The notes: generated by a model not told the origin, from the letters alone. 64,000 bases of DNA from Gammaproteobacteria bacterium (GCA_965243395.1 CBDEUS010000002.1:576001-640000); one strand, 5' to 3'; counted from the stretch's first letter, positions 1 to 64,000 are shown. A program made the numbers and translations.

Positions 1-165
1 TGTGGGTTTTTCAATTGCCGCAATAAGTTTTAGTAAAGTGCTTTTACCAGCACCCGACGGGCCCGTTAAAAATGCCATCTCACCCCGTTCGATGGTTAAA
101 TTTAAATGTGAAAGTGCCTCCCGGTTTCCTGGATAGCGTTTGGTGATATTTTGTAGCTCGATCAT
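1..165 (-). CDS. ftsE: Cell division ATP-binding protein FtsE (5' part; runs off the window edge)
   Basis: Not in ORF track. Manual translation from ATG at 165: MIELQNITKRYPGNREALSHLNLTIERGEMAFLTGPSGAGKSTLLKLIAAIEKPT (Walker A GPSGAGKS); directly downstream of ftsY as in ftsYEX. Confidence 0.9.
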   Translation of the reverse strand, partial: MIELQNITKRYPGNREALSHLNLTIERGEMAFLTGPSGAGKSTLLKLIAAIEKPT

Positions 166-168
166 TAG

Positions 169-1116
169 CTAAGTAATCTCCGCAGTAATCGGCTCACGCC
201 CGAGCAGAGCCCCTGCATATTGTTGAGCGTTAAATACACGTAAGTCTTCAACCGCTTCACCAACCCCTATGTACCGTATGGGCAATTTTAATTTGTCTGC
301 AATGGCCAATACGATTCCTCCTTTTGCACTACCATCCAGTTTGGTGATAGCAATACCAGTAACCTCTAGTGCCTGATGAAATTCTACTGCTTGGTTGATG
401 GCATTTTGTCCTGTACCGCCTTCTAAAACCAACAGGGTTTCGTGGGGAGCTTCTGGTTCAATCTTTTGTAAAGCTCGCTTAATTTTTTGAAGTTCTTGCA
501 TTAGATTTTGTTGAGTGTGTAAACGTCCTGCCGTGTCAGCGATGAGAACATTTACATTGCGTGCTTTTGCAGATTGAAAAGCATCAAATACAACCGCTGC
601 ACTGTCAGAACCACTTTTCTGCGCAATCACCGGAGCATTAATTCGTTTACCCCACTCTTGTAATTGCTCTACAGCGGCGGCCCGAAAGGTATCACCTGCG
701 GCTAGCATTACTGACTGGCGATATTCAACGAGTCTTTGAGCAATTTTGCCAATTGTAGTTGTTTTTCCTGCACCATTTACACCCACCACTAAAATTACGA
801 AGGGTCGAATGTTTTGCATAATTAAGGGTTTGTTACACGGTTGCAAAATTTCCGCAATACTTTCTTGCAAGGCATCATAAAGCACATCGACATCGGTAAG
901 CTGGGTGCGACTTACTCTGGTGGTTAAATCTTCAATGATTTTGTTCGTCGTCTCTAGCCCTACATCCGCCATGACTAAACGATCTTCGATTTCTGTAATT
1001 AAGTCATCATCCAGCTCTTTTTTACCCAAAACCGCCGTAGCCAAACCTTCTGTCAGTGCATCACTGGTTTTAGATAGGCCTTTGCGCAGGCGCTGAAAAA
1101 CTCCTGTATCGGTCAT
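169..1116 (-). CDS. ftsY: Signal recognition particle receptor FtsY (short, NG domain only)
   Basis: GVNGAGKTTT, DTFRAAA, DTAGR and TKLDG SRP-GTPase motifs. Confidence 0.97.
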   Translation of the reverse strand: MTDTGVFQRLRKGLSKTSDALTEGLATAVLGKKELDDDLITEIEDRLVMADVGLETTNKIIEDLTTRVSRTQLTDVDVLYDALQESIAEILQPCNKPLIMQNIRPFVILVVGVNGAGKTTTIGKIAQRLVEYRQSVMLAAGDTFRAAAVEQLQEWGKRINAPVIAQKSGSDSAAVVFDAFQSAKARNVNVLIADTAGRLHTQQNLMQELQKIKRALQKIEPEAPHETLLVLEGGTGQNAINQAVEFHQALEVTGIAITKLDGSAKGGIVLAIADKLKLPIRYIGVGEAVEDLRVFNAQQYAGALLGREPITAEIT

Positions 1117-1257
1117 AAATCAATTCCAAGAAATATTTTCTTAGCTAATGTAAATTCAGACATAGATTTTGAACAAATAGCTATAATATGGTCTAACAAA
1201 AATGCTGTGAATAAAAACGGCGCTAATCCTAACATCAAGTACATTCATGCGTAACAA

Positions 1258-2655
1258 ATGAAGCTAATAAAATTTTTGCCGCTATTTCTACTGCTTTTGG
1301 TTGGCTGTGCCAACCTTTCTTCTAATTCAATTGCTGAGAAAGCTGATGAAGTTGAATTTTCAATTATCAGTGATCAAAGTTTAAAGACTCATGAGACTAC
1401 TTTTGACAATGGCATGAAGGTTATTGTCAAGGAAGATCACCGTGCTCCGGTAGTGATTTCACAAGTATGGTATCAGGTAGGTTCAGCACAAGAACATAGT
1501 GGTATCACTGGAGTTTCTCATGCGCTGGAACACATGATGTTTAAAGGTACAGAAAAATATCCTTCGGGAATCTTTTCGTCTTTAGTGGCCGAAATTGGTG
1601 CGCGTGATAATGCATTTACAGGACGAGACTACACGGCTTATTACCAATTAATGGGCAAAGACAACTTAGAGCTTAGTTTTGAGCTTGAATCAGATCGCAT
1701 GCAAAATTTAATTCTTTCAGAAGAAGATTTTAAAAGCGAAATCGAAGTTGTAAAAGAAGAACGTCGACTTCGTACAGATGACAATCCCAATGCACGTGTA
1801 TATGAGCAACTTTATGCTACCGCTTTTACAAATAATCCCTATCATCATCCTATTATTGGTTGGATGAATGATTTAGATAACATGGAAGTTTCTGATTTAG
1901 AGGAGTGGTATCAGCGCTGGTATAGCCCAAATAACGCGACTCTAGTGGTCGTCGGAGATGTAAAACCTATGCAGGTGTTTACTCTGGCACGACAGTATTT
2001 TGGTGATATTCAAAGTCGCGAAGTAAAAGCTAGTAAACCAAGAATTGAACATCCTCAAACAGGCACTCGACGTGTCACAGTAAAGGCAATAGCTAAATTG
2101 CCATATGTCATGCTGGGTTACAAAGTACCTTCTCTGGCTACCGCAGAGAGTGATTGGGAACCATATGCTCTATCCGTATTGGCAGGCGTGCTTGATGGTG
2201 GCCGCAGTGCAAGATTAAGTAAACGTTTAGTACGAGAAAAAGAATTAGTTTCGGGAGCAGGAGCTGGCTACAACTTGTTTGCACGTTATCCAACTTTGTT
2301 TTTATTTGATGCTACACCCACTGAAGAGCACGGCATAGAAGTAGCTGAACAAGCGTTATATAAAGAAATTAAAGATATACAACAAAACTTAGTAAACGAA
2401 GAAGAGCTCAGCCGTGTTAAAGCACAAGTGATTGCGAGTGAGGTTTATCAACAAGATTCGGTGCAGCGACAAGCAACGGTAATTGGCAGTCTAGAAACTG
2501 TTGGTTTGGGTTGGAAAGTAATGGGTGAATACAGAGAACGTATTAATGCAATAACGGCGGAACAGGTTCGTGAAGTTGCGCAAAAATACTTAATTGAAGA
2601 TAGTTTAACCGTCTCACTGTTACAACCAATTGAGCAAATTGCTGAAAATAATTAG
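1258..2655 (+). CDS. M16 family zinc peptidase, catalytic subunit, probable lipoprotein
   Basis: Inverted zinc motif HALEH(MMFKG), NAFT motif; lipobox LVGC after a hydrophobic N-terminus. Confidence 0.92.
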   Translation: MKLIKFLPLFLLLLVGCANLSSNSIAEKADEVEFSIISDQSLKTHETTFDNGMKVIVKEDHRAPVVISQVWYQVGSAQEHSGITGVSHALEHMMFKGTEKYPSGIFSSLVAEIGARDNAFTGRDYTAYYQLMGKDNLELSFELESDRMQNLILSEEDFKSEIEVVKEERRLRTDDNPNARVYEQLYATAFTNNPYHHPIIGWMNDLDNMEVSDLEEWYQRWYSPNNATLVVVGDVKPMQVFTLARQYFGDIQSREVKASKPRIEHPQTGTRRVTVKAIAKLPYVMLGYKVPSLATAESDWEPYALSVLAGVLDGGRSARLSKRLVREKELVSGAGAGYNLFARYPTLFLFDATPTEEHGIEVAEQALYKEIKDIQQNLVNEEELSRVKAQVIASEVYQQDSVQRQATVIGSLETVGLGWKVMGEYRERINAITAEQVREVAQKYLIEDSLTVSLLQPIEQIAENN

Positions 2656-2679
2656 CTATAACTTGCAGAAATTATCAAA

Positions 2680-3999
2680 ATGAAAATCAAATTATTCGTA
2701 CTAATTTTACTTGGCTTTAGTTTTATCCACGTTGCTTCTGCTGCTCCACAGATTGAAAAATGGCAAACTTCTAATGGTGTAAAAGCTTTATTTGTAGCTG
2801 CTCCAGAGTTGCCGATGATAGATATTGCTGTCACCTTCGATGCGGGCAGTGGGCGTGATGCAGAGATTCCAGGTTTGTCTCAATTGACGCATGCCATGTT
2901 AAATACTGGTAGTGGCTCATTATCGGCGGACGATATCGCCGAAAAATTTGAGGGCTTGGGCGCGCAATTTGGAGCAAGTGTAAATTTGGATCGTTCCAGC
3001 GTTGCATTGCGTAGTCTTACGGATGAAAAATTATTTTTGCCGGCGTTGCAAACATTTATCGCAATAACTGCAAACCCAAGTTTTCCTGAAAAAGATTTTT
3101 CGCGTTTAAAAAATCAAACACTCGTGGCAATTAAAGATTCATCACAGCGTCCAGGAGATATGGCCAGCCGTGCATTTTATAAAGCCATTTATAACAATCA
3201 CCCCTATGCTCATCCAACAGAGGGATACAAACACAGCGTTGAAAGTATTCGTTTACAAGATGTAAAAAACTTTCATCAACAATTCCTTGTCGCCAATAAC
3301 GCATTAATTGCCATTGTAGGGGATATAAACTTACAAAAGGCTAAAGAAATTGCCGAACAAATTGCTACTAGTTTTACTCAAGGTTCTAAACCCGAACCAC
3401 TGCCAATACCTTCAGTTGCACATGATGTAGGAGACATTTACATTCCTTTCCCGTCTCAACAATCACATGTGTATTTAGGTAAATTAGGAATTCAGCGGGG
3501 GCATGAGGATTATTTTGCGTTGTACGCCGGGAATCATGTATTGGGTGGTGGTGGTTTTACATCTCGCTTAGTCAAAGAAGTACGCGTAGAGCGCGGACTT
3601 TCTTACAGTGTATATAGTTATTTTTTCCCCTTGTTTGCACCTGGCCCTTTTACTTTGGGTTTGCAAACTCGAACAGATCAAGCACATCAAGCTGCGGAAG
3701 TTTCTTTGCAAACCATAGACAAATTTTTAGCCGAAGGACCCAGTGAAGAAGAGTTAAATTTATCTAAAAATAATATTGTTGGTGGATTTCCCTTGCGCAT
3801 AGATAGCAACCGCGACATTTTAGGTTATTTGTCATTGATTGGTTATTATCAATTACCTCTCGATTATTTAGATACTTTTACAGAAAATATTTCAGCAGTT
3901 ACACAAGAACAAATTCGCACTGCATTTACAAAACATTTAGATACAAAAAAACTCGTTACCATAATTGTCGGTGGTCCAGAAGGAGAACACGGATCATAA
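2680..3999 (+). CDS. M16 family peptidase, non-catalytic partner subunit
   Basis: M16-type sequence without HxxEH; carries EVRVERGLSYSV (R/Y pair); signal peptide; paired with the preceding gene. Confidence 0.9.
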   Translation: MKIKLFVLILLGFSFIHVASAAPQIEKWQTSNGVKALFVAAPELPMIDIAVTFDAGSGRDAEIPGLSQLTHAMLNTGSGSLSADDIAEKFEGLGAQFGASVNLDRSSVALRSLTDEKLFLPALQTFIAITANPSFPEKDFSRLKNQTLVAIKDSSQRPGDMASRAFYKAIYNNHPYAHPTEGYKHSVESIRLQDVKNFHQQFLVANNALIAIVGDINLQKAKEIAEQIATSFTQGSKPEPLPIPSVAHDVGDIYIPFPSQQSHVYLGKLGIQRGHEDYFALYAGNHVLGGGGFTSRLVKEVRVERGLSYSVYSYFFPLFAPGPFTLGLQTRTDQAHQAAEVSLQTIDKFLAEGPSEEELNLSKNNIVGGFPLRIDSNRDILGYLSLIGYYQLPLDYLDTFTENISAVTQEQIRTAFTKHLDTKKLVTIIVGGPEGEHGS

Positions 4000-4002
4000 C
4001 GA

Positions 4003-4557
4003 GTGGCTAACAAGAATAATCTGCGCATTATTGGTGGCGTGTGGCGAAGCCGACGCATTCATTTTATAAATTCAAAGAAAATTCGTCCCACTCCTGACCG
4101 TGTGCGTGAAACACTTTTTAATTGGCTAGCAAATGATGTAGAAGGTGCATTATGTTTAGACTTGTTTGCGGGTAGTGGGGCATTAGCTTTTGAGGCGGTT
4201 TCACGCGGTGCGAAGCATGCGGTCTTAGTAGAAGAAGATGCCAAGATTGTCTCTCAGCTTAATCTGCAAAAAGAAGTTTTACATACGAATGCAATCGAAA
4301 TTAAGCAGCAGAATGCATTGAAATACATACAAGCAGAATCTAAGCAATACGATATTATATTTTTAGATCCACCATTCAATTCTGATCTTTTAGAAAAAAC
4401 AGTGCCGCTTGTGTTAGAACACCAGTTGTTGTCATCGAAAGGGTTATTGTATGTTGAGTCTGCGGCTAACCAATCTGTTCCCGAATCGCTAAAAACATTA
4501 ACTTGTGTGCGTGAAAAAATTAGCGGCGAAGTACGATATGCTCTTTATTCCTACTAG
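4003..4557 (+). CDS. rsmD: 16S rRNA m2G966 methyltransferase RsmD
   Basis: LRIIGG, RPTPDRVRETLFNWL, DLFAGSG, DPPF. Confidence 0.96.
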   Translation: MANKNNLRIIGGVWRSRRIHFINSKKIRPTPDRVRETLFNWLANDVEGALCLDLFAGSGALAFEAVSRGAKHAVLVEEDAKIVSQLNLQKEVLHTNAIEIKQQNALKYIQAESKQYDIIFLDPPFNSDLLEKTVPLVLEHQLLSSKGLLYVESAANQSVPESLKTLTCVREKISGEVRYALYSY

Positions 4558-4608
4558 TTTTCATCATACTCATAAATAATTTGCCATAAACGGTATTATT
4601 CATATTAA

Positions 4609-5103
<495 letters not shown>

Positions 5104-5139
5104 TTTTTAGCGTTTGTAGAGACCACACAATAGCGGTCC

Positions 5140-6873
5140 ATGAGTAAATTTTGGTCGGCATATTTATATGTAATCATTTGCTTACCATTATTATTATCTG
5201 CTTGCGACGACTCGTCCGAGATCGAGCCAGATGTTTTAGAATCAACCCCAAAATCTGAATTTGCAGTTGCAACCGCACATCCACTGGCCACACAAGCTGG
5301 CATAAAAATTTTACAAGAAGGTGGTAATGCTTTTGATGCGGCGGTGGCAGTAACTGCAACCTTAGCCGTGGTAGAGCCTTATGCCTCAGGTATAGGCGGT
5401 GGTGGATTTTGGTTACTACATTTTGCCGATGAAGATCACGACATAATGGTTGATGGTAGAGAAGTAGCACCTTTTGCAGCCACTCGCGACATGTATATCG
5501 ATGTCGATGGTAAGCCTACTAAAAATTCTGTAACCGGACCCTTTGCCGCAGGTATTCCTGGTACTCCAGCTGCGCTCGTGCATATAGCAGAGAATTACGG
5601 TCGTCTGCCGTTAAGTCAAAGCTTAGCTCCAGCCATTGAGGTTGCACGTGATGGATTTTTGTTAACAGAGTTTTATGTAAAACGTGCCAAGGCAGTGTTG
5701 GAACGATTACAAAGTTTTCCAGAAACTATGAAAATCTTTATGCCGAATGGTGATGTGCCGCAAGCGGGTTTTAAATTAGTACAGTCGGATCTAGCGCAAG
5801 TACTTGAACAAATTGCAGTTAATGGATTGGATGGATTTTACCGAGGGGATGTAGCGCAAAAGTTAGTCGGTAGTGTGCAGCAAGCTGGAGGAATATGGCA
5901 GCTAGAAGACTTAGAAAAATATCAAGTGATTGAACGACAACCGATTAAAGGTAAATACAAAAATTTAGAAATTGTGAGTGCAACACTACCTTCTTCGGGC
6001 GGTATTGTGATCATGCAAGTATTGAATATGCTTTCACAGCTTGATTTGCAAACAATGAATGATGCGCGACGCAAACATGTCATCGTTGAAGCAATGCGTA
6101 GAGCTTATTATGATCGCGCAAAATATTTAGGCGATAAAGACTTTGTAAATGTTCAAGTTGATGAGTTGCTGTCAATGTCGCATGCAGAAAAACACTGGGC
6201 AGATTTTAGCGCTCAACATGCAACGCGAAGTGAAGATTATCTAGATAAAGAGCTTGATAAAAATCTTAAGTTAAAAGAACAGGCTCAAAACACCACACAT
6301 TTTTCAATACTGGATCAAGAAGGCAACCAAGTGGCCGCGACACTCTCAATTAACTATTTCTTTGGTTCGGGGTTTGTGGCTGAAGGCACTGGAGTGCTGC
6401 TTAATAATGAGATGGATGATTTTTCTATACAACCGGGACATGCAAACTTATGGGGGTTAGTAGGTAGTGAGGCGAATGCAATTGAACCGGGCAAACGTAT
6501 GTTATCCAGTATGTCTCCAACGTTTTTAAGTGACGGTCGGCGTATTGCGGTCTTGGGAACGCCTGGAGGGAGCCGCATTATCAGCATGGTGTTATTGTCT
6601 GCCTTAGCTTTTGCGGAAGGTGCATCCGCTGAGCAAATGGTAAATTTGCCGCGTTACCATCACCAGTATTTACCAGACGAAATTCAGTATGAAAGCGGTG
6701 CAATACAAGAAGATACCATGGCTACTTTGCAATCTATGGGTCATGAGTTAAAAGATTTAGAACGCACTTATGGAAATATGCATGTCATTGTTTGGGATTT
6801 AAAAACTAAACAAGTCACGGCTGCAAGTGACCCACGTGGTATTGGTTCTGCACAAGTTGTAACAAGTCAGTAA
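5140..6873 (+). CDS. ggt: Gamma-glutamyltransferase, probable lipoprotein
   Basis: GGNAFDAAVA, catalytic TTHFS, LNNEMDDF, GTPGGSRI; lipobox LSAC. Confidence 0.96.
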   Translation: MSKFWSAYLYVIICLPLLLSACDDSSEIEPDVLESTPKSEFAVATAHPLATQAGIKILQEGGNAFDAAVAVTATLAVVEPYASGIGGGGFWLLHFADEDHDIMVDGREVAPFAATRDMYIDVDGKPTKNSVTGPFAAGIPGTPAALVHIAENYGRLPLSQSLAPAIEVARDGFLLTEFYVKRAKAVLERLQSFPETMKIFMPNGDVPQAGFKLVQSDLAQVLEQIAVNGLDGFYRGDVAQKLVGSVQQAGGIWQLEDLEKYQVIERQPIKGKYKNLEIVSATLPSSGGIVIMQVLNMLSQLDLQTMNDARRKHVIVEAMRRAYYDRAKYLGDKDFVNVQVDELLSMSHAEKHWADFSAQHATRSEDYLDKELDKNLKLKEQAQNTTHFSILDQEGNQVAATLSINYFFGSGFVAEGTGVLLNNEMDDFSIQPGHANLWGLVGSEANAIEPGKRMLSSMSPTFLSDGRRIAVLGTPGGSRIISMVLLSALAFAEGASAEQMVNLPRYHHQYLPDEIQYESGAIQEDTMATLQSMGHELKDLERTYGNMHVIVWDLKTKQVTAASDPRGIGSAQVVTSQ

Positions 6874-7475
6874 TGCAGTTTGTTTATTTTGCAAGCCCAA
6901 TGTGTTCGTGGTGTTGGGGGTTTTCGCCCGTTATACAACAATTAAAAAAAGCTTACGGCACAGACAAAATTCGTTTGATGTTAACTCCTTTTAGAGTGGA
7001 TACCACAGAACCCATGGATGATGCCTTACGTAATTACGTATTAGGGCAGTGGCATAAAGTACACCAGACTACAGGGCAGGAATTTGATTTTCGTTTCGCG
7101 ATGCCAAAAGATTTTATTTATAACACCACTTTGGTGTGCCTAAGCATTAAAGCCTTTCGTAAACAACGTGTAGCTCTGGAATTAGAATATATGCATGATT
7201 TGCAACACATTTACTATACTGAGAATCAAGATCTCACTAACGAAGAGGTATTAATAAAAATTGCAGAAAAATTTGGCTTGAATATTTTGCAATTTAAGCA
7301 AGACTTACATAGCGAATTAATAAAGGAAGAGCTGCAAAAGGACTTTTCTTTTTGTAAGCAACTCAATGTGCGTAGCTATCCGACCCTCATGCTTGAAAAG
7401 AATGATGAATATAGTGTTTTGGCGAATGGTTATTTAGCTTTTGCAGAATTGCAGCAGAGAATAGAGTCTTTTTGA
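6873..7475 (+). CDS. DsbA-family thioredoxin-fold protein
   Basis: PMCSWCWGF CxxC motif and C-terminal SYPTL cis-Pro motif; start overlaps the ggt stop. Confidence 0.88.
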   Translation: MQFVYFASPMCSWCWGFSPVIQQLKKAYGTDKIRLMLTPFRVDTTEPMDDALRNYVLGQWHKVHQTTGQEFDFRFAMPKDFIYNTTLVCLSIKAFRKQRVALELEYMHDLQHIYYTENQDLTNEEVLIKIAEKFGLNILQFKQDLHSELIKEELQKDFSFCKQLNVRSYPTLMLEKNDEYSVLANGYLAFAELQQRIESF

Positions 7476-7483
7476 GATATTTA

Positions 7484-7654
7484 TTATTTGTTTTCAGTGC
7501 TAGAGCTGTTTTTATCAGGTTCAGCCTCAGTTTCTTTATAGCTGTTACGCAGAATTTCAATTTGCCAGGTTTGCAAAGTATCTGCATCCGTGAGCACAAA
7601 AGTATCTTTGCCAACCTTGCTAATGGAATAGCGTTCTTTGTCCGAAAGATCCAT
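7484..7654 (-). CDS. Possible small hypothetical protein (56 aa, MDLSDKERYS...)
   Basis: C-terminal half of the 111-aa ORF 7484..7819 reads protein-like from the internal ATG at 7654; no family recognised. Confidence 0.3.
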   Translation of the reverse strand: MDLSDKERYSISKVGKDTFVLTDADTLQTWQIEILRNSYKETEAEPDKNSSSTENK

Positions 7655-7824
7655 GAAAGTGCAAATATAGTTCCGTAAGTAATTAAGCTCATAATTTTGA
7701 AGCCTTTCACAAAATTTCACTTCTAGATAAAGACACAAGGCTGGATCTTGGCCATGAGTGACAAAGTGATATGACAACCGGTCTATATTGATAAGTAAAC
7801 GGAATGTGAACCGTAACAACGATT

Positions 7825-8703
7825 TTAGTAAATATCACCTGAACTCAAAAAGTTAGAAATTTCTTCTAATACAGACTCGGCGATGAGAATTCTTCCATGC
7901 CCATTGCCAGTAGTTGAGAATAATCTAATTCCCGGATGAGTTGCGATTTCTTCAGCTTCTGCATGTGGTACGACTCGATCCTTATGATCATGAATGATTA
8001 GAGTTTGACCCTGGAAATTTTGTAAAAAATTTTTTGTTGTCATTGTGTCAATACTGCGATTAGCAATTGATTGCAGTTTTTGGTGAAAAATTTCTAAAAT
8101 TATATTTGGTAATTGCATGGCGTGGATAAAAGAAGCAAATATACCTGCTAATCGATTAGGCCCCGCAATCAGCACAATTTTATTTATCCTTTCAAGCTGT
8201 TTAGTGTTTTGTGTCATATCGATAGCAAGTGCATTAGTCATTGCACCAAACGAATGGCCGATTAATACATCGATTGGTTGTACATGTGAAGCAATGGCGA
8301 GTAAAGCTTGAGTGTTACGGAGCAGGTTTGTTTGTTTGCCGGAAGAATTACCATGTGCTGGCCCGTCAAAGGCAAGCACATTGAACCCGTCATCTAATAG
8401 ACGCTGAATGATATGTGAAAAGTTTAATGCATGTCCTCCCCAACCATGCGCACATAATACTGTTTTCGCGTTATTAGGATTATTAGATGTTTGCCATTGA
8501 TAAGCAGCTAACTGATATTCGCCACTATTTATGAAAAATTGCTGGGCTCGTTGAAGTAGGGCTTTTTCAGATTGGTTTAGTTCTTGTTTACGACTTCGTG
8601 GCTGGCAAAAAAAAGACCACGCTATATCGGCGGCCAATGAAGGTGATATTTTTGCTAACAATCTGACAATGCGACTGAATAAAATTTTTAATAAATTTTC
8701 CAC
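7825..8703 (-). CDS. Alpha/beta-fold hydrolase
   Basis: HGWGG oxyanion motif, DGPAHG, GHSFG nucleophile elbow, HD..D.VVP and GH catalytic motifs. Confidence 0.9.
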   Translation of the reverse strand: MENLLKILFSRIVRLLAKISPSLAADIAWSFFCQPRSRKQELNQSEKALLQRAQQFFINSGEYQLAAYQWQTSNNPNNAKTVLCAHGWGGHALNFSHIIQRLLDDGFNVLAFDGPAHGNSSGKQTNLLRNTQALLAIASHVQPIDVLIGHSFGAMTNALAIDMTQNTKQLERINKIVLIAGPNRLAGIFASFIHAMQLPNIILEIFHQKLQSIANRSIDTMTTKNFLQNFQGQTLIIHDHKDRVVPHAEAEEIATHPGIRLFSTTGNGHGRILIAESVLEEISNFLSSGDIY

Positions 8704-8720
8704 AAAACATAGCTAAGTAA

Positions 8721-9533
8721 TCAATGTTGGCACTGTACACAAAAAAAGCTGCTGCGTTGGCCGATAGTGCGAACTCTTATTGGACTTTTGCATACCGGGC
8801 ATGGCTTTCCGGTTTGTTTATAAACATTCAGCTGATTAGCAAAATAGCCGGGTTTACCCTCTTCGTTAACAAAATCACGTAATGTCGTACCTCCCGATTT
8901 AATCGCTTTGGTCAAAACTTCTTTTATACTGTTTGCAAGGGCTTCATAACGCTTTAATGAGATTCTTCCTGCCGCACGTTGCGGGTGTATACCGCTTAAA
9001 AATAATGATTCGCTAGCATATATATTTCCTACTCCCACTACAATATGACTATTCATAATAAAGTTTTTGACATTGATTTTTTTACCTTGGGCGAGACGGT
9101 GTAAATAAGCACCCGTAAAATCTTTACTTAATGGTTCAGGGCCAAGATTTTGCAACAAATCGTGCTGCAACGGATCTTTGTTTGTCCATAAGACAGCACC
9201 GAATCTTCTTGGGTCATGAAAGCGCAAAGTTTTTTTGCTTAATACAAAGTCAATATGGTCATGCTTGCGTGGTATAGCTTGATGATTAACCATACGCAAA
9301 CTTCCCGACATACCTAAATGAATGATTAAATGCCCCACATCAGTACAAAACAATAAATATTTTGCGCGACGCTTAATATTCTGTATTTTTTTACCTTGAA
9401 GCTTTTTTTTAAGGTTACGAGGAACAGGCCAGCGCAAGCTAGATTGCCGGATTACAACATCCTCAATTTTGTTATTTTTTACATGAGGCGTTATGCCACG
9501 CCGAGTAGTTTCTACTTCTGGTAGTTCAGGCAT
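8721..9533 (-). CDS. mutM: Formamidopyrimidine-DNA glycosylase
   Basis: MPELPEVE, HLGMSG, GVGNIYA, C-terminal CPVC...CVQCQ zinc finger. Confidence 0.98.
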   Translation of the reverse strand: MPELPEVETTRRGITPHVKNNKIEDVVIRQSSLRWPVPRNLKKKLQGKKIQNIKRRAKYLLFCTDVGHLIIHLGMSGSLRMVNHQAIPRKHDHIDFVLSKKTLRFHDPRRFGAVLWTNKDPLQHDLLQNLGPEPLSKDFTGAYLHRLAQGKKINVKNFIMNSHIVVGVGNIYASESLFLSGIHPQRAAGRISLKRYEALANSIKEVLTKAIKSGGTTLRDFVNEEGKPGYFANQLNVYKQTGKPCPVCKSPIRVRTIGQRSSFFCVQCQH

Positions 9534-9537
9534 CCCA

Positions 9538-10545
9538 TCAAGCTTGGTAGAAAGCTTCTATTTCGACTAACAAATTTTCTCTACACATGTCACCGAGTAG
9601 CAATGCACGCGGAGTGGTACTAGATAATCTTGCTGCAAGTACTTGCTTAATTTGATCAACATTTTCACGTCGGCGAATATAAACCTTCATATACAATAGA
9701 TCATCTTGAGCGTTTAACTGGGTATGATATTTATCATTTGCATGGGCTACTAAGGTCTCAACGTTATTAATGGCTTCATTGAGTTGTGCACAAACGTCGT
9801 TGATATGTAAAGTTTCATGTCCAACAATGCTGGCAGTACCTGATACATAGAAATGCGTACGTTGTCCCCAGGTCTTTATCAAGCCACGCGAAAACAATGG
9901 TTGAGTATGCTGTTCTTCAACAGGATAGTTGTATGCGCTGGTCTGACGAGGATTTTCTACTGCGGTTCCGGGAGTGTCACTGGCTAAAAAATATATTTGG
10001 AATGTATTTTCATGATTTCCGATCACAGTCGCTGCAGGATAAACCTTGGTCTTGATGTTACATGCTTGCATGGCTAGTTTACGACCATGACAAAATGTTT
10101 CGTAGCGGTTTAACTGGGAATGCTGTGAATCTTTAGCGGTAATATCAGGAAAGAAATTCCAGGTACGTAATAAATGCTTGCAAGTCGTATTTTCTAAACA
10201 TTGGTAAATCTCGCAGTAGGCTTTTTGAGTTAAAGACTGCAAACAAGTTTTGCTTGAGCAGGCTAATTCAATAAACCCAAACAACATTTGAGGTGTGTGC
10301 GCATAACGAATGTTTTGATAGCGATCTTGTGATACTTGCTGATCAGTAAACCAATATTGCGCAAACAAATTCGAACCTAAAAGTTCCAGTTCAGTTTGGA
10401 TGGATAAACAGTCTGGATGCAGACTTGCATTTTTGCCGAAATAAAGATGTGTCAGCAAAGCCTGTTGCTTAGGTAACACAGCCTTGTCTTCGCTTACCAC
10501 AATATCCAATGCTGCTTGATTAATATGGTTTATATCTACACTCAT
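9538..10545 (-). CDS. Chorismatase of the FkbO/Hyg5/XanB2 type
   Basis: LLRTWNF, YPAATVIG, ENPRQTSAYNYP, FSRG, SGTASIVGHET and C-terminal CRENLLVEIEA motifs. Confidence 0.85.
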   Translation of the reverse strand: MSVDINHINQAALDIVVSEDKAVLPKQQALLTHLYFGKNASLHPDCLSIQTELELLGSNLFAQYWFTDQQVSQDRYQNIRYAHTPQMLFGFIELACSSKTCLQSLTQKAYCEIYQCLENTTCKHLLRTWNFFPDITAKDSQHSQLNRYETFCHGRKLAMQACNIKTKVYPAATVIGNHENTFQIYFLASDTPGTAVENPRQTSAYNYPVEEQHTQPLFSRGLIKTWGQRTHFYVSGTASIVGHETLHINDVCAQLNEAINNVETLVAHANDKYHTQLNAQDDLLYMKVYIRRRENVDQIKQVLAARLSSTTPRALLLGDMCRENLLVEIEAFYQA

Positions 10546-10640
10546 TGAGTTACTGTAACGCGCTTACCGCGGTCTAGCTAGCAAACAAAATTAATTTAAA
10601 GATTAATTTAACCGATTAGTTTGAAACTAAGACAGTTAAA

Positions 10641-11996
10641 TCATGCGCGACGACGACGAATACCAATAAATACGCCAATAAACAGTGCCGTAAGCGGCAC
10701 AATTAATAAATAAGTGGCGGCAAGAGTAGCGATAGAGGTATTGCTAAATTCTATGGAAACATCAGGTGGCTGATAGGGTAATAAAGAAATACGTTGGTCA
10801 TCGTGGGCTAACCACTGCAATACACTTACAATTAATGTCAGATTTTCGCCGTGGCCGATATATGCATTCGCAGCGAAGTCGCTGTCACCCACGATTACAA
10901 TACGTTGCTTGTTGCGCTTATTTAGGGTGCGATGGAGACTCGCTGCCATCAGCAAAGGTCCTTCAGTATCACCTGCAGTACTATCAAACACCACGTTTTC
11001 GCCGCTAAGCACATCAGTTTCGGACCAAGCGCGAGGCAAAGAGTAAAACAATGGTTTGACCTGCCAATTATCTTGAATCTCAATTGCAATTCCTGATGCA
11101 AATGGGAATAAGGTTTGATTTTTTAAATTTTGGGTTATGGCGTGTTGTTGATATTCCACAACCGGAACAACAGCTGGATGTTTGATACCTAGAATAGAAC
11201 GTAATTCCTGATTTGCATCAATGATCGTGCCATCTATCCAACTTAAGCCAAGTTTGTTGGCTAAAGCGGCTAGAAGCTGCTGTTCAGCCACAGGGTCACT
11301 TAACCATAATAAATTTCCTCCGCTTTCAACATAATCTAAAATTAATTTTTCTTCGCCTTGCAATAATGCTGCTTGGGGTGCGGCTATGACTAATACTGAA
11401 ATGTTATCTGGAATAACTGTTGTTTGTAACAAGTTTAAATCTTGTACTTCTACTCCGCTGGTTTCTAATGTCTGTTTTAAAGTGCTGTAACCTTGGTTAT
11501 CTTCTGCAAAGGGGTTACGTTCGCCATGACCTGATAAAAATGCCACCCAAGGTTTGTCTTGTCTGGTTAAACGTTGTAGAGCATTAGTTATTTCACCTTC
11601 AGAAATAACATCTATAATTTCAAAACGACTTTGATAATCAATACGCATTTGATTGGCATTATGAAGATGTAGTTCTTTCGCAAGCTCAATATGTTTATCA
11701 ATATCAAGAAATTTAAAGTCGATATCCGGTTTGAATTTTAAATACTTATCAATTTGCCGTTTTATTGTATGACGCTCACTCGCCGCATTGCGTGTTAGGG
11801 CAGTCATCAATAACTCATCATTTACTTGTTGCAAAACTGTACGGCTTGTATCAGTCAGAGTGTTGCGATTATCGCGAGTCCAATCAAACACATAATGATA
11901 TTTTTGTGTTAACCAAGCACAGCAGCCTATGAAGGTTAGTAACAACACCAATTCCAACCACTTGCGAAGACGCTGTCGTGTAACTTTACCTTTCAT
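10641..11996 (-). CDS. GldG-like ABC transporter accessory protein
   Basis: DWT...TL N-terminal motif, FLSGHGER, GDSDF, terminal TM helices; operon with permease and ATPase. Confidence 0.85.
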   Translation of the reverse strand: MKGKVTRQRLRKWLELVLLLTFIGCCAWLTQKYHYVFDWTRDNRNTLTDTSRTVLQQVNDELLMTALTRNAASERHTIKRQIDKYLKFKPDIDFKFLDIDKHIELAKELHLHNANQMRIDYQSRFEIIDVISEGEITNALQRLTRQDKPWVAFLSGHGERNPFAEDNQGYSTLKQTLETSGVEVQDLNLLQTTVIPDNISVLVIAAPQAALLQGEEKLILDYVESGGNLLWLSDPVAEQQLLAALANKLGLSWIDGTIIDANQELRSILGIKHPAVVPVVEYQQHAITQNLKNQTLFPFASGIAIEIQDNWQVKPLFYSLPRAWSETDVLSGENVVFDSTAGDTEGPLLMAASLHRTLNKRNKQRIVIVGDSDFAANAYIGHGENLTLIVSVLQWLAHDDQRISLLPYQPPDVSIEFSNTSIATLAATYLLIVPLTALFIGVFIGIRRRRA

Positions 11997-12732
11997 TGTT
12001 GAGTCTTCTGATGCACAGGATTAAAAATAAAGCTATAAATAAGAGAAAGTAAGCTACATGCTGTGTATCAATTAAACCTGTTAATAAATTTGTTAAGTGT
12101 GGAAAATTAGATAAATAAAGAAATAACTCACTACTGCTTGCAGTAGCAGATCCAGACAAATACAGCATAACGAAAAGTAAGAACAAGCCTAGAATTGCTG
12201 CAGTAGCAATTATTGGCACACGTGTGAGATTAGCGATAAAAAGCGCTGCAGCACTAAACGAACTAATAAATAGTAAGACTGCTAAAAAAGCTGCTGCTGT
12301 TTTGCCATAGTCAATCGCAGTGAAGTAGCCCAATATCAATGCATAACCGCTGCATATCAGAGTAAATATAAAAGCTGAGATGGCCAAGGCAAAATATTTA
12401 CCCAACACAACTTGGGTAGCACTCACAGGGGCACTGTTTAATAATAAATGACTACCGGATTGGCGTTCTTCGGTGCTACTGCGTACCGCAAATAAAGGCA
12501 CTAATAAAATTCCAACTGCTCCTACCCAAAACATATAAGGAGCGATTACTAAATCAGTTAAGCCTGGGGCGCGTTCTAAACCTACCAGTTTGGCTTGCAT
12601 CTCGTTATAAAAAGTATTAAGCAGAATGAGTAACAGTAATCCCAATACCAATAACGCGACAGAAAACAATATCCATGCAATTGGCGAAACCCAAATGCGT
12701 TTTAATTCATTTTGTGTAATTGTCCAGATCAT
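11986..12732 (-). CDS. GldF-like ABC-2 permease
   Basis: About six hydrophobic segments; ELKR..VSP, EERQSG, VLGKY motifs. Confidence 0.85.
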   Translation of the reverse strand: MIWTITQNELKRIWVSPIAWILFSVALLVLGLLLLILLNTFYNEMQAKLVGLERAPGLTDLVIAPYMFWVGAVGILLVPLFAVRSSTEERQSGSHLLLNSAPVSATQVVLGKYFALAISAFIFTLICSGYALILGYFTAIDYGKTAAAFLAVLLFISSFSAAALFIANLTRVPIIATAAILGLFLLFVMLYLSGSATASSSELFLYLSNFPHLTNLLTGLIDTQHVAYFLLFIALFLILCIRRLNNER

Positions 12733-13655
12733 GTCGAATCACGCATCACAAGATCCAGAAATACCTGTTCCAAAGAACTACCAAGAGAACCTATTTCATA
12801 AAGTTGCCAGTCATTTTTTAGAGAACGTGTCTGTAACTGTTGAATAAATTCCATGTCACTATAACTGCAGATATATTTACCATACTGAGAGCAGCTTACG
12901 GATTCACAGCCTGGTAGCGCCTTTATGTCTTCGATAGGCGGGTTGCCATTAAAGCGTAATTTCACTCGTTTGCTTGAGCTTTGTTTTAGATTTTCAAGGG
13001 ATTGGTCAAGTAATAAATTTCCTTGATCAATAATCAACACTCTGTCACACGTTGTTTCAGCTTCATTAAGTAAATGTGTGGACAACAATACACTATGATT
13101 TTTTGATAACTTAGTTAATAAATCACGAATATCCTGCATTTGCACTGGATCCAAACCCACTGTTGGTTCATCAAGTATTACTAGAGCTGGGTTGTGAATA
13201 ATAGCTTGTGCAATACCTACACGCTGTTTATAACCTTTCGATAAATTTGCGATTAACTTTTTTTCAACTGAGGTTAAGCCACAAGTTTCTACAATTGATT
13301 GAATTTTATTTTTTATTTCATGTTTAGTAACACCATGAATACGTGCAGCAAATTGTAAATATTCATGTACGGTAAGCTCTCGATACAAAGGTGGAATATC
13401 TGGCAAATAACCTAAATTATATTTAGCTGATTTAGGTTGTTTAAAGATATTATGATCACAAATACACACATCACCTTTATCTGGGGTTAGGTTTCCAGAA
13501 ACAATATTTAAAGTAGTAGATTTACCAGCGCCATTAACACCCAGTAACGCTACAACTTCACCACGGCGAATTTCAAAATTGATATTTTCGATCGCTTTGT
13601 GACCATCAAAGCTATGCGATAAATTTTTTACAGACAACAATTTTTCTTGTGTCAT
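12729..13655 (-). CDS. GldA-like ABC transporter ATP-binding protein
   Basis: GVNGAGKST, LSKGYKQRVG, LDEPTVGLDP. Confidence 0.93.
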   Translation of the reverse strand: MTQEKLLSVKNLSHSFDGHKAIENINFEIRRGEVVALLGVNGAGKSTTLNIVSGNLTPDKGDVCICDHNIFKQPKSAKYNLGYLPDIPPLYRELTVHEYLQFAARIHGVTKHEIKNKIQSIVETCGLTSVEKKLIANLSKGYKQRVGIAQAIIHNPALVILDEPTVGLDPVQMQDIRDLLTKLSKNHSVLLSTHLLNEAETTCDRVLIIDQGNLLLDQSLENLKQSSSKRVKLRFNGNPPIEDIKALPGCESVSCSQYGKYICSYSDMEFIQQLQTRSLKNDWQLYEIGSLGSSLEQVFLDLVMRDST

Positions 13656-13999
13656 TCCGCGATTCTATAATTGATTATAAGCAAGCGATGGATGGCTATA
13701 AGTAAAAGAACTTGTCGGCCGTTACAATAATATTGTGCATAACATATGTTTAATAGGATAACTTCCGGATTATACAAGCAACTGCATATTGTTATATTTT
13801 GCTTAATTGTTTTAGCGTAAATCAACTACTTAGCAGCTAGTGCTACTTATCAAACATTACATATTGTCGGATATCCACATTGTGTGACCAGTAATCAACT
13901 CATCCTTGCCCAGTGCCTTGCCATAGACGTATGATTTATCTGCAAAAGGATGTTGTATACTTCATAAAATAATAACAATAATTACCTAGGATCAACTAC

Positions 14000-15178
14000 A
14001 TGTTTAACGGATTAGTCTCTTTACCCTGGTGGGGCTACATTGCTGTCACGCTGGTTCTCACGCATATCACAATTGTTTCGGTTACTTTATATCTACATCG
14101 TTGTCAGGCGCATTGCGCTTTAGAATTACATCCATTGCTATCACATTTTTTCCGTTTTTGGTTATGGGTGACAACTGGCATGGTGACAAAAGAATGGGTT
14201 GCGATACATCGTAAGCATCACGCCAAAACCGAAACAGAGGAAGACCCCCATAGCCCGTACACTAAAGGTATTGCTAAAGTTTTTTGGCAAGGAGCAGAGT
14301 TATATCAAAAAGAAGCTGAAAATGAGGAAACGCTAAGAAAGTATGGTCATGGCACACCCAATGATTGGCTTGAGCGTAATATCTATTCACGTTTTAGCTT
14401 TATTGGTTTAAGTATCAGCTTTGTTTTAAATGTAGTGTTATTCGGGCCTATCGGTTTAACCATTTGGGCAGTGCAAATGATGTGGATTCCTATCAACGCT
14501 GCTGGTGTGATCAATGGAATTGGCCATTATTGGGGTTATCGCAATTTTGAAACTGAAGACGGTTCTACCAATATTGTAAATCTTGGGTTCATTATTGGTG
14601 GCGAAGAACTTCATAATAATCATCATGCATATCCAAGTTCAGCAAAGTTTTCGAGCAAATGGTGGGAAATAGATTTAGGTTGGTTTTATATCCGCATGTT
14701 TAGTGCTTTAGGCTTGGCAAAAGTATTAAGACGTGCACCACAACCCACACGCGTGTTAAATAAAGACATTATCGATTTAGAAACTGCGAAAGCTATGGTT
14801 TCGAGTCAGTTACATATAATGGCTGAGTATGCGCAAAAAGTTACTTTGCCAACTTTTCATGCTGAATTGCCAAGTTTTGAAGGTCGCTATAAAAAATTAA
14901 TCAATCAAATGCGTACCGCTTTAGTGCGTGAAGACAGTCGCATGAAACCCTTACAGAGAGAATACTTACAAGAGCTTTTACAAAATAGCGAAGCATTGCA
15001 AACAGTCTACGAATTTCGTCGTAGACTCCAAGATCTCTGGAATGAAACGTATGCAAGTCACGAGCGTATGATTCAAGCAATCATCCAGTGGTGTAAAGAA
15101 GCTGAAGCAACGGGAATTAAGGTACTACAAGATTTTGCACAAAGCTTGCGAGGATACGCACTGCAACCTGCAGTGTAA
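14000..15178 (+). CDS. desA: Delta-9 acyl-CoA/acyl-lipid desaturase (DesA type)
   Basis: His boxes HRCQAH, HRKHH and HNNHH; TM segments; C-terminal helical extension typical of proteobacterial DesA. Confidence 0.9.
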   Translation: MFNGLVSLPWWGYIAVTLVLTHITIVSVTLYLHRCQAHCALELHPLLSHFFRFWLWVTTGMVTKEWVAIHRKHHAKTETEEDPHSPYTKGIAKVFWQGAELYQKEAENEETLRKYGHGTPNDWLERNIYSRFSFIGLSISFVLNVVLFGPIGLTIWAVQMMWIPINAAGVINGIGHYWGYRNFETEDGSTNIVNLGFIIGGEELHNNHHAYPSSAKFSSKWWEIDLGWFYIRMFSALGLAKVLRRAPQPTRVLNKDIIDLETAKAMVSSQLHIMAEYAQKVTLPTFHAELPSFEGRYKKLINQMRTALVREDSRMKPLQREYLQELLQNSEALQTVYEFRRRLQDLWNETYASHERMIQAIIQWCKEAEATGIKVLQDFAQSLRGYALQPAV

Positions 15179-15196
15179 GGCTATTTGAAAATTAGC

Positions 15197-15364
15197 TTAT
15201 TTAATTTTCGCTTCTTTGTACATTACATGTTTGCGAACTACCGGATCATACTTTTTGATTTCAAGTTTTTCCGTCATGGTGCGTTTGTTTTTACTAGTTG
15301 TGTAGTAATGTCCAGTACCAGCACTTGAAACAAGTTTGATTTTTTCGCGAACTGACTTAGCCAT
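15197..15364 (-). CDS. rpmG: 50S ribosomal protein L33
   Basis: Below the ORF-track cutoff. Manual translation [55 protein letters not shown]; follows rpmB. Confidence 0.97.
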
Positions 15365-15376
15365 GAGTTAAATCCT

Positions 15377-15613
15377 TTATACTTTGACACCGCGTTTGCG
15401 CACATCGGCAAGCACTTCATCGATACCTTTTTTATCAATAATGCGCATGCCTTTTGCTGACACACGCAGTTTTACCCACTTGTTTTCACTCTCCACCCAG
15501 AAACGGTGTGACTGAATATTAGGCATAAAACGACGACGTGTTTTATTATGGGCATGTGAAACGTTATTGCCTGCTTTAGGGCGTTTTCCGGTAACCTGGC
15601 ATACGCGAGACAT
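15377..15613 (-). CDS. rpmB: 50S ribosomal protein L28
   Basis: [28 protein letters not shown]. Confidence 0.99.
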
Positions 15614-15740
15614 GTTATTTACTCAAAATCCTTGCAAATAGGGCGCGTGAAGATAACAGAATCACCATACTGGCTCAAGCCAAGACAGCTGGAAAACCAA
15701 GTTCTACCTACAAAAACCTAAAAACACGTATAGTTAAGCA

Positions 15741-16097
15741 ATGGACACAATATTTCTGCGGGATTTAGAGGTGGATGCCACTATCGGCATTTTTGAATGG
15801 GAAAAGCGCATCAAGCAAAAAGTGCGTATTGATCTTGAAATGGCCACCAATATTGCTAAGGCCGCGGCAAGTGACTCCATAGAGGATGCATTGGACTATA
15901 AGGCAATTTCTAAACGCATCATTCAGTTTGTTGAAGACAGCCGTTACGAATTGATCGAAACCTTGATCGAAAAGGTCGCTGAAATTCTCCTTCAGGAATT
16001 TAATATCCCTTGGGTGCGCGTTACGATCAGTAAGCCCGGCGCTGTTCGCGGTTCGCGCGATGTAGGTATTACCATAGAACGCGGTGAGCAAATCTAG
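15741..16097 (+). CDS. folB: Dihydroneopterin aldolase
   Basis: IGIFEWE, LDY, LIETL, KPGAV, VGITIER. Confidence 0.96.
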   Translation: MDTIFLRDLEVDATIGIFEWEKRIKQKVRIDLEMATNIAKAAASDSIEDALDYKAISKRIIQFVEDSRYELIETLIEKVAEILLQEFNIPWVRVTISKPGAVRGSRDVGITIERGEQI

Positions 16098-16582
16098 TGG
16101 CTCGAGTGTATGTCAGCATCGGTAGTAATATCGAAACAGAAAAAAACATACTTTCGTCAATAAAAGCTTTACGAGAGCACTTTGGTGAGCTGGATGTATC
16201 TAATGTGTATGAAACTAAATCCGTTGGATTTGAAGGTGATAATTTTCATAATTTAGTGGTGGGGTTTGATACTGACAAGTCACCACTAAAAATTAGCCAA
16301 GTTTTAAAACAAATTGAATCAGATCAAGGTCGCACGCGAGCTAAAGAAAAATTTGAATCCCGAACTCTTGATCTAGATCAAATATTATATGGGGATTTGG
16401 TGATGCAAATGGAGGGTGTCAATGTGCCTCACCCGGATGTCATGCGTTACAACTTTGTACTCAAGCCCCTCGCCGAATTAGCCGGTGATGTACTACACCC
16501 CGAAGAAGAAAAAACGATTAATGAACTTTGGGAAGCGTTTGAAGAAAAAGAGGGAATGAAAATTGTGCAATATGAATTTTAA
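16097..16582 (+). CDS. folK: 2-amino-4-hydroxy-6-hydroxymethyldihydropteridine diphosphokinase
   Basis: YVSIGSN, RTLDLD, PHP, FVLKPLAE; coupled to folB. Confidence 0.95.
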   Translation: MARVYVSIGSNIETEKNILSSIKALREHFGELDVSNVYETKSVGFEGDNFHNLVVGFDTDKSPLKISQVLKQIESDQGRTRAKEKFESRTLDLDQILYGDLVMQMEGVNVPHPDVMRYNFVLKPLAELAGDVLHPEEEKTINELWEAFEEKEGMKIVQYEF

Positions 16583-16607
16583 GACAGTTATTGACCAATA
16601 GTGGACA

Positions 16608-17708
16608 TTAACTCGCTTCTATAAATTCTAGAATTTTTGACTGATACATTCTTACTGTACTTTCACCACGCTTGGCTGTTTTGTCAACATTGTATCGTGG
16701 TGACTTCATTCCTTTCTGAATTGCCTCGCACACATAGATATCTTCTTGCATAAAATCACCCGAGTTAAGTGGGTCATCAGATTTTTCAGAACCTGAGTAG
16801 AGCCAAGAAATTGCTGACCCAAGTAGCGATGAAGTTTTAGATGGCATAGCACGAGTACGCGTTTCAACAATACATTTTTCAGGAGACACAGGGATAACAT
16901 GAAAAGTACTCCATGTTGATTCAGACTCAGCTAATCCTAAGTTTGGGAATAACATAGGTACATAGGCACCTATTTTATCTTTAGGAATGTGATTGATGAC
17001 TGCCATCTCAGGATTATGTCCCTTGCTTAGCGGTTCATAGAACCAATAGTGTGGACCATCCCATCCGTACTTAGCATTTTTATGGTCATACATGTACAAA
17101 GTTTTTTGATGTAAGTATCGCAAGTGATAAACATCCATAAAGTTTTCTACAACAATTTTCCAATTGGCATTAATTTCATCACGAGTGCTGTATTCTGGAA
17201 ATTCTTGAAGTTTTTCTGGCTGATGGGGACCTAAGTGTGTTAGCACAGGATCAAAATAGTCACTCGCTTTTCCAATATCAGGGTCTACATGAACCCATAG
17301 CATGCTGCGCCAGACACTGACAGATGCAGGGTGCAGACAAATATTATCAATATCTAAATCTGCAAATTCATCGTTACGTTCTGGCACACCTTTTAATTGC
17401 CCATTTAAATCATAGGACCAGTGATGATAAGGGCATGTCATGAAATCGGAGAGCTTGCCTTTGCCGGTTACAAGGGGTGTACCGCGATGACGACAAATAT
17501 TATGAAAAGCTTTTAATTCTCCATTGTTGTTTATGACTAATATAGGATGATTACCTACTTGTACGGTTGTGTAATCTCCATGTTCCCTTACATCTTCCAT
17601 TAAGCCGGCAAATTGCCATGTCTTGGAAAACAGAAGTTCTTGTTCTTTGTCGAACCAGTCCTGCGATAAATATGCTTCTTTAGGCAATACAGGAACTTTA
17701 TTTTTCAT
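16608..17708 (-). CDS. Rieske non-haem iron oxygenase alpha subunit (choline/carnitine monooxygenase-like)
   Basis: Rieske ligands CRH...CPYH; mononuclear iron motif NWKIVVENFMDVYHLRYLH and QED..VCEAIQKG. Confidence 0.88.
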   Translation of the reverse strand: MKNKVPVLPKEAYLSQDWFDKEQELLFSKTWQFAGLMEDVREHGDYTTVQVGNHPILVINNNGELKAFHNICRHRGTPLVTGKGKLSDFMTCPYHHWSYDLNGQLKGVPERNDEFADLDIDNICLHPASVSVWRSMLWVHVDPDIGKASDYFDPVLTHLGPHQPEKLQEFPEYSTRDEINANWKIVVENFMDVYHLRYLHQKTLYMYDHKNAKYGWDGPHYWFYEPLSKGHNPEMAVINHIPKDKIGAYVPMLFPNLGLAESESTWSTFHVIPVSPEKCIVETRTRAMPSKTSSLLGSAISWLYSGSEKSDDPLNSGDFMQEDIYVCEAIQKGMKSPRYNVDKTAKRGESTVRMYQSKILEFIEAS

Positions 17709-17956
17709 ATAAATTCCTCCACGAGAATATATGCACTCAATGCAAGCCAGGTGAAAACTATTATCCAGTATAAAATTGTATTCTGAGTTCGATGTATTGG
17801 CTCTATGAAATGAGTGGTGCCGGTAAATAAATCAGGAATAACCCAATATAAGAACAAAATTGCCCATATCCACTGATAGTTTGGATAAAGAACTACGGTT
17901 ATGTAGATCAGTATCAATCCAATTATGGTACGCCATTTAACATTCACTATAGTCAC
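17705..17956 (-). CDS. Small membrane protein, hypothetical
   Basis: 83 aa with 2-3 hydrophobic segments; 4-nt overlap with the Rieske gene start. Confidence 0.7.
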   Translation of the reverse strand: MTIVNVKWRTIIGLILIYITVVLYPNYQWIWAILFLYWVIPDLFTGTTHFIEPIHRTQNTILYWIIVFTWLALSAYILVEEFI

Positions 17957-18126
17957 AATCGGAAGTAATTAATGCTGAATAATTATGTCTGCTAGGTGTC
18001 GACAAAAATTTGTTCCTGCAAATTTTGTATTTCTAGAATCCATGTTAGTAGTAGCGGAATGATGATCTTTTGAAATGAAATTTCCAATCTATTCATTGTT
18101 TAACTTTATCAAACTTAATTCGGTTG

Positions 18127-18166
18127 CATCATCCATGATGGACATCATATTCGCCCATCCTTGGGC
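18127..18166. repeat. Pair of short hairpins sharing a CA-TCC(A/T)-TG core (REP-like)
   Basis: CATCA-TCCA-TGATG (18127-18140) and GCCCA-TCCT-TGGGC (18153-18166) just 3' of the pteridine reductase stop. Confidence 0.35.
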
Positions 18167-18183
18167 TCACTTCCATGCGCTCA

Positions 18184-18921
18184 CTAATTGCTAAGTGTTC
18201 TGCCACCGTCCACTGCAATGATTTGCCCAGTAATGTAATCTGCATGTTCAATTAGAAATAATGCAGCTTCGGCTATATCTTTTGGCTGACCTTCACGTTT
18301 TAATGCGGTACGCGAAATAATTTCTTGATGCATGCCTTCGTAGTGTTGTTCCTCGGGCCACATGATGGCGCCAGGCGCAATACCGTTTACACGAATTTCA
18401 GGTGCTAATTCGCGCGCCATAGATTTAGTGAACATAATCAGTCCTGCTTTAGCAATGCTATAGACAAAATAATCTTTTAAAGGACGATCACCATGAATAT
18501 CAACAATGTTAACAATACAACCCTTATGTTCTTTTAAATGTTCGGCTAGCGCCTGAGTTAAATACACTGGCGCTTTGAGATTTACTCCTACCAAGTCTTC
18601 CCATATTTTTTCATTTACATCATTTAGATTCGTCGGATAAAACGATGAGGCATTATTAATAAGCACATCGATATGACCAAATAATCCAATAGCTTGCTCG
18701 ATTAATGCCGGAATCGATGCATAATCTTTCAAGTCTCCTTTGAGTAGTTTCACTGAGTCCGGTCGGTTCGCATTGAGTTGGTCGGCGAGCGCGCTAGCAT
18801 CTTTACTGGAGCTACGATAGTGTAGAACGATGTTCATACCCGCTTGGTGTAAGTGTCGAGCCATTTCGGCACCTATGCGTCTTGCGGCTCCAGTAATCAT
18901 GACAATTTTAGGGCTACTCAT
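18184..18921 (-). CDS. Pteridine reductase (FolM/PTR1-like SDR)
   Basis: ITGAARRIG, NNASSFY, IVDIH, YSIAK, VDGGR; near folBK. Confidence 0.92.
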   Translation of the reverse strand: MSSPKIVMITGAARRIGAEMARHLHQAGMNIVLHYRSSSKDASALADQLNANRPDSVKLLKGDLKDYASIPALIEQAIGLFGHIDVLINNASSFYPTNLNDVNEKIWEDLVGVNLKAPVYLTQALAEHLKEHKGCIVNIVDIHGDRPLKDYFVYSIAKAGLIMFTKSMARELAPEIRVNGIAPGAIMWPEEQHYEGMHQEIISRTALKREGQPKDIAEAALFLIEHADYITGQIIAVDGGRTLSN

Positions 18922-18982
18922 TGGTTTAATTTTCTCATTTGTTATTCATAAACTTTAACACACCTCATTTAGCTGTAGCGTA

Positions 18983-20170
18983 ATGTCCAGTTCACAATAT
19001 TCGGATACAAGAATAATTGAATTATCTGAAGCACAACAAGCTGCTACACAAAAGTGTGCGCAGCACATTAAACACGCTATCCAAAGTAAAGGTGAAATTG
19101 GTTTTGATGAATATATGCAAATCGCATTACATGATCCAGAAGTGGGGTATTACCAGCAGAAAAATGAAATTTTTGGTGAGCAGGGAGATTTCACAACCGT
19201 ACCGGAAACTTCTATCCATTTGGCCTATTGCTTGGCGCATGCTTGTGCGCGGCTAATTCGAGATGATGGTGAGCGAACTATCTTAGAAATCGGTGCAGGT
19301 AGTGGCAAACTCGCATTAGATATTTTGCAGTATTTGGCGACTTGGAAAATGTTACCCAAGCAATATTATATTTATGAAATCAGCGCAGAATTACGCAAAA
19401 AACAACACAAACTTATTGAGCAAATATTACCAGATTACATTGAGAACGTAGTTTGGTTAACTGATCTTTCTTTTAAACTCGACACCACAATTATCATCGC
19501 TAATGAAGTGTTAGACGCTTTGCCAGTGAAGTGTTTTGAAGTGCTATCACAAAACATACAAGAAAGATCTGTTGGATTAGATGAGCAAGAACACTTTACC
19601 TGGAAGTTAACAAAACCAAATGAACAATTTGATGCTGCATTAGATTTTATTACGGTGATGCTTGATGAACCGCTCTCACTAGGCTATCAAAGTGAGCTTA
19701 ATCTAAATCTGGAATCTACACTTTCAGCATGGGCAAATACATGTCAACAGTGTGTAATGTTTCTGATTGATTACGGCTACCCGCGCCACGAGTACTACCA
19801 CCCACAACGTAATATGGGCACCCTACGGTGTTATTTTAAACACCATGTATCGGAAGATGTGTTGTCTTATCCCGGTTTACAAGATATCACTGCAGATGTG
19901 GATTTTTCGGCAGTAGCAAAGATTGCAAGTTATCTACAAATGGGGCTTTTAGCATTTGGTTCGCAACGTAACTTTATGCTGGCGAACCATCTTCTTGAAT
20001 GGCAGCCCAATGCAGAGTCTGATGTGGAACGTCTTGCACAGATTGCGCAGCTCAAACAGCTTACACTGGGTTCTGCAATTAGTGAGCGTTTTCAAGTAAT
20101 GGTGTTGGGTAAAGGCATCGACTATGGAGCGGATCAATTTACAGTGAGAGATATGCGTACCCGCCTATAG
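18983..20170 (+). CDS. SAM-dependent methyltransferase, MidA/NDUFAF7 family
   Basis: GYY, GDFTT.PE, LEIGAGSG, ANEVLDALP, IDYG, QDITADVDF. Confidence 0.93.
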   Translation: MSSSQYSDTRIIELSEAQQAATQKCAQHIKHAIQSKGEIGFDEYMQIALHDPEVGYYQQKNEIFGEQGDFTTVPETSIHLAYCLAHACARLIRDDGERTILEIGAGSGKLALDILQYLATWKMLPKQYYIYEISAELRKKQHKLIEQILPDYIENVVWLTDLSFKLDTTIIIANEVLDALPVKCFEVLSQNIQERSVGLDEQEHFTWKLTKPNEQFDAALDFITVMLDEPLSLGYQSELNLNLESTLSAWANTCQQCVMFLIDYGYPRHEYYHPQRNMGTLRCYFKHHVSEDVLSYPGLQDITADVDFSAVAKIASYLQMGLLAFGSQRNFMLANHLLEWQPNAESDVERLAQIAQLKQLTLGSAISERFQVMVLGKGIDYGADQFTVRDMRTRL

Positions 20171-20212
20171 AAGATCAGATCAAATCGGAACTTTCAGATA
20201 TTAAAATTTAAG

Positions 20213-21010
20213 ATGGATGCTCTACACGCATTTTTACTTGCCGTAATACAAGGCTTAACAGAATTTTTACCCATATCGAGTTCGGCACACTTGGTGTTAT
20301 TACCTATTATTATGCAATGGCAAGACCAAGGGTTGGTTATTGATATTGCTGCGCACTTAGGTAGTTTGCTAGCGGTTATATTTTATTTTCGCCATGATTT
20401 GTCGAAATTAATGAATGACTGGATAGAATCCTTAGGCACCGGTGTTAAGACGGATGAAAGTAAATTAGCGTGGTTGGTGTTGTGGGCAAGTTTACCTATT
20501 TTGATAGTTGCGCTTTTTGTGCAAGCTTATTTACTACCTTATTTACGCGATGCAGTCGTGATAGGCATTGCATCAATCGTATTTGCGCTACTGCTTTGGC
20601 AAGCCGATAAACAAGGTAGCCAAACACGAACGAACAAAGAATTAAACTTTAAGGATTCTATTTTAATTGGTACCGCACAAGCATTTGCATTAATACCAGG
20701 CGCTTCACGCTCAGGTGTTACTATGACAGCAGGGATGTGGTTGGGATTAACACGTGTCGAGGCCGCTCGGTTTTCGTTTTTACTTGCCATTCCTACCATC
20801 CTCGCAGCTACATTATATGGTTCTTATAAAGCAGCACACCATGAGTTCATCATTCATTGGCCATTAACTCTTGCGGTAATCGCATGTTCCGCTATTGTCG
20901 CTTTTTTGTGTATAGATTGGTTTTTGAAAGTGGTGACTAAAATAGGCATGCTGCCTTTTGTAATTTACCGCATATTACTTGGCGGTTTACTGCTATTTTT
21001 TTATTTATAG
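20213..21010 (+). CDS. uppP: Undecaprenyl-diphosphate phosphatase
   Basis: QGLTEFLPISSSAH, PGASRSG.T, ARFSFLLAIP. Confidence 0.97.
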   Translation: MDALHAFLLAVIQGLTEFLPISSSAHLVLLPIIMQWQDQGLVIDIAAHLGSLLAVIFYFRHDLSKLMNDWIESLGTGVKTDESKLAWLVLWASLPILIVALFVQAYLLPYLRDAVVIGIASIVFALLLWQADKQGSQTRTNKELNFKDSILIGTAQAFALIPGASRSGVTMTAGMWLGLTRVEAARFSFLLAIPTILAATLYGSYKAAHHEFIIHWPLTLAVIACSAIVAFLCIDWFLKVVTKIGMLPFVIYRILLGGLLLFFYL

Positions 21011-22168
21011 TTAGTAGTCTCTATTTTTAATCAATTCTTCAAGCATTGTTAATTGAGCTTGTTGAATGTTCGTTGTTAATTCTTCTGCACTTACTTTTTC
21101 ACGAATCCAGGTATCGATACTTACTTTCTCTATTTCCATTGCAATGCTTTGTAGCCATTTCTTTTGTTTATATGAACTATTTTTATGTGCACAGGTATAA
21201 ATAGCTTCACAGATATCTAATAAAATAATAAATCGCTCAGGATTTCTTCTAGCGTCTAATTTACGCAATAACTGTAATAGTTGCTCGGCATTTAAATGTA
21301 AACAGTTATGACAATCATCTTGCAAGGAAATAATTAGCGTTACGAGTTTTTTACAGACGTTGGGTAATGGAAATTCAAGGGTTAGTTTTTTAATATTTTC
21401 ATGGTTTTCATGTGCATGAAAATGCAAACCACCGACAAAGCTGGCAAAGCGTATATTTGCATCATTATATTTTTTGGTGATGACTTTTAGTGTTTCATGA
21501 CCAAGAGTGCTGCTCTCTGGGAGAGTCAGAGGATAATAAATATATGGAAAGACTTGTGCTAAGGCATTCGTTTCTTGTAATATAAGGAAAAACTCTCCAG
21601 GTGAATCCGTCGCTAATGCCTTAGAAGTTTCTTGCCATATTCTTTCAAGTGAAATTTCTCTTAATTCTCTCGTCGTTACTATCTGACGCATAAGTGATAA
21701 GGTTTCTTGATGAATTTCAAATCCAAGTGAGTGAAATTTTGCTGCAAAGCGTGCGATGCGTAATACCCTTAGTGGATCTTCCGCAAATGCATCAGAGACA
21801 TGACGTAACACTCTATTCTTAATGTCTTGTTGCCCGCCATAAGGATCTATAATTTCACCATTCTCACTTTGTGCGATAGCATTAATAGTGATATCACGCC
21901 GCGATAAGTCTTCTTCTAGTGTTACATCAGGTGCTGCATGTATTTCAAAACCATGATAGCCGCGACCTTGTTTTTTTTCGGTTCGAGCGAGTGCGTATTC
22001 TTCTTTACTTTCTGGATGTAAAAATACGGGAAAATTCTTGCCAACCGCTTTAAAGCCTTGAGTTTCCATTTCTTTGGGTGTAGCACCAACCACTACCCAG
22101 TCACGCTCAGTAATGGGCAACCCTAAAAGTTCATCACGTACAGCACCACCTACAAGATAAACTTCCAT
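21011..22168 (-). CDS. cca: CCA tRNA nucleotidyltransferase (no intact HD motif visible)
   Basis: YLVGGAVRD, ERDWVVVG, EEYALARTE, RRDITINA, EDPLRVLR. Confidence 0.93.
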   Translation of the reverse strand: MEVYLVGGAVRDELLGLPITERDWVVVGATPKEMETQGFKAVGKNFPVFLHPESKEEYALARTEKKQGRGYHGFEIHAAPDVTLEEDLSRRDITINAIAQSENGEIIDPYGGQQDIKNRVLRHVSDAFAEDPLRVLRIARFAAKFHSLGFEIHQETLSLMRQIVTTRELREISLERIWQETSKALATDSPGEFFLILQETNALAQVFPYIYYPLTLPESSTLGHETLKVITKKYNDANIRFASFVGGLHFHAHENHENIKKLTLEFPLPNVCKKLVTLIISLQDDCHNCLHLNAEQLLQLLRKLDARRNPERFIILLDICEAIYTCAHKNSSYKQKKWLQSIAMEIEKVSIDTWIREKVSAEELTTNIQQAQLTMLEELIKNRDY

Positions 22169-22201
22169 TACCAGAGCTCATTAGTATGATAATGTAAAAA
22201 C

Positions 22202-23260
22202 ATGTTAGGGAGCATGGCTAAAATATTTGTACTCGGATGCTTATTATTATTTTTTTCAGGTTGCACTACGATTGGTTATTATCATCAGTCTATTTCCGGG
22301 CATTTTAAACTAATTTCAAAACGTGAACCTATCGTTGATATCGTAAACGATTCGACACGAGACGAAAACTTAATTAAGCAATTACGCCTAGCTCAAGAAT
22401 TACGTTTGTTTGCAAGTAATAAGCTTAAATTGCCCGAAAACGACAGTTACCGTAGTTTTGTGCAATTAGATCGGCCTTATGTAACATGGAATGTATTTGC
22501 TGCTCCTGAGTTTTCTATTTCATTGCATCAATGGTGTTTTTTAGTCATAGGCTGTGTGCCTTACCGTGGATATTTTGACGAGCAAGATGCCCAGCGCTAT
22601 GCGGAACAACTTTCTACGCAAGGCTTAGACGTTTATGTTGCGGGTGTTCCAGCTTATTCAACACTTGGCTGGTTTGATGATCCATTGCTGAGTAGCATGC
22701 TGGATCGCGGTGAAATAGTTACTGCATCCTACATTTTTCATGAGCTTGCACACCAGCAGTTTTATCTTAAAGGGGATGGAGCATTTAATGAAGCCTTTGC
22801 AACATCAGTGGAAGAAATAGGGGTGTTGCTGTGGTTACATGAACAAAATCGTAAAGAGGAAGCTCGTAACTACGAAAACTGGTTAACGCAAAAAAAACTT
22901 TTTTCTTCATTTATTAAAACCAATCGTGATGAATTTGATGCCTTGTATCAAAAAGATTATGAATTGGAAAAAATGCAAGTTGAGAAAGAAATTCTAATTG
23001 CTGAAATGCGTAGAAAATTCTCTAAGTTAAGTAGTGAAAATAACCACATTGCAAGATATGAAAAGTGGATGTCGGGACCGCTCAATAACGCACAAATTGG
23101 CGCAATTTCTTTATATCGTGAACTAGTGCCCGCCTTTCGAAATCTTTTTACTTTATGTGATCGTGATTTTGAAAAATTTTATCTACAGGTTGAAGTCATT
23201 GCAAAGTCATCTGAGGAGGAGAGAATAGAGTTACTACAGTCTGCACAAAATTGCGCGTAG
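22202..23260 (+). CDS. Putative zinc aminopeptidase, lipoprotein
   Basis: Lipobox FSGC; GCVPYRGYF, AYSTLGWF.DP, HELAH, FNE.FA motifs. Confidence 0.85.
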   Translation: MLGSMAKIFVLGCLLLFFSGCTTIGYYHQSISGHFKLISKREPIVDIVNDSTRDENLIKQLRLAQELRLFASNKLKLPENDSYRSFVQLDRPYVTWNVFAAPEFSISLHQWCFLVIGCVPYRGYFDEQDAQRYAEQLSTQGLDVYVAGVPAYSTLGWFDDPLLSSMLDRGEIVTASYIFHELAHQQFYLKGDGAFNEAFATSVEEIGVLLWLHEQNRKEEARNYENWLTQKKLFSSFIKTNRDEFDALYQKDYELEKMQVEKEILIAEMRRKFSKLSSENNHIARYEKWMSGPLNNAQIGAISLYRELVPAFRNLFTLCDRDFEKFYLQVEVIAKSSEEERIELLQSAQNCA

Positions 23261-23285
23261 AAAATTTACTATGCGTAATTTCTTA

Positions 23286-24224
23286 TTAACGCTTGGCGCG
23301 AAATCGATCTAAAAGTGAATAACTTCTACCTTGTTGTAAATAACTAGGAACTATAGATTCTAGAGGTGTTGTACAAATTGATTCACTCACACATACACTA
23401 TCTTTTTGTAGAGAATAATAATTATCTATAGAGAACGGTTTACCTGGAACGAATTCAAGTATATTGGCCTGTAGTTTGGATAACCAATTTGGTAATCCTA
23501 TTATAACTCGCTTATGACCACTCATTGTCGCAACATATTTCACTAATTCTTTAAGACTATATTGTTTAGGTCCGCATAAATCGATTCTTTGCCCAAAGCT
23601 ACTCGTATCGGTGATTGAGTCAGCCATAATTTGGACCACATCATTTACATATACCGGCGCAAACTTTGTATTTGCACATGCAAGAGGTAATACGCCAGGG
23701 GTAAATTTTAATACGGATGCAAATCGATTTATAAATGAATCCTTAACGCCGAAAATAACTGAAGGTCTAAAACTTGTTACCGCGATTTTATTTGCCGCAA
23801 AGGTGTGGACATAATTTTCGGCTTCACCTTTAGTTCGCAAATAAAAGCTTTTCGCTTCCGGGTTTGCATTAAGTGCACTCATATGCAGCAATCTGCTTAC
23901 TTTGCAACTTGAACACATTGTGATGGCTTTACGAGCTAACTCAACGTGGGCAATGTGAAAACCATTACCCTTATGGCCTTTTTCGTTGAGGATTCCAATT
24001 AGATTAATGACGACATCGCAATCGTTAAAATGCTGCTTAAGATGTGTTTCATTTTGCACATCCGCCTGAATCAACTGTAAGCTTGGAAGTACAAGTAGTT
24101 CTCGATGTTGTTCGCGTCGTCGGGTCAGTACCTTAACTTGGTGGCCACGTTTCACCAATTCCGCACATAGGTGGCTGCCGACAAAACCCGTTCCCCCGAG
24201 TACACATATGCTTAAATTCTTCAT
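23286..24224 (-). CDS. NDUFA9-like NAD(P)-binding epimerase/dehydratase family protein
   Basis: GGTGFVG, VINLIGILNE, HMSAL, YLRTK, RPSVIFG. Confidence 0.9.
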   Translation of the reverse strand: MKNLSICVLGGTGFVGSHLCAELVKRGHQVKVLTRRREQHRELLVLPSLQLIQADVQNETHLKQHFNDCDVVINLIGILNEKGHKGNGFHIAHVELARKAITMCSSCKVSRLLHMSALNANPEAKSFYLRTKGEAENYVHTFAANKIAVTSFRPSVIFGVKDSFINRFASVLKFTPGVLPLACANTKFAPVYVNDVVQIMADSITDTSSFGQRIDLCGPKQYSLKELVKYVATMSGHKRVIIGLPNWLSKLQANILEFVPGKPFSIDNYYSLQKDSVCVSESICTTPLESIVPSYLQQGRSYSLLDRFRAKR

Positions 24225-24577
24225 TGAACAAAATGTATTGAAATATTCGTGTAAATTATGAATAAGCCTTTGCGCTTTTGATAGTTTAATCTCATGCTGT
24301 CAAAAATTTGCCTTGTTCATGAGTGGGGAGGTAAAGATAAGATAGAAAGCCGGGCATTATGTAGGCTAAAAAATCACCACTAGGGGCCCTGTAACAGCTA
24401 AAAAGACTGCATTCATCGGCAAATATAGCCGAATTTAAGCCTCAATCTAGTAAAGGCTTGTAATCACTTAAAGAATGCATAAAAATACGCCTATCAACTT
24501 TTGACCCCCTTGAGCGCACCATTCCAGGTGTTCTATTTCAAAAACAAAGTTTATTTTATTGATTGGAGTTTTAATAA

Positions 24578-24904
24578 GTGAGCGAAAATATTTGTCATGT
24601 GACGGATGACAGTTTTGAAGAAGAAGTATTAAAAAGCGAGCAACCTGTATTGGTTGATTATTGGGCAGAGTGGTGTGGCCCGTGCAAAATGATTGCTCCA
24701 TTATTAGATGAAATCGCGGGTGATTATGAAGGTAAATTAAAAATTACCAAGTTAAACATCGATGATAATCCGAATACGCCACCAAAATATGGTATACGTG
24801 GAATACCCACACTAATGATTTTCAAAAACGGTAACGCTGAAGCAACGAAAGTGGGTGCGTTATCAAAATCGCAATTAACTGCGTTCATTGATCAAAGTAT
24901 TTAA
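24578..24904 (+). CDS. trxA: Thioredoxin 1
   Basis: [20 protein letters not shown]; upstream of rho. Confidence 0.98.
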
Positions 24905-25153
24905 TTTAAGAACCCATCCATTAACCTCTACATTTTTAGAAATTAAATAAATATAAAACCGACCGCATCAACTAATAATTCAAAATTACACTAGAAATTA
25001 GTTCAGAATTTTTCTAGTAATCGCTAGATAAATAACAGGCTATTTTCTAAATTAATAACGCTACTAAAGCGTAAACCTTGCAAACAGTGCGCCACTGTAT
25101 TGCTTTAAACACATACACCTTTTAAACATCTACCAAATAACGAATATACGCAC
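24905..25153 (+). promoter_or_regulatory. Long C-rich, G-poor rho leader (probable autoregulatory rut region)
   Basis: 249-nt untranslated gap with visible C>G skew and hairpins (ACTAGAAA...TTTCTAGT; ACAGTG-CGC-CACTGT); Rho autoregulation through its leader is established in E. coli. Confidence 0.45.
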
Positions 25154-26410
25154 ATGAACTTAACAGAATTAAAGAAAAAACCAGCATCGGAGTTAATCGA
25201 TATTGCTGCAGAAATGAAGATAGACAATCTATCTCGCTCACGTAAACAAGACATTATTTTTGCAATACTCAAGGCGCATGCAAAAAATGGTGAAGATATT
25301 CTTGGTGATGGTGTTCTTGAAATTTTGCAAGATGGGTTTGGGTTTTTGCGTTCTTCTGATTGTTCTTACTTAGCGGGCCCAGATGATATCTATGTCTCAC
25401 CAAGCCAAATACGACGTTTTGGTTTACGTACAGGAGATACGATTTCAGGGAAAATTCGCCCACCTAAAGATAGTGAACGTTATTTTGCAATGCTCAAAGT
25501 TGACAAGATCAACTTTGATAAACCGGAAAATGCTAAGCGCAAAATATTATTTGAAAACTTAACTCCATTACATCCCGACCAGCGTTTAAAGCTTGAGCGT
25601 GGTAATGGTAGTACTGAAGATATTACTGCGCGCATTATTGATATTTGTGCACCAATCGGAAAGGGCCAACGCGGTCTAATCGTATCCCCGCCAAAAGCGG
25701 GAAAAACATTAATGCTGCAAAATATTGCGCAAAGCATTACTTCCAATCATCCCGAATGTTTCTTGATTGTATTGTTAATTGATGAAAGACCCGAAGAAGT
25801 GACAGAAATGTCTCGCATGGTACAAGGTGAGGTGGTATCCAGTACTTTCGATGAGCCAGCAAGCAGACATGTTCAAGTTGCAGAAATGGTAATTGAAAAA
25901 GCTAAGCGGTTAGTTGAGCATAAAAAAGATGTCGTCATTTTATTAGATTCTATTACACGCCTAGCACGTGCATATAACACTGTCGTACCAGCATCGGGCA
26001 AAGTATTAACGGGTGGTGTTGATGCTAATGCATTACAACGACCTAAGCGCTTCTTTGGTGCTGCACGAAATATTGAAGAAGGTGGCAGCCTTACTATTCT
26101 CGCTACCGCACTTGTTGAAACCGGTTCTAAAATGGATGAAGTTATTTATGAGGAATTTAAAGGTACAGGTAACATGGAAATCCACATGGACCGTCGCATC
26201 GCAGAAAAACGAGTCTTTCCTGCGATAAATATCAATAGATCGGGTACGCGTCGTGAAGAATTGATCACTGACCAAGACGAGCTACAAAAGATTTGGGTGC
26301 TGAGAAAATTCTTGCATCCTATGGATGAAATTGAAGCGATGGATTTCATGCTGGGGCGTATGCAAACCACAAAAACCAATGATGAATTTTTCGAAGCAAT
26401 GAAAAGATAG
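25154..26410 (+). CDS. rho: Transcription termination factor Rho
   Basis: [32 protein letters not shown]. Confidence 0.99.
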
Positions 26411-26460
26411 GTTTAAGAGACTTTCAAATGGAATAACAAGGTTGCTATCAAACAATTGAT

Positions 26461-27051
26461 CTATTTTTTATTTTCTAGAACCTGAAACACTCGGTCTAAC
26501 ATATTGTCAATTGTCTCTGAACTGGATTGTAGTTGGGCGAGCACTCGGTAGCCAAATAATAAAGTCATTAAAAAACGAGCTAATTGAATAGGGTCTTCAT
26601 CGCATATAAGCTCCTCATTTTCCTGAGCCTTAACGAGTAAGACGTAAATTCGTGATTCAATTTCTTGCAACTTAAGTTGTACGTAGTAACGTAATTCTTT
26701 CTCAGTTTCTGGAATTTCAAAGGCACCATGTACTAATAAACAATGCGCATCAGGCGTTCTATTTGTGCTGTTATCTGCCACCAAATTAAAAAAACTTCTT
26801 AATGCATCAAGACTTCTGGCATGTTGCTTTGCACAGTCGTCTATCAAGTCAATTTGGCGTTTAGTGTAGTGTTCTATTACTTCAGTATATAAACCTGATT
26901 TGTTTACAAATGCTGAATAGATGCTACCAGGTTGTAGCCCTGTCGCTTTTGTTATGTCCTTAATGGTTGTGCGTTGAAATCCGTTACGCAAGAAAATTTT
27001 TGAAGCTTTATCAAGTACATCGCTTCTTTCGAATGCAGGTTGCCTCCCCAT
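26461..27051 (-). CDS. TetR/AcrR family transcriptional regulator
   Basis: MGRQPAF N-terminus, HTH TGLQPGSIYSAFVNKSGL, HCLLV C-terminal domain motif. Confidence 0.93.
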   Translation of the reverse strand: MGRQPAFERSDVLDKASKIFLRNGFQRTTIKDITKATGLQPGSIYSAFVNKSGLYTEVIEHYTKRQIDLIDDCAKQHARSLDALRSFFNLVADNSTNRTPDAHCLLVHGAFEIPETEKELRYYVQLKLQEIESRIYVLLVKAQENEELICDEDPIQLARFLMTLLFGYRVLAQLQSSSETIDNMLDRVFQVLENKK

Positions 27052-27097
27052 ACTAGTATATCCCTAAACATTAGAATTACATTCTTAAAACTATGCT

Positions 27098-27124
27098 TTG
27101 TTCATTAAGATTATTAATGAACAA
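27098..27124. promoter_or_regulatory. Inverted repeat TTGTTCATTAA-N5-TTAATGAACAA, candidate operator
   Basis: Perfect 11-bp arms about 50 bp upstream of the TetR start. Confidence 0.5.
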
Positions 27125-27370
27125 GTAATCAATTATTAAAGTAAATAAATGCAAATGTAGATTATTTCTTATCAATATAAATAATTTGTAATAACTGTCA
27201 ATGCAAGATTGTTGAATCACTAATGATTTGTGAAATAAATAAGCTTATTCAAATAAAATAAGCAAGAGTATGTGTGTAAGGTTATAAATATGAGTAGTTT
27301 ATGCACAATTTAATTTGCATAAAATTGTGCAAATTAAAGAAGTTTAAACTGAATGAAATTGAAAAAATTA

Positions 27371-27386
27371 TTGAGCAAATGCTCAA
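27371..27386. promoter_or_regulatory. Palindrome TTGAGCA-AA-TGCTCAA, candidate TetR operator
   Basis: Perfect 7-bp arms in the AT-rich region upstream of the TetR gene. Confidence 0.45.
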
Positions 27387-27395
27387 GTATTTATA

Positions 27396-27673
27396 TTAAA
27401 TTGCTTTAAAGCCAATGTCTTTTCGATAAAATATATCAGGCCATGAAATTTGTTTTGTTAGTTCGTAAGCATTCTGCTGAGCTTCGCTAACCGAATCTCC
27501 AAGTGCAGTCGCAGCAGAAGGCCCATAAATTTTCAATGCATCTTTTTGAAATTCATCCACAAAACCTTCAACTAAAGGCGCTTCAGGTTCGACAATAGTT
27601 AAGTCAATGTTGTTTTGTAGCGCGAAAGATTTAAGAGCAGGTATATCTTCAGCATCAATAGCTATGTTTTCAG
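27396..27673 (-). pseudogene. purD: Internally deleted second copy of purD
   Basis: 27503-27673 is nearly identical to 35595-35765 and about 27423-27513 to 34648-34738. The junction is at the 11-nt microhomology GTGCAGTTGCA. The copy ends WPDIFYRKDIGFKAI*. Confidence 0.92.
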
Positions 27674-27683
27674 GTATAAACTC

Positions 27684-27905
27684 CTAGCCATATTCATCCG
27701 TTACTTTAACTTGCCAACCATGCATTTGCCGTATCGGCAAGTGATCGAAATCAGTTGAAAAATTGAGTTTATAAAATCCATGTTCGGTCGTGATTGATTC
27801 TTCAAATGCATATACAGATGTGAATGCAATAAATAATGTAAATATACAAAATAAGTTGATTTTCATTCGATGGATGAGATTAGTTAATAAAAAATAATTA
27901 AACAA
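27684..27905 (-). pseudogene. Truncated secreted protein, YtkA/FixH-like N-terminal fragment
   Basis: Signal peptide ending VYA, then HGFYKLNFSTDFDHLPIRQMHGWQVKVTDEYG; TAG stop lies 10 nt from the purD fragment. Family assignment is from recalled resemblance only. Confidence 0.5.
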
Positions 27906-28172
27906 TTCATATTAAGTAATCGAAGTAAATCATTATTTAAGGGTGAACTTTTTTATAAAAAATTAAGGCGATGTATTAATATTTTTAAAAAATAATATAA
28001 ATATTTAACATAACTTTTGCGTAGTTCTAAATATAGCTGCTTAAATTTTAAAAAATACAGACTTATTTAAATATTGCTATATGCACAAATTTTGTAAACA
28101 AGTTACAATTAAAATACATAATAAAAATAATAACTACAAAGAGGCTAGTAAATATATTCATATGTTTAACTA

Positions 28173-31100
28173 ATGCATAAAGTAATTTACCTTTTAGGTT
28201 TTTTGGTAAAGTATTTTTGCTTTTTTGTATTAATTATTTTATCTGGCGTATCTTTCTCAGCGCCTGAAGACCCGCAAGAAGGAGGCGCCTGGGGTCCAGT
28301 AATTCCAGCCCCATTAGTTGCTGTCTCTGCTGCAAATCTTCCTGATGGCAGAATTCTAATGTGGTCGGCTAATGAACGAACAAATTTTAGAAACTCGACA
28401 ATTGAGTTTGCCTATACCGCGGTTTGGGACCCTCAAAGTAACAGTTTTCTCGAGATTCCTCACCTCACCCACGATGTATTTTGTGCCCATCAAGTGTTAC
28501 TTGAAGATGGACGTGTTTTTGTAAATGGGGGTCGCAATCGGTCAGATAGCCCATGGACTAGTATTTTTGATCCATCTACTAACCAATGGGTGCAACTCAA
28601 TAACATGAATAGAGGTCGTTGGTATCCTACAACAGTTGCATTACCAAATGGCACCGTTATGACTTCACTCGGTAGTGGCGGGGGGAATACGGGAGAGCTT
28701 TGGGATGGATCTAGTACTTGGAATTATATAGGTGGTATCAATTTTGATGAGCCGATATTGAATTTCCCGCATCCTGAAGCTAAATGGTGGCCTATCATGC
28801 ATGTGGCGCCTGACGGTCGTATTTTTCATTCTGGACCTACACCTGACATGCATATAATTGATCTTTCTGGAATAGGATCTATCACACAAACAAACACACA
28901 CAACGATTGGTACCCAAAACATGGCACAACAGTTATGTATGACGAGGGTAAATTACTTGTTGCAGGTGGATGGGCTGATGAAAGTGATACGACAAGCGTA
29001 AATAATGCAATGGTTATTGATTTAAATAACCCAAGTCCGCAAATAACGCCCATTGCTCCCATGATTCATTCTAGAAAATTTCACAGTGGAGTTACTTTGC
29101 CAAATGGAGAGGTATTAATAGTGGGAGGCAATACCTCAGGCAAAAAAACTAACGATGAAGGCTCAATTTATTCCGTAGAAATTTGGAATCCCAATACAGG
29201 ATTATGGCGCGAGGGTGCATCGATGAGTATTCCTCGTAATTATCATTCAGTAGTACTTCTCATGTTAGATGGCCGGGTTTATGCAGGTGGTGGGGGTCTA
29301 TGTGATTGTAGTGCAGATCATCAGGATCAGCAGATTTATTCTCCGCCATATTTATTTAATCCAGATGGCACCGTGGCTACACGCCCAATAATATTTAGTG
29401 TTCCAAGCGTGGTAGAGGCGGGTCAAACCATCAACGTTTCTGCAACACCGGGATTATCGCAATTTTCTATTGTAAAGATGTCTTCTGCAACACATGCAAT
29501 TAATACAGATTTGCGTTATTTGCCCGTCGTAATGAATGAGGTAAGTGCTGGAGATTATGAACTTACATTACATTCAAATATTAATGTAATGACACCAGGT
29601 TATTGGATGTTATTTGGATTGAATCCTCAAGGAACCCCTTCAGTTGCAAAAGCTATTCGAGTTTCAACACAAGGCCTTGAAACTGGTCCACCTAGTTTAA
29701 AACAAATGTCGGATAAAATTAGTGACCAAGATGAAGTTATTAACTTAACTCTAGTGGCTAATGATCCAGACGGCGACACATTAACTTTTTCTGCTACTGG
29801 TTTACCACAAGGATTATCACTTGATAGTGCTAGCGGTGTAATAAATGGATTAACAGAGCAGACTGGCATTTATAACACTTCTATTACAGTGGATGATGGT
29901 AATGGGGGGAGTGCGAACACATCGTTTTCATGGACAGTGCAAAGTGGAGGTGGAGGTGGAGGTGGGCCACCTCAAACTGAAACATTCGAATTTGAAAACC
30001 TGTTGGTAGCCGATAGCGATGGCACAACAAACTCTTCAATTGCTTCATCGGGCGCGGCAAGTAACGGTCAATACTTTTTATATCACAGCAATGCGGTCGG
30101 TGAATACGTTACGTTCCCGATAACCACGCCAAATACTGGTGCACATGATTTTGAGTTGCGCTATCACTTATCAAAATATCGTGGCACATTCCGAGTAGAG
30201 GTTGCCGATAATCTAAGTGGTCCCTACACTCAGATTGGCGTTATGAATGATACGGTCAGCAATGGCAGTTCTGTTCGTAGCCTATCCATGACAACCACAT
30301 TTAGTAGTGCGGGGACTAAGTATCTACGCTTCACCGTCACCGGATCGAGTCCTATAGGTAATGAGCGTATGGGCTTAGATAAAGTTGATGTGACCTCTAG
30401 TGGCGGGGGTGGATCAAACAACAATCCACCGACGATTACAACACCTGGGGCACAAACGAATAACGAAGGCGATGGCGTAAGTGGGTTTTTTATTACTGCG
30501 AATGATCCGGATGGTGATACCTTAATCTTTAGCGAGAGTGGACTGCCAACAGGATTAACAATTAATCCAAGTACTGGTGAGATTACAGGATCTACTACAA
30601 CAGCAGGCAGTTTTAATCCAACCATTACAGTGGATGATGGTAATGGGGGGAGTGCGAACACATCGTTTTCATGGACAGTGCAAAGTGTAGGCGGCAACAA
30701 TCCACCGACGATTACAACACCTGGGGCACAAACGAATAACGAAGGCGATGGCGTAAGTGGGTTTTTTATTACTGCGAATGATCCGGATGGTGATACCTTA
30801 ATCTTTAGCGAGAGTGGACTGCCAACAGGATTAACAATTAATCCAAGTACTGGTGAGATTACAGGATCTACTACAACAGCAGGCAGTTTTAATCCAACCA
30901 TTACAGTGGATGATGGTAATGGGGGGAGTGCGAACACATCGTTTTCATGGACAGTGCAAAGTGGAGGTGGAGGTGGAGGTGGGCCACCTCAAACTGAAAC
31001 ATTCGAATTTGAAAACCTGTTGGTAGCCGATAGCGATGGCACAACAAACTCTTCAATTGCTTCATCGGGCGCGGCAAGTAACGGTCAATACTTTTTATAT

Positions 31101-34100
31101 CACAGCAATGCGGTCGGTGAATACGTTACGTTCCCGATAACCACGCCAAATACTGGTGCACATGATTTTGAGTTGCGCTATCACTTATCAAAATATCGTG
31201 GCACATTCCGAGTAGAGGTTGCCGATAATCTAAGTGGTCCCTACACTCAGATTGGCGTTATGAATGATACGGTCAGCAATGGCAGTTCTGTTCGTAGCCT
31301 ATCCATGACAACCACATTTAGTAGTGCGGGGACTAAGTATCTACGCTTCACCGTCACCGGATCGAGTCCTATAGGTAATGAGCGTATGGGCTTAGATAAA
31401 GTTGATGTGACCTCTAGTGGCGGGGGTGGATCAAACAACAATCCACCGACGATTACAACACCTGGGGCACAAACGAATAACGAAGGCGATGGCGTAAGTG
31501 GGTTTTTTATTACTGCGAATGATCCGGATGGTGATACCTTAATCTTTAGCGAGAGTGGACTGCCAACAGGATTAACAATTAATCCAAGTACTGGTGAGAT
31601 TACAGGATCTACTACAACAGCAGGCAGTTTTAATCCAACCATTACAGTGGATGATGGTAATGGGGGGAGTGCGAACACATCGTTTTCATGGACAGTGCAA
31701 AGTGTAGGCGGCAACAATCCACCGACGATTACAACACCTGGGGCACAAACGAATAACGAAGGCGATGGCGTAAGTGGGTTTTTTATTACTGCGAATGATC
31801 CGGATGGTGATACCTTAATCTTTAGCGAGAGTGGACTGCCAACAGGATTAACAATTAATCCAAGTACTGGTGAGATTACAGGATCTACTACAACAGCAGG
31901 CAGTTTTAATCCAACCATTACAGTGGATGATGGTAATGGGGGGAGTGCGAACACATCGTTTTCATGGACAGTGCAAAGTGGAGGTGGAGGTGGAGGTGGG
32001 CCACCTCAAACTGAAACATTCGAATTTGAAAACCTGTTGGTAGCCGATAGCGATGGCACAACAAACTCTTCAATTGCTTCATCGGGCGCGGCAAGTAACG
32101 GTCAATACTTTTTATATCACAGCAATGCGGTCGGTGAATACGTTACGTTCCCGATAACCACGCCAAATACTGGTGCACATGATTTTGAGTTGCGCTATCA
32201 CTTATCAAAATATCGTGGCACATTCCGAGTAGAGGTTGCCGATAATCTAAGTGGTCCCTACACTCAGATTGGCGTTATGAATGATACGGTCAGCAATGGC
32301 AGTTCTGTTCGTAGCCTATCCATGACAACCACATTTAGTAGTGCGGGGACTAAGTATCTACGCTTCACCGTCACCGGATCGAGTCCTATAGGTAATGAGC
32401 GTATGGGCTTAGATAAAGTTGATGTGACCTCTAGTGGTATGGCATTAACAATAGATCCATTCAGTTCAGCACCTATTGCGACGGGCATAAGTAAAACATT
32501 TATTGGATCAGCTCAGGGTAGTGGCGTAATAGAATACAGCTGGTCATTTGGCGATGGGACAACGACTCCGTTCACAACTGACCCGAGCGCAACACACACT
32601 TATACCGCACCTGGGCGATATCTTGTTGCACTACAAGTACGCAATGAAAGTGAACAAGACAGCTTAACCATTACCCAAGCGGTCCATTTACCTATTGCAG
32701 GTACACCCATATCCGATTCCACGATCTTATATGAATCATTAACAGGCGTAGATCGAGTGTGGAATGTGAATCCTGATAATGATTCAGTAGCTGTTATTGA
32801 TGTTGCAACACGAACTAAAATTGCAGAAATAGCAACCAATACTAAACCAGTTGCACTTACGATTAATCCAAATAGTTCTGAAGTGTGGATAGCTAATAAA
32901 GGGGCTGCTACGATTACACGTATCTCACTTACTACACTCTCAACCGTGAATGAGATTGCCTTACCAGCTGGCTCACGACCCCATGGTATTGTATTTAATG
33001 CAGTAACAGATAGAGCCTTTGTTGCGTTAGAAGCTTTAAAACAAGTTGTACGTGTTAACGCTACTACCAATCAAGTTGAAAATACTTTAGATGTACCAGA
33101 AGGTGTAAGACATCTTGCCTTATCGATTGATGGTTCTGAATTATATGCTCCCGTTTTTCATACTCCAAAATTACTTGGAGAAGATACGGCTACCCCATCC
33201 TTAACAGATGGAAATGGAAATTTAGTAGGCGGTATCATAAACCGCATTCAAGTAAGCAATTTAACGCTTAATAGTACTCCGATAGTAGTTCCTTATAGTA
33301 ATGTCGCTTTTTCTGAGCACACAGGCCCAGGTTTGCCAAATTATTTACGTGGTCTGGCTGTCTCTCCAGATGGTATTAATGCTTTCATTCCTTCTAAACA
33401 AGACAATATACTTTCCGGAGCTTTGCGAAATGTACCAAGTGGACAATTGTTAGATCATGAACACACCGTTAGAGCGATTACATCTCATATTAATTTAGCT
33501 ACTAGTAATTCTGATATTAGCAATCAAATAGATCACGATAATGTAAGCGCTTTATCCGCGGCTGTATATGGACCATTCGGAAGTTACTTGTTTGTAGCGT
33601 TGGAAGGAACGCGAATGGTATCTGTGGTCGATGCATTCCAAAAAGAAGAATTGTTCCGTTTTCCATCAGGACGAGCGCCTCAAGGGGTTGTTGCAAGTCC
33701 AGATGGTCAGTTACTTTTTGCACATAACTACCTTGACCGCACAGTTTCTATTCACGATGTTTCTAAAATAATTTTAGAGGGCGTAAACCAGCAAACCTTA
33801 TTAGCTTCTGTATCAGTTGTTGGAAGTGAGTCTCTTGCATCTAATATTTTATTAGGTAAACAGCATTTTTATGATGCCCTCGACCCGAGATTGTCGTTGG
33901 AATCTTACATGTCATGTGCAATATGTCATAACGACGGTGGCCATGATGGACGAATATGGGACTTCACGCAATTTGGTGAGGGTTTAAGAAATACTACGAC
34001 TCTCAATGGACAAGCAGGTACTACAATTGGTCCGGTTCACTGGACGGGCAATTTTGATGAGATCCAAGATTTTGAAGCACAGATACGCAATTTTGCTGGC

Positions 34101-34610
34101 GGAACTGGACTGATGAATGATAGTGACTTTAATGAAGGAACACGTTCCCAACCTTTGGGAGATACTAAAGCTGGATTCAGTGCTGATCTCGATGCATTAG
34201 CAGCTTATGTAAATTCTTTAGCCACTGTACCCGCTAGCCCATATCGAGATTCTAATGGACAACTTACTGCAGCTGCACAAACAGGTAAACAACTGTTTGC
34301 AACTTTTAATTGTGCAAGTTGCCATAGTGGCGACTTTTTCTCAGATAGTGCAGTAGATACACGTCATGACATTGGAACTATAGATACCGCAAGCGGCAAT
34401 CGTCTTGGCGCAAGTTTAGATGGATTTGATACTCCTACGTTAAAAGGCTTATGGTTAACACCTCCATACCTGCATGATGGTTCTGCTAATACCATTTCAG
34501 AAGCCATACTTGCACACACCAATTTAATTATTAGCAGTACAGAAGCGGATTCAATCAGCGAATACTTAATGCAAGCAGACGAACAAGAGTCTGCACCCCT
34601 TCCGCCTTAA
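28173..34610 (+). CDS. Giant secreted multidomain protein: copper-radical oxidase + 5 Ig-like + 3 CBM6/35-like + PKD + YVTN beta-propeller + di-haem cytochrome c peroxidase-like domain
   Basis: Hydrophobic N-terminus. HDVFC, RWYP, RNYHS and ATHAIN give the Cys-Tyr cofactor and Cu ligands. DPDGDTL.FS..GLP.GL Ig repeats; WSFGDG PKD; NPDNDSVAVID propeller; CAICH and CASCH haem sites; TPTLKGLWLTPPYLHDGS. Confidence 0.9.
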   Translation: MHKVIYLLGFLVKYFCFFVLIILSGVSFSAPEDPQEGGAWGPVIPAPLVAVSAANLPDGRILMWSANERTNFRNSTIEFAYTAVWDPQSNSFLEIPHLTHDVFCAHQVLLEDGRVFVNGGRNRSDSPWTSIFDPSTNQWVQLNNMNRGRWYPTTVALPNGTVMTSLGSGGGNTGELWDGSSTWNYIGGINFDEPILNFPHPEAKWWPIMHVAPDGRIFHSGPTPDMHIIDLSGIGSITQTNTHNDWYPKHGTTVMYDEGKLLVAGGWADESDTTSVNNAMVIDLNNPSPQITPIAPMIHSRKFHSGVTLPNGEVLIVGGNTSGKKTNDEGSIYSVEIWNPNTGLWREGASMSIPRNYHSVVLLMLDGRVYAGGGGLCDCSADHQDQQIYSPPYLFNPDGTVATRPIIFSVPSVVEAGQTINVSATPGLSQFSIVKMSSATHAINTDLRYLPVVMNEVSAGDYELTLHSNINVMTPGYWMLFGLNPQGTPSVAKAIRVSTQGLETGPPSLKQMSDKISDQDEVINLTLVANDPDGDTLTFSATGLPQGLSLDSASGVINGLTEQTGIYNTSITVDDGNGGSANTSFSWTVQSGGGGGGGPPQTETFEFENLLVADSDGTTNSSIASSGAASNGQYFLYHSNAVGEYVTFPITTPNTGAHDFELRYHLSKYRGTFRVEVADNLSGPYTQIGVMNDTVSNGSSVRSLSMTTTFSSAGTKYLRFTVTGSSPIGNERMGLDKVDVTSSGGGGSNNNPPTITTPGAQTNNEGDGVSGFFITANDPDGDTLIFSESGLPTGLTINPSTGEITGSTTTAGSFNPTITVDDGNGGSANTSFSWTVQSVGGNNPPTITTPGAQTNNEGDGVSGFFITANDPDGDTLIFSESGLPTGLTINPSTGEITGSTTTAGSFNPTITVDDGNGGSANTSFSWTVQSGGGGGGGPPQTETFEFENLLVADSDGTTNSSIASSGAASNGQYFLYHSNAVGEYVTFPITTPNTGAHDFELRYHLSKYRGTFRVEVADNLSGPYTQIGVMNDTVSNGSSVRSLSMTTTFSSAGTKYLRFTVTGSSPIGNERMGLDKVDVTSSGGGGSNNNPPTITTPGAQTNNEGDGVSGFFITANDPDGDTLIFSESGLPTGLTINPSTGEITGSTTTAGSFNPTITVDDGNGGSANTSFSWTVQSVGGNNPPTITTPGAQTNNEGDGVSGFFITANDPDGDTLIFSESGLPTGLTINPSTGEITGSTTTAGSFNPTITVDDGNGGSANTSFSWTVQSGGGGGGGPPQTETFEFENLLVADSDGTTNSSIASSGAASNGQYFLYHSNAVGEYVTFPITTPNTGAHDFELRYHLSKYRGTFRVEVADNLSGPYTQIGVMNDTVSNGSSVRSLSMTTTFSSAGTKYLRFTVTGSSPIGNERMGLDKVDVTSSGMALTIDPFSSAPIATGISKTFIGSAQGSGVIEYSWSFGDGTTTPFTTDPSATHTYTAPGRYLVALQVRNESEQDSLTITQAVHLPIAGTPISDSTILYESLTGVDRVWNVNPDNDSVAVIDVATRTKIAEIATNTKPVALTINPNSSEVWIANKGAATITRISLTTLSTVNEIALPAGSRPHGIVFNAVTDRAFVALEALKQVVRVNATTNQVENTLDVPEGVRHLALSIDGSELYAPVFHTPKLLGEDTATPSLTDGNGNLVGGIINRIQVSNLTLNSTPIVVPYSNVAFSEHTGPGLPNYLRGLAVSPDGINAFIPSKQDNILSGALRNVPSGQLLDHEHTVRAITSHINLATSNSDISNQIDHDNVSALSAAVYGPFGSYLFVALEGTRMVSVVDAFQKEELFRFPSGRAPQGVVASPDGQLLFAHNYLDRTVSIHDVSKIILEGVNQQTLLASVSVVGSESLASNILLGKQHFYDALDPRLSLESYMSCAICHNDGGHDGRIWDFTQFGEGLRNTTTLNGQAGTTIGPVHWTGNFDEIQDFEAQIRNFAGGTGLMNDSDFNEGTRSQPLGDTKAGFSADLDALAAYVNSLATVPASPYRDSNGQLTAAAQTGKQLFATFNCASCHSGDFFSDSAVDTRHDIGTIDTASGNRLGASLDGFDTPTLKGLWLTPPYLHDGSANTISEAILAHTNLIISSTEADSISEYLMQADEQESAPLPP
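29883..32437 (+). repeat. Intragenic tandem repeat, 1017-bp period, about 2.5 copies, with a nested 276-bp Ig unit
   Basis: ATTACAGTGGATGATGG recurs at 29883, 30900 and 31917; AACAATCCACCGACG recurs at 30420/30696 and 1017 bp later. No mismatches noticed by eye. Confidence 0.95.
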
Positions 34611-34614
34611 TGGG

Positions 34615-35892
34615 TTATTTATTCACAGCTTTGTATCCAATATCAGATCGATAAAACATATCAGGCCATGAAATTTGTTTTGTTAGTTCGTAGGCATTCT
34701 GCTGAGCTTCACTAACCGAATCTCCTAGTGCAGTTGCACATAACACGCGGCCACCATTAGTGACTATTTTATCTTTTTCAATTTTAGTGCCGGCATGAAA
34801 AACTTTTTGTGAAGCAGAATCTTGTTTATCTAACCCTTGTATGGTGTCACCTTTTTGATAACTTTCTGGATAACCTCCTGCTGCTAACACCACGCCTAGT
34901 GCAGTACGATCATCCCAATCGATAGTGTGTTGATGCAGTTGTTTATTTACTCCAGCTATACACAACTCGGCAAAGTCCGATTGCATGCGCATTAAAATAG
35001 GTTGTGTTTCAGGATCTCCAAAACGGCAATTAAATTCCAATACATACGGATTACGATTTTTATCAATCATTAATCCGGCATATAAGAACCCAATATATGG
35101 AGTGCCTTGTTTTGCAAAGCCTTGCACGACTGGTTGTATTACTTGTGCGAGTATTTTTTCATGCATTACATCGTCAATAATTGGTGCTGGAGAATACGCT
35201 CCCATGCCACCTGTGTTGGGCCCCTTGTCCCCTTCATCTCGTGCTTTATGGTCTTGTGAGCTGGCTAACGGCAATACATGTTCACCATCGATCATACATA
35301 TAAAGCTAGCTTCTTCGCCCTGAATAAATTCTTCCACCACAATGCGATGACCAGCTTCACCAAAACTGGAGCCACTTAGCATTTGTTTTGCACATTGCAA
35401 TGCTTCATCTAAATGCATTGCAATCACAACACCTTTTCCAGCAGCCAACCCGTCCGCTTTAATAACAAGCGGGAAAGATTGAGATGAAATATAATTTTCA
35501 GCTTTTTGATAATCCGTAAACACGGCATAAGCACCTGTAGGGATTTCGTGTTGTTGCATAAACTGTTTGGCAAAAGCTTTTGAGCCTTCTAGTTGTGCAG
35601 TTGCAGCAGAAGGCCCATAAATTTTCAATGCATCTTTTTGAAATTCATCCACAATACCTTCAACTAAAGGCGCTTCAGGTCCGACAATAGTTAAGTCAAT
35701 GTTGTTTTGTAGCGCGAAAGATTTAAGAGCAGGTATATCTTCAGCATCAATAGCTATGTTTTCAGTTTTTGCCTCGCTGGCAGTTCCTGCGTTGCCGGGG
35801 GCTACAAAAACTTTTGAAACTTTGCTGGATTGTGCAATCTTCCATGCAAGAGCATGTTCACGGCCACCGCCGCCTACAATTAATATTTTCAT
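34615..35892 (-). CDS. purD: Phosphoribosylamine--glycine ligase
   Basis: GGGGREHALAW, VGPEAPL, KADGLAAGKGV, GPNTGGMGAYSP, RFGDPETQ. Confidence 0.99.
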   Translation of the reverse strand: MKILIVGGGGREHALAWKIAQSSKVSKVFVAPGNAGTASEAKTENIAIDAEDIPALKSFALQNNIDLTIVGPEAPLVEGIVDEFQKDALKIYGPSAATAQLEGSKAFAKQFMQQHEIPTGAYAVFTDYQKAENYISSQSFPLVIKADGLAAGKGVVIAMHLDEALQCAKQMLSGSSFGEAGHRIVVEEFIQGEEASFICMIDGEHVLPLASSQDHKARDEGDKGPNTGGMGAYSPAPIIDDVMHEKILAQVIQPVVQGFAKQGTPYIGFLYAGLMIDKNRNPYVLEFNCRFGDPETQPILMRMQSDFAELCIAGVNKQLHQHTIDWDDRTALGVVLAAGGYPESYQKGDTIQGLDKQDSASQKVFHAGTKIEKDKIVTNGGRVLCATALGDSVSEAQQNAYELTKQISWPDMFYRSDIGYKAVNK

Positions 35893-35893
35893 T

Positions 35894-36787
35894 TTAAATT
35901 GTGTATTGAGTCAGAACGTATGCGAGTGCTAATGGTAAAGTAATCATAGCGAATAAGTTACCTAGTAACACAATAGATGCAACAGATTCTGGTTGTTGGT
36001 TAAACCGTTCTGCGAATAAAAAATTCATCACTGCTGGGGGGAGTGCCCCAAATAATAATAAAGAACCTGCTTGAATTGCATTCAAATCAAATAACATTAC
36101 TATTAAAAAGGCAATTGAAAATCCAATTGCGGGTGAAAGTACACCAAACAACACTCCAATTTTCCATTCTTGAAAATCGATGCTGGCAATTTTCACGCCC
36201 AGGGAAAATAACATCAGCGGAATGGCAATTTGGCCTAACATTGTAATAGGCAACATTACACTGCTCGGAATTATCAATGGCGACATATTAATAATCAGAG
36301 CCAGTACAGCTGCCCAAATAACAACTTGGCGTAAGAGAATTTTTATACCCTGACCAGCACTGAGGATATAAGTACCTAATCCATAATGCGAAATGTTACC
36401 GACCAAAAATAGCACTAACCCTGTGACTAAACCTGGTTTTCCAAATGCCAAACTCATGATCGGCAAGCCAACATTTCCTGCATTATGAAACATCATAGGC
36501 GGCGCAATGGTGCGAAACTTGTAATGTGTTGTATTAGATATAATGAGTGCAATAAGACCCGCGCCTAAAACGATTGCTAATCCTGCGAATACCAATGAAA
36601 TATGTGGCGCCAATGAAAATGCTTTATCACTAAAAGCAGAAAATACCAACGCCGGAACAAATACGTCTATATTCAAGTGATTGGCAGTGTTCATATCTAA
36701 GTTTGAGATACGCCCAAGCACCCAACCAATTGCAACGATTGCCACAATAGGAAACATAATACTTAATATTTGAACAATAAGTGCCAT
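35894..36787 (-). CDS. AEC (auxin efflux carrier) family transporter
   Basis: Multiple TM segments, NAGNVGLP and LPPAV motifs. Confidence 0.88.
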   Translation of the reverse strand: MALIVQILSIMFPIVAIVAIGWVLGRISNLDMNTANHLNIDVFVPALVFSAFSDKAFSLAPHISLVFAGLAIVLGAGLIALIISNTTHYKFRTIAPPMMFHNAGNVGLPIMSLAFGKPGLVTGLVLFLVGNISHYGLGTYILSAGQGIKILLRQVVIWAAVLALIINMSPLIIPSSVMLPITMLGQIAIPLMLFSLGVKIASIDFQEWKIGVLFGVLSPAIGFSIAFLIVMLFDLNAIQAGSLLLFGALPPAVMNFLFAERFNQQPESVASIVLLGNLFAMITLPLALAYVLTQYTI

Positions 36788-36814
36788 CAATAACTTTGGA
36801 GATAAATTAATGGA

Positions 36815-36940
36815 ATTATAATTGTGTATATTGTCTTGAGATTAGGCGTGGAATTTTCGAGAAATGGAGTTTACAAATAGGTAAATGAATATCGCAGAAA
36901 ATTTCACAACAACATATCAAGACAATAGGCGCATTATAAT
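36815..36940. mobile_element. 126-bp ERIC-like miniature inverted-repeat element (MITE)
   Basis: Imperfect terminal inverted repeats ATTATAAT-N6-TATTGTCTTGA / TCAAGACAATA-N5-ATTATAAT; internal AGGCG, GGAGTTTAC...GTAAATGA and CAAC motifs in ERIC order; abuts the purH stop. Confidence 0.65.
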
Positions 36941-38515
36941 TTAGTGGCGGAAATGTCGTAGGTTAGTGAACACCATCGCCATTCCAAACTCATCTACTGC
37001 TTCAATTACTTCTTTGTCATTCATTGAACCGCCAGGCTGAATAATGGCAGTAATCTCATTTTTATGTGCAGCATCTATGGCATCACGGAAAGGGAAAAAA
37101 GCATCTGAAGCCATTACTGAACCTGCTACTTCTAAGTTTTCATCTTGTGCTTTAATTGCAGCAATGCGTGCAGAATACACACGACTCATTTGTCCTGCAC
37201 CCACACCAATGGTTTGTTGATTGCGTGCGAATACTATTGCATTCGATTTCACAAATTTAACAACTTTCCAGGAAAATAATAAATCTCGAATTTCATCTTC
37301 ACTTGGTGCGCGTTTGGAAACAATTTTTAAATCGTCATGATGAATAACACCTAGATCACGATCTTGAACAAGTAAGCCACCCAATACGCGTTTGAAATCA
37401 AAAGTTTCAACTGTTCCCTCCCAGGTACCACATTCTAGAACACGTACATTTTTCTTACTGGCTAACAGTGAACGTGTATCTTCGGGAATAGTCGGTGCAA
37501 TCAGTACTTCTACAAATTGTCTATCAATTATCGTTTTTGCAGTATTAGCATCTAATGATTGATTGAATGCGATGATGCCGCCAAATGCTGAAGTAGGATC
37601 CGTTTGATAGGCTAATTCATAAGCTTGTAAACAATCATCTGCAACTGCAACCCCACAAGGGTTAGCATGTTTCACAATTACACATGCGGGGTCTGTGAAT
37701 TGTCGAACACATTCTAGTGCCGCATCGGTATCCGCTACATTATTATAAGAAAGTTCTTTGCCTTGAATAACCTTAGAAGATGCAACACTAGGTTCTAGCA
37801 CGCCCTCTTCTATATAAAACGCACCACGTTGATGCGGGTTTTCTCCATAACGTAAAACTTGAGATTGCTGGAATTGCAAATTTAAAGTACGTGGAAAAGT
37901 GGAGTCACTATCAGGAAGTTTTTTCCCTAGATAGTTTGCAATCATGCCGTCATACTGCGCGGTGTGTTCAAACGTTTTTACGGCAAGATCAAAGCGTAGC
38001 TCATCCTCTAGTACACAATGATTGTTGGTTAATTCTTCTAAAATTGCAGCGTAATCTGCCGGGTTAACTACAACGGCTACATGGCAGTGGTTTTTAGCAG
38101 CCGCGCGCAACATTGCAGGGCCACCTATATCAATATTCTCAATGGCATCTTCTAGGGTGCAATCCGGTTTTGAAACTGTAGCCGCAAAGGGGTAGAGATT
38201 GATAACAACTAAATCGATAGGAGCAATATCATGCTCTTGCATGACTTGATCATCTGTACCACGACGACCAAGAATACCGCCATGAATTTTTGGGTGTAAT
38301 GTTTTTACACGACCATCCATCATTTCTGGAAAGCCGGTGTAATCGGATACTTCAATTACATCAAGACCATTTTCACTTAATAATTTTGCCGTACCACCTG
38401 TGGATAACAATTCAATATCAAGCTTGTTCAGTGCACGTGCAAAATCAACGATTCCCGTTTTATCGGAAACGCTGATTAAGGCACGACGAATAGGTTGCGG
38501 CTCAGATTTAGCCAA
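36941..38515 (-). CDS. purH: Bifunctional AICAR transformylase/IMP cyclohydrolase
   Basis: [40 protein letters not shown]. Confidence 0.99.
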
Positions 38516-38573
38516 CTAGAGAATAACCAATTAACGAATTTTGGTGTATTGCTTAATAACTTGTACGAAGTGA

Positions 38574-38855
38574 CTAGTTAAGACCGTAGATTTTAAGCTT
38601 TTTGCGGAGTGTGCCTCGGTTAAGGCCTAGACATCTTGCTGCTTTGGTTTGGTTGCCGTTGCAATATTGCATAACAGATTCAAGAAGAGGGCGTTCAACC
38701 TCCTCGATAAACATTTTATACAGCTCTTCAGGTTCATGACCACTTAAAGAGTTTAAGTAAAGTCTAAATGAATTTTTAACATTATCACGCAAAGGTTGTT
38801 TGCGGCGTTCTTGATGTAAATTTGTAACTTGTGCTGTAGAAAATGATGCGTTCAT
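38574..38855 (-). CDS. fis: DNA-binding protein Fis
   Basis: EVERPLL, GNQTKAA..LGLNRGTLRKKLK.YGL; downstream of dusB. Confidence 0.95.
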   Translation of the reverse strand: MNASFSTAQVTNLHQERRKQPLRDNVKNSFRLYLNSLSGHEPEELYKMFIEEVERPLLESVMQYCNGNQTKAARCLGLNRGTLRKKLKIYGLN

Positions 38856-39883
38856 GCGGCTAACTCCGTTATGTATGTATGCTGATATTTAAAGAAATCT
38901 TTTAAAAAATTTTGTTGTTGTTTAGGACAATCTGTTTTTAACAATGCATCTTTAAATATCGCATAGCCTTTATAATTTTTTAAGTACCAAGTGATATGTT
39001 TTCGAGCAACACGTACACCCACTTTATTTCCATAATGCGAATATAACCCAAAAGTATGAGTTAGTACTACGTTTTCGATTTCTTCCAATGAGGGTGTGGG
39101 CAGCATCTTTTTATTGTTTAGTAGGTAATTTACTTGTTTAAATATCCAAGGATTACCTTGCGCTGCTCTCCCTATCATAATCGCATTTGCTCCGGTAAAA
39201 GCCAAGACCTTTTTTGCACTTTGTGGAGAATTTATATCGCCATTTGCAATTACTGGAATAGACACTACATTTTTTATAGATTTTATTGTTTCGTATTCTG
39301 CATTTCCTTTATACATGCATTGACGTGTGCGTCCATGTATGGCAAGGGATTGTACTCCGCTAGATTCAGCAATTTTTGCAATGGTTTTTGCATTTTTATT
39401 TTGCGGATCTATTCCAGTACGCATCTTTAGCGTAACTGGTGCATGCACTGCTTTAACTACTGCATCTAAAATGCGTGCAACTTTTTTTTCATCCGCTAAC
39501 AAAGCTGAACCTGCTTGACTTTTGCAAACTCTTTTGGCCGGACACCCCATATTGATATCGACGATTTGAGCACCTTTGTCTACACATAGCTTTGCAGCTG
39601 TTGCCATCATTTCAGGTTTTGTCCCAGCAATTTGTACGATACGTGGTTCTGGATCTGATGGCTTAATTATTCGTTGAGAACTTTTATTACTTTTCCAATG
39701 TGCAATATCCGAGGTAAGCATTTCAGAAACGGTCGCGGTAGCGCCCATTTGCGTACATATGTGACGATAAACACTATCCGTAATTCCTGCCATGGGTGCT
39801 AAAAGAGCATGGCCTGATAAGGTGTAGGGACCAATTTTCAAAGGCTTAAGTGGCGGTTCAGAAGAATTCGAATTCATATGCAA
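38852..39883 (-). CDS. dusB: tRNA-dihydrouridine synthase B (true start possibly TTG at 39841)
   Basis: LAPMAGITD, DINMGCPAK, HGRTR, ANGDI, MIGRAAQGNPW. Confidence 0.96.
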   Translation of the reverse strand: MHMNSNSSEPPLKPLKIGPYTLSGHALLAPMAGITDSVYRHICTQMGATATVSEMLTSDIAHWKSNKSSQRIIKPSDPEPRIVQIAGTKPEMMATAAKLCVDKGAQIVDINMGCPAKRVCKSQAGSALLADEKKVARILDAVVKAVHAPVTLKMRTGIDPQNKNAKTIAKIAESSGVQSLAIHGRTRQCMYKGNAEYETIKSIKNVVSIPVIANGDINSPQSAKKVLAFTGANAIMIGRAAQGNPWIFKQVNYLLNNKKMLPTPSLEEIENVVLTHTFGLYSHYGNKVGVRVARKHITWYLKNYKGYAIFKDALLKTDCPKQQQNFLKDFFKYQHTYITELAA

Positions 39884-40652
39884 TTACTATGTTACCTGGG
39901 TCTTGTACCTCTAAACGTGCACCAACCGGCTGATTAGGGAGCATAAGTGTATCGATCAGTGATTTATTCACAAGATAGTCTTTTGGGCTAAATCGACGCA
40001 TGGCAACTTTTTGTCCCTGAGTATCCAATAATGAAATTTGTAATTGTGGATAAGGTTGTGCGGTCTGTGCTTGATTTACAAACGAAACAGTGATCATCAA
40101 AGCTTTTTTAGCATTAGGGTGCGTGTAAATATTACGATTCAAAATTTTTATTGCATCTAAATTACCTTTATCGTCGTCTCCACATCCAAAGGGTTTACAA
40201 AAGTTGTTTATCCACGTGCGTGGCAATAGATCGACGTTTTGCCAGTAACTAATTTGACCAAGAAGAAATAGTGCCAAAGCAATAGCGCCTAATGTAAAAA
40301 CAGCAATTTGCACGGAGCTATTACTTTTACTCAGCACATTACCGCCAAAATCATCACGGATTACGGTAGGTATAGCCTCAGTTTCAATCAGTTCGTCTTC
40401 GTCCTCAAAATTCTCTACCTCTGTGTCTTTCCGCTCTTCATTGCTGAAGTCTTGCTTATCATCTATGTTTGTTTGTTCTTCATAGTCTTGTTGGGCATAA
40501 CTTTCTTCGACTGGATCCTGACCTTCTTCAATATTTTCACGGCCATCAAAAACCGCATCACAAATTCCACAACGTACTAAGCCGTCAGCCATCCCGAGCT
40601 GTTCTTCGGTGACACGGAAGATGGCTCGACACTCAGGACATTTCGTAAACAT
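39858..40652 (-). CDS. Zinc-ribbon and DUF3426 domain membrane protein
   Basis: TKCPEC..FRV...GLVRCGIC..VF zinc ribbon, acidic linker, one TM, RRFSPKDYL; usual prmA-dusB position. Confidence 0.9.
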   Translation of the reverse strand: MFTKCPECRAIFRVTEEQLGMADGLVRCGICDAVFDGRENIEEGQDPVEESYAQQDYEEQTNIDDKQDFSNEERKDTEVENFEDEDELIETEAIPTVIRDDFGGNVLSKSNSSVQIAVFTLGAIALALFLLGQISYWQNVDLLPRTWINNFCKPFGCGDDDKGNLDAIKILNRNIYTHPNAKKALMITVSFVNQAQTAQPYPQLQISLLDTQGQKVAMRRFSPKDYLVNKSLIDTLMLPNQPVGARLEVQDPGNIVIAYEFEFF

Positions 40653-40663
40653 GGAAGTTAAGT

Positions 40664-41533
40664 TTAAGAGGGTGAGGCTTCAATCAATAACCATTCTTTT
40701 TTCGAGTGAATAACATCAAACTTAAAATACGATTGATAAGACTTTTCTAGCTGTACAAGCTGTTCTTCAAGTATACCGGATAAAATTAGCTTGCCTTCAG
40801 GTGAAGCACATCTTGCAAATTGCTCGCGTAAACTAATTAACGGCTTTAATAAAATATTAGCAATGATTACATCACAATTGAGCTGATTCGGTGAGCTACC
40901 TAAGTTAATTTCTAAAACCTTGTCGTCGACTTGATTCTTTTCGGCATTCATTTGTGTAGCCTGAATCGCTTGAGGGTCATGGTCAATAGCATAGACTCTG
41001 CGTGCGCCCAGGTAGTACGCCGCAATGGATAAAATACCTGAACCGCAACCAAAATCCATAACACATTTGTCTTGAATTGAATATTTCGTTAACCAATCTA
41101 GACACAACGATGTGGTGGCATGACTACCGGTACCAAATGCAAGTCCGGGATCAAGTCGTATGTTAATCGCAAATGGGTCTGGGCAAGTTATAGGGGTTGG
41201 GCAAATCCATAAGCGTTCGCCAAAATGCATGGCTTGTAAGTTTTGTATCCATTTATTTTGCTGATCTTGTGCATCTATTTGTTGTTTATCTAGTTCAATT
41301 GCATTGTTTAAGACGTATTCTAATTTTTTTTGTAAATCAAGTTCATCAATGTTGCCGGTAAACAATGCTTTTAGAGTAACGTTTTGCCATAAAGGCATAG
41401 AATCTACTTGTTCAATAAAAACAGCATTATCTTCAGCATCTTCTAGACTAATAGAGACTGAACCAAAGTTTTCAAGCAAAATTTCTGCAGCAATTGTTTG
41501 AGTGCGATGCAAACGAATACTGATTTCAAACAC
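40664..41533 (-). CDS. prmA: Ribosomal protein L11 methyltransferase
   Basis: LDPGLAFGTGSHATT, DFGCGSGIL, ANIL, LSGIL. Confidence 0.96.
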   Translation of the reverse strand: MFEISIRLHRTQTIAAEILLENFGSVSISLEDAEDNAVFIEQVDSMPLWQNVTLKALFTGNIDELDLQKKLEYVLNNAIELDKQQIDAQDQQNKWIQNLQAMHFGERLWICPTPITCPDPFAINIRLDPGLAFGTGSHATTSLCLDWLTKYSIQDKCVMDFGCGSGILSIAAYYLGARRVYAIDHDPQAIQATQMNAEKNQVDDKVLEINLGSSPNQLNCDVIIANILLKPLISLREQFARCASPEGKLILSGILEEQLVQLEKSYQSYFKFDVIHSKKEWLLIEASPS

Positions 41534-41578
41534 AATTAAAAGGTGTTTGTGCTTAAGGGTTATTAATAAGCAAAGCCG

Positions 41579-42916
41579 TTATGAAAGCTTTGACTGGAGA
41601 TAATGGATATTATGTTTTGCATTTACGAAGGTATCATCCACCATGAGATCTTGTAACAAGGGTATGTTGGTTGTTATGCCATCGATCACGATTTCATGCA
41701 GGGCACCACGCATGCGCGTCAAAGCACCTTCTCGGCTATGCCCAATCGCACAGAGCTTGCCAATCATCGAGTCATAGTAGGGCGGGACGTTGTAGCCATT
41801 ATATAGATGTGTATCCACACGTATGCCGGGCCCTCCCGGGCAATGGAAATGACTAATTTTCCCGGGACAAGGGATAAATTTATATGGATCTTCAGCATTG
41901 ATACGGCATTCAATGGCATGTCCACGAATTTTAATGTCATCCTGAGCAAAGGTAAGTTTTTCGCCTGATGCGATCAAAAGTTGTTGTTTAACGATATCAA
42001 TACCCGTGATCATTTCAGTGACAGGATGTTCTACCTGCACACGCGTATTCATTTCTATGAAATAGAATTCGCCATTTGCATATAAAAATTCAAACGTACC
42101 TGCGCCTCGATACCCAATTTGTCGACATGCTTCGGTAATAACTGAACCAATTTGTTCGCGTTGTTCTGGAGTAATACCAAATGCGGGGGCTTCTTCAATG
42201 ACTTTTTGATTGCGACGTTGCATGGAACAATCGCGTTCACATAAGTGAATGGCATTGCCGTGCGTATCGGCTAAGACTTGAAACTCAACATGGCGGGGTT
42301 CTTCTAAAAACTTTTCCATAAACAAACGATCATCATTGAACGCTGCACCCGCTTCAGTTTTCGTTAAAGAGACTGCCTCAGTGAGTTCGTCTTCTCTGTG
42401 CACCACACGCATACCACGACCACCGCCACCTCCGGCCGCTTTGACCATGATGGGGAAACCAATTTCTTGAGCTAATTGTTTAGCACGATCCATATCATCA
42501 CCAATGGGTTCAGCGGTACCCGGCACACATGGAACACCCGCTGCTTCCATTGCTCGTTTAGCCGCAATCTTATCGCCCATCATGCGAATGGTTTCTGACT
42601 TAGGGCCAATAAAAATAAAACCACTGGACTCAACGACTTCAGCAAATTCTGCATTTTCGGATAGAAAACCATAACCCGGGTGTATAGCCGTGGCATCGGT
42701 AACTTCGGCAGCACTAATAATTGCGGGTATATTTAAATAACTTTCTGTAGAAGCTGCAGGGCCTATACATACAGACTCATCTGCCATACCTACATGCATC
42801 AAATCTCGATCCGCCTCAGAATGTACCGCGACAGTTTTTATTTCCATATCACGACAAGCGCGTAAGATGCGCAATGCAATTTCGCCTCGGTTGGCTATAA
42901 CAACTTTTTCAAGCAT
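41579..42916 (-). CDS. accC: Acetyl-CoA carboxylase, biotin carboxylase subunit
   Basis: [43 protein letters not shown]. Confidence 0.98.
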
Positions 42917-42921
42917 GGAAT

Positions 42922-43377
42922 TTATTCAATAATGAACAAGGTTTGGCCGAATTCAACCGGTTGTGCGTTTTCAACTAAAATGGCTTTAACAACACCGGCT
43001 TTATCAGCTTCGATTTGATTAAGCATTTTCATTGCTTCAATAATACAAAGAGTGTCACCAACACTTACACTTTTACCGACTTCTACAAAAGGGGCTTGGC
43101 CAGGAGCCGGTGCTTCATAAAAAGTGCCCACCATAGGAGAATCTACGCTATGTCCACTTGGAACATCACTACTGGCTTCAGGCACAACAGTTTCTGGTGC
43201 AGCAGGTACAACTGGTGCAGTAGGTGCAGCAACTGGGGGCATCACAATATGATTTTGGCTGGCACTGCTTACGCCACGACTGATGCGTACGGATTCTTCA
43301 CCCTCTTTAATTTCAATTTCAGCCACACCTGACTCTTCGAGCAGCTCTATAAGTTTTTTAACTTTACGTATATCCAT
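42922..43377 (-). CDS. accB: Biotin carboxyl carrier protein
   Basis: [25 protein letters not shown]. Confidence 0.98.
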
Positions 43378-43435
43378 GATTGTCTCTTATCTGTGATTTA
43401 CGATTGATAGTGAATACATAACGACGCGTAATTTT

Positions 43436-43876
43436 TTATTTATTGAGTTTAAAATCTGCAGCCTCAACCGCGAGCTCATAACCTTTAGCACCCATACCTG
43501 ATATCACACCAATTGCAATGTCGGAAAGAAATGAGTGTTGACGAAACTCTTCGCGTGAAAACACATTCGACAAGTGCAACTCAATAAAAGGAATATCGAC
43601 CCCTAATAATGCATCCCTTAATGCGATACTGGTATGAGTAAAGGCACCTGGATTGAAAATGATCATATCCACACCATCTGTTTTAGCTTGATGAATACGA
43701 TTGACCAATTCATGTTCTGCGTTGCTTTGAAAGTCTTCTAAACTATGACCCAGATTCTTAGCAGAACTTTGAGCTCGCTTGATAACATCATCCAGGGTCT
43801 CATAGCCATACACTTCAGGCTCACGTTGCCCAAGTAAATTCAAATTAGGACCATTAAGTAAGAGCAATTTGTGCAT
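43436..43876 (-). CDS. aroQ: Type II 3-dehydroquinate dehydratase
   Basis: [34 protein letters not shown]. Confidence 0.97.
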
Positions 43877-44155
43877 ATTTGAGGCTATCTTGTCGCGAAT
43901 TGTTGCTAAAATGCTGAGTTATTATAGTAATTCGCCAGTGTACACGAAAGCTCAGATGAATCTAGTTAATTTATCGTCTAAATTACACTTTTACAGATTT
44001 TCAACGAAGTTAGCCATAATTTGGCTATATTTTTAAAGAATTTAAGAACAATTTCAGCAAAAAGCGGTCTTAGTTAAGGCTCTGACTCGTTTATTGTAGT
44101 TATTTGAAAGCGAAGTAATTCAATGCATATCTTATTCAACTCTTGGTTTCGATAC

Positions 44156-44803
44156 ATGAAATTAAATATAGCTGTGCTTGGTGCTCTATTTTGTTTGCAT
44201 TCCTTTGCACATGCTGAGGAATCGGCTGAGCCGTCACAAACAGCACGTGCGGTTTTTGCAGGAGGGTGTTTTTGGTGCATGGAACCTCCGTTCGACAAAC
44301 TCGAAGGTGTGATAAGTACTACATCAGGATATACGGGCGGACATACTGAGAACCCAACCTATAAGCAAGTATCTTCTGACACTACTGGTCATTTTGAAGC
44401 TGTTGAAATCATTTATGACACAGAGAAAATTAATTATGAAACCCTACTCAATGTATTTTGGCATAACATTGATCCTTTAGATCCTTATGGACAGTTTTGC
44501 GATAAAGGAGAAAGTTATCGCACAGCCATTTTTTATTTGAACGATCAACAAAAAGAATTAGCCAATACATCTGTAAGCAAGATTGTAGCATCAGATTATT
44601 TTGAGTCACCCATTGTGACCGAAGTTTTACCAGCAAAAACTTTTTATCCGGCCGAAGATTATCACCAAGACTATTACGAAAAGAATCCTCTTCGTTATAA
44701 GTACTATCGATTTGCGTGTGGACGCGATAATCGCCTTGAGGAATTATGGGGAGAATCTGCAGGTAAAAGTGGAGAGCTGTTACCAACTGTAGAACAAAAC
44801 TGA
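44156..44803 (+). CDS. msrA: Peptide-methionine (S)-S-oxide reductase, exported
   Basis: GGCFWCME, SGYTGG, AEDYHQDYY; signal peptide MKLNIAV...FAHA from the ATG at 44156. Confidence 0.93.
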   Translation: MKLNIAVLGALFCLHSFAHAEESAEPSQTARAVFAGGCFWCMEPPFDKLEGVISTTSGYTGGHTENPTYKQVSSDTTGHFEAVEIIYDTEKINYETLLNVFWHNIDPLDPYGQFCDKGESYRTAIFYLNDQQKELANTSVSKIVASDYFESPIVTEVLPAKTFYPAEDYHQDYYEKNPLRYKYYRFACGRDNRLEELWGESAGKSGELLPTVEQN

Positions 44804-44815
44804 CAACTTATTACT

Positions 44816-44839
44816 TGATAGTTTTTAATAAAACTATCA
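44816..44839. terminator. Hairpin between convergent genes
   Basis: TGATAGTTTT-TAAT-AAAACTATCA. Confidence 0.55.
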
Positions 44840-44879
44840 GCTACTCTGCTTGTATTGAAGTAAAGTTAGTTAATTTAAA

Positions 44880-45413
44880 TTAATAAAGTGTTACCACTTT
44901 GTCATTGACAAATGTGTAGCGTGGTTGTTTGTACCAACCATAAAGTAATGCTTTTCGCGGCTCTTTATGTATTTTTTCTTTGTAGATTCTAAGTTCCCCA
45001 TTCACTGGACTCATCCAAAAATCTAAGTCGTACAGTTTTTTACGCTCCCCCACTACATGAAAATCAGTACATGCAAAATAAGTGTTACTGTTAATAACAC
45101 GTACAGGGTCGTGAATTTTTACAAATTTTAATTCCAGGACCTCACCTGTTTTTTCATCACGCATACGAAAGATTCCATTTTCATCTACTCGGTCTGCGAG
45201 ATGGATATCCATCGCTTTTTTAATGTCTTCCACATAAAATTTAGGTGGGCTTTTATCAGTAGTTTCAGGCGGTCTACTATGCTCAATATTATATTGTTCA
45301 CCGATGTTCTCATCAGTGGCATGAAGATTAAATGCGAACCCTAAGGTTAGCCATATTAGGGGAAGAGTGACTAAATATTTTAATAATTTATATTTTAAAA
45401 TTAGAGTCCGCAT
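44880..45413 (-). CDS. Exported hypothetical protein
   Basis: Signal-like N-terminus; conserved-looking motifs KIHDPVR, YFACTDF, YDLDFW. Confidence 0.75.
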   Translation of the reverse strand: MRTLILKYKLLKYLVTLPLIWLTLGFAFNLHATDENIGEQYNIEHSRPPETTDKSPPKFYVEDIKKAMDIHLADRVDENGIFRMRDEKTGEVLELKFVKIHDPVRVINSNTYFACTDFHVVGERKKLYDLDFWMSPVNGELRIYKEKIHKEPRKALLYGWYKQPRYTFVNDKVVTLY

Positions 45414-45438
45414 TTGATTATTTCCTTATCGCAGGTTG

Positions 45439-45672
45439 TTAATTGCTTTCAGCGGCTTCGCCGGCATGCTCAGCTTTCTCGCCTGCATGCTCTTTCTTTT
45501 CAGCAGCTTCTCCTGCATGTTCCTTCTTTTCTTCAGCAGCATCACCCGCATGTTCAGCTTTCTCGCCTGCATGCTCTTTTTTCTCTGCGTTTTTACCTGC
45601 GTGCTCTCCAGCGTAGGCAACTACTAAAAAGGTAGACAAAAATATAGCGGTTAGTAGTTTAAAAAATTTCAT
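45439..45672 (-). CDS. Small secreted EHAG-repeat protein
   Basis: RBS AGGAG upstream; signal peptide ending VAYA; six EHAG repeats in an E/K/A-rich mature chain. Confidence 0.8.
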   Translation of the reverse strand: MKFFKLLTAIFLSTFLVVAYAGEHAGKNAEKKEHAGEKAEHAGDAAEEKKEHAGEAAEKKEHAGEKAEHAGEAAESN

Positions 45673-45738
45673 TGTATTACTCCTGTTTAGTTCATCTGTT
45701 TTATAAAAGATTGATTAAAATTAATCCTAATTTAACAA

Positions 45739-46593
45739 CTAGGGTTTGCTTTGGTTTCGTGCTTTTTCGACAACACGTTCATAAGCAAGGTTCTGGTTAC
45801 GAGAACGAAAAGGCTCTAGTAACCATGCCATCGGTGAAAAACATAACTCACGTGCCTCGGGTAGCCCTAATGCATCTATAGGCTTAGTAGTGGCTCCATC
45901 TTCCTCTGGCTGAGAATAAGTGCCAAATAGTCGATCCCAAATACTCAAGATGGTTGAAAAGTTTGCATCACCATAGCGTCTGTCTACTGCATGATGTGAA
46001 GCGTGAAATCTTGGGGTTACGATAATCCACGATAGCCATTTTTCAATCCAATTAGGAAAATCGATATTGCTATGATGAAACTGTGCGCACAAACTAATTA
46101 GAGCCTCGAATAAAAACCATGCCACAACCGTTGGACCCCAAATTACAACCCACGTTGCCTTAACAAGACCAGAAACAATTAATTCAGTTGGATGAAAGCG
46201 TAACGCTGTAGTGACATCCATGGCCGTATCTGAGTGATGAGCCTTATGAAAGCGCCATAAAATGGGTACTCGGTGATTGGCGCGATGCCAAATATAATCG
46301 AAGAAATCGAGTACTATGATTGACAAGATTATTTCTGTCCAACCGTAAATCTCCAGCCAACGTGAGATACCCCAACCTTCTTCTTCTACATATACCACCC
46401 AAAGTAAAAAAGGTACGTAAACAAGAATTCGAATAACAACTGTATTTAAGGCCGCTATGCTTCCGTGAAAAGCGATACGTTTCAGTCGTGAGTCTTGCCA
46501 CTCACGCGTTGGAAATAAAGTTTCTATCAGCAGGAATAAAAATAGTCCTCCAAGAAAGACAATTAGCTTACCGGTGTCTAAATTGATCTCCAT
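45739..46593 (-). CDS. Sterol desaturase / fatty acid hydroxylase family protein
   Basis: His boxes HRANH, HKAHH, FHH, HASHH; WDRLFGTY. Confidence 0.9.
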   Translation of the reverse strand: MEINLDTGKLIVFLGGLFLFLLIETLFPTREWQDSRLKRIAFHGSIAALNTVVIRILVYVPFLLWVVYVEEEGWGISRWLEIYGWTEIILSIIVLDFFDYIWHRANHRVPILWRFHKAHHSDTAMDVTTALRFHPTELIVSGLVKATWVVIWGPTVVAWFLFEALISLCAQFHHSNIDFPNWIEKWLSWIIVTPRFHASHHAVDRRYGDANFSTILSIWDRLFGTYSQPEEDGATTKPIDALGLPEARELCFSPMAWLLEPFRSRNQNLAYERVVEKARNQSKP

Positions 46594-46677
46594 GTGACTA
46601 CTATAAGTTAAAAGTTATTATTCAGAAATTGAAAAATAGGGCACCAAACCTCAGGTATAGTACGGCCCATCTACACT

Positions 46678-46705
46678 AGACCGCTGAGATTACTTTTAGC
46701 TTACA
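46678..46705 (-). promoter_or_regulatory. Candidate ECF sigma promoter TGTAAG-N16-CGGTCT
   Basis: Minus strand reads TGTAAG ctaaaagtaatctcag CGGTCT, 85 nt upstream of the desaturase start. Confidence 0.4.
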
Positions 46706-46715
46706 GAAAATATGG

Positions 46716-46732
46716 CCACAATCATATTGTGG
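46716..46732. terminator. Hairpin after dsbD
   Basis: CCACAAT-CAT-ATTGTGG, followed on the minus strand by CCATATTTT. Confidence 0.4.
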
Positions 46733-46747
46733 TTAAAATAGGATCAA

Positions 46748-48646
46748 TCAGTTGTTTAAAGCAATTCTTCCAGTCTGCTTAAAGTTTTCAATATGTGCAG
46801 AAAACTTTCCAGCATCCATAAAACCCACTACACGGAAGTTACGCAGTTCATTCCCTGACGGGTCATAGAATAAAATTGCCGGAGGACCAAACAAGCCAAG
46901 CTCTTTTAGTAAGGCTTTATCAACGTCGTCATTTTTTGTTACATCGGCTTGTAGCATTACAAAATTATTCAACGATTTTTGTACACCACCATCACTAAAC
47001 GTGAATGCTTCCATCTCTTTACAAGAAATACACCAATCGGCATAAAAATCTAACATCACGGGACGACCTTCTTTAGCCGCCTGGTTTAGCGCAGTTTGCA
47101 GCCCATCCAAACCTTTAATTTGCTGAAAGGGAAGCGCATGTTTAGAACTTGTACTAGAATGCGCGGCATCGTTACTCGCAATTTGCTGAGTACCTGCAAT
47201 TCCTTGTAGTGGTTGTAACAAGCTATGACTCCCTCCTGCGGCACCAATGACTAAAATTGCACCGTATACCAAAGAGATTAATCCCATACCTTTCCAAAGT
47301 TTCGACCAACCGGATGCACCTTCTTTGATTGCATCTAACGCACCTAAGTAAATCGCAGAAACAATCAGTAATGCTCCGCTAAGCAATAAAATAATCGGTG
47401 CTGGTAAAATTCGCTCTAACATCCAAATTGCTAATGCGAGTAATAGCACACCAAACACCGCTTTGACGGCATCCATCCAAGGCCCTGCTTTGGGTAAAAC
47501 TTTTCCTGCTGACGTACCGATTGCTAATAGTGGCGCGCCCATTCCCATGCTTAAGGAAAATAAAGCCACTCCTCCTACCAATGCGTCGCCCGTTTCGGCA
47601 ATGTAAATTAAAGCGCCAATGAGTGGTGCAGTAACACAAGGACCTACAATCAGAGCCGATAACAATCCCATGATTCCTGCACCCACATACGAACCTTGTT
47701 CTTGATTTGAACTAATGCTGTTTAGTTTTGACTGAATACCACTTGGCATTTGTAACTCATAAAAACCAAACATCGCGAGTGAGAGCAATACAAAGATCCC
47801 AGCAAACACACTAATCACCCAAGGGTTTTGAAACCATATTTGTATGTTTTCACCTGATAAACCGACAATTACTCCTGCGATGGTATAGGTCACTGCCATC
47901 GCTAACACATAAACCAGTGATAAAGAAAATGCTTTAGAGGTTGAGATCTCTTCACCCTGTCCGACAATAATGCTGGAAAGAATAGGAATCATTGGAAATA
48001 CACAAGGTGTAAACGCAAGTAGTAAACCTAAACCGAAGAAAAAGAAAACCGTAAACCAAAGTTTTCCAGACGCTAAGGTGCCAGCAATTTTATCCTGCTC
48101 AGACTGAAATTCAGTTCCTGTTGAAGAAGGACTTCCAACTCCATCGTCACTATCACTTACAGACGTAAGATTAGTTGTGGTTGAATCTAAATTTACGCGC
48201 AACGTTTTAGTAATCGGTGGATAACATAATCCAGCCTTAGCACAGCCCTGATATTTAAAAATTAAATCAACTGCACCCTCATTACTCGCTAAATGCGTTA
48301 TTGGAATTTCTGCATTAAATTCATGATCAATACTTACAATAAGTCCAAAATATTCGTCTTCTTTTTCTTCACCTTCTGGTAAGGGTAATTCACCCAGTTT
48401 GATTTGGGATTCATCGGCTGGCGTAACACTAATTTTGTCTTTATAAAGATAGTATCCATCTTGAATGAGCCAATTAGTTTTAATAGTACCTGCATCACCC
48501 AGTTTAGCGGTTACTACGAATGCAACATCCGGGTCTAAAAATTCTTCTTCTTCGTCGCCACTTAAACTAGAAAGTGCATTACCTGCTAATGCTGAAGAAC
48601 TGAAAAATGCAAAAAGTAAAAGTAACGATATGCGTAAAAAATTCAT
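46748..48646 (-). CDS. dsbD: Thiol:disulfide interchange protein DsbD
   Basis: YQGCAKAGLCYPP, FTPCVFPM, GPCVTAPL, ADWCISCKE. Start placed at ATG 48646, which overlaps the cutA stop (ATGA). Confidence 0.96.
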   Translation of the reverse strand: MNFLRISLLLLFAFFSSSALAGNALSSLSGDEEEEFLDPDVAFVVTAKLGDAGTIKTNWLIQDGYYLYKDKISVTPADESQIKLGELPLPEGEEKEDEYFGLIVSIDHEFNAEIPITHLASNEGAVDLIFKYQGCAKAGLCYPPITKTLRVNLDSTTTNLTSVSDSDDGVGSPSSTGTEFQSEQDKIAGTLASGKLWFTVFFFFGLGLLLAFTPCVFPMIPILSSIIVGQGEEISTSKAFSLSLVYVLAMAVTYTIAGVIVGLSGENIQIWFQNPWVISVFAGIFVLLSLAMFGFYELQMPSGIQSKLNSISSNQEQGSYVGAGIMGLLSALIVGPCVTAPLIGALIYIAETGDALVGGVALFSLSMGMGAPLLAIGTSAGKVLPKAGPWMDAVKAVFGVLLLALAIWMLERILPAPIILLLSGALLIVSAIYLGALDAIKEGASGWSKLWKGMGLISLVYGAILVIGAAGGSHSLLQPLQGIAGTQQIASNDAAHSSTSSKHALPFQQIKGLDGLQTALNQAAKEGRPVMLDFYADWCISCKEMEAFTFSDGGVQKSLNNFVMLQADVTKNDDVDKALLKELGLFGPPAILFYDPSGNELRNFRVVGFMDAGKFSAHIENFKQTGRIALNN

Positions 48647-48963
48647 GCTGTTGTGTTTGTTTCTAACCATGATAAAAATTCTTTTGAACCTTTAGTAATT
48701 TGAGTCGCTACAATCTCAGGAAGTTCGTATGGATGATGGCTTTTAATATATTCTTCAAGCGCTTGGTAGCGACTATCCATAGTCTTAATGACCGCCAAAT
48801 ACTCAGATTCCTTGCAGAGGTTATTTTCCCATATATATATAGATTGTCCTGCCGGTATTATATTTACACATGCCGCCAATTTTGCCTGCACCATTCCCTC
48901 TGCGAGCCGCTGAGCGGTGTCGATATCTGGAAAAGTGGTTAGCACGATGATTGGAAAGCCCAT
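48643..48963 (-). CDS. cutA: Divalent-cation tolerance protein CutA
   Basis: LAACVNI, SIYIW, HPYELPEI. Confidence 0.96.
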   Translation of the reverse strand: MGFPIIVLTTFPDIDTAQRLAEGMVQAKLAACVNIIPAGQSIYIWENNLCKESEYLAVIKTMDSRYQALEEYIKSHHPYELPEIVATQITKGSKEFLSWLETNTTA

Positions 48964-48995
48964 CTTTCAATACCTATCAATTGGTTTCAGGGTAA

Positions 48996-49541
48996 TTGTT
49001 GAAGTTTGGGTCAGTTGCCCCCATATTGCCAGTAAATCCCATAACGAGAAATGATATGCCACCAGTTCGTGTTCGAGTGTTTCCAATCTTATTTGCGTTG
49101 TTTTTGCTAATACCGATACTCGAGGTTTATTTACTGATTCAGGTAGCAAGCATCATTAATTGGCTGCCCACTATCGCACTGGTTGTATTAACCGCTGTAA
49201 TTGGGGCTTCCTTGCTGCGCAGTCAGGGTTTGCAGACTTATATACGTTTTAATCAGGCACTGAATGAAGGGCGTTTGCCCGCCAACGAGATTCTTGAAGG
49301 GGTCGCTTTGTTGATAGGGGGAGCACTGTTACTTACACCGGGTTTTTTTACAGATGCTATCGGTTTCTTTTGTTTGCTGCCCATCACGCGCAGACCCGTT
49401 GTTACGTTTTTAGTCAATCGATTCAACCCCTTAGCAAATATCAATGTAGGCTATTCAGCAGCAACTAGGAATCATTCCTCAAAAGGGCCATCAGGAAACA
49501 TCTATGAAGGTGAAGTGACCCAGCGACCCAAAGACAACTGA
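48996..49541 (+). CDS. fxsA: FxsA family membrane protein (true start probably further downstream)
   Basis: PILEVYLLI, RSQG, LLLTPGFFTD; usual position upstream of groES. Confidence 0.92.
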   Translation: MLKFGSVAPILPVNPITRNDMPPVRVRVFPILFALFLLIPILEVYLLIQVASIINWLPTIALVVLTAVIGASLLRSQGLQTYIRFNQALNEGRLPANEILEGVALLIGGALLLTPGFFTDAIGFFCLLPITRRPVVTFLVNRFNPLANINVGYSAATRNHSSKGPSGNIYEGEVTQRPKDN

Positions 49542-49566
49542 GCTACTAATAAAATCTATAAAATCC

Positions 49567-49594
49567 TTGACTTCAACATGCTCATTCGTATGAT
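49567..49594 (+). promoter_or_regulatory. Sigma70-like promoter of groESL
   Basis: TTGACT-N16-TATGAT directly abutting the CIRCE box. Confidence 0.55.
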
Positions 49595-49620
49595 TAGCAC
49601 TCATTAGGAGAGAGTGCTAA
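49594..49620 (+). promoter_or_regulatory. CIRCE element (HrcA operator)
   Basis: Perfect consensus TTAGCACTC-attaggaga-GAGTGCTAA, 62 nt upstream of groES. Confidence 0.96.
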
Positions 49621-49682
49621 CAAGAAAGCACCTAGAGATAAACTATTCAATTTTACAATTTAAGCTTATTTAGGAGGCGTCA

Positions 49683-49970
49683 ATGAAATTACGTCCTTTG
49701 CATGACCGAGTGGTCGTCAAACGTATGGAAGAGGAGCGCACGAGCCCGGGTGGGATCGTGATTCCAGACTCTGCAACCGAAAAACCTATCAAAGGCAAAG
49801 TGATTGCAGTGGGTAATGGCAAGGTTACCGACAGTGGAGATGTTCGAAAATTAGATGTTAAAAAAGGTGATGAAGTCCTGTTTGGAAAGTACTCCGGCAC
49901 TGAAGTCAAAGTTGACGGTGATGAATTATTAGTGATGCGTGAAGACGACATCATGGCCGTTATCGAATAA
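49683..49970 (+). CDS. groES: Co-chaperonin GroES
   Basis: [26 protein letters not shown]. Confidence 0.99.
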
Positions 49971-50015
49971 GCATCCTCAACAACATTTTAAATTAAAAGT
50001 TATTAACGCATTTAG

Positions 50016-51677
<1,662 letters not shown>

Positions 51678-51700
51678 TTTCTCTCATATACTCTCGTAGT

Positions 51701-51729
51701 AAAAGGCCTCGCTTTGCGAGGCCTTTTTT
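51701..51729 (+). terminator. Intrinsic terminator of groESL
   Basis: AAAAGGCCTCGC-TTT-GCGAGGCCTTTTTT. Confidence 0.93.
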
Positions 51730-51756
51730 ATGCACGCAGTAATTTCTATAAATAAA

Positions 51757-51799
51757 TTGCATCTTGTACCAATCGGTATATACTGTACCGATTGGTACA
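51757..51799 (+). promoter_or_regulatory. Promoter (TTGCAT-N16-TATACT) overlapped by twin TetR-type operators
   Basis: TGTACCAATCGGTATA (51765-51780) and TGTACCGATTGGTACA (51784-51799) flank the -10 box. Confidence 0.75.
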
Positions 51800-51819
51800 A
51801 TTAGAACAGGAAAGATCAA

Positions 51820-52290
51820 ATGTCAGAAGAAAGACCCCCATTCCCCCCGTTTACCCAAGAAGATGCCATTCAAAAAGTGCGTATGGCAGAAAATGCCTGG
51901 AATTTACAGGACCCGCAGAAAATAGCACTTGCTTATTCAGCTGATAGTCGTTGGCGAAATCGAGCAGAATTTTTCAGTGGTCGTGATGAAATTATTGCGT
52001 TTCTTAAGCGCAAGTGGGCGCGTGAACTGGACTATCGATTAATAAAAGAGTTATGGACGTATAACGGCAACCGAATTGCAGTGCGTTTTCAGTATGAATA
52101 TCACGATGATTCTGGGAATTGGTTTCGTGCTCATGGAAATGAAAATTGGGAGTTTAATGACAAAGGATTAATGCAACGTCGCGAAGCCAGCATAAATGAT
52201 GTGCCGATAAAAGAATCGGAGCGAAAATTTTTATGGGAACAAGGTGCACGCCCCGACGATCATCTTGGGCTTACTGAACTTGGATTGTAA
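51820..52290 (+). CDS. DUF1348 / SnoaL-like (NTF2-fold) protein
   Basis: [40 protein letters not shown]. Confidence 0.9.
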
Positions 52291-52295
52291 AATAA

Positions 52296-52865
52296 ATGCC
52301 TAAAGTGTTTGCTGAACGTAGTGATGTTATTCCGGCATTAGGAGAAGTCTTTAGAGAATATGGATTTGCAGGTGCGTCACTTTCTGAAATAACCGAACGT
52401 ACCGGGCTTGGTAAAGGTAGTCTTTATCATTTTTTCCCCAATGGGAAAAATGAAATGGCAGAAGCTGTTTTAAATGATATTGATAAATGGTTTAAAGATA
52501 ATGTATTTACACCATTGCGTGAAAGTGAAGATGCTGTTGCAAGTATTCGCTTGATGTTTGATGAAGTGAATCGGTATTTTAAATCTGGAAAGCGTATATG
52601 TTTGGTTGGTGCTTTTGCATTAGACCATACACGTGATCAATTCTCTGAGAAAGTATGCAACTATTTTAAAATTTGGATTAGTTCGTTAACTACTGCATTA
52701 AAACTAAATGGGTTAACAAAGAAGGATGCCAAAATGATTGCCGAGGAGGTTGTGGGCGGTATTCAAGGTGCGTTGGTTTTGGCGAGATCACAAGACGACC
52801 CAAAAATTTTTGCACGTACAATGAAACGCCTTGAGCAACGCGTAATGGAGCTCATCGATGACTAA
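52296..52865 (+). CDS. TetR/AcrR family regulator
   Basis: HTH TGLGKGSLYHFFPNGK; ICLVG and IQGALVLAR C-terminal motifs. Confidence 0.93.
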   Translation: MPKVFAERSDVIPALGEVFREYGFAGASLSEITERTGLGKGSLYHFFPNGKNEMAEAVLNDIDKWFKDNVFTPLRESEDAVASIRLMFDEVNRYFKSGKRICLVGAFALDHTRDQFSEKVCNYFKIWISSLTTALKLNGLTKKDAKMIAEEVVGGIQGALVLARSQDDPKIFARTMKRLEQRVMELIDD

Positions 52866-52919
52866 CGTTTAAATTCTGGTCTAGAATCGACAAGCGTAAA
52901 TGAATTATAAGAGAGAAAA

Positions 52920-53501
52920 ATGAGAGAGTTTATTAGTGATATCGCATTTACCGATACGGTAAAAAAATTACAAGAAGAAAAAGGTTCTAGATCAATCTAT
53001 GCTCGCGCTGAAGAATTCGGAGGTTGGGAAAATATTGTCACCACTAAACTAAGAGAATTTCTTGCTGAACGGGATTCTTTCTATATGTCGAGCGTAAATA
53101 GCGAAGGTTACCCGTATATCCAACACCGTGGTGGTCCTAAAGGATTTTTAAAAGTACTTGATAAACATACTTTAGGGTTTGCCGATTTCTCGGGTAATCG
53201 CCAATTCATTTCTTACGGAAACATACAAGATAATAATAAAGTTTGTTTATTTTTCATGGATTATCCAAACAGAATGAGAATTAAACTTTGGGGCACGGCA
53301 GAAATAAAAGAAGAAGATGCTGAATTAAATGAAAAACTTTCTATCCCTGGTTATAAAGCTGTCGTAGAGCGAGCTTATGTAATCCATGTAGAAGCTTGGG
53401 ATCGGAATTGCCCACAACACATCGTGCCTAGATACACTAAGCAAGAAATTGAAGATTTGGAAATATGCCCCAGTTGTGAGTATAGGGATGTGCGAATCTG
53501 A
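52920..53501 (+). CDS. Pyridoxamine 5'-phosphate oxidase-related FMN-binding protein
   Basis: PYIQHRGGPKGF, ADFSGNRQ, NCPQHIVPRY. Confidence 0.88.
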   Translation: MREFISDIAFTDTVKKLQEEKGSRSIYARAEEFGGWENIVTTKLREFLAERDSFYMSSVNSEGYPYIQHRGGPKGFLKVLDKHTLGFADFSGNRQFISYGNIQDNNKVCLFFMDYPNRMRIKLWGTAEIKEEDAELNEKLSIPGYKAVVERAYVIHVEAWDRNCPQHIVPRYTKQEIEDLEICPSCEYRDVRI

Positions 53502-53601
53502 GCCGCGTTCTGGATAATATGAACAGATTAGAGTAAGGCAGTCTAGAATGAAGCTATGTGCCGAAAGCAAACACTAATAATAAATAGCATTAAATTAAAT
53601 C

Positions 53602-54150
53602 ATGCGTATTGATCCGGCAAGTCATCGGGTAGTCGGGGTACGGTTTGTGCCATCGCCTAACTATGATGAACGCCCGGCAAATTCTCCACTGTCATTAATT
53701 GTGATCCATAACATTAGTTTGCCGCCAAATGAATTTGGTGGGCCATATATTGAACAACTGTTTACCAATCAGCTTGATCCAAATGAACACCCTTATTTTA
53801 AAAAAATTGCGCAAAACAAAGTTTCTGCACATCTATTGATTCGTCGCAATGGGGAGTTATTGCAGTTTGTGCCATTCAATATGCGCGCGTGGCATGCTGG
53901 TGAATCAAACTATAACGGCAGATCTCGAGCGAATGATTTTTCTATCGGTATTGAGTTGGAAGGTGCAGATGAGGTTCCTTATGAACCCGAGCAATACTCT
54001 GTATTGGCAAGCTTAGTAGATGCACTACGAATGGCGTATCCATCATTAAACAAACAAGATATTGCAGGACATTCTGATATTGCACCAGGAAGAAAATCCG
54101 ATCCTGGCCTCGCATTTAACTGGGAAAAATTCAGAGATCTATTGGCCTAA
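53602..54150 (+). CDS. ampD: 1,6-anhydro-N-acetylmuramyl-L-alanine amidase
   Basis: IHNISLPP, VSAH, AWHAG, NDFSIGIELEG, GHSDIAPGRK.DPG. Confidence 0.96.
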   Translation: MRIDPASHRVVGVRFVPSPNYDERPANSPLSLIVIHNISLPPNEFGGPYIEQLFTNQLDPNEHPYFKKIAQNKVSAHLLIRRNGELLQFVPFNMRAWHAGESNYNGRSRANDFSIGIELEGADEVPYEPEQYSVLASLVDALRMAYPSLNKQDIAGHSDIAPGRKSDPGLAFNWEKFRDLLA

Positions 54151-54155
54151 CATTA

Positions 54156-54848
54156 TCATTCTTCAATAAGCTGCCAAGTTTTATTGATGTAGCCTTCAAT
54201 GGGTGCGAAGTTAATTTTATAATTCATTTTTTGGCACTCTTTAATCCAATAACCAAGATACACATAGTTTAATTGTTTTGATTTAGCGAGTTCGATAAGT
54301 TTCAATATAGCTAGCGTGCCTAAACTACGATTTTGATATGTTGTATCAAAATAAGTGTATGCTGCCGAAAGTCCTTGAGGTAAATGATCAAAGACCGCAA
54401 CACTGATTAATTTTTCTTCTAATCTAAATTCTATAAATTGTGTATCGGACCATGTTCCTAGAATAAACTCTTCATAGTCATGTTGAGTGGATAAGGACAT
54501 TGGACTTTCATTGTGACGATTTTGTAAATATCTCATGTATAAGTCGAAATGCTCTTGTATAAACTTTTTGTCTACTATTTGCATGCTTAGATCTTGGTTT
54601 CTTTTTAATGTGCGCTGTTGAGAACGACTGAGATTAAAATCTTTAACGCATACTCGCGTTGGTATACAGGCTTTGCAATCCGGACATTGCGGACGATATA
54701 AATGGCTGCCATTACGTCGAAAACCATGGTCGATTAACCAACTATAGGTTTGCGTAGAAATTTCGGTATTGGGATCCGCAAATATATTTATGCTATAGCG
54801 GTTAGGTAAATAACCACATGGATGAACTGGAGTTTGATAAAAATCCAT
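54156..54848 (-). CDS. ATE1-like aminoacyl-tRNA--protein transferase (Bpt/Ate)
   Basis: HPCGYL, GFRRNG, YRPQC..C.AC, SLGT, YLGYWI, MNYK. Confidence 0.92.
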   Translation of the reverse strand: MDFYQTPVHPCGYLPNRYSINIFADPNTEISTQTYSWLIDHGFRRNGSHLYRPQCPDCKACIPTRVCVKDFNLSRSQQRTLKRNQDLSMQIVDKKFIQEHFDLYMRYLQNRHNESPMSLSTQHDYEEFILGTWSDTQFIEFRLEEKLISVAVFDHLPQGLSAAYTYFDTTYQNRSLGTLAILKLIELAKSKQLNYVYLGYWIKECQKMNYKINFAPIEGYINKTWQLIEE

Positions 54849-54914
54849 CTTTACTTTTGTAAGTCGTTATAATTGCCCATATATATTTTACAAAAAGAAT
54901 AACAATAAATACCT

Positions 54915-56513
54915 ATGTATAAACAGCTACATGATATTTTGACGGTTATGGGCCGTGATCAAAAGCTTGGATTGTTAGCTAATGGCAACATAGGTCTGGA
55001 AAAGGAATCATTGCGAGTAGATTTAAAAGGTAAGCTCTCTCAACAGCCCCATCCACTAAAGCTAGGTTCGGCTTTAACAAACCCATATATCACAACAGAT
55101 TATTCTGAAGCTTTGTTGGAACTTATAACGCCTCCCATTCAAGGGGTTGCAAATGCGCGCGACTTTCTACACAAAATCCATAAATTTGTATATGCACACT
55201 TAGAAGATGAGTATATTTGGGCTGCAAGCATGCCATGTGTAGTTGCCGGTGAAAAAGGGATTCCAATTGCAAACTATGGTAACTCGAATCTAGGTATGAT
55301 GAAGACAGTTTACCGTCGTGGCTTAGGCCATCGTTATGGAAAAATGATGCAAGTAATTGCGGGAGTGCATTTTAATTTTTCCATGCAAGAAAGTTTTTGG
55401 CCATATTATCAAGCTCTCCTTGGCCAAAAACTAAGTAAGCAAAATTTTATTTCTGAGCAATACATGGGGTTGATACGAAATATTCAGCGTTATGGCTGGC
55501 TGATTTTTTATTTGTTTGGTGCATCTCCAGCAATTTGCAAATCTTTTTTAAGTGGCCAGCCGAATACTTTAGAAAAGTTTGATAGCAAAACTTACTACTT
55601 ACCTCATGCAACGAGTCTTCGCATGGGCGACATTGGCTATACAAATAAAAAAGAAAGTGAAACGGGAGTGCAAGCCTGTTATGACAATTTGCAGTCATAT
55701 ATAAACTGTTTAACGAAAGCAATTGAAACACCTTGTCCAGAGTATGAGAAAATTGGTGTAAAGGTAAATGGAGAGTATCGACAACTTAATGCCAATATTT
55801 TGCAGATAGAAAACGAATATTACAGTTCCATTCGTCCTAAACAGCCTTTAGTTAAAAATGAAAAGCCTGTAAATGCACTTGCGCAACGAGGTGTTGAGTA
55901 TATTGAACTTAGGTCGCTGGACCTTAATTTATATGACCCAATTGGAATTAGTGAGGAACAATTATATTTTCTGGAAACATTCATGTTGTTTTGTTTGTTA
56001 CATCAAAGCCCATTGATTGATAAACATGAACGTGAGGCGATAGAAGATAATGACAGCAAAGTTGCTCATCAAGGTCGTGACCCAAAATTAAAACTTTCGC
56101 GAGTGGATCGTTTATCTACGCTGCAAGATTGGGGGCGAGAAATATTAAGCGAAATGCAAGCAATTGCAGCAATTCTTGATGAGCAAAATAATACTTCTGG
56201 TTATAGTCGGGCCTTACAAAATCAGCAAGCTGTGGTCGAGGATCTTTCCTTAACGCCCTCGGCTAGAGTTCTACAGGATCTGCATGACAATAATGAATGT
56301 TTTTTTGAATTTGCAAGCCGTGTCTCTAAACAACATGAAAATCAACTACGTAACAGTGACTTAAGTGAGAAGGATGCGGATTTTTTCCAAACTAGTGTGC
56401 GACAGTCGGTAGAAAAACAAGGACAAATTGAGGCTTCCGACACACAAACATTCGATCAATTCCTGCACAATTATTTTTCGAACACAGTATCTGAACAGGA
56501 AGTGACGGTATGA
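54915..56513 (+). CDS. gshA: Glutamate--cysteine ligase
   Basis: GLEKESLR, ITTDYSEALLE.ITP, LQIENEYY, GVEYIELRSLD. Confidence 0.96.
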   Translation: MYKQLHDILTVMGRDQKLGLLANGNIGLEKESLRVDLKGKLSQQPHPLKLGSALTNPYITTDYSEALLELITPPIQGVANARDFLHKIHKFVYAHLEDEYIWAASMPCVVAGEKGIPIANYGNSNLGMMKTVYRRGLGHRYGKMMQVIAGVHFNFSMQESFWPYYQALLGQKLSKQNFISEQYMGLIRNIQRYGWLIFYLFGASPAICKSFLSGQPNTLEKFDSKTYYLPHATSLRMGDIGYTNKKESETGVQACYDNLQSYINCLTKAIETPCPEYEKIGVKVNGEYRQLNANILQIENEYYSSIRPKQPLVKNEKPVNALAQRGVEYIELRSLDLNLYDPIGISEEQLYFLETFMLFCLLHQSPLIDKHEREAIEDNDSKVAHQGRDPKLKLSRVDRLSTLQDWGREILSEMQAIAAILDEQNNTSGYSRALQNQQAVVEDLSLTPSARVLQDLHDNNECFFEFASRVSKQHENQLRNSDLSEKDADFFQTSVRQSVEKQGQIEASDTQTFDQFLHNYFSNTVSEQEVTV

Positions 56514-56974
56514 AGAAAGTTGGAATGATCAGTATCACATTACTAGGGATATTTTTTCTTAGTAGCCCAGCACAAGCTGAAATCTTTAAATGGGTCGATG
56601 AAAATGGCAAGGTGCATTACAGCGACCGCAAAATGAGCAGCCAAGCGCAACAAATTAATGTCGATACAGGTGCCGCTACTCTAGGGCAAGATTCAAATGT
56701 TGTTGAACAACGTTTAATGCATCAGCAAAAGTATGTGAACTATTTGCAGTCCGAGCGTTTAGAGCGACAGGAAAAAAGATTGGAAGCTCAACAAGCTGTT
56801 GATAAAAAGAAAAAACTTTGTGCAGCACTACAAGATCAACTTCATAACTATGATCACGGAAATTACCGTTGGTACGATTTAGATGAATCAACCGGTGAAA
56901 GAAATTATCTGTCTGATGATCAAATCGAAATTAAAAAAGAAGAAGTACAAAAAGAAATAGCCTCTAATTGTTGA
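56510..56974 (+). CDS. DUF4124 domain exported protein
   Basis: Signal peptide, IFKWVDENGKVHYSD, coiled coil, two Cys. Confidence 0.88.
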   Translation: MKKVGMISITLLGIFFLSSPAQAEIFKWVDENGKVHYSDRKMSSQAQQINVDTGAATLGQDSNVVEQRLMHQQKYVNYLQSERLERQEKRLEAQQAVDKKKKLCAALQDQLHNYDHGNYRWYDLDESTGERNYLSDDQIEIKKEEVQKEIASNC

Positions 56975-56981
56975 GTCTTTA

Positions 56982-57009
56982 AATATGCTGGGCATATTCC
57001 CAGCATATT
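56982..57009. terminator. Hairpin between convergent genes
   Basis: AATATGCTGGG-CATATT-CCCAGCATATT. Confidence 0.7.
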
Positions 57010-57022
57010 CACACATCAATAA

Positions 57023-57862
57023 TTATCTATGATGGCCCGGAGGATAGGGGGCATAGCCCACCTCATAATCATCTCTAGGCCAAAAGCGATTCTCTCGTTC
57101 ATGATAGTCACTACCACATTCTATAAATCGTTTGTTGCATAGGGTTTCTCGCCATTCGTATTTATAGAAACTTTTCATTACTGCTTTACGTTTAGGATTG
57201 AAGTGCACACGTCTTACATGTGAGGTTTGATGCTCTCCAAAACCTGTACCGGCTTCCGCTTGGTCTGCTCCTGCTGATTCATTAGATGATGTGGAATCAT
57301 TAGAGCGACTTGGTGAACTTGCTTGTGGATTTGGGTTAATTATTTTTTCACGCTTTGTAAAAAAGGGTAATTTTTCTTCATATACTGCGACAGCAATGAC
57401 ACCCATTGCAGAATCATCGCCAAACGCATGAGCATAAGAATCTTCAATATCGGTAAAGTAAAAACGATGAATATCATGAGTGCTAGTGCGCCAACCTGAA
57501 TAAGTTTGGGTTTCATAAGGACCTAAGATATACATATTTTCGCTATGCTTCAGTGTGGATTGTTTACCAGAAATAATATTTCTACCGTCTACTGCAATGA
57601 CTAGTCCTACACGTCGATCAGAATAATTGCGAATCTGCAAGGAGTAATTTTCTCCGTTCAGAGCCTCCAGATACGCACGTTTCTCGTTTTTCAAAAAGCG
57701 TTGTTTCACAGGATAGATGGGAAAATGAGTACCGTTGTCAGCAATGACATGTATGCCAACTGGCGAATGAGGTGCATATTTACTCGATGCCATGCAGGGA
57801 GCTGCTACACTTAGCACCAATAATAAATATAACCACCCATATTCAAGTAGCTTGATTTTCAT
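57023..57862 (-). CDS. Exported conserved hypothetical protein
   Basis: Signal peptide; motifs YSLQIRN, VDGRNIISG, GWR, GVIAVAVYEE, AGTGFGE; function unknown. Confidence 0.8.
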   Translation of the reverse strand: MKIKLLEYGWLYLLLVLSVAAPCMASSKYAPHSPVGIHVIADNGTHFPIYPVKQRFLKNEKRAYLEALNGENYSLQIRNYSDRRVGLVIAVDGRNIISGKQSTLKHSENMYILGPYETQTYSGWRTSTHDIHRFYFTDIEDSYAHAFGDDSAMGVIAVAVYEEKLPFFTKREKIINPNPQASSPSRSNDSTSSNESAGADQAEAGTGFGEHQTSHVRRVHFNPKRKAVMKSFYKYEWRETLCNKRFIECGSDYHERENRFWPRDDYEVGYAPYPPGHHR

Positions 57863-57959
57863 CTCGTAGGTTCCTTTTTTGATTAAGTTAATAAATTACG
57901 GGTTCTAAGCTTATTAACGTCACAATCAAATAAATGGGTTAAACAGACTAGGAAATATT

Positions 57960-60230
57960 TTGCAGTTAGTTAAAAACACTCCAGTTATTAAGGATTTAGT
58001 ATTAATTGGTGGCGGGCATAGTCATGTGGCGGTGTTGAAAAAATTTGGTATGAAACCATTAACGGGTTTACAAATTACCTTAATAACACGTGATGTACAC
58101 ACCCCGTATTCAGGTATGTTACCGGGTTATATCGCCGGACATTACAGTTATGACGAAAGTCATATCGATTTGCGCCCACTAGCAAAGTTTTGCGGCGCAA
58201 GACTAATTCATGCTCCTGCAACTTATATTCAGCTTGAAGAAAAAAATGTAATTTGTGGTGATCGCCCACCTATTCGTTATGACGTACTTTCAATAAATAC
58301 TGGATCAACTCCATCACATATCGAAGTACCTGGTTCAAAAGAACATTCGCTCGCCGTAAAGCCTATCAATGAGTTTTTGCAAGGTTGGGATGAACTAATG
58401 CAACAAGTGTTAGCAAGCAAGGGAGAGTTTAAGGTAGTTGTTGTGGGTGCAGGTGCAGGAGGAGTGGAAGTTGCACTTGCTACACAGTTTCATTTACATA
58501 ATTTACTTCGTGAGAATTCATATCCACTTGATAGTTTGCAGTTTGATTTAATAGCGGGTACAGGCCCTGTATTAGCTACACACAATACTTCTATACAAAA
58601 ACGATTTCGTCGTGTACTAGCAGAGCGTGAAATCACTTTACATAAAGGAAGTAAAGCTAAACGTGTAAATGCCAATGCTATTGAATTAGACAACGGCCAA
58701 ATATTGCAAGCTGACGCCATTATCTGGGCAACGCATGCATCTGCTCCTGGTTGGTATAAGGAATCAGGGCTGGCTGTCGATGAACGCGGATTCGTTGCAG
58801 TGAATGATTCTTTGCAATCCATTTCTCATGTAGATGTTTTTGCAGCGGGTGATATCGCTTCAGTTGTGGATTATCCGCGTCCTAAATCAGGGGTATTCGC
58901 GGTTCGGCAGGGTCCTCCTCTATATAAAAATATACGGCGAGCGCTCACCAATAAACCTTTAAAAAGACATGTTCCTCAAATTAGTTTTTTAAGTTTGATC
59001 AGTACAGGAGATAAATGTGCAATTGGCTCTAGAGGGATCTTTACTTTTGAAGGCGCATGGATATGGAAGCTTAAGGATTTTATTGATCGTGAATTCATGC
59101 GTAAGTATCAACAACTTCCAGAAATGGATGAGGAGCCTGAACCATTAAATAGCGAATTAGCAAATAAAGACACATTAAAAGAAATTTCTGCGATAGCGAT
59201 GCGCTGCGGCGGTTGCGGTGCAAAGGTAGGGAGTAATGTACTTAGTCGGGTTGTGAATCAACTAACGACGATAAAGCGTGATGATGTGGTTTTAGGTTTA
59301 GATGCACCAGATGACGCTGCAGTTTTGCAAGTGCCTGAAGGGAAAGTGCAGGTGCAATCTGTAGATTATTTTCGTTCATTTATTGATGATCCTTATGTAT
59401 TTGGTCAAATTGCAGCGAATCATAGTTTAGGCGATGTGTTTGCGATGGGGGCAGAAGCACAAGCTGCGATGGCTATTGCTACCGTGCCATATGGGAAAGA
59501 AGAAGTAGTGGAACAACAATTACAGCAGATGATGCAAGGCGCATTACAAGTCCTTAATCAACATAATGCTGCGCTTGTTGGGGGTCACTCTAGCGAAGGT
59601 GCTGAATTATCATTTGGTTTGAGTGTTACAGGTTTAGTTGAAAAAGAAAAACTTTTAGCTAAAAGCGGAATGCAAGATGGTGACGTTATTATCCTAACCA
59701 AACCAATTGGAACCGGAACTTTATTCGCAGCGGATATGCGTGGAAAAGCAAAAGGACGTTGGGTCTCTAAAGCAATTGATTCGATGATTCAATCCAATCA
59801 TTCAGCTGCACAATGTTTATATAAATACGATGTGCATGCTTGTACAGATGTAACAGGATTTGGTGTATTGGGCCATTTAGTAGAAATGTTGCGAATAGGG
59901 GGAGTGGATATATATATCGATATTAATTCTTTACCTGTTTTAAAAGGTGCAATTGAATCGATGCAGCTTGGGATTTTTAGTTCTTTGCAGCCTTCAAATG
60001 TTCGTTTACGTAGAGCGATTAAAAACCAAGAGCAGGCCGTTACACATACCTATTATCCATTATTGTTTGATCCGCAAACTGCAGGAGGTTTGCTTGCAAG
60101 TGTTCCTAAACAATATGAGCAAGCCTGTATTACTGAACTGCAAAATCTAGGCTACTCAGAGGCATGTACGATTGGTTATGTTGAGAAAGAAGGCGCTTCA
60201 ATTGAAAGCATTCATATAAATCTAGAATAA
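57960..60230 (+). CDS. selD: Selenide, water dikinase SelD fused to an N-terminal FAD/NAD-binding oxidoreductase domain
   Basis: GGGHSH and GAGAGGVE dinucleotide motifs; MRCGGCGAKV, DDAA, GGHSSEG, TDVTGFG, DPQTAGGLL. Confidence 0.92.
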   Translation: MQLVKNTPVIKDLVLIGGGHSHVAVLKKFGMKPLTGLQITLITRDVHTPYSGMLPGYIAGHYSYDESHIDLRPLAKFCGARLIHAPATYIQLEEKNVICGDRPPIRYDVLSINTGSTPSHIEVPGSKEHSLAVKPINEFLQGWDELMQQVLASKGEFKVVVVGAGAGGVEVALATQFHLHNLLRENSYPLDSLQFDLIAGTGPVLATHNTSIQKRFRRVLAEREITLHKGSKAKRVNANAIELDNGQILQADAIIWATHASAPGWYKESGLAVDERGFVAVNDSLQSISHVDVFAAGDIASVVDYPRPKSGVFAVRQGPPLYKNIRRALTNKPLKRHVPQISFLSLISTGDKCAIGSRGIFTFEGAWIWKLKDFIDREFMRKYQQLPEMDEEPEPLNSELANKDTLKEISAIAMRCGGCGAKVGSNVLSRVVNQLTTIKRDDVVLGLDAPDDAAVLQVPEGKVQVQSVDYFRSFIDDPYVFGQIAANHSLGDVFAMGAEAQAAMAIATVPYGKEEVVEQQLQQMMQGALQVLNQHNAALVGGHSSEGAELSFGLSVTGLVEKEKLLAKSGMQDGDVIILTKPIGTGTLFAADMRGKAKGRWVSKAIDSMIQSNHSAAQCLYKYDVHACTDVTGFGVLGHLVEMLRIGGVDIYIDINSLPVLKGAIESMQLGIFSSLQPSNVRLRRAIKNQEQAVTHTYYPLLFDPQTAGGLLASVPKQYEQACITELQNLGYSEACTIGYVEKEGASIESIHINLE

Positions 60231-60249
60231 ACCTAATTAATAGCAAAGT

Positions 60250-60849
60250 ATGTATAAAGTTGCTTGGCTTGGTATTTTTTTCATAGTGTTTATATGGTCT
60301 GCAATTCATCCTAAAGACCAAATCACTTGGTTCTTTGAAGTGTTACCGGCAATTATTGGAATTGTTGTGTTAGTAATTACATATAATTCTTTTCGACTGA
60401 CACAGCTATTATATATTTTAATTTTGATTCATTGTGTAATCTTGATGGTTGGCGGTCATTATACTTATGCAGAAGTGCCATTATTTGACAATTTTAAAGA
60501 ATGGTTTGGGTTTGCTAGAAATAATTACGACAAGGTAGGACATTTTGCTCAAGGTTTTGTCCCTGCACTGATTACGCGAGAGGTTATTATACGTAAAAAC
60601 ATCATTCCAAATTCTTTTTGGCAATATTTTTTCTGTATTAGTTTTTGCCTTGCTTTTAGTGCATTTTACGAACTCATAGAATGGTGGGCAGCGCTTGCAA
60701 TTGGAGAAGGCGCAGATGCGTTTTTAGGAACGCAAGGTTATGAATGGGATACGCAGTCTGATATGGGTTTAGCCTTGTTAGGTGCGATTTTTGGTTTGCT
60801 TACTTTGTCCAAGTTACATGATAAGCAATTGGTTCAAATAAAGTCCTAG
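60250..60849 (+). CDS. DUF2238 (YjdF-like) inner membrane protein
   Basis: GGHYTYAEVP, RNNYDKVGHFAQG, YELIEW, FLGTQG..WDTQSDM. Confidence 0.9.
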   Translation: MYKVAWLGIFFIVFIWSAIHPKDQITWFFEVLPAIIGIVVLVITYNSFRLTQLLYILILIHCVILMVGGHYTYAEVPLFDNFKEWFGFARNNYDKVGHFAQGFVPALITREVIIRKNIIPNSFWQYFFCISFCLAFSAFYELIEWWAALAIGEGADAFLGTQGYEWDTQSDMGLALLGAIFGLLTLSKLHDKQLVQIKS

Positions 60850-60852
60850 AGC

Positions 60853-60890
60853 AAAAGAAAGCCCGCGAAGAGTTGTGTGAGCGGGCTTTC
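60853..60890. terminator. Intrinsic terminator, better U-tract on the minus strand
   Basis: GAAAGCCCGC-N14-GCGGGCTTTC; the minus strand continues TTTT, the plus strand continues CTT. Confidence 0.7.
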
Positions 60891-61405
60891 CTTGTAGGCT
60901 TATGTTTTGGTTGTGGTGTTTTATGAATCGAATCTTGCGTTTTGCTATTAATTTGTCTCGTTGAGTAGTGTTCTACTTTTCCAAGACATTGATATTAAGT
61001 TACGCCAGGTCGATTTGCATGTATTGTTTGTTAGCCTACGATATCAAACAATTTGTAAAACACCTACAGTTCATACCCTACGACTTGTGATAAGCATGTA
61101 CAATTAAAACTTCATTATGTTGTTAATTAGGAGCTTTAATAGATTATTTAGCTGATGATTTATTAGAGATTCGCCATTTATTTGGCAAATGAAATAACTC
61201 TAGATCAAAAGTCAACGTTGTTCGGCTACTATGTGTACAAACATGGCCAGGGTATTCACAATTTATATACTCGAATACCAGCACCAAAGTTATACTTTTA
61301 TATTTGATTAAATTTTTTTATAAACATTCAACGTTTTGCGTGAAATTATTTATTGTAATCTCAGGTCATATCAAAGTTAACGTTAAAAATTAAGGGAACT
61401 TCAAT

Positions 61406-61777
61406 ATGCATAAAATAATATTTTCCTTAGTCCTCCTAGTTTTCCTACTACCTGTTACGTTTTCTGCCTATGCGGGAGGCGGGGGTGCTGGAGGACTCAA
61501 CAATAATTTTACCAAGTTAGAATTAATTCTTCATGAAGATTCTATTGACACTTCAGAGGACTTGAACAATTTAGAACCCGGCTTGTATGAATTTCGCGTG
61601 AAAAATGAAACCAGTGAAAAAGTTGAATTTGTTATTCAAGATCTAAAAACAAGTAAACAGCTAGCTAAGTTAAAGATAAAACCAAATAAAACAAAAAAAT
61701 CTCGTGTGAAAATAACTGAAAATGGCTTTAAATACCAAAAATCCAATGGTAACTGGCATGAATTTGCTGTGAATTAG
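61406..61777 (+). CDS. Small exported hypothetical protein (possible cupredoxin-like beta fold)
   Basis: Signal peptide ending AYA; LEPGLYEFRVKN; no obvious copper-ligand set. Confidence 0.65.
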   Translation: MHKIIFSLVLLVFLLPVTFSAYAGGGGAGGLNNNFTKLELILHEDSIDTSEDLNNLEPGLYEFRVKNETSEKVEFVIQDLKTSKQLAKLKIKPNKTKKSRVKITENGFKYQKSNGNWHEFAVN

Positions 61778-61788
61778 TTAGATGATTA

Positions 61789-62955
61789 TTGATTGATATA
61801 TCAATAATCCTGAATCATGTTAGTGCTATGGCAAAAAGTCACAAACATTTTTCAAAATTTAAGCTATTAAGTTATGTATTAGCAGTAATAGTTGCATTTC
61901 TGTTTTTAGAAGTCTCTGCACGTTTCTACTTTAGCTCAACAGATCTTTTATACCTGCCATACTATGGTTTGTCGAACGAGCAACATAATTTTTTAATATG
62001 GAAAAATCGTCCAGAAAATAATAAATACAGTACAACAACGAGTCCGTACGCTTTTGATATTCATGATGAGCAACTTGGCTGGAAAGTTAAACCTAATGCT
62101 AAGGTAAAACATATCAAACCTGGCTTGTGGGATGTATCAATCTCCACAAATAAGCATGGTCTTCGTGGTAAAAACCCAGATGATTTACTTAATTTAAATA
62201 ATACCATCAGAATTGGTTTTATTGGAGCTTCGCAAACTTTTGGTGAATCGGTAAATGATAACGAAGTTTATGTCTCCCTGTTAGACAAAAAACTAGCAAA
62301 TGCTCAAGTAATAAACTTTGGTGTACGCGGTTACGGTACAGATCAAATGCTGCTTTATTATGAAAATGAAATTAAAGATTATGCATTGGATGTAGTAGTC
62401 TTAGCTTTTGCGTTTCATCATATACCTAGAAATATAAGCAGCTTTACTTTTTATGCAAAGCCATATTTTGTGAGAAACGAGACAGGCCTTAGCCTTGCAG
62501 GTTCGCCTATTCCTAATCAATATGATCTTTTTGATCATGATGCTGAAGTCGATCAAATTCCATTTATAAATAAAAGTGTAATAATGCGGGTAATTTTAAA
62601 ATACTTTAGGAATTACCAGGAGAATAGTATTTATACTGAGAACAGCAAAGTGTGGGAACTTACAAAAACCGTAATAAAACACTTTGCCAATTCTGTGCAA
62701 CTAAATAATACACACTTCATTTTGTTAAATATTGAACATAACTACTCACAGTTAGAAAAAGACTTTGAAAGCTTAGGAAAAGAGCTTGGTATTTATACTA
62801 TAAATTTAGGGCCAACAATCCGTAAATCATTAGCGGCAGGCGAAGAAATTCAAATACATAAAGATAATCATTGGTCCGCCTTGGGACATGAAAAGATTGC
62901 AGACGCTATCTATACAGAATTATGCAACATCAAGCAGGTAGTTAAATGTATTTAA
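61789..62955 (+). CDS. SGNH/GDSL hydrolase-family membrane-anchored protein
   Basis: N-terminal TM, LGW, NKHGLRG, GASQTFG (block I), NFGVRGYGTDQ, DNHWSALGH. Confidence 0.85.
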   Translation: MIDISIILNHVSAMAKSHKHFSKFKLLSYVLAVIVAFLFLEVSARFYFSSTDLLYLPYYGLSNEQHNFLIWKNRPENNKYSTTTSPYAFDIHDEQLGWKVKPNAKVKHIKPGLWDVSISTNKHGLRGKNPDDLLNLNNTIRIGFIGASQTFGESVNDNEVYVSLLDKKLANAQVINFGVRGYGTDQMLLYYENEIKDYALDVVVLAFAFHHIPRNISSFTFYAKPYFVRNETGLSLAGSPIPNQYDLFDHDAEVDQIPFINKSVIMRVILKYFRNYQENSIYTENSKVWELTKTVIKHFANSVQLNNTHFILLNIEHNYSQLEKDFESLGKELGIYTINLGPTIRKSLAAGEEIQIHKDNHWSALGHEKIADAIYTELCNIKQVVKCI

Positions 62956-62970
62956 AAAGATGTTTATGCT

Positions 62971-63153
62971 TTAAAATAGTGTATACACAAACGGCGCAAC
63001 AATCGGTACAGCTTGCGCAAGTATGAAGAAGAATGACAATGGTAATAGAATAATGACTAAGGGAATAAGCCACCAATAACCACTTTTATGTAAACCTACA
63101 ATAAGCTCTAAGAGAGTGCTTAAATAAGTATTCGTTGATTGCGTTAATTTCAT
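62971..63153 (-). CDS. DUF5989 / SxtK-like small membrane protein
   Basis: YWWLIPL...APFVYTLF C-terminus; directly downstream of a carbamoyltransferase. Confidence 0.8.
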   Translation of the reverse strand: MKLTQSTNTYLSTLLELIVGLHKSGYWWLIPLVIILLPLSFFFILAQAVPIVAPFVYTLF

Positions 63154-63180
63154 TTTGTTTGATTATTTGCGTACCATAAC

Positions 63181-64000
63181 TTAAACGTATACACGGTTTT
63201 CTACTACCAAACAGTCTAACTGGCTTTTTTGCAAAAGATCAAATGCTTGCTTTTCGCCTCTGACCATTGGTTGACCTTGAAGATTTAGAGAAGTATTCAA
63301 TAGTATCGGAATACCTGTTTCTTCTCCAAATCTTGAAATTAATTTATGAAACAATGGGTCAATATCTTTATCCACAACTTGCACTCTGGCGGTGTTGTCG
63401 ATATGTAAAGCTGCAGGCATAGAGCCCATTTTATCTTCTAGTGCAGATACTGATAACAGCATGAACAGAACAGCCGAATCGCCTCCTTTTGGAAGTTTGA
63501 AAAACTTACCTGCATGCTCTTTTGTGATGGCAGGAGCAAACGGTCTAAACATTTCTCGATGCTTTATGTTTTTATTAATATGTTGCTTCATTTCTACATT
63601 ACGTGGGTCGGTTATCAAACTACGGTGTCCTAAGCTACGAGGACCCCATTCAAATTTCCCTTGTACCCAGCCAACAGTTTCTTGGTTTACTAGCTTGTGA
63701 ATGACATTGTCAATTAACTTATCTTCATCAGACATTTCTTCCGAAAGCGCTTGAAGCATATCAGTTGTCGTCGCTTGGACACTTTCACCTAAAAAAGCAT
63801 GTTTTTGTGTAAAACGTTTTTTTTCATTTAGTTCAACATGATAAATATATAAAGCTGCACCAAGTGCACCACCCGCATCTCCTGCTGCAGGTTGAATAAA
63901 AATATTTTCAAAGGGGCTTTGTTCCAATATTTTACTATTGGCGACCACGTTTAATGCCACACCGCCAGCTAGACATAAGTTTTTTGAAGGAACTTGAAGG
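63181..64000 (-). CDS. Carbamoyltransferase, NodU/CmcH family (3' part; continues beyond the window)
   Basis: Frame open to the window edge (LQVPSKNLCLAGGVALN); QPAAGDAG, EWGPRSLGHRS, FRPFAP, TARVQ, LLNTS.N. Confidence 0.93.
   Translation of the reverse strand, partial: LQVPSKNLCLAGGVALNVVANSKILEQSPFENIFIQPAAGDAGGALGAALYIYHVELNEKKRFTQKHAFLGESVQATTTDMLQALSEEMSDEDKLIDNVIHKLVNQETVGWVQGKFEWGPRSLGHRSLITDPRNVEMKQHINKNIKHREMFRPFAPAITKEHAGKFFKLPKGGDSAVLFMLLSVSALEDKMGSMPAALHIDNTARVQVVDKDIDPLFHKLISRFGEETGIPILLNTSLNLQGQPMVRGEKQAFDLLQKSQLDCLVVENRVYV

Follow-up and report, generated by a model that had tools for sequence, protein, structure and literature searches.

Can a copper-radical oxidase and a haem unit that may activate it, or relieve it of its own hydrogen peroxide, be carried by one polypeptide? 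The question is raised by an open reading frame in a 64,000-nucleotide stretch of gammaproteobacterial DNA (the window), where positions 28173..34610 (+) form 2145 codons in one frame with no internal stop. A first-pass annotation had proposed that this frame joins a copper-radical oxidase to a di-haem domain in a single chain, and both the Pfam matches and the matches to solved structures at the two ends bear this out, the similarity to those structures being far beyond chance at either end. The product is predicted to be a Sec-exported multi-domain redox enzyme made up of an oxidase, a scaffold, a propeller and a di-haem unit. Its signal peptide, recognised by eye from the sequence, occupies aa 1–30 (28173..28262, +), with a hydrophobic core and the sequence ...SFS/AP, and is followed by an AA5_2-like oxidase, five He_PIG Ig domains interspersed with three CBM6/35-like modules, a PKD domain, a seven-bladed YVTN propeller and a di-haem c domain. 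Pfam analysis of the 2145-aa product returned Kelch repeats, Glyoxal_oxid_N, GO-like_E_set, He_PIG in five stretches, PKD, a weak YNCE propeller, CCP_MauG and RoxA-like_Cyt-c. Upstream, an Rfam search of positions 26400–28400 found no RNA family, and a promoter scan of the gap preceding the gene gave 12 candidates against 8.6 ± 3.3 in shuffled sequence, which is not above background.

Architecture of the fusion protein

The N-terminal module is, as judged from its sequence, a copper-radical oxidase of AA5_2-like type whose Cu/Tyr-Cys site is complete. Pfam and structure alignment delimit a Kelch propeller (aa ~34–400, 28272..29372, +) and a GO-like E-set domain (aa 404–497, 29382..29663, +), the latter matching GO-like_E_set (DUF1929) at E 3e-16 and 60 bits against a cut-off of 25; Kelch_6 and Kelch_1 were also matched, while Glyoxal_oxid_N, at 36.9 bits, falls marginally below its cut-off of 37.5. 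Comparison of the N-terminal 520 aa with solved structures yielded the ‘galactose oxidase’ 9g8h (E 3e-94), 1gof (E 3e-71) and 5c86 (E 1.5e-63), against E 1.5e-30 for GlxA (4unm) with the same query, and the alignment to 9g8h and 1gof extends over the full length of the seven-bladed Kelch propeller and E-set. The catalytic motifs lie where the first-pass annotation had placed them, namely HDVFC (aa 100–104), RWYP (aa 149–152) and RNYHS (aa 355–359) in the Kelch propeller and ATHAIN (aa 439–444) in the E-set domain. Tyr151 (28623-28625, +), Tyr357-His358 (29241-29246, +) and His441, the fourth copper ligand (29493-29495, +), align with the copper ligands of 9g8h, and Cys104 (28482-28484, +) aligns with the thioether Cys position in the HDMFC motif of that structure. 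These five residues are invariant in 43/43 aligned oxidase domains. Among the 120 best oxidase relatives the Tyr and Tyr-His copper ligands are kept without exception (120/120), and 23 carry Ala in place of the cross-link Cys, all of them haem-fused. The residue that stacks on the Tyr-Cys pair in Fusarium galactose oxidase, Trp290, has no cleanly aligned counterpart here.

Approximately 1000 residues of Ig-like domains separate the oxidase and haem ends, and because relatives differ in linker length the architecture does not imply a fixed electron-transfer interface. The first He_PIG Ig-like domain (29678..29953, +) shares 64% DNA identity with the repeated He_PIG domains, which belong to a tandem array of two and a half 1017-bp units (29865..32437, +; 98–100% identical), each whole unit comprising a CBM6/35-like module and two He_PIG domains. 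The three copies of this module, at aa 591–750 (29943..30422, +), aa 930–1089 (+) and aa 1269–1426 (+), are supported as distant relatives of CBM6/35 on the basis of remote similarity, in keeping with the carbohydrate-binding-like modules proposed earlier. The 160-aa module matched no Pfam family even at E 10, and a jackhmmer search of 239 other proteins and of the 80 genome loci detected no further copies. A PKD domain identified by Pfam (aa 1432–1502, 32466..32678, +) completes the scaffold.

In the C-terminal unit a seven-bladed propeller is predicted to pack against a di-haem c domain, which belongs to the bCcP/MauG superfamily. The propeller (aa ~1518–1881, 32724..33815, +) was recovered from the sequence, an AF2 model and Foldseek, and it is of the YVTN type and precedes the haem domain, as had been anticipated. 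The di-haem domain (aa ~1890–2134, 33840..34574, +), defined by Pfam and structure alignment, contains CAICH (aa 1915–1919, 33915-33929, +) as its first CxxCH site, CASCH (aa 2047–2051, 34311-34325, +) as its second and TPTL...PYLHDGS at aa 2087–2104, again at the positions first given for them. CCP_MauG (PF03150) was matched with E 3e-7 and 31.6 bits against a cut-off of 25.6, over model positions 3–75 of 149 only. Against solved structures the C-terminal 265 aa scored E 2.6e-14 with hydrazine synthase (HZS) gamma and E 5e-13 with CcpA (3o5c), while the match to MauG chains was weak (E 2e-5) and confined to short stretches. The AF2 model of the propeller-di-haem unit (pLDDT 83.9, pTM 0.88) found its best Foldseek match in HZS beta (5c2v_B; E 2.5e-18, TMt 0.76). 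All four haem Cys, the two haem His and the inter-haem Trp recur in 105/105 aligned haem units, and both CxxCH sites, His1956, Trp1957 and a helix with the pattern NFDExQDFExQIR are kept in 103–105 of the 105. Trp1957 (34041-34043, +) lies between the haems and aligns with the Trp of FWDGR in 3o5c and 9qdt.

The assignment of this domain to the bCcP/MauG superfamily thus stood, on the Pfam score, the two CxxCH sites and Trp1957, but likeness to a canonical bCcP did not, and HZS gamma is the nearest solved relative. His2115 (34515-34517, +) is found opposite the Met of ‘EAVNTM’ in 3o5c, a residue that in bCcPs is the axial ligand of the electron-entry haem; among the 105 units, 84 have His at this position, 13 have Asn and 5 have Met. 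The His that bCcPs carry in their distal loop (‘sigHhwqeG’ in 3o5c) has no aligned counterpart, His1924 near that position is conserved in only 18/105, and the distal Gln/Glu pattern is not clearly kept. With His in place of the axial Met and the distal His loop absent, the domain is not a canonical bCcP; its second haem is probably His/His-ligated, and its first haem is probably open, given that the distal loop is missing. Haems with His/His ligation are usually of low potential. Such ligation fits neither the electron-entry haem of bCcPs nor, in any obvious way, the strongly oxidising state of MauG, and it counts against the explanation favoured below.

Distribution of the fusion and its genomic setting

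The fusion is not peculiar to the present genome. Of the 120 best oxidase relatives, 105 have two CxxCH sites, 129–138 aa apart, and 14 are without a haem unit; the haem unit is encoded in at least 577 stretches of species genomes. The suggested check for co-occurrence of AA5 and CCP_MauG gave a clear outcome: oxidase and haem unit are read in a single frame in 74/80 genome loci and 68/80 metagenome loci fetched, and nearly all of the others (6/80 and 12/80) are cut by contig ends. According to depositors’ labels, the holders belong to the Pseudomonadota, Verrucomicrobiota, Acidobacteriota, Chloroflexota, Myxococcota, Deinococcota and Nitrospirota. The fusion is widespread among bacteria of soil, sediment and freshwater. 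Based on the same-frame counts and the number of phyla concerned, we conclude that the fusion is under selection. A literature search found no published description of an oxidase/di-haem fusion, in line with the first-pass annotation, which likewise knew of none among characterised proteins; the family is widespread in bacteria and apparently unstudied.

Among the best oxidase relatives the haem unit often resides in the middle of the protein and is followed by up to ~1775 further residues. True stand-alone lipoprotein forms of the propeller-di-haem unit also exist (P0199 and P0213), indicating that it can work without the oxidase, and two stand-alone forms (L101 and L137) adjoin molybdenum hydroxylase genes on short contigs from which the oxidase is absent. 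Most other apparent ‘stand-alone’ haem units proved to be fragments starting inside domains, and clearly stand-alone units account for 2/160 fetched loci.

One neighbouring gene family recurs on the same strand in 29/80 loci, and the single representative checked is SCO1/SenC (37.3 bits against a cut-off of 22.8). There is no Sco gene next to the fusion gene in its own window; Ccm and Sco genes are present in its genome. No conserved partner cytochrome gene was found near the fusion in the 80 loci. In its own genome the fusion gene is accessory and was acquired recently, by insertion beside purD. The insertion is bounded on one side by an internally deleted purD remnant (27403..27673, −), next to which lies the remnant of a MauG-like di-haem gene (27684..27866, −) comprising ~60 codons of signal peptide and start; a sister species (G012) holds a full MauG-like di-haem gene upstream of, and divergent from, its fusion gene. 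The divergent TetR-family regulator (26461..27051, −) forms part of the conserved backbone and is therefore probably not dedicated to the fusion gene.

Possible roles of the tethered di-haem unit

Our preferred explanation, to which we assign a probability of roughly 0.55, is that of a glycan-held oxidase which passes its H2O2 to a tethered di-haem unit for peroxide removal and one-electron oxidation. The CBM-like modules would hold the oxidase on a glycan, where it would convert a primary alcohol to an aldehyde and O2 to H2O2. The peroxide would be taken up by the first haem, the oxidising equivalents would be shared between the two haems via the invariant Trp1957, and they would be spent on removing peroxide and on a one-electron oxidation. 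The most attractive target of the latter would be the enzyme’s own Cu(II)-Tyr site, converted to its active radical form; otherwise a second substrate may serve. Sco-type chaperones would supply the copper, and the Ccm system would attach the haem. The SCO1/SenC gene often found next to the fusion fits the activation of the oxidase, as Streptomyces GlxA requires both Sco and DtpA. Complex prediction of the oxidase domain with the di-haem domain (without the propeller) and two haems gave an ipSAE of 0.00 in both runs, the controls not having been folded, and carries no weight for or against contact. Points that weigh against this explanation, apart from the haem ligation and the unclear distal Gln/Glu pattern, are the variable linker, the stand-alone forms of the propeller-di-haem unit, the 14 oxidase relatives devoid of a haem unit and the absence of a Sco gene next to the present gene. 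The self-activating or self-detoxifying function first suggested for the protein is plausible by analogy with the fungal and Streptomyces systems, with a peroxide hand-off inferred either with or without radical activation.

A more ambitious form of this explanation is that the unit acts as a built-in radical generator. The oxidase’s own H2O2 would raise a MauG-like high-valent state spread over both haems via Trp1957, from which long-range hole transfer would reach the copper-site Tyr, rendering the enzyme self-starting and self-sustaining without an outside oxidant. We advance this only tentatively. It fits the subclade with Ala for the cross-link Cys, whose members are all haem-fused; if it held, these would be copper-tyrosyl oxidases that do without the thioether, since the haem unit would reach the higher potential needed.

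The propeller is conserved to the same degree as the haem domain and contains dozens of near-invariant residues, among them PSKQDN (aa 1740–1745), GxPNYL and ALEG; this suggests a functional site rather than a spacer. It is here that a different interpretation begins, in which the propeller-di-haem unit is an independent second catalyst that may turn over H2O2, the aldehyde made by the oxidase or some other small molecule at a site to which both propeller and first haem contribute, has only the glycan-binding scaffold in common with the oxidase and activates nothing. Its nearest solved relatives are the catalytic beta and gamma subunits of hydrazine synthase, and both the stand-alone lipoproteins and the frequent mid-protein position of the unit would suit such a role. 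The very strong co-occurrence with the oxidase and the scarcity of stand-alone units nevertheless argue for functional coupling, and neighbouring genes point to no candidate second substrate, so that we regard independent catalysis as rather unlikely. We consider it improbable that the unit is an electron-transfer module which stands in for O2 as acceptor of electrons from the reduced copper site, or exchanges them with an external partner, making the enzyme a wired dehydrogenase. A probable His/His haem is what electron-transfer cytochromes possess, cytochrome domains fused to quinoprotein and flavoprotein sugar dehydrogenases offer a parallel, and the stand-alone forms beside molybdenum hydroxylases could be redox partners of those enzymes. 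All oxidase residues for O2 chemistry are intact, however, the first haem bears the hallmarks of the bCcP/MauG peroxide site rather than those of a plain cytochrome, a long flexible linker is a poor wire, and a conserved partner cytochrome gene is lacking near the fusion loci.

Finally, the frame could be a chimera assembled through the 1017-bp repeats or a decaying pseudogene, a view that is close to refuted. Three near-identical repeats do lie between the two ends, no short-read contig (Logan) spans them, and the flanks hold gene remnants. Yet the frame is open throughout, the repeat occurs nowhere else in the 100% complete genome of two contigs, which leaves no alternative assembly path, and its relative depth of ~3–4 fold is that expected of three copies. 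The recurrence of the same end-to-end architecture in a great many other genomes establishes that the fusion is not an assembly artefact.

Significance and comparison with known systems

Copper-radical oxidases are valued industrial biocatalysts which drift into inactivity and have to be supplied with peroxidase and catalase. To our knowledge, the natural upkeep of their activity is understood only for a fungal enzyme pair and, partially, for GlxA of Streptomyces. A natural single-chain oxidase-haem enzyme that is widespread and often encoded beside a copper chaperone gene makes the question of activation directly testable, and the family could supply self-sufficient oxidases. Its natural Cys-less variants allow the purpose of the Tyr-Cys cross-link to be tested, while the propeller-di-haem unit, known from hydrazine synthase, emerges as a large, unstudied family outside anammox bacteria.

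With the AA5_2 oxidases (Fusarium galactose 6-oxidase 1gof, Colletotrichum AlcOx 5c86, and 9g8h/9g43) the protein shares, over aa 25–503, the Kelch and E-set fold and the complete Cys/Tyr/Tyr-His/His copper site. It differs in being bacterial, in lacking the N-terminal CBM32 of Fusarium galactose oxidase and in possessing ~1600 further residues, the di-haem unit among them. In fungi a paired peroxidase activates AlcOx (PMC9770985), and GlxA of Streptomyces requires both Sco and DtpA (PMC4736821), such that in both an oxidase is served by a dedicated haem peroxidase and in Streptomyces also by a Sco chaperone. In those systems the partners are separate proteins with b-type haem (a class II peroxidase and a DyP), whereas here the putative partner is covalently joined, has two predicted c-type haems, belongs to the bCcP/MauG superfamily and is accompanied by a propeller. 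Hydrazine synthase of Kuenenia (5c2v) supplies both the solved structure closest in sequence to the di-haem domain (HZS gamma) and the best structural match of the propeller (HZS beta), and shows the same order of propeller and di-haem domain; HZS gamma, however, has Phe between its haems where the fusion protein has Trp, propeller identity to HZS beta is low (17%), and nothing suggests nitrogen chemistry in the fusion protein, the comparison being one of module similarity only. The bCcPs and MauG/MbnH (PF03150) possess the same two CxxCH sites, inter-haem Trp and PTL...PY(F/L)HDG motif, from which the present family departs in its prevalent His at the axial-Met position, its lack of the distal His loop and its distinct distal helix.

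Domain architecture and the oxidase end

The first-pass annotation had proposed that this region encodes one polypeptide, and this is borne out by a single frame of 2145 codons, open throughout, at window positions 28173–34610 on the plus strand. All of the motifs it named were found in their places: HDVFC (Cys104), RWYP (Tyr151), RNYHS (Tyr357 and His358) and ATHAIN (His441) in the oxidase end, and CAICH (nt 33915), CASCH (nt 34311) and TPTL...PYLHDGS in the di-haem end. The N-terminus, MHKVIYLLGFLVKYFCFFVLIILSGVSFS/AP, reads by eye as a Sec signal peptide. Pfam analysis identified Kelch repeats and Glyoxal_oxid_N (aa 78–375), GO-like_E_set (aa 404–497), He_PIG in five stretches, PKD (aa 1432–1502), a weak YNCE-type propeller, CCP_MauG above the cut-off (aa 1891–1965) and RoxA-like_Cyt-c (aa 2084–2110).

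Residues 25–503 are matched by solved galactose/alcohol oxidases (9g8h and 9g43, E 3e-94; 6ryv, 2e-76; 1gof, 3e-71; 5c86, 1.5e-63), whereas GlxA of Streptomyces (4unm) is a far poorer match (1.5e-30). The cross-link Cys, both Tyr and both His residues, which we take to correspond to C228, Y272, Y495, H496 and H581 in Fusarium numbering, are invariant in 43 aligned oxidase domains (the query and 42 drawn from the 69 loci with a long GO match), and on every sequence test the N-terminal module reads as a copper-radical oxidase.

Among the 120 best relatives of the oxidase domain, the cross-link Cys is replaced by Ala (HD[ML]FA[AG]H, aligned to aa 104) in 23 proteins, namely P0029, P0044, P0047, P0052, P0057, P0059, P0060, P0062, P0063, P0065, P0070, P0075, P0081, P0082, P0086, P0088, P0090, P0094, P0096 and P0110–P0113. 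The equatorial Tyr and the axial Tyr-His pair are retained in all 120, and the fourth ligand, a His, is scorable for part of this set only as the alignment comprises the first 560 residues. No compensating Cys was found elsewhere in the 23 variants; the di-haem unit is present in every one of them, and the Cys is kept in all 14 haem-less relatives. The Ala variants (1480–1671 aa, 52–55% identity to the query oxidase domain) are mutually close kin and therefore may stem from few events, and the change was seen in none of the 124 GO domains of fetched loci that cover all five positions. If active, these proteins would represent natural copper-tyrosyl oxidases without the thioether, so far encountered only where a haem unit is attached.

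Between the two ends, a module of 160 aa occurs in three copies interspersed among the He_PIG domains. It matches no Pfam family, even at E 10, and has 296 relatives at E ≤ 0.001 among the 1.84 billion representatives searched. Pfam CBM_35 (in relative P0253) or CBM_6 (in P0268) overlaps the matched stretch in two of these, GH115, GH28 and beta-helix proteins occur among the other relatives, and ESM Atlas features lead to CBM6/35 with scores of 0.91–0.92, which we treat as a lead only; on these grounds the module was named distant CBM6/35-like, and the carbohydrate-binding-like modules of the first-pass annotation are supported at that distant level. The middle of the gene contains 1017-bp tandem units that are 98–100% identical at the DNA level, a very recent amplification. 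A CBM6/35-like and He_PIG cassette is also carried, in three copies at 67% identity and without the oxidase, by an RHS-repeat protein of 2265 aa (P0241), so that the cassette moves between large surface proteins.

The propeller and di-haem unit

Modelling of the last 645 residues with a 40-sequence alignment (pLDDT 83.9, pTM 0.88) produced a seven-bladed propeller (model residues 18–381, pLDDT mostly above 90) and, after it, a helical di-haem domain in which confidence is lower near the first haem, as is expected of a model built without haem. The top Foldseek match to this model is the beta subunit of hydrazine synthase (5c2v_B, E 2.5e-18, TMt 0.76), and the top sequence match of the di-haem domain is the gamma subunit of the same enzyme (5c2v_C, E 2.6e-14), followed by Shewanella CcpA (3o5c, 5e-13), 9qdt, MacA and a Nitrosomonas enzyme; MauG, in contrast, matches weakly. 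This ranking places the haem unit in the superfamily of MauG and bacterial di-haem cytochrome c peroxidases (bCcPs), yet on a branch of its own.

Both CxxCH sites, His1956-Trp1957 and the helix NFDExQDFExQIR are conserved in 103–105 of 105 aligned relatives, as are many propeller residues. Trp1957 occupies the position of the inter-haem Trp of bCcPs. At the column where CcpA has the Met of 'EAVNTM', presumably the axial ligand of its electron-entry haem, the fusion protein instead has His2115 (His in 84, Asn in 13 and Met in five of the 105), and in the alignment with 3o5c no His was found opposite the distal loop by which the peroxidatic haem of a bCcP is closed off at rest. We infer that the first haem would be open and five-coordinate and the second His/His ligated, and the di-haem unit is not a canonical bCcP and cannot be shown to be a MauG.

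The fusion gene in its own genome and in others

The fusion gene is flanked by housekeeping genes, with trxA, rho and a TetR regulator upstream and purD, an AEC-type transporter, purH and dusB downstream. It is present in single copy in a genome which encodes the Ccm genes for c-type haem attachment and which carries several Sco genes elsewhere, none of them adjacent to the fusion gene. The rho, TetR and purD genes are contiguous in G001 and G011, both complete genomes from the same genus, and in the sister species G012. Among the 14 other species of the genus only G012 possesses the fusion gene, at a different location and split over two contigs, and it is absent from all ten other genera of the family that were searched; these comparisons indicate that the gene is a recent arrival. 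The 1.1-kb gap upstream of it holds an internally deleted purD remnant (27403–27673, minus strand), of which 27403–27513 matches the 3' end of purD at 89% identity and 27503–27673 matches an internal stretch of the same gene at 98%. Since TetR and purD are adjacent in relatives that lack the fusion gene, this remnant marks the insertion scar. The same gap contains the first approximately 60 codons of a MauG/CCP-type di-haem gene (27684–27866, minus strand), whose full-length counterpart in G012 lies divergently upstream of the fusion gene of that species, while a full paralogue of 526 aa is located on the other contig of the genome under study (the loci noted with these genes are L097:2-1321 and L088:1528-3105, both on the minus strand). 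The ends of the fusion gene and of the convergent purD are only 4 bases apart (34608–34617), too close for a terminator to fit in the interval. Related strains, at 95–99% identity, occur in metagenome runs of two other studies, one of which is labelled sediment.

As identical repeats carry a risk of chimeric assembly, the continuity of the gene merits consideration. No short-read contig spans the repeats; contigs from short reads of the isolate cover 27644–29912 and 32408–34687, and the repeat unit has approximately 3–4 times the depth of its flanks. The 1017-bp repeat is, however, confined to the fusion gene within a two-contig, 100%-complete genome, and there is consequently no alternative assembly path. 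An assembly chimera is thus countered by the restriction of the repeat to one gene and by the frame that remains open across it, as well as by the large-scale recurrence of the architecture.

With regard to this recurrence, 1327 proteins of 1179–3754 aa match the oxidase domain at E ≤ 0.001, and among the best 120 of these (query included) 105 have exactly two CxxCH sites, 129–138 aa apart. One of the other 15 has a single site and 14 have none, bearing FG-GAP/VCBS and Por-tail domains instead. Taking one genome per species, at least 597 stretches match the pattern, and at least 577 of them code for a haem-unit relative. Oxidase sequence is in the same frame as the haem unit in 74 of the 80 best genome loci (three of the 74 are cut by a contig end), and in the remaining six the contig start precludes any oxidase sequence. 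In two of the 74, both from long-read MAGs (L044 and L069), the oxidase is split over neighbouring frames, representing either sequencing frameshifts or decaying copies. A scan of metagenome contigs seeded with a stand-alone form of the haem unit returned 80 loci, of which 68 are fused, ten are cut by contig ends and two are stand-alone. According to the depositors' labels, holders include Woeseiaceae, Burkholderiales, Steroidobacteraceae, Methylophilaceae, Verrucomicrobiota, Acidobacteriota, Chloroflexota, Polyangiales, Trueperaceae and a Nitrospira; per genome the family is nevertheless rare, since an even sampling of the window's phylum yielded it in two of 400 other genomes. There are also genomes with two copies of the fusion gene (locus L025; L012 and L063, from one genome; L066), those of Variovorax robiniae being in tandem (L066, 816–6455 and 6653–12301).

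In 29 of the 80 best loci (21 downstream, eight upstream) the fusion gene is adjoined on the same strand by one neighbour family, the single member scanned being SCO1/SenC. A second family, present in eight of the 80 and mostly located just upstream, combines an MbnP domain with a CCP_MauG di-haem domain in one protein, as judged by a Pfam scan of one member (L029:5062-6945; same cluster in L002, L004, L008, L011, L057, L058 and L070). Both neighbour families point to copper handling and recall the system of Streptomyces, where both the Sco chaperone and the peroxidase DtpA are required for GlxA to mature (PMC4736821). True stand-alone lipoprotein forms of the haem unit are also found (P0199 and P0213). 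Two stand-alone lipoprotein units (L101:1082-3196 and L137:2712-3983) are divergent to genes of a molybdenum hydroxylase of the xanthine dehydrogenase family (FAD, 2Fe-2S and MoCo subunits), and the oxidase is absent from the short contigs on which they lie.

Proposed coupling and relation to known systems

The comparisons above show that both chemistries reside on one chain throughout a conserved family, often with a copper-chaperone gene close by. Copper-radical oxidases release H2O2 and lapse into an inactive, non-radical state from which peroxidases activate them. In Colletotrichum, AlcOx is activated through one-electron oxidation by a dedicated peroxidase that is secreted together with it and acts in close contact (PMC9770985). 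In the fusion protein, the CBM-like modules may place the oxidase on a glycan, where it would generate an aldehyde and H2O2; the latter would be taken up at haem one of the di-haem unit. The resulting oxidising equivalents might serve to remove peroxide and to re-oxidise either the copper site or a second substrate.

By analogy with the separate systems, we favour a functional peroxide coupling between the oxidase and the di-haem unit, with a probability of roughly 0.55, while true self-activation by long-range hole transfer, as a special case of such coupling, seems rather unlikely. Several observations count against the simple picture: the linker between the two ends is long and variable in length, the second haem is probably a low-potential His/His haem, the haem unit is missing from 14 of the best 120 oxidase relatives, and stand-alone lipoprotein haem units exist, two of them beside molybdenum hydroxylase genes.

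In a literature search to which subscription journals were out of reach, no published description of an oxidase/di-haem fusion was found, which concurs with the earlier remark that no characterised protein of this architecture is known; in the AA5 papers that were term-searched 'cytochrome' is absent and 'heme' occurs once, about the fungal peroxidase pair. The gene in the window is a further member of the family, and what makes it locally interesting is that it was inserted recently, that its CBM cassette has been amplified and that a MauG-like gene beside it is truncated. The parts themselves are of known kinds (an AA5_2-like oxidase, a di-haem domain of the bCcP/MauG superfamily, a YVTN propeller, and CBM and Ig modules), and the partnership of oxidase and peroxidase is already known, as separate proteins, from fungi and Streptomyces; what is new in relation to the printed record is the covalent fusion, the hydrazine-synthase-like propeller–di-haem partner, and its spread.
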